From positions 1-10,472 of the forward strand of contig JALVPN010000171.1 of assembly GCA_027031765.1 (NCBI GenBank): a stretch of 10,472 nucleotides of DNA, given 5' to 3'. Source of the DNA: Promethearchaeota archaeon (GTDB lineage: Archaea > Asgardarchaeota > Thorarchaeia > Thorarchaeales > Thorarchaeaceae). The translations under genes were made by a program, and so were the position numbers. Each line of letters starts with the position of its first letter. Positions within the stretch are counted from its first letter, which is position 1. Positions 1-10,472 of this stretch are shown piece by piece. The notes below the pieces were generated by a model, which was not told where the DNA came from, ran no database searches, and saw only the letters and a program-made list of their open reading frames with translations.

Positions 1-176
1 CGTACGAACCGCCGCCGTATCATGTCCTCAAGCCGGTTCTTGAGGAGCTTCCCAAGCGGGCCGAGGTCGTAGAAGCCGGCACTGCCACCGTAAATCTCTG
101 GTGACGGGCCCCAGAAGAAGCCCCGCAACTTGCACAGCGCCGTGACGGTCTCTCTGAAGTCGCTCTGGGAACTCAT
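1..176 (-). CDS. glyS: Glycine--tRNA ligase, archaeal/eukaryotic alpha2 type; 5' part only, runs off the left edge
   Basis: Manual translation from ATG at 176-174 gives MSSQSDFRETVTALCKLRGFFWGPSPEIYGGSAGFYDLGPLGKLLKNRLEDMIRRRFV. This matches the GlyRS N-terminal signature RGFF.PS.EIYGG..GFYD.GP.G.LLK. Not in the supplied ORF track because no stop lies in the window. Confidence 0.92.
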   Translation of the reverse strand, partial: MSSQSDFRETVTALCKLRGFFWGPSPEIYGGSAGFYDLGPLGKLLKNRLEDMIRRRFV

Positions 177-211
177 CTGGAACAACCTGCGGGACGCTGA
201 GATGGTGGCGA

Positions 212-218
212 CTTAAAC
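212..218 (-). promoter_or_regulatory. Putative archaeal TATA box for glyS
   Basis: Minus strand reads GTTTAAG, ending 36 nt upstream of the glyS ATG. It is the only AT-rich patch in this GC-rich intergenic region. Confidence 0.5.
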
Positions 219-423
219 CTATGCCTGCAATGCCTGCGCTGCAAGGAGGTGGTAACACGCCAACAGCGGCTGCAGTGTCATGCTCATGGACGCTCGCTGC
301 TGTCGGGCCGGGCAATGCCCCCACGTCGTGTCCGGTCCTTCTGGTGTGGGGCCGCACTTGTGCCTGGTGCAGCTGCCACTCCCCACGTAGAGTTGAGGGC
401 CCTGCGTTCCTATCAGGCTGTTG

Positions 424-2682
424 TCAGGCAGCCGGGAGCGAGACGAGGACCGTCATGTTGGTGAGCTCGAGTTCCTCCGCCTCTTCCAAGACAGTGACCC
501 GGCCCCCGTACAGCGTGGTGAGGCGGCGTGCGACTGCAATGTCAAGGTCCTGGACACGCTCTGCACAGAAGTAGCGCTGGAACAGCTCGCGGAGCTGCTC
601 GGCCTGTGAGACCGTTGTCACGACGGTCAGACGGATGTCGATAGTGTGTGGGGACGTGCGGTCAGCAGGGCCTATTGCGGACAGGTTGATGCCAGTCCCG
701 GGCTCTATGCGCCGGATGACGGCCCTCAGGAGGTGGAAGAACAGGCGCTGGAGGAGTGGCGTCGCACGAGCAAAGTACGTCCCTACAGTACCGTCGACCA
801 TGACAATCGAGCGTATGTCAGGTACGGCAGCCGCGAGGGCACCGATTGCATGGTTGAACATGGCAATGACGTCGAAGTCCTCAAGCTCGTCAGGTGAGAA
901 CCGTTCGGTGCGTACAAGGGTCACCATCATCTGGGTCAGTTCGTCTGCACTGGAGAGGTGCGTCAGCGCTCTCAGCACACGCTCCATGGGCTCTTTTCCA
1001 AGGTCGCCACGGTTGGTAAGCTCGTAGAGCTCGTCTGACGCGGCAGCGTGCTCCCTGCTGATCGTGGTGGCGACCATGGCGGTGGCAGCCGACACGTGGG
1101 ACAGGAACCGCTGCGATGTCATGCTCCGGGTGGAGTAGAACAGCAACAGGAGGAACGGCAACATGAGTGTCGGGACGGCGAGCACCACCTCCGCAGACCA
1201 CCACCCGATTGTCCACGGCACGTAGTTACCCCGCAGTGTCAGTGACACTATCCAGATCATCAGGGAACCGGCGGCGGACATGCCGACGGCCACTTTTTCA
1301 CCCGACTCGATTGCCAGCAGGGTGAGCAGGTATGCGAGTTCAAAGACCGCGACAGTGCCAAGGAACACCAGGAGGGCGTCTCCTATGGGGTGGGTCACGA
1401 TACCGGGGACTGCGACCGTCAGGTAGTCGTAGACGGCCTCGCCGAGGACTACGGCCACGACGACGAAGACGTAACCGTACCACTGCGCATGACCAGAGGT
1501 GGAGGCCGACCTGTCAGCGGGTGGCCGGAGCAGTCTACGAATCGCCACTCCGAGCGCCACGACGGTGACCAGGCCTCCGACGACATATGGGACAATGGCC
1601 TCACCCAGTGGGCCGTAGAACGGGTGAAAGTGCTCCAGGGCCGTCGCAACGTCGAGGACAGACCATGAGAAGAGGGCAAATGCCACGGGGGAATAGGACC
1701 ATGATGTGCGGTCACTCGCCTCGGTCACGAGCAACAGGCCGACCACGGTCGCCATCATCGCTGACGAGAGGTGTATGCTGATGGTGAGGACCGGGTTCAC
1801 CACAGACTGGAGGCCCAAGAGGGCTGCCATGAGGTACGAGCCGATGAAGGGTGCGACCACGAGCAACGGGAACATGAGCACGACCCCATATGCAAAGAGC
1901 GGCCTGATGCCAACAGAGCGTAGCAATGGGTAGCATGTCGCAATAATGACCACCATCAGGGCACCCGCTTCCAGACCCATCGTGAAGACCCAGAGACCGG
2001 CCTCGACCAGTGTTGCAAGGGCGACCATCAGTGAGGAGAGTGCGAACAGGAGGGCTGCTACTGAGAGCCTGAGCGGGTCCGTCAGCTGGTCTGCGTATTG
2101 CTGACGGTAGGCCCCGACTGCTACGAGCACGAACACTACCACACCTGACAGGGCGACCACAGTGGACACCTGACCGGTCCAGTCCGGGAGCAGGCCCGAC
2201 ACGTACAGCCCATAGAAGACCGACAGGACCAATATGCCCGTGCCTGTGGACACGGCTGCTGCGCGCCCGGTCTCAGCAAGACCAAGAGCATCACCCTCGC
2301 GGCCGGCCAGTGACACAGCACCAAGGAAGAGGACGCCGGTCGTGAGGAGGTGCACTGCGTGGACAAAAGTCCCCGGACCCGTTGACCAGAGGCCCGACAG
2401 TCCGACCAAGAAGATGTGGCTCAGTGTCACGACGACGTGCATGAACCAAGTGGTGACAACAGCACCGAACAGCACCCTGTGGTACTGTGACGGGTCCGTC
2501 CTCATGACACTGAACACTGACGCGGAGGCCGCAGCCGACAGGAGCATGAGGACCGTAGTAACGACTACGACCAGCTGGCGGCTCTCAAGGGGAGGAGAAG
2601 TGACGTAGATGAGAGCGCACACAGCAGTCAGCACCAATAGGCCGATGACAATCCGGGCACCCCGGTGCCTGATAACATGCAT
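424..2682 (-). CDS. Polytopic (~16 TM) membrane sensor with a C-terminal degenerate HisKA/HATPase_c-like module (probable pseudo-histidine kinase)
   Basis: 752-aa ORF with about 16 hydrophobic segments in aa 10-517. The C-terminal ~235 aa follow the HK layout: LLQRLFFHLLRAVIRR (N-box position), QLRELFQRYF (F-box), DLDIAVARRLTTLYGGRVTV (G2 box plus GG.I.V), and a terminal VLVSLP strand. Confidence 0.8.
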   Translation of the reverse strand: MHVIRHRGARIVIGLLVLTAVCALIYVTSPPLESRQLVVVVTTVLMLLSAAASASVFSVMRTDPSQYHRVLFGAVVTTWFMHVVVTLSHIFLVGLSGLWSTGPGTFVHAVHLLTTGVLFLGAVSLAGREGDALGLAETGRAAAVSTGTGILVLSVFYGLYVSGLLPDWTGQVSTVVALSGVVVFVLVAVGAYRQQYADQLTDPLRLSVAALLFALSSLMVALATLVEAGLWVFTMGLEAGALMVVIIATCYPLLRSVGIRPLFAYGVVLMFPLLVVAPFIGSYLMAALLGLQSVVNPVLTISIHLSSAMMATVVGLLLVTEASDRTSWSYSPVAFALFSWSVLDVATALEHFHPFYGPLGEAIVPYVVGGLVTVVALGVAIRRLLRPPADRSASTSGHAQWYGYVFVVVAVVLGEAVYDYLTVAVPGIVTHPIGDALLVFLGTVAVFELAYLLTLLAIESGEKVAVGMSAAGSLMIWIVSLTLRGNYVPWTIGWWSAEVVLAVPTLMLPFLLLLFYSTRSMTSQRFLSHVSAATAMVATTISREHAAASDELYELTNRGDLGKEPMERVLRALTHLSSADELTQMMVTLVRTERFSPDELEDFDVIAMFNHAIGALAAAVPDIRSIVMVDGTVGTYFARATPLLQRLFFHLLRAVIRRIEPGTGINLSAIGPADRTSPHTIDIRLTVVTTVSQAEQLRELFQRYFCAERVQDLDIAVARRLTTLYGGRVTVLEEAEELELTNMTVLVSLPAA

Positions 2683-2874
2683 CTGAGTTCAGCTCACACC
2701 ACGCGCTGTCCACACCGCTGACACGGGACAAGATAGAGGTTCCGCTGATGTATTCTCCGCGGGAGGTGTCCCATGCGGCCCATACGTCCGCCGAACTCAG
2801 GACGCGTGGGTACGACGTCAGCGTGGGTAGTTGGCCCTGCCAGACGGCACACCCCGGGCCTGCCGCAGCCCGTG

Positions 2875-2887
2875 CCCTTAATTAGGG
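2875..2887 (+). promoter_or_regulatory. Putative TATA box (TTAATTA) for HMG-CoA reductase, inside a CCCT/AGGG inverted repeat
   Basis: CCCTTAATTAGGG is centred ~30 nt upstream of the GTG at 2911, a spacing consistent with a leaderless or short-leader transcript. No SD motif lies in between. Confidence 0.5.
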
Positions 2888-2910
2888 AGTGCAGGCCGCA
2901 GGTGTTGTGA

Positions 2911-4191
2911 GTGGTCACATTGGTAAAGGACTCAAGGATATCGGGGTTCTACAAGCTGACACGTGAAGAGCGGGTCGCCAGACTGCTCGAACTCACAGGC
3001 CTTGACAGGAAGGAGGCCGCGCCCCTCACAGACCCGGGGCAGGTGGACATGTCAGTCCTCGACCACATGATTGAGAATGTGGTAGGTGCCATGACGCTGC
3101 CGCTCGGGATTGCAACGAACTTCCGTATCAATGGCAGGGACTACCTCGTCCCCATGGCGATAGAGGAGCCCTCGGTGGTGGCCGCCGCAAGCAATGCGGC
3201 AAGGATTGCGCGGCCACACGGTGGCTTCACGGCGGTGGACACGGGGCCCCTCATGATTGCGCAGATACAGGCGGTCAATGTCCCGACACCCTTTGCAGCA
3301 AAGCAGCGCGTCCTGGAGGCGAAGGAAGAGATCCTCGCACTGGCAAATGAGCAGGACCCCGTCCTCGTCAGGTTCGGTGGTGGGGCGCGTGACGTACGCG
3401 TGCGGGTCATAGACTCAGCGGTCGGCCCGATGGTCATCACAGAGCTCATCGTGGACACAAGGGACGCCATGGGTGCCAATGCGGTCAACACCATGGCTGA
3501 GGCCCTCGCACCGACAGTCGAGCGGCTGACTGGAGGACGCGTGCTGCTGAGGATACTGTCCAACCTTGCAGACCTCAGGCTGGTACGTGCACGTGCCACC
3601 TTCGATGCGGAGCTCCTCGGCGGTGAGGAGGTGGTCGACGGTATCATTGCCGCATGGGCCTTTGCAGAGGCCGACCCCTACAGGTGCGCCACCCACAACA
3701 AGGGCATCATGAACGGGATTGATGCGGTGGTCATTGCCACTGGGAACGACTTCAGGGCCATCGAGGCCGGGGCACACAGTTATGCGGCTGTCGGTGGCTA
3801 CAGCTCGCTGACAAAGTACGAGAAGGCACCGGACGGCAACCTTGTCGGCTCAATCGAGGTGCCCATGGCTGTGGGGCTGGTGGGCGGTGCCACAAAGGTG
3901 CACCCTGTGGCACGGGCATGCGTGAAGATCCTCGGGGTGAAGACTGCAGCAGAGCTCGCACATGTGATTGCCAGCGTGGGCCTTGCACAGAACCTTGCTG
4001 CCCTGCGTGCGCTCGCGGCAGAGGGAATCCAGAAGGGACACATGGCACTCCATGCACGGAATGTGGCAGCGACCGCAGGCGCACGGGGCGACATGATAGA
4101 CAGGGTCGCCGAGATACTCGTCCGGGAGAAGAAGATAAACGTGGAGCGTGCGAGGGAGGTGCTCGCTGAGCTCCAGGGCGGTGGAGAGTAG
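2911..4191 (+). CDS. mvaA: Hydroxymethylglutaryl-CoA reductase, class II
   Basis: 426 aa with class II motifs ENVVG, PMAIEEPSVVAAAS, DAMGAN, RILSNL, THNKGIMNGIDAV..ATGNDFRAIEA and GIQKGHMALH. Catalytic E/K/D/H positions are present. The start is GTG 2911, or TTG 2920 as an alternative. Confidence 0.96.
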   Translation: MVTLVKDSRISGFYKLTREERVARLLELTGLDRKEAAPLTDPGQVDMSVLDHMIENVVGAMTLPLGIATNFRINGRDYLVPMAIEEPSVVAAASNAARIARPHGGFTAVDTGPLMIAQIQAVNVPTPFAAKQRVLEAKEEILALANEQDPVLVRFGGGARDVRVRVIDSAVGPMVITELIVDTRDAMGANAVNTMAEALAPTVERLTGGRVLLRILSNLADLRLVRARATFDAELLGGEEVVDGIIAAWAFAEADPYRCATHNKGIMNGIDAVVIATGNDFRAIEAGAHSYAAVGGYSSLTKYEKAPDGNLVGSIEVPMAVGLVGGATKVHPVARACVKILGVKTAAELAHVIASVGLAQNLAALRALAAEGIQKGHMALHARNVAATAGARGDMIDRVAEILVREKKINVERAREVLAELQGGGE

Positions 4192-4457
4192 CCCTACTGC
4201 CCCTGTACGTGCCGTGCCCGGACAGCAGGTGCACAACACAGCTGCGGCCCTAGAACACCGACAGAGCTGCGCGGCACCGTGACGGACGGGAGGCCGGGCC
4301 TCTGCCGGCCCCACCGGTAGGAGCAGGTACCCCTGCCATTCGATTTTCGGACCCCCGTCCATCAACACAACATATTTCTGGTGACCGGCATAGTTACGGG
4401 ACGGTCTAATTGCTGACGTGGCACTCCATCCGTCGTCGGTAGCGGAGTCGATAAGAC

Positions 4458-5204
4458 ATGGAAGAGGACTGCACGCAATGGGAACGCCTTGCAGGCGAGT
4501 TTGCGGAGGCTGAGAACTACTACCAGGCTGCACACCAGTACAAACACGCTGCCAGCTGCTATCTTGACAGGGTCATTGAGATGACGAGGAAGGCGGCCGA
4601 GTACTTCCACATGTATGCAGAACAGAACGTGGAGAAGGACGACCACAGGACTGCTGCCACCGCATACTTCGAGGCCGCGACACAGTACCGTCAGGTCGAT
4701 GACATGGGCACGGCGCTGACACTGTACGAGAACGCAGCTGAACAGGCCCTGAAAGAGGACATGATAGAGACCGCCGCGCAGGCCTACCTCTGGGCCGCGT
4801 ACGCCTGCTACAGGCTCGGGAACATGGACTACTTCGTCGAGTGCGCCAAGAACATGGGCGACCTGTACGACAGGGCAGCCGACAGGGCACTGGAGGCAGG
4901 CAATGCCCAGCGCGTGGTGATGGACCTGGCCCTTGCTGCAATGGGGCTTGCCACTACGGACAGGGTGGACGACGCGCTTGAACGGGTCGAGAAGGCAAAA
5001 CGCGTAATCGGTAAGACACGCGGGGACTGGATGGAGACCATGCTTGAGTTCAGTGAGGCCCTGGCGAAGAATGACCTCGACACGGCAGATGACCTGCTCA
5101 GGGAGTTCCGCGAGGAGGAGACCGTACAACAGGTCATGCGGGCATGTCTTGAGATCAGACAGGAGGAGGCCAAGAAACGGCGGCGCGCGGCCGCCAGTCA
5201 GTGA
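4458..5204 (+). CDS. SNAP/Sec17-like (NSF attachment protein fold) TPR-type alpha-solenoid protein
   Basis: 248 aa, all-helical and acidic, with repeated A..Y..AA..Y motifs (AAHQYKHAASCY, AATAYFEAATQY, ALTLYENAAEQA, AAQAYLWAAYAC). No signal peptide or TM segment. Strong GC3 bias supports coding. The SNAP-specific assignment is by eye. Confidence 0.75.
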   Translation: MEEDCTQWERLAGEFAEAENYYQAAHQYKHAASCYLDRVIEMTRKAAEYFHMYAEQNVEKDDHRTAATAYFEAATQYRQVDDMGTALTLYENAAEQALKEDMIETAAQAYLWAAYACYRLGNMDYFVECAKNMGDLYDRAADRALEAGNAQRVVMDLALAAMGLATTDRVDDALERVEKAKRVIGKTRGDWMETMLEFSEALAKNDLDTADDLLREFREEETVQQVMRACLEIRQEEAKKRRRAAASQ

Positions 5205-6445
5205 ACCCTCACAAGGGAGCTCTGTACGACCTCGGGCCCTCCATCAGCTGATGACACCTTCACTGTGACCAGCTGGTCGCCAGCAGCCAACGCCCGCACA
5301 TATAGCTGGAACCTCATGCGTTCGCCGGAGCCGAGGAACTCGACCGTCTTCTTGCTGCTGCCCAGCGTCAGCACCAGACCATCGGAGAGGTCAATGGACA
5401 GCTCCAGACCACTCGCTGGGCCATCACCCTCGTTACCCAGCACGGCGTCTATTACGATCTCGTCGTTGAGACCGCAGCTGATACGCTGGGGCTCCAACGC
5501 AAGCGTGAGCGCTGGGGGGGCATGCTGTACATCGAACTCGATGGTGTTGCTGACCTTGTGTGCAAGTACGTGCGCACCCTCAAGGGTGAGCCTGAACGGG
5601 CCTACCACGGCACTACCACTGAGTACAGGGATCACCTCCAGCAGCCACGAGTCCTCAGCCAGTGGCTCACCTGAGAAGACCGGGCCGCGTGTCAGGGTGA
5701 CGTTGTTGCTCAGCGAGACCCGGTGTGCGGTGACCCTGACAGGCTCAGGACAGCGGTAGCGGAGCTCCAGCTCTAGGGGCACCTTCACACTGACCGCCGA
5801 CGGCTCAGGGCCAGCCCACTCCAGTACGACCTCCGTGCTCAGGGCCAGGTCCACGCACGACACCACAAACTCGACGAGCTGGCGCTCGGCATCAGAGGCC
5901 TTGACTGCTGAGGCCAACCGCTGGATCTTTGACAGAGGGGTCTCCTCCCCGTGACATAGGACGGCCACACACGTCTCTGCGAAGGCATACGGTGCAGTCT
6001 TCTTACCACCGGGTAGGCGCTTGTTGGCCTTGTGGAGCAGGTTCACAGCTGTGTCAAAGCTGCGGGCCGCCAGGTAACAGAGTATCGACAGTGAGATGGC
6101 CCGGCCAGACTGGGACACGCGTCGGGCCCGGAAGAGGTGGTCAGATGCCTCAGAGTACAGGCCACCAGCCTCGTCAAACCGCCGGTCGATGAGCAAGACC
6201 TCCGCAGCGGCTGTCTTCATAGCCGCAGCACGGGTGTGGTCGTCAGCCTGTAGAGCGGTGTACGCTGCCTCACGGAAGTACTTGACGGCAAACTCGACAT
6301 CCTCCACCTCCAGGAACAGGCGTGCCGCCTTCTCGTACTCCACGCTCGCATAGTCGGGGTAGTCATCCTCAATCTCCTTCAGGGCCTTCTCAATATGCCG
6401 CTTCGCCTTCTTCACGGGATCCTTCTTGAACAGTCTTCCGAACAT
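5198..6445 (-). CDS. SNAP-like TPR solenoid (aa ~1-205) fused to two Ig-like beta-sandwich domains (second one DUF11/CARDB-like)
   Basis: 415 aa. The N-half is helical with EYEKAARLF, YFREAAYTA and RRFDEAGGLYSEAS. The C-half has alternating beta-strand patterns, including VLGNEGDGPASGLELSIDLSDGLVL, which resembles the DUF11/CARDB V.N.G..PA..V motif. No signal peptide, so it is likely cytoplasmic. Confidence 0.75.
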   Translation of the reverse strand: MFGRLFKKDPVKKAKRHIEKALKEIEDDYPDYASVEYEKAARLFLEVEDVEFAVKYFREAAYTALQADDHTRAAAMKTAAAEVLLIDRRFDEAGGLYSEASDHLFRARRVSQSGRAISLSILCYLAARSFDTAVNLLHKANKRLPGGKKTAPYAFAETCVAVLCHGEETPLSKIQRLASAVKASDAERQLVEFVVSCVDLALSTEVVLEWAGPEPSAVSVKVPLELELRYRCPEPVRVTAHRVSLSNNVTLTRGPVFSGEPLAEDSWLLEVIPVLSGSAVVGPFRLTLEGAHVLAHKVSNTIEFDVQHAPPALTLALEPQRISCGLNDEIVIDAVLGNEGDGPASGLELSIDLSDGLVLTLGSSKKTVEFLGSGERMRFQLYVRALAAGDQLVTVKVSSADGGPEVVQSSLVRVH

Positions 6446-6450
6446 CGGTC

Positions 6451-6520
6451 GGCCTCACTCGTCTGGACAAGAAGACCCAAAAGCACACCGGCTTTATCGG
6501 TTTCGGCCAGCAGCAGGAGG
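6451..6520. promoter_or_regulatory. 85-bp divergent intergenic region with one central TATA-like element and SD-like motifs for both genes
   Basis: CTTTAT at 6492-6497 (ATAAAG on the minus strand). AGGAGG at 6515-6520 lies 10 nt before ATG 6531. GTGAGG on the minus strand lies ~7 nt before the ATG at 6445. Confidence 0.4.
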
Positions 6521-6530
6521 CACCAGACAC

Positions 6531-7748
6531 ATGGAAGGACTACCGGTCTACTGGTCCGACCCCACCAGGACAGAGTTCGAGGTCACGGTCGAGAGCTGCA
6601 GGGATGCCGGCGACCACTTCGAGGTCACACTCGGTGAGAGCGTCATCAGGCCTGCCGGCGGGGGACAGGCTGGCGACCGTGGCACCCTCGTGGCCGACAG
6701 GGAGGTCAGGGTCCTCGACACCGCAGAACACAACGGCAACGTGGTGCTCATCACTGACGAGCCGGTACAGACCGGGCCCGCGGTGCTCACTATCGATGCT
6801 CAGTGGCGCCGTTCCATGATGAGGAACCACACCGCAGAACACCTCTTCGTCGCGACGCTGGTGCACAAGTACCCGTCCGTCAGACTCGGCTACATCTGGA
6901 TTGACGGCGAACGGGGCACTGTGGAAGTCAGTGGCCACCTCACAGAGGACGACCTCTTTGATGCTGAGCGCAGGGTGCAGGGAGTGATTGCGCGTGGGCT
7001 CCCAGTACAGAGCACGATGGTCGAGGTCTCTGCACTCGACGCGTCAGTGCGTGCCAGAGAGGGGGTACGCTCAAGGAGTGGCAGGGTACGCGTCGTCAGC
7101 ATCGGCGACTATGACCGTTCGGCCTGTTCAGGCACCCACGTACTCAATACGGCAGACATACGCGTCTTCAAGATAGTCGACTACAGGCTCAGTGATACCG
7201 GCGCGCATGTCGAGTTCCTGACAGGTGACAGGGCCGTTGCCAGGTTGTCCCACGTCTTCAATGAGGTGCTGCGGCGCAAGTACACCTATCCCTACGAGCT
7301 CGACCAGATCGGTGCCGTCCTCGACAAGGGCAAGAGGGCCGTCAGTGAGCACACAGCCCTCAGAGAAAAAGTGATGGGGCTCCTGCGCTCCGGGCCCGCC
7401 GTCGAACGCATCGGCAATACCACCTTCATGCACGAGTTCCTGCCCGGTTTCGATGCGAAGGCCATGCGCCTGTGCGCAAAGTCGTTGCGTCTGGGAGCAC
7501 CATCAGCCGTGCTGTTCTTCGCACCCGGCAGGAAACCCACCGTGCTCCTGTGGACGGACGGGCTGCCACACGGGGCCTCACACTATATCAGGGACGCCGT
7601 GGTGCGCCTCGGAGGAAAGGGCGGCGGTAGCCGAGAGGTCTTCACAGGCGGCTTCAGGGAAACCAGCGATGATGTAGCGCTGTTCGAGCAGCTCGTCGAG
7701 AGTGTCAGACACACCCTCAACGCCGACGTCAGGGTCACAGGCACCTGA
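6531..7748 (+). CDS. alaX: Alanyl-tRNA editing protein AlaX with C-terminal helical and DHHA1/C-Ala domain (405 aa)
   Basis: Contains GGGQAGDRG, the Zn-binding HTAEH (HxxxH) and CSGTH (CxxxH) motifs, and C-terminal GGKGGG (DHHA1). Start reassigned to ATG 6531 (MEGLPVYWSDP..TEF, typical AlaX N-terminus, SD upstream). The track's 6426 start would overlap the divergent gene. Confidence 0.9.
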   Translation: MEGLPVYWSDPTRTEFEVTVESCRDAGDHFEVTLGESVIRPAGGGQAGDRGTLVADREVRVLDTAEHNGNVVLITDEPVQTGPAVLTIDAQWRRSMMRNHTAEHLFVATLVHKYPSVRLGYIWIDGERGTVEVSGHLTEDDLFDAERRVQGVIARGLPVQSTMVEVSALDASVRAREGVRSRSGRVRVVSIGDYDRSACSGTHVLNTADIRVFKIVDYRLSDTGAHVEFLTGDRAVARLSHVFNEVLRRKYTYPYELDQIGAVLDKGKRAVSEHTALREKVMGLLRSGPAVERIGNTTFMHEFLPGFDAKAMRLCAKSLRLGAPSAVLFFAPGRKPTVLLWTDGLPHGASHYIRDAVVRLGGKGGGSREVFTGGFRETSDDVALFEQLVESVRHTLNADVRVTGT

Positions 7749-7771
7749 CGGGTCATGTGTCAGTATTCAAG

Positions 7772-7779
7772 AGGTCAGC
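7772..7779 (+). repeat. Left copy of 8-bp direct repeat AGGTCAGC
   Basis: Identical to 9909-9916. Both copies sit at the GC transitions. The match is short, so chance is not excluded. Confidence 0.35.
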
Positions 7780-8060
7780 ATGGGTGCATTCATCTCGCGC
7801 ACCATCTTCTTGCCCGATGAAACAGTGGGATACGAACAGACTTGCAAGAGCGTTTTCCGAACACAGTGTTCCGCCATCTTGCCCAGATGAGTGCGGTTTC
7901 GAAGCCGTCAGAAGACAGGGATTCGAGTCCTTCCGGTCGGGACATGGCCATGGAGATAAAGGGGTCTGCTTGTGGAGCGGTGTTGCTCTCACAATACACA
8001 GAACCAATACAGCCTCCATCCTTCCAGAACCAGAACCACGGAAGACCGAAGAAACTCCTC

Positions 8061-8080
8061 GTAGGCCTGCGAAGGCCTGC
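8061..8080 (+). other. GNRA-capped hairpin GTAGGCCT-GCGA-AGGCCTGC
   Basis: 8-bp stem (one G-U pair) with a GCGA tetraloop on the + strand. Confidence 0.45.
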
Positions 8081-8320
8081 CGTCTAGCCGAACATCGTCG
8101 AGTACCACAGCAGACACCTATGAGAAATCGCGGATGGTATGAAATGTACTTGTGTATGAACAGACGTCCACCATCATGGAACAGGTGTTTCCGTGGTATA
8201 GTCATCACTGGACGACGACGGTCGTCGGTAGTGACAGGCCAGAGGGCATATCAAGATTGCACTCCCCGGGGCTTGTTCTGGAGGAGGACGTAGTGCAGTG
8301 CTTGTTGGGGCCTAGACCCA

Positions 8321-8346
8321 CAGCTGAGAGCAGGTTCTCACAGCTG
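8321..8346. other. Hairpin CAGCTG-A-GAG-caggtt-CTC-A-CAGCTG
   Basis: 9 bp with a single A/A mismatch and a 6-nt loop. Confidence 0.4.
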
Positions 8347-8382
8347 GTTGATTGCGTAGTCCGAACCACTCCGGTCTGTTGT

Positions 8383-8418
8383 CCGATGTCGCCTTCGTCA
8401 CCATGGTCAGGACATCGG
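8383..8418. other. Perfect 8-bp inverted repeat CCGATGTC/GACATCGG with a 20-nt spacer
   Basis: Read directly from the sequence. The spacer contains the palindrome ACCATGGT. Confidence 0.4.
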
Positions 8419-8505
8419 TCTGGGCCGAGAATGCAGTCAAGTTTCGGCAAGATGCCCGAGGTACGACTCTTCCGTCAAACTTGCGGCAAGTAGTCAGCAG
8501 GCTGC

Positions 8506-8568
8506 AGAAAGAAGAAATAAATAGTAGGAAGAGAGCATCCACAGCAGGGAGAAATGGGATATAGGTGG
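8506..8568 (+). promoter_or_regulatory. Putative BRE + TATA promoter and SD for the 8576 ORF
   Basis: Purine-rich AGAAAGAAGAA (8506-8516) directly precedes ATAAATA (8517-8523). AGGTGG at 8563-8568 lies 7 nt before the ATG. Confidence 0.5.
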
Positions 8569-8575
8569 AAGTGGA

Positions 8576-9712
8576 ATGTGGAAGAGTAACAAAGCTGTTG
8601 CGGCAGTGGGCCTCGTACTCTTGCTAGTGGGCGCAAGTCTGCTACCGTACTTGTATGCGTACTACCCACCGCTGAGCTGGTTGGGTCTCGCAGGTATTGT
8701 TCTAGTTATCATTGGACTAGTCCTCGAAATCAAAGCAATACGTTCATGGACTTCTGGAAGACGTGGGAGCGTTGGAGAAAGCCTTAGAGGAATCTTACAG
8801 CTCGGCGAGACCGGGGAGCCGGATCTGAGCATGCGTCAGACAATGATGAGAAGCCCATTCTTTCACGAGTTCACGTTCACGGAGGTGGGGTTCAGGCTCG
8901 TCCAGCGACTCCACAGAGAGCTGGCGTTCCTGCTGCAGGATGCAGGCATCAGCATTGGTACTTCAACGTGTAGAGTGTTCAACACGAACTACGGAACGCT
9001 GTACTACGGCTACCTAGAGGGGGTTCCGGACATCGCCCTCCAGAAGAGGCGATTGTCGCTCCTCGTCAGTGCACTCAGAGCAATCTTTGGCATCGTAGGA
9101 GCCATCATGATTTTGTATGGCACGCTTGTCTTGCGCTACTCCTACTACCTCTATGATGTCCAATCCGGATTGATACTGCTTACTATAGGTCTCGTTCTCA
9201 CAGCCATTGCAGTCAAGCTCAAGCCCAAGAAACTGCTCCTACCGCCCTACTTCGGTCGATACAGATTGATGTACACCGGCTCCATCGAACCACCAATCAT
9301 CACGGAGAGCACGGAAACTCAAGGCCTGGTAGCAGCATTACCAGGAGTCACAAGAAAGACGGCAGTGTACGAGTCGCCACAGGACATGGTACTGTATGTC
9401 GCCCACTCATTTGAACCGAGCGAGGAAGCTCTAGCACATCCTGAAGTTGCAGAGCGTACTAGGTTCTTTGACTACATCACGGAAAGAATACGGACGCAGC
9501 TGAACGCACGGCCACAGGAAACGCCGCCTGCAACAAAGCTCCATGAGGAAACAACACTAGCCATACAGGCCTTTGTAAAGAAGTATGTCGAACCAAACGA
9601 CAAACGGGCGGATGTCGTAAGCGAGGTTGTGCAACGATGGCCTCTACACGAGGGACGCTACACGCAGAGAGCATCATTCCACAACCCATCTGACGAGGGA
9701 ACATTTAACTGA
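8576..9712 (+). CDS. Hypothetical membrane protein with 4 TM helices in two hairpins, each followed by a soluble domain
   Basis: 378-aa ORF with hydrophobic segments at about aa 8-28, 33-51, 162-186 and 195-213. It has a promoter and SD upstream. Codon usage is more AT-rich than the flanking genes. No family recognised. Confidence 0.8.
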   Translation: MWKSNKAVAAVGLVLLLVGASLLPYLYAYYPPLSWLGLAGIVLVIIGLVLEIKAIRSWTSGRRGSVGESLRGILQLGETGEPDLSMRQTMMRSPFFHEFTFTEVGFRLVQRLHRELAFLLQDAGISIGTSTCRVFNTNYGTLYYGYLEGVPDIALQKRRLSLLVSALRAIFGIVGAIMILYGTLVLRYSYYLYDVQSGLILLTIGLVLTAIAVKLKPKKLLLPPYFGRYRLMYTGSIEPPIITESTETQGLVAALPGVTRKTAVYESPQDMVLYVAHSFEPSEEALAHPEVAERTRFFDYITERIRTQLNARPQETPPATKLHEETTLAIQAFVKKYVEPNDKRADVVSEVVQRWPLHEGRYTQRASFHNPSDEGTFN

Positions 9713-9726
9713 CTGGTGGACAGTGT

Positions 9727-9759
9727 GGCCCGTGTCATTGGGGAATTCCCACACGGGCC
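9727..9759 (+). terminator. Stem-loop just downstream of the 8576 ORF (terminator, processing or stability element)
   Basis: Perfect 9-bp stem GGCCCGTGT/ACACGGGCC enclosing the perfect palindrome GGGAATTCCC, starting 15 nt after the stop. No oligo-T tract follows, so terminator function is uncertain. Confidence 0.4.
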
Positions 9760-9859
9760 CATGTCCGGGGATTGCGACTAGTGAACACACGGACATGCGA
9801 TGAGCGATTGACCAATGACCCACTGTTCTGTATTCTGTAGGAAAGATTTCGCACCACCT

Positions 9860-9920
9860 CATCTTCGACGAAGATGTTGCAACAACAGCAAGGCCTTTTC
9901 GAAACGTCAGGTCAGCGCTG
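9860..9920. repeat. Cluster of five back-to-back palindromes
   Basis: CATCTTCG-A-CGAAGATG (9860-9876), TGTTGCAACA (9875-9884), AAGGCCTT (9890-9897), TTTCGAAA (9897-9904), CAGCGCTG (9913-9920). Confidence 0.7.
9909..9916 (+). repeat. Right copy of 8-bp direct repeat AGGTCAGC
   Basis: Identical to 7772-7779, located where GC returns to ~60%. Confidence 0.35.
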
Positions 9921-9983
9921 CACATCCTGTCCATGCTGGGGTGGATGCACGCCCTTGACAAGGTGATCCAGGTCTTCATGTAG
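9909..9983 (+). pseudogene. Start-less 3' gene fragment (..RSALHILSMLGWMHALDKVIQVFM*)
   Basis: 21 of the 23 sense codons from 9912 to 9980 end in G/C, matching host genes, and the frame ends at TAG 9981-9983. The frame stays open back to a TGA at 9816-9818 without an ATG or GTG start upstream of the repeat. Confidence 0.35.
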
Positions 9984-10046
9984 CCGCAGCACAGGACACC
10001 GCCGGGCTACTACGATGCGGTCAGCACATGGGAGCAGGAGCAACGC

Positions 10047-10250
10047 ATGCGCACCATGACGTCTCCTACGGCGGTCTGGCCGGCCCTGCCACAGGTGGAT
10101 GTGGTCGCAGTGGTCGGGATGACGTTCCCGGTGCTCGTGTGTGCTGGGCTGGCGCTGGCGCCGCTGCTCTACATCTACCACGCAGACAGGGCCCGGAGGG
10201 TGCAGCGAGCAATGCTGAAGAAGGAGCGCAGGCGGCAGGGCCCGCGGTGA
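10047..10250 (+). CDS. Small single-TM hypothetical protein with a basic C-terminal tail
   Basis: 67 aa with hydrophobic segment VVAVVGMTFPVLVCAGLALAPLLYIY followed by RARRVQRAMLKKERRR. High GC3, and AGGAG 6 nt upstream. An alternative start is ATG 10056. Confidence 0.6.
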   Translation: MRTMTSPTAVWPALPQVDVVAVVGMTFPVLVCAGLALAPLLYIYHADRARRVQRAMLKKERRRQGPR

Positions 10251-10472
10251 TGTCCAAGGTATCGGGCCCTCAGCGTGCGGTCGTGACCCGGAGCAGCACG
10301 GGGACCACGCCAGTGCCATACGTCGCGCATCAGTCCTCCAACGTGCGGTCACGACTCACAGGACGGGGAGTAGAGGCAAGTGGACTCTGAGCCCCCGTGC
10401 TAGGCCTCTGGGCTGCTAGTTGTCGCGGCCGTGGCACTGCCCCCCTGTCGGCAGGGTGGGCCGGGTGTAGTG

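Follow-up and report, generated by a model that had tools for sequence, protein, structure and literature searches.

The window analysed here, a stretch of 10,472 nucleotides with a GC content of 61%, corresponds to contig C171 of a host genome of 2.95 Mb that is 95% complete. At its beginning, the reverse strand (positions 424–2682) encodes a 752-aa polytopic membrane protein whose C-terminus forms a soluble domain of some 230 aa; no Pfam or NCBIfam match to this protein was found at E < 0.1. The forward strand then carries a class II HMG-CoA reductase gene (2911–4191; NAD-type, "degradative" TIGR00532, 490 bits), located directly upstream of the gene for a SNAP-like protein in a position that is syntenic across Thorarchaeota, and separated from it by a non-coding spacer of 266 bp (4192–4457). 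The SNAP-like gene itself (4458–5204, forward strand; 248 aa), the subject of this analysis, overlaps by 7 nt at its 3' end with a convergent neighbour encoding 415 aa (5198–6445, reverse strand). Next to the latter, an AlaX-type alanyl-tRNA editing protein (tRNA_SAD; AlaXM 101 bits) is encoded at 6426–7748 on the forward strand; the TTG listed as its start, at 6426, runs into the beginning of the divergent 415-aa gene, and translation probably begins instead some 105 nt further downstream, at the Met of MEGLPVYW. From 7500 to 10,000 the GC content drops from about 0.61 to 0.52–0.53, along a region that includes an ORF-poor segment of about 800 bp (7749–8575) and a 378-aa membrane protein without family (8576–9712), and that may be foreign or inserted DNA. 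The order of HMG-CoA reductase, 248-aa gene, convergent 416-aa gene and AlaX-like gene is conserved in other Thorarchaeota genomes. The sole sequencing run found to contain this stretch was of DNA from a hydrothermal-vent metagenome, probably its source, and no RNA run was present among the sequencing runs listed.

The translation of the 248-aa ORF is free of stops, and the sequences quoted in the first-pass annotation were located in it: the stretch from RKAAEYFHMYAEQ to AYLWAA at residues 44–114, MLEFSEALAKNDLDTADDLLREF at residues 195–217, and the tail KKRRRAAASQ at its very end. A hidden N-terminal extension can be excluded, as no start codon lies between the preceding in-frame stop and the ATG at 4458, and the 27 homologues aligned all begin with MEDEC.QWER. 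In total, 134 homologues of 240 to 277 aa were found, with 60–78% identity and with names that, where given, are almost always those of Thorarchaeota; these homologues, together with an AlphaFold2 (AF2) model with a mean pLDDT of 95.6 (pTM 0.90), show that this is a real gene and not a chance ORF. An opposite-strand ORF of 255 aa (4362–5129) was rejected as a gene and attributed to a high-GC shadow. Given the non-coding spacer that precedes it, the 248-aa gene is monocistronic and thus has no operon partner; a GGAG sequence lies about 11 nt 5' of the ATG, and a promoter is to be expected within the spacer. The encoded protein (hereafter, the Thor protein) consists of 12 helices, has a pI of 4.7, and lacks signal peptide and transmembrane segments.

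Alignment of 28 members of the family revealed that helix 1 opens with a signature, C-x-Q-W-E-R (residues 5–10, positions 4470–4487), in which C5, Q7, W8, E9, and R10 are invariant in all the sequences. Further invariant polar residues were found in helix 1 (E14), helix 3 (E48, H51, E55), helix 5 (E91), and where helix 6 begins (E104). These positions fit a single conserved, mainly acidic face on the protein, and the predominance of Glu among them hints at a putative face with a charge opposite to that of the basic one of SNAPs. In addition, C5, C34, C117, and C230 are, like H51, invariant in the 28 members, C117 being aligned with an invariant Cys of SNAPs; these cysteines and H51 could have a metal or redox role, which falls outside what a scaffold function explains. 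The C-terminus carries a polybasic tail, KKRRR (residues 239–243, positions 5172–5186), and the last 15 residues contain 5 to 8 K/R in 26 of the 28 members. A VCP-interacting motif (Arg-rich, followed by Ala-Ala) was considered for this tail and discarded, as only the basic cluster is conserved and the Ala run is not.

Searches with the family profile detected a single copy in 78 of the 85 genomes of the GTDB family of the host, and one copy (E 1e-61) in the sole genome of its sister family. No real match was found in 315 genomes from 30 other Asgard families, where only three chance-level hits near 5e-6 appeared. Only one Asgard order (Thorarchaeota) carries the family. A search of PF14938 across 400 Asgard genomes detected no full-length SNAP, the best match being a partial one of 58 bits, and most matches were within ORFs of 750–1400 aa. 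A full-text literature search returned no report of an Asgard SNAP-like protein, and among the papers searched SNAP, NSF, and Sec17 are not mentioned in the main text of two structure-based surveys of Asgard proteins from 2026.

The resemblance to SNAPs was first evident in Pfam, where PF14938 (SNAP) matched residues 15–147 (positions 4500–4898; profile positions 24–155 of 282) with 29.2 bits (E 8e-7; cut-off, 25) and was the sole family above its cut-off. Generic TPR models remained below theirs (TPR_16, 14.6 bits; TPR_12, 11.2 bits), and no canonical model of the 34-residue TPR motif (TPR_1/2/12/16, clan CL0020) reached the cut-off, so that SNAP came out ahead in this comparison, which had been proposed in the first-pass annotation. 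PF14938 also matches elsewhere: of 14 prokaryote genomes used as controls, 10 contain matches, and the host genome has them at 14 sites. When the single sequence was searched with phmmer against the PDB sequences, only designed repeat proteins were found, and no SNAP; SNAP was recovered only with the family profile (28 members), which detected alpha-SNAP as the only natural proteins (E 2.4e-4), below one designed repeat protein. The same profile gave just 26 matches at E ≤ 1e-3 among 1.84 billion representative proteins: five family members, six long archaeal repeat arrays, about 11 full-length SNAPs, and two generic TPR_10/12 proteins. These SNAPs score 170–354 bits on PF14938; one is a chytrid SNAP by name, and the best of them (E 7e-9) is eukaryotic, since its contig carries split, intron-like genes. 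The long arrays that top this search belong to Altiarchaeota.

Profile–profile comparison with hhalign between the family and a SNAP profile made from ten of the SNAPs of this search gave a probability of 97.2% (E 4.5e-11) and a score of 80. The controls scored lower: the SNAP profile reached 35.6 when reversed, none of ten column-shuffled profiles exceeded 18, and generic TPR_10/12 proteins gave 36–38. Thus, the likeness to SNAP that had been noticed by eye is well above chance, both here and in Pfam. The core of the significant match places residues 8–120 (positions 4479–4817) on SNAP 95–206, and in the best alignment the family-invariant E91, Y110, and C117 coincide with SNAP-invariant E177, Y196, and C203. 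With lower confidence, residues 185–231 of the C-terminal bundle (K-T-R..W..L..F..A..D..F; positions 5010–5150) pair with T-R-E..LL..A..D..F..AV of SNAP. The register of the alignment is ambiguous, as at least three registers score. The first extends over Thor 6–231 on SNAP 93–272 (96.8%), leaves one extra repeat in the Thor protein, and recovers the C-terminal parallel claimed previously (Thor 185–231 on SNAP 227–272). The second (Thor 10–232 on SNAP 17–245; probability 93.4%) reproduces within one residue the alignment made by eye between RKAAEYF of the Thor protein and AAGNAF of alpha-SNAP. The third, favoured by structural alignment, places Thor 8–246 on Sec17 53–292.

In the AF2 model, the 12 helices follow one another with a period of about 40 residues and form a twisted sheet of helical hairpins followed by a C-terminal globular bundle. 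The Foldseek comparison against the PDB placed Sec17, alpha-SNAP, and gamma-SNAP on top (E 4e-5), with TM-scores of 0.55–0.59 and rmsd above 4 Å, and consensus TPR, LGN, and HAP40 close behind. The model reads as Sec17 minus its first hairpin, with the C-terminal bundle kept, an interpretation supported by these structure matches. A language-model search also pointed to gamma-SNAP, whose cluster was the nearest (0.94) after that of the protein itself. The ESM Atlas, searched by shape alone, yielded clusters of generic TPR proteins from bacteria (TM ≤ 0.54) and no SNAP cluster. Therefore, the proposal of a stand-alone SNAP-like protein in an archaeon holds, in that SNAP was the best match in Pfam, among PDB sequences, and among PDB folds, ahead of generic TPR proteins, and the similarity extends over both subdomains, twisted sheet and C-terminal bundle. 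Regarding the other fold matches, no sequence similarity was detected to HAP40 (huntingtin-associated protein 40), an animal-specific protein that illustrates how a fold of this kind can serve non-SNARE partners, whereas TPR domains of the LGN/Pins and NASP type have canonical 34-residue motifs detectable by the Pfam TPR models and lack a SNAP-like C-terminal bundle.

Compared to the SNAP family (alpha-, beta-, and gamma-SNAP, Sec17; PF14938; PDB 1QQE, 2IFU, 3J96, 9NLW), the Thor protein is two helices shorter (12 against 14), and the identity is only 12–18% along an ambiguous register, so the kinship was assessed through a matrix of profile–profile scores. The Altiarchaeota arrays, which were the best non-family matches of the family profile (E 3e-14), are TPR_12/SNAP-type repeats with the same type of hairpin. 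Their N-terminal region scored 72.1 (96%) against the Thor family and 149.3 (99.3%, E 5e-20) against eukaryotic SNAPs, the Thor–SNAP score being 80.3; SNAPs therefore resemble these arrays far more than they resemble the Thor protein, and the relation of the latter to SNAPs is not exclusive. The arrays differ from the Thor protein in their size (750–1760 aa), their multi-domain architecture (BatD/NPCBM-type Ig-like and DUF7504/KaiC-like domains), their canonical TPR_12 matches of about 100 bits, and their presence in another archaeal phylum, although, in joining a solenoid to Ig-like domains, they are reminiscent of the convergent neighbour of the Thor gene. Equal or better scores for other solenoid families had been named as an outcome that would contradict the SNAP assignment; SNAP does beat the TPR models, but the near-equal score of the arrays goes a good way in that direction.

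Other PF14938 matches of the host genome were examined as potentially better SNAPs and rejected. Those on contigs C31 and C11 are ordinary TPR_12 proteins (85–113 bits, well above SNAP), and the one on contig C41 is a 646-aa array; two plain TPR_12 proteins of this genome still reach 91–96% hhalign probability against SNAP. On contig C31 (1309–3324, reverse strand), a 237-aa Ras/Arf-like small GTPase is encoded upstream of, and on the same strand as, a TPR_12 protein of about 273 aa, which has a strongly acidic tail (...DFEFIEP) and whose single sequence aligns with SNAP profile positions 4–245 (96%, hhalign).

We favour, with a probability of roughly 60%, the interpretation of the Thor protein as a soluble, acidic, all-alpha member of the SNAP/TPR_12 branch that acts as a passive scaffold or adaptor and not as a canonical SNARE–NSF adaptor. 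Speaking against this interpretation are the lack of an operon partner, the low TM-scores and high rmsd to SNAPs, the generic TPR outcome of the ESM Atlas search, the ambiguous register, and the invariant cysteines and H51. Three other explanations were weighed against it. It is possible, though unlikely, that the protein is a generic TPR-like chaperone or adaptor, for example an acidic, NASP-like chaperone for histones or ribosomal proteins, whose SNAP likeness derives from shared Ala/Tyr-rich hairpins. This explanation has to face the fact that SNAP, and no canonical TPR model, exceeds its cut-off, as well as the ratio of about 11 SNAPs to two TPR_10/12 proteins at E 1e-3 in the 1.84-billion-protein search. 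The repeat period of about 40 residues instead of 34, the C-terminal bundle collinear with that of Sec17, and the coincidence of invariant E, Y, and C residues with SNAP-invariant positions also argue against it.

The first-pass annotation had proposed a proto-SNAP adaptor, in which the sheet would be laid along a helical bundle and would recruit an archaeal Cdc48-type double-ring AAA+ ATPase for its disassembly, as SNAP does with NSF and SNAREs. In favour of this are the SNAP matches themselves, with sheet and bundle both covered, and the presence of two Cdc48 homologues with CDC48_N domains in the host genome. However, neither of them is linked to the 248-aa gene, and the parts through which SNAPs work are missing. 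In SNAPs, the loop of the N-terminal hairpin inserts into the membrane, the basic concave face binds the acidic SNARE bundle, and the acidic C-terminus with its penultimate Leu engages and stimulates NSF. The Thor protein starts at the equivalent of residue ~50 of Sec17, without the hairpin that bears the hydrophobic membrane-insertion loop, and structural alignment bore out the earlier remark that this loop is lacking, as it did, along with a comparison of tails, for the penultimate Leu. About seven of ten eukaryotic SNAP tails end acidic with a penultimate L, F, or I, in contrast to the polybasic end of the Thor family, of opposite charge. Neither of the SNAP partners was found in the host genome: no SNARE domain scored above the cut-off (best, 14.8 bits, E 0.089) in this 95% complete assembly, and no NSF was identified. 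Furthermore, the family is limited to one archaeal order and absent from all the other Asgard families sampled, which we take to include the Heimdall lineages bearing SNARE-like genes. With a register that is not unique, a similarity that is not exclusive, functional elements and partners missing, and no full-length SNAP among the Asgard genomes searched, the Thor protein is not a SNAP orthologue, and the idea of an adaptor linking helical bundles to Cdc48 or NSF was not upheld; we regard a proto-SNAP role as improbable. A SNAP-shaped scaffold is preferred over it because the membrane, SNARE, and NSF working parts of SNAP are missing.

A third explanation concerns the convergent neighbour, which could form with the Thor protein a Thorarchaeota-specific two-protein module of trafficking-like or tethering function. 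The model of the 415-aa protein (pLDDT 90.9; no signal peptide) shows a 10-helix solenoid followed by two Ig-like beta-sandwiches. Its first 165 residues are weakly SNAP-like (PF14938, 23.8 bits; gamma-SNAP 2IFU, E 0.008; hhalign against SNAPs, 75%), and its relation to the 248-aa family is no more than marginal (33%). Its PDB fold matches are headed by a large TRAPPII subunit (7U06 chain A, E 2.7e-10), followed by transglutaminase beta-barrels and Ig-like ciliary proteins; by this best match, its domain order resembles that of TRAPPC8/9/10-type subunits, although the TM-score is just 0.26. The neighbour family is also order-specific (83 of 87 genomes of the order), sharing the narrow distribution of the Thor family, and the two genes lie tail to tail, with gaps of about 8–56 bp, in nearly all genomes of the host family and in all its genera but one. 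On the other hand, convergent genes are not co-transcribed, and the whole block from HMG-CoA reductase to AlaX is syntenic. A distance of 6.7 kb separates the two genes in the sister family, where each keeps its other neighbour, so their adjacency may simply have been inherited, with no functional connection behind it. A complex prediction for the two proteins gave a score of 0.00 in a run without controls, which speaks neither for nor against binding. Taken together, such a module seems doubtful, to a degree similar to the proto-SNAP. The sister-family genome also has, between the HMG-CoA reductase and the 239-aa SNAP-like gene, a 121-aa gene that weakly matches the Pfam family KxDL (BORC/BLOC-1 subunit), and the 417-aa Ig-fused paralogue is relocated beside AlaX, about 7 kb away (7371–7736 and 15970–16720).

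Finally, we consider it very unlikely that stand-alone adaptors with the SNAP fold existed before SNAREs and NSF, with the Thor protein as a surviving archaeal example. In that scenario the Thor protein, alone or together with the Ig-fused neighbour, would bring a Cdc48-type ATPase or a small-GTPase/TRAPP-like module to a helical assembly associated with a membrane, and the polybasic tail would serve as membrane anchor in place of the hydrophobic loop of eukaryotes.

Returning to the scaffold interpretation, the Thor protein belongs to a single-copy family restricted to the Thorarchaeota order and is a divergent, clade-specific solenoid from the SNAP/TPR_12 branch within the TPR clan, which probably serves as a scaffold. 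Its helical hairpins of about 40 residues are modelled as a SNAP-type twisted sheet capped by the C-terminal helical bundle, so that its 12 helices correspond to helices 3–14 of Sec17. We infer that a partner would be held on the conserved face formed by the invariant CxQWER start of helix 1 and the invariant, mostly acidic residues of helices 1, 3, 5, and 6, and the conserved polybasic tail may make a further contact of electrostatic nature, whether with acidic lipids at a surface, with nucleic acid, or with an acidic patch on a protein. The analyses above establish the gene, how conserved it is and where it occurs, as well as its fold and its statistical likeness to SNAP; that it acts as a scaffold, which face binds, and what the tail does are inferences.

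Asgard archaea have been searched for forerunners of the eukaryotic trafficking machinery, and SNARE-like proteins are known from Heimdall lineages, but we know of no SNARE disassembly adaptor reported from this group. The Thor family should not be counted as a SNAP orthologue, nor as evidence of a SNARE/NSF-type fusion machinery in Thorarchaeota. In conclusion, one Asgard order has, in strongly conserved form, a stand-alone protein of compact, SNAP-like shape, and its small size, solubility, and confident model make it tractable for finding the ligand of an archaeal SNAP-type solenoid.

Follow-up and report, generated by a model that had tools for sequence, protein, structure and literature searches.

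The nearest known relatives of the ten-helix domain of a 415-residue Asgard archaeal protein are the eukaryotic SNAPs, namely gamma-SNAP, Sec17/alpha-SNAP and HAP40, as shown by both sequence profiles and structure comparison. We read this domain (aa 10–203) as truly related to the SNAP fold, though distantly and in truncated form. In this protein, a SNAP/TPR adaptor fold is fused to two Ig-like domains, which is a new architecture. The family is conserved across most Asgard lineages, usually as a single-copy gene, and we infer with moderate confidence that it serves there as a soluble, non-enzymatic adaptor or scaffold. Most likely it functions neither as a SNAP nor as a subunit of TRAPP.

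The window, i.e., the whole stretch of 10,472 nucleotides analyzed, has a GC content of about 61%. The open reading frame at 5198–6445 on which the preliminary description was based is a real and complete gene, running from an ATG at 6445 to a TGA at 5198–5200. It lies on the minus strand, however: the plus-strand reading of this interval was rejected because its translation is full of stops. The features of the locus are as follows.

5198..6445, minus strand: complete gene of the 415-aa protein; orthologues of 415–417 aa align with it from end to end at 50–56% identity
6419..6445, minus strand: N-terminal motif, aa 1–9, kept in orthologues and unstructured in the model
5837..6418, minus strand: SNAP-like TPR-type helical domain, aa 10–203, ten helices forming five hairpins
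5525..5833, minus strand: first Ig-like beta-sandwich, aa 205–307, with invariant W210-A-G, S266-W and G282-P283
5204..5509, minus strand: second Ig-like beta-sandwich, aa 313–414, CARDB/MG-like, with invariant N338, G340, G342, A344 and G362
4458..5204, plus strand: convergent neighbour of 248 aa, a stand-alone SNAP-like helical paralogue
6446..6530, no strand: probable divergent promoter region between the gene and an AlaX-like gene, deduced from the start codons

The other genes in the window encode a class-I HMG-CoA reductase, the AlaX-like tRNA_SAD protein and a large membrane protein. The TTG start listed for the AlaX-like gene (6426) would give a product of 440 aa; since its orthologues measure 394–403 aa, an ATG at about 6531 is suggested as the start.

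The AlphaFold2 model of the protein, built with 26 orthologues, has a whole-protein pLDDT of 90.2 and consists of a disordered stretch (aa 1–9), ten helices (aa 10–203) and two beta-sandwiches. The first six helices are regular, with 17 residues each and a 20-residue period, while the last four match the C-terminal bundle of SNAP; the TPR-like twisted helical sheet followed by a C-terminal helical bundle, as in SNAP (PF14938), is present. All the top 10 structural matches of the helical domain are SNAP-family chains. The best unrelated TPRs, those of Pins/LGN, reach scores of 14.6–14.9 with an rmsd above 4 Å, and the SNAPs are 3.5–4 Z units ahead of every other TPR, at roughly half the rmsd and over about 190 residues including the non-repeat C-terminal bundle.

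The sequence signal points in the same direction, and it strengthens toward gamma-SNAP and Sec17 with the diversity of the profile. Gamma-SNAP (PDB 2ifu) is the top PDB match of the single sequence (E 0.008), of the profile built from Thorarchaeia only (E 8e-4 and 4e-4) and of the pan-Asgard profile (E 2e-8). When the latter profile was run against the PDB, Sec17 gave an E-value of 5.4e-6, versus 6e-4 for the best generic TPR; alpha-SNAP (E 1.5e-3) was no better than the TPRs of kinesin light chain or FLU, and HAP40 was found at E 0.05. The protein shares 11–16% identity with the SNAPs. Among the Pfam families, SNAP is the one matched by the largest number of family members (12 out of 16, as against 5 out of 16 in the case of TPR_12). 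The protein itself scores 23.8 bits with SNAP PF14938, which is under the gathering cut-off of 25, and homologues score 25.2, 26.4, 30.6 and 34.9 bits, but this cut-off discriminates poorly, since PF14938 is a loose model, matched also by four of the 14 prokaryote genomes that served as controls (over the cut-off in two of them) and at 8 places in the genome studied here. The two highest scores are those of distant members, which are aligned in the same register as our protein (residues 9–186 with 90–264 at 30.6 bits, and 9–148 with 87–228 at 34.9 bits).

On the question, raised by the preliminary description, of whether the N-terminal domain matches generic TPRs as well as it matches SNAP, profile and structure alike favor SNAP. 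Searching 1.84 billion representatives with the Thorarchaeia-only profile of this domain yielded no eukaryotic SNAP at E ≤ 1e-3, the matches being confined to members of the family, fragments and a small number of giant TPR proteins. The clusters that a language model places closest consist of archaeal TPR proteins, some of which are tagged PF14938, including those of Bathyarchaeota and Methanobacteriota, so that "SNAP-like" may be the label of a broad archaeal TPR class. The protein might be a generic TPR plus CARDB protein, owing its likeness to SNAP to the shared 40-residue hairpin period and to convergent packing rather than to a specific common ancestor, and playing the role of any TPR scaffold, such as that of a co-chaperone or regulator. 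We consider this unlikely in view of the lead of the SNAPs in Z units, rmsd and length, which extends to the non-repeat bundle, the improvement of the gamma-SNAP and Sec17 E-values as the profile diversifies, and the consistency of the register in independent family members.

The helical domain equates to SNAP residues ~86–292, that is, to the later hairpins and the C-terminal bundle. In the HMMER alignments, residues 11–100 of the single sequence correspond to 92–182 of the 2ifu chain, and positions 13–137 of the pan-Asgard profile to 95–219; the best sequence and structure registers place the start of the protein at SNAP residue about 84–95. Since the register begins at SNAP ~86–95, the first two N-terminal hairpins are missing, and not some central repeats as had been thought. 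The three peptides from which the kinship with gamma-SNAP was originally deduced are all present (aa 15–44, 80–94 and 115–133), and HMMER places the second and third about where they had been assigned in gamma-SNAP. The assignment of the first one to the gamma-SNAP N-terminus was not upheld: it corresponds to a weak secondary alignment (4 bits), as against the best register at SNAP ~86–95. Compared with a full-length SNAP of ~290 aa with its N-terminal hairpins, the helical domain amounts to only ~200 aa, and its last helix (aa 185–203) runs straight into the first Ig domain, leaving no free C-terminus of the bundle.

SNAPs belong to the core machinery of membrane fusion in eukaryotes. Their N-terminal hairpins carry a membrane-attachment loop, and the C-terminus of alpha-SNAP, with its penultimate Leu, must be free to act on NSF. 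Since it lacks both the membrane-loop hairpins and a free C-terminus, and no SNARE was detectable in the genome, the protein is not a canonical SNAP: in this genome, which is 95% complete, the best match to the SNARE family PF05739 reaches 14.8 bits, which is under the cut-off and equal to the control noise.

Could the protein nevertheless be a functional proto-SNAP? Its helical domain would in that case hold a helical-bundle substrate along its groove and recruit to it an AAA+ ATPase of the Cdc48/NSF type, and the Ig domains would add substrate or membrane specificity. In one study, truncating alpha-SNAP by as many as 160 residues at the N-terminus is reported to have little effect on the stimulation of the NSF ATPase (PMC2139964), which suggests that the retained part, SNAP ~86–292, is the one that matters for NSF. 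The closest structures are SNAP-family chains, and the genome encodes two Cdc48-type AAA+ ATPases with CDC48_N domains. However, Cdc48 is universal in archaea, and its presence is therefore uninformative in this respect. A Cdc48 gene adjoins the gene in none of the lineages examined, and the SNARE score at noise level and the fusion of the SNAP C-terminus to an Ig domain also argue against this possibility, which we regard as rather improbable.

The two beta-sandwich domains of ~100 aa announced in the preliminary description were recovered in the AlphaFold model at aa 205–307 and 313–414, and the tandem modelled alone reached a pLDDT of 93.8. They show the seven-stranded beta-sandwich of the CARDB/DUF11 structures, and the tandem is of the generic prokaryotic CARDB/DUF11 type. 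As a whole it matches prokaryotic DUF11/CARDB arrays with TM values of 0.77–0.81, and it is matched best by repeat proteins of the surface-type DUF11/CARDB kind from Planctomycetota and Methanobacteriota; its list of PDB matches consists mainly of MG, pilin and adhesin domains. No match to Pfam DUF11, CARDB or BatD was found in the sequence of the protein itself. At E ≤ 0.01, DUF11 was matched by 5 of the 16 family members and BatD by 3, with one member over the cut-off (BatD, 24.9 versus 24.1), and the profile of the tandem run against the PDB sequences gave nothing below E 0.4.

These surface-type, pilin and adhesin matches would fit a protein exported to the cell surface, where CARDB/DUF11 domains are usually found, provided that it left the cell by non-classical secretion. 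We find this very unlikely: the sequence scan detected neither a signal peptide nor a transmembrane segment in any of the 16 family members, the N-terminal part is a TPR domain with a charged start, and the single copy and strong conservation of the gene are unlike those of fast-evolving surface proteins. The absence of a signal peptide had already been pointed out in the initial reading, and the highly charged N-terminus agrees with it. Among windows of 19 residues, hydropathy peaks at 1.83 inside the folded domain's last helix, and this peak is not shared by the orthologues. No enzyme family occurs among the Pfam matches of the protein and the other members. The protein is accordingly predicted from its sequence to be soluble and to carry no catalytic domain.

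The order in which the domains occur had led to a comparison with the large TRAPP subunits and the adaptins. The layout invoked is real, since TRAPPC8–11 consist of a GTPase-like domain, a long alpha-solenoid and four cytosolic Ig-like domains, with more than 1000 aa (PMC10152722). The present protein has 415 aa, no domain ahead of the solenoid and two Ig domains, and was therefore not filed with TRAPP or the adaptins. The top Foldseek match of the whole model is indeed the TRAPPII chain 7u06_A (E 6e-11), but with a TM of 0.25 and an rmsd of 20 Å; no TRAPP chain occurs among the 50 best VIA structure matches, and TRAPPII ranks 38th for the Ig tandem alone, under ciliary and transglutaminase Ig domains. 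TRAPPC13_C was found below threshold in 2 of the 16 members (25.4 bits in one homologue, with a cut-off of 27.9) and Alpha_adaptinC2 in one (E 0.0025, 18.5 bits, with a cut-off of 27.6), and no adaptin or COPI ear structures occur among the structure matches listed for the tandem. A kinship of the Ig domains with TRAPP or adaptins was set aside on these grounds as non-specific. The early interpretation thus holds as regards the gamma-SNAP kinship of the solenoid, but not as regards the TRAPP/adaptin resemblance, and the Ig tandem fits the CARDB/DUF11 surface-type arrays far better. It is very unlikely that the protein is a proto-TRAPP, coat or tether subunit, in which a miniature solenoid-plus-Ig arm would dock on an Asgard TRAPP core or a small GTPase. 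The genome does contain two Bet3-type TRAPP genes, and a distant homologue adjoins a Roadblock-GTPase fusion gene; however, these TRAPP genes are located on a different contig, and no match to a Sedlin_N/TRAPPC2-type docking subunit was found in this genome.

An adaptor or scaffold, which is the reading we prefer, may work as follows. By analogy with SNAP and HAP40, the twisted helical sheet would grip an elongated and probably helical protein partner, and the Ig tandem might provide a second protein-binding or self-association surface. The N-terminal peptide is hydrophobic plus basic: the motif M-F-x-x-F-L-K-x-D at aa 1–9 is followed by P10 and a K-K-A-K-K run. It is conserved in the Thorarchaeia orthologues and recognizable in most of the distant Asgard members, and the pLDDT is below 50 at aa 1–6. 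This peptide could act as a tether to a membrane or a partner.

The sequence search gave 155 matches. The 120 listed range from 100% down to 49% identity and are nearly all 412–417 aa long, and those with names almost all belong to Candidatus Thorarchaeota (Asgard). Scanning 185,579 species genomes for conserved sequence patterns yielded Thorarchaeota-type records only, but this was a search for close relatives which does not imply absence elsewhere. Using the Thorarchaeia profile, the gene was identified in 81 of the 85 genomes in its GTDB family; the four genomes without it are 71–87% complete. In other Asgard families, this profile gave only weak matches to the Ig region, in ORFs of similar length; six of these ORFs have the same architecture, with an N-terminal sequence of the TPR/SNAP type. 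A profile including the homologues from other families matched 150 out of 189 Asgard genomes (genomes at least 90% complete, E ≤ 1e-10). Wherever the contig is uncut, the matches are full-length and usually single-copy. All 39 genomes of the protein's own family carry the gene, as do 82/89, 11/11 and 5/5 in three other families, while none was found in several further families. One carrier is a 6.04-Mb single-contig genome, and cultured Lokiarchaeia are presumably among the carriers of a homologue. The mean column identity among the Thorarchaeia orthologues is 67%, and is equally high in all three domains; the family is under strong purifying selection across the Asgard archaea. A search of sequencing runs for the protein found no RNA dataset, and the only match was a hydrothermal-vent metagenome from which the DNA itself may derive.

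The stop codons of the gene and of its 248-aa neighbour overlap by 7 nt (TCAGTGA). This neighbour scores 29.2 bits with Pfam SNAP, over the cut-off of 25, and hhalign aligns it with the N-terminal domain of our protein (94.3%, E 1e-7, 21–179 versus 56–218); it is a SNAP-like paralogue of the head. It was identified in 78 of the 85 genomes of the GTDB family, where it nearly always adjoins the gene, and in the sister family it lies 7 kb away; beyond these, it was found in one genome of any other family, weakly (E 1.3e-7). The predicted complex of the two proteins (score 0.00, mark 0.32) is evidence in neither direction. In Thorarchaeia the block consisting of the AlaX-like gene, the gene studied here, its neighbour, the HMG-CoA reductase gene and a tRNA-synthetase gene is syntenic, while in other Asgard lineages the homologue is found next to an AMP/thymidine-phosphorylase-like gene or a Roadblock-GTPase fusion gene. 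Since the neighbours differ among the lineages, the gene context offers no dependable functional link, and such a link was set aside.

In the databases the family goes under the names "hypothetical protein", "TPR repeat protein" and "TIGR01451 family". We found no published description of it, which is consistent with the initial remark that the fusion was not recognized as a described family, and in the papers examined, including two recent structure-based surveys of Asgard eukaryotic signature proteins, no SNAP homologue was found reported for Asgard archaea. The head of the protein resembles SNAP no less closely than HAP40 does, and this fact, together with the single copy present in most Asgard lineages, makes the family a concrete candidate in the search for the origin of the SNAP fold. 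One can speculate that no prokaryotic family is more closely related to the SNAPs than this pan-Asgard one, and that an Asgard SNAP-head adaptor, which already worked with a Cdc48/NSF-type ATPase in disassembling helical-bundle complexes at membranes, gave rise to SNAP/Sec17 and later to HAP40, although the odds are well against this scenario. If it were true, SNAP would join the eukaryotic signature proteins, and the NSF-SNAP-SNARE cycle would have an archaeal precursor accessible to experiment. Even as a mere scaffold, the protein is a well-conserved, uncharacterized Asgard protein with a confident model, and it is one of a broader group of SNAP-head proteins that these genomes encode.

Compared with the SNAP family (2ifu; Sec17/alpha-SNAP 1qqe and 9nly; PF14938), the protein lacks the ~85 N-terminal residues including the membrane-loop hairpins, and two Ig-like domains stand where the SNAPs have a free C-terminus. 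HAP40 (F8A; PDB 6x9o and 9yr6), the SNAP-derived partner of huntingtin to which a hairpin-by-hairpin HMM comparison has been applied (PMC7725122), occurs in eukaryotes only (unikonts), contains an insert rich in proline and lacks Ig domains. The large TRAPP subunits TRAPPC8/9/10/11 (Trs85/120/130) share with the protein an alpha-solenoid followed by cytosolic Ig-like domains, but differ in their size of more than 1000 aa, their N-terminal GTPase-like domain and their four Ig domains, and the structural match is non-specific. The CARDB/DUF11/BatD repeat proteins (PF07705, PF01345 and PF13584; PDB 3idu) are typically secreted, with multiple repeats and no TPR head, whereas the present protein is cytoplasmic and has just two such domains behind a TPR head. 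Among the Asgard SNAP-head proteins of the same genome, a 646-aa ORF has a paralogous helical head (47 bits with Pfam SNAP), and in a 591-aa ORF a CARDB-like Ig segment follows a head that is weakly SNAP-like; both differ from our protein in their lengths and C-terminal parts. The 248-aa neighbour, lastly, has no Ig domain and is restricted to the order Thorarchaeales, whereas the family described here extends to most Asgard lineages.

The gene of the 415-aa target protein (window 5198-6445, - strand), which consists of a SNAP-like helical head and two Ig-like domains, lies between the following two genes:

Window 4458-5204, + strand: stand-alone SNAP-like helical protein of 248 aa, with a match to Pfam SNAP
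Window 6426-7748, + strand: AlaX-like gene (tRNA_SAD), divergent from the target gene

The 248-aa gene is convergent with the target gene, and on reading the sequence their stop codons were found to overlap by 7 nt. Its product, which scores 29.2 bits against Pfam SNAP, is, judging from the alignment of the two sequences (hhalign 94%), a paralogue of the target's head (aa 10-203). This neighbor occurs only in the Thor order, where it almost always adjoins the target gene. The divergent pair formed by the AlaX-like gene and the target gene is retained across Thorarchaeia and in one sister family. Since the AlaX-like orthologues are 394-403 aa long, versus 440 aa when the gene is read from the listed TTG, its translation probably starts at the ATG near position 6531 and not at this TTG.

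An apparent membrane protein and a further membrane protein are encoded elsewhere in the window:

Window 424-2682, - strand: 752-aa protein, apparently multi-pass membrane
Window 8576-9712: 378-aa membrane protein, with only a weak match to NfeD_membrane

The 752-aa protein, which matched no Pfam family at E <= 0.5, is apparently a multi-pass membrane protein in view of the long hydrophobic stretches in its translation. The 378-aa gene lies inside a region (approximately 7750-10000) where the GC content falls from about 0.61 to 0.52-0.57, and which may be foreign or inserted DNA.

A distant homologue of the target, P0139 (410 aa), was found on a contig of another Asgard lineage (ENA ERZ27247977), where its gene is divergently adjoined by a 335-aa gene encoding a Roadblock/LC7 domain fused to a small GTPase (Arf/Ras/Roc).

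Further genes were noted on contigs C41 and C186 of the genome carrying the target:

C41 (L003:475-2415), - strand: 646-aa protein, Pfam SNAP 47 bits
C41:24514-24885 and 27558-27935 (L013/L014): two Bet3-type TRAPP genes
C186 (L006:1468-3243), + strand: 591-aa protein, weak SNAP/TPR-like head, then a CARDB-like Ig segment

The 646-aa protein has the highest Pfam SNAP score in this genome, and its gene is located about 12 kb from the two Bet3-type genes; for one of these two, the search output shows a TAG in frame. The CARDB-like segment of the 591-aa protein aligned with the target's second Ig-like domain (aa 313-414; hhalign 46%, E 2e-4). The fact that this protein combines a weak SNAP/TPR-like head with a CARDB-like Ig segment suggests that the SNAP-head-plus-Ig arrangement is a recurring architecture in Asgard archaea.
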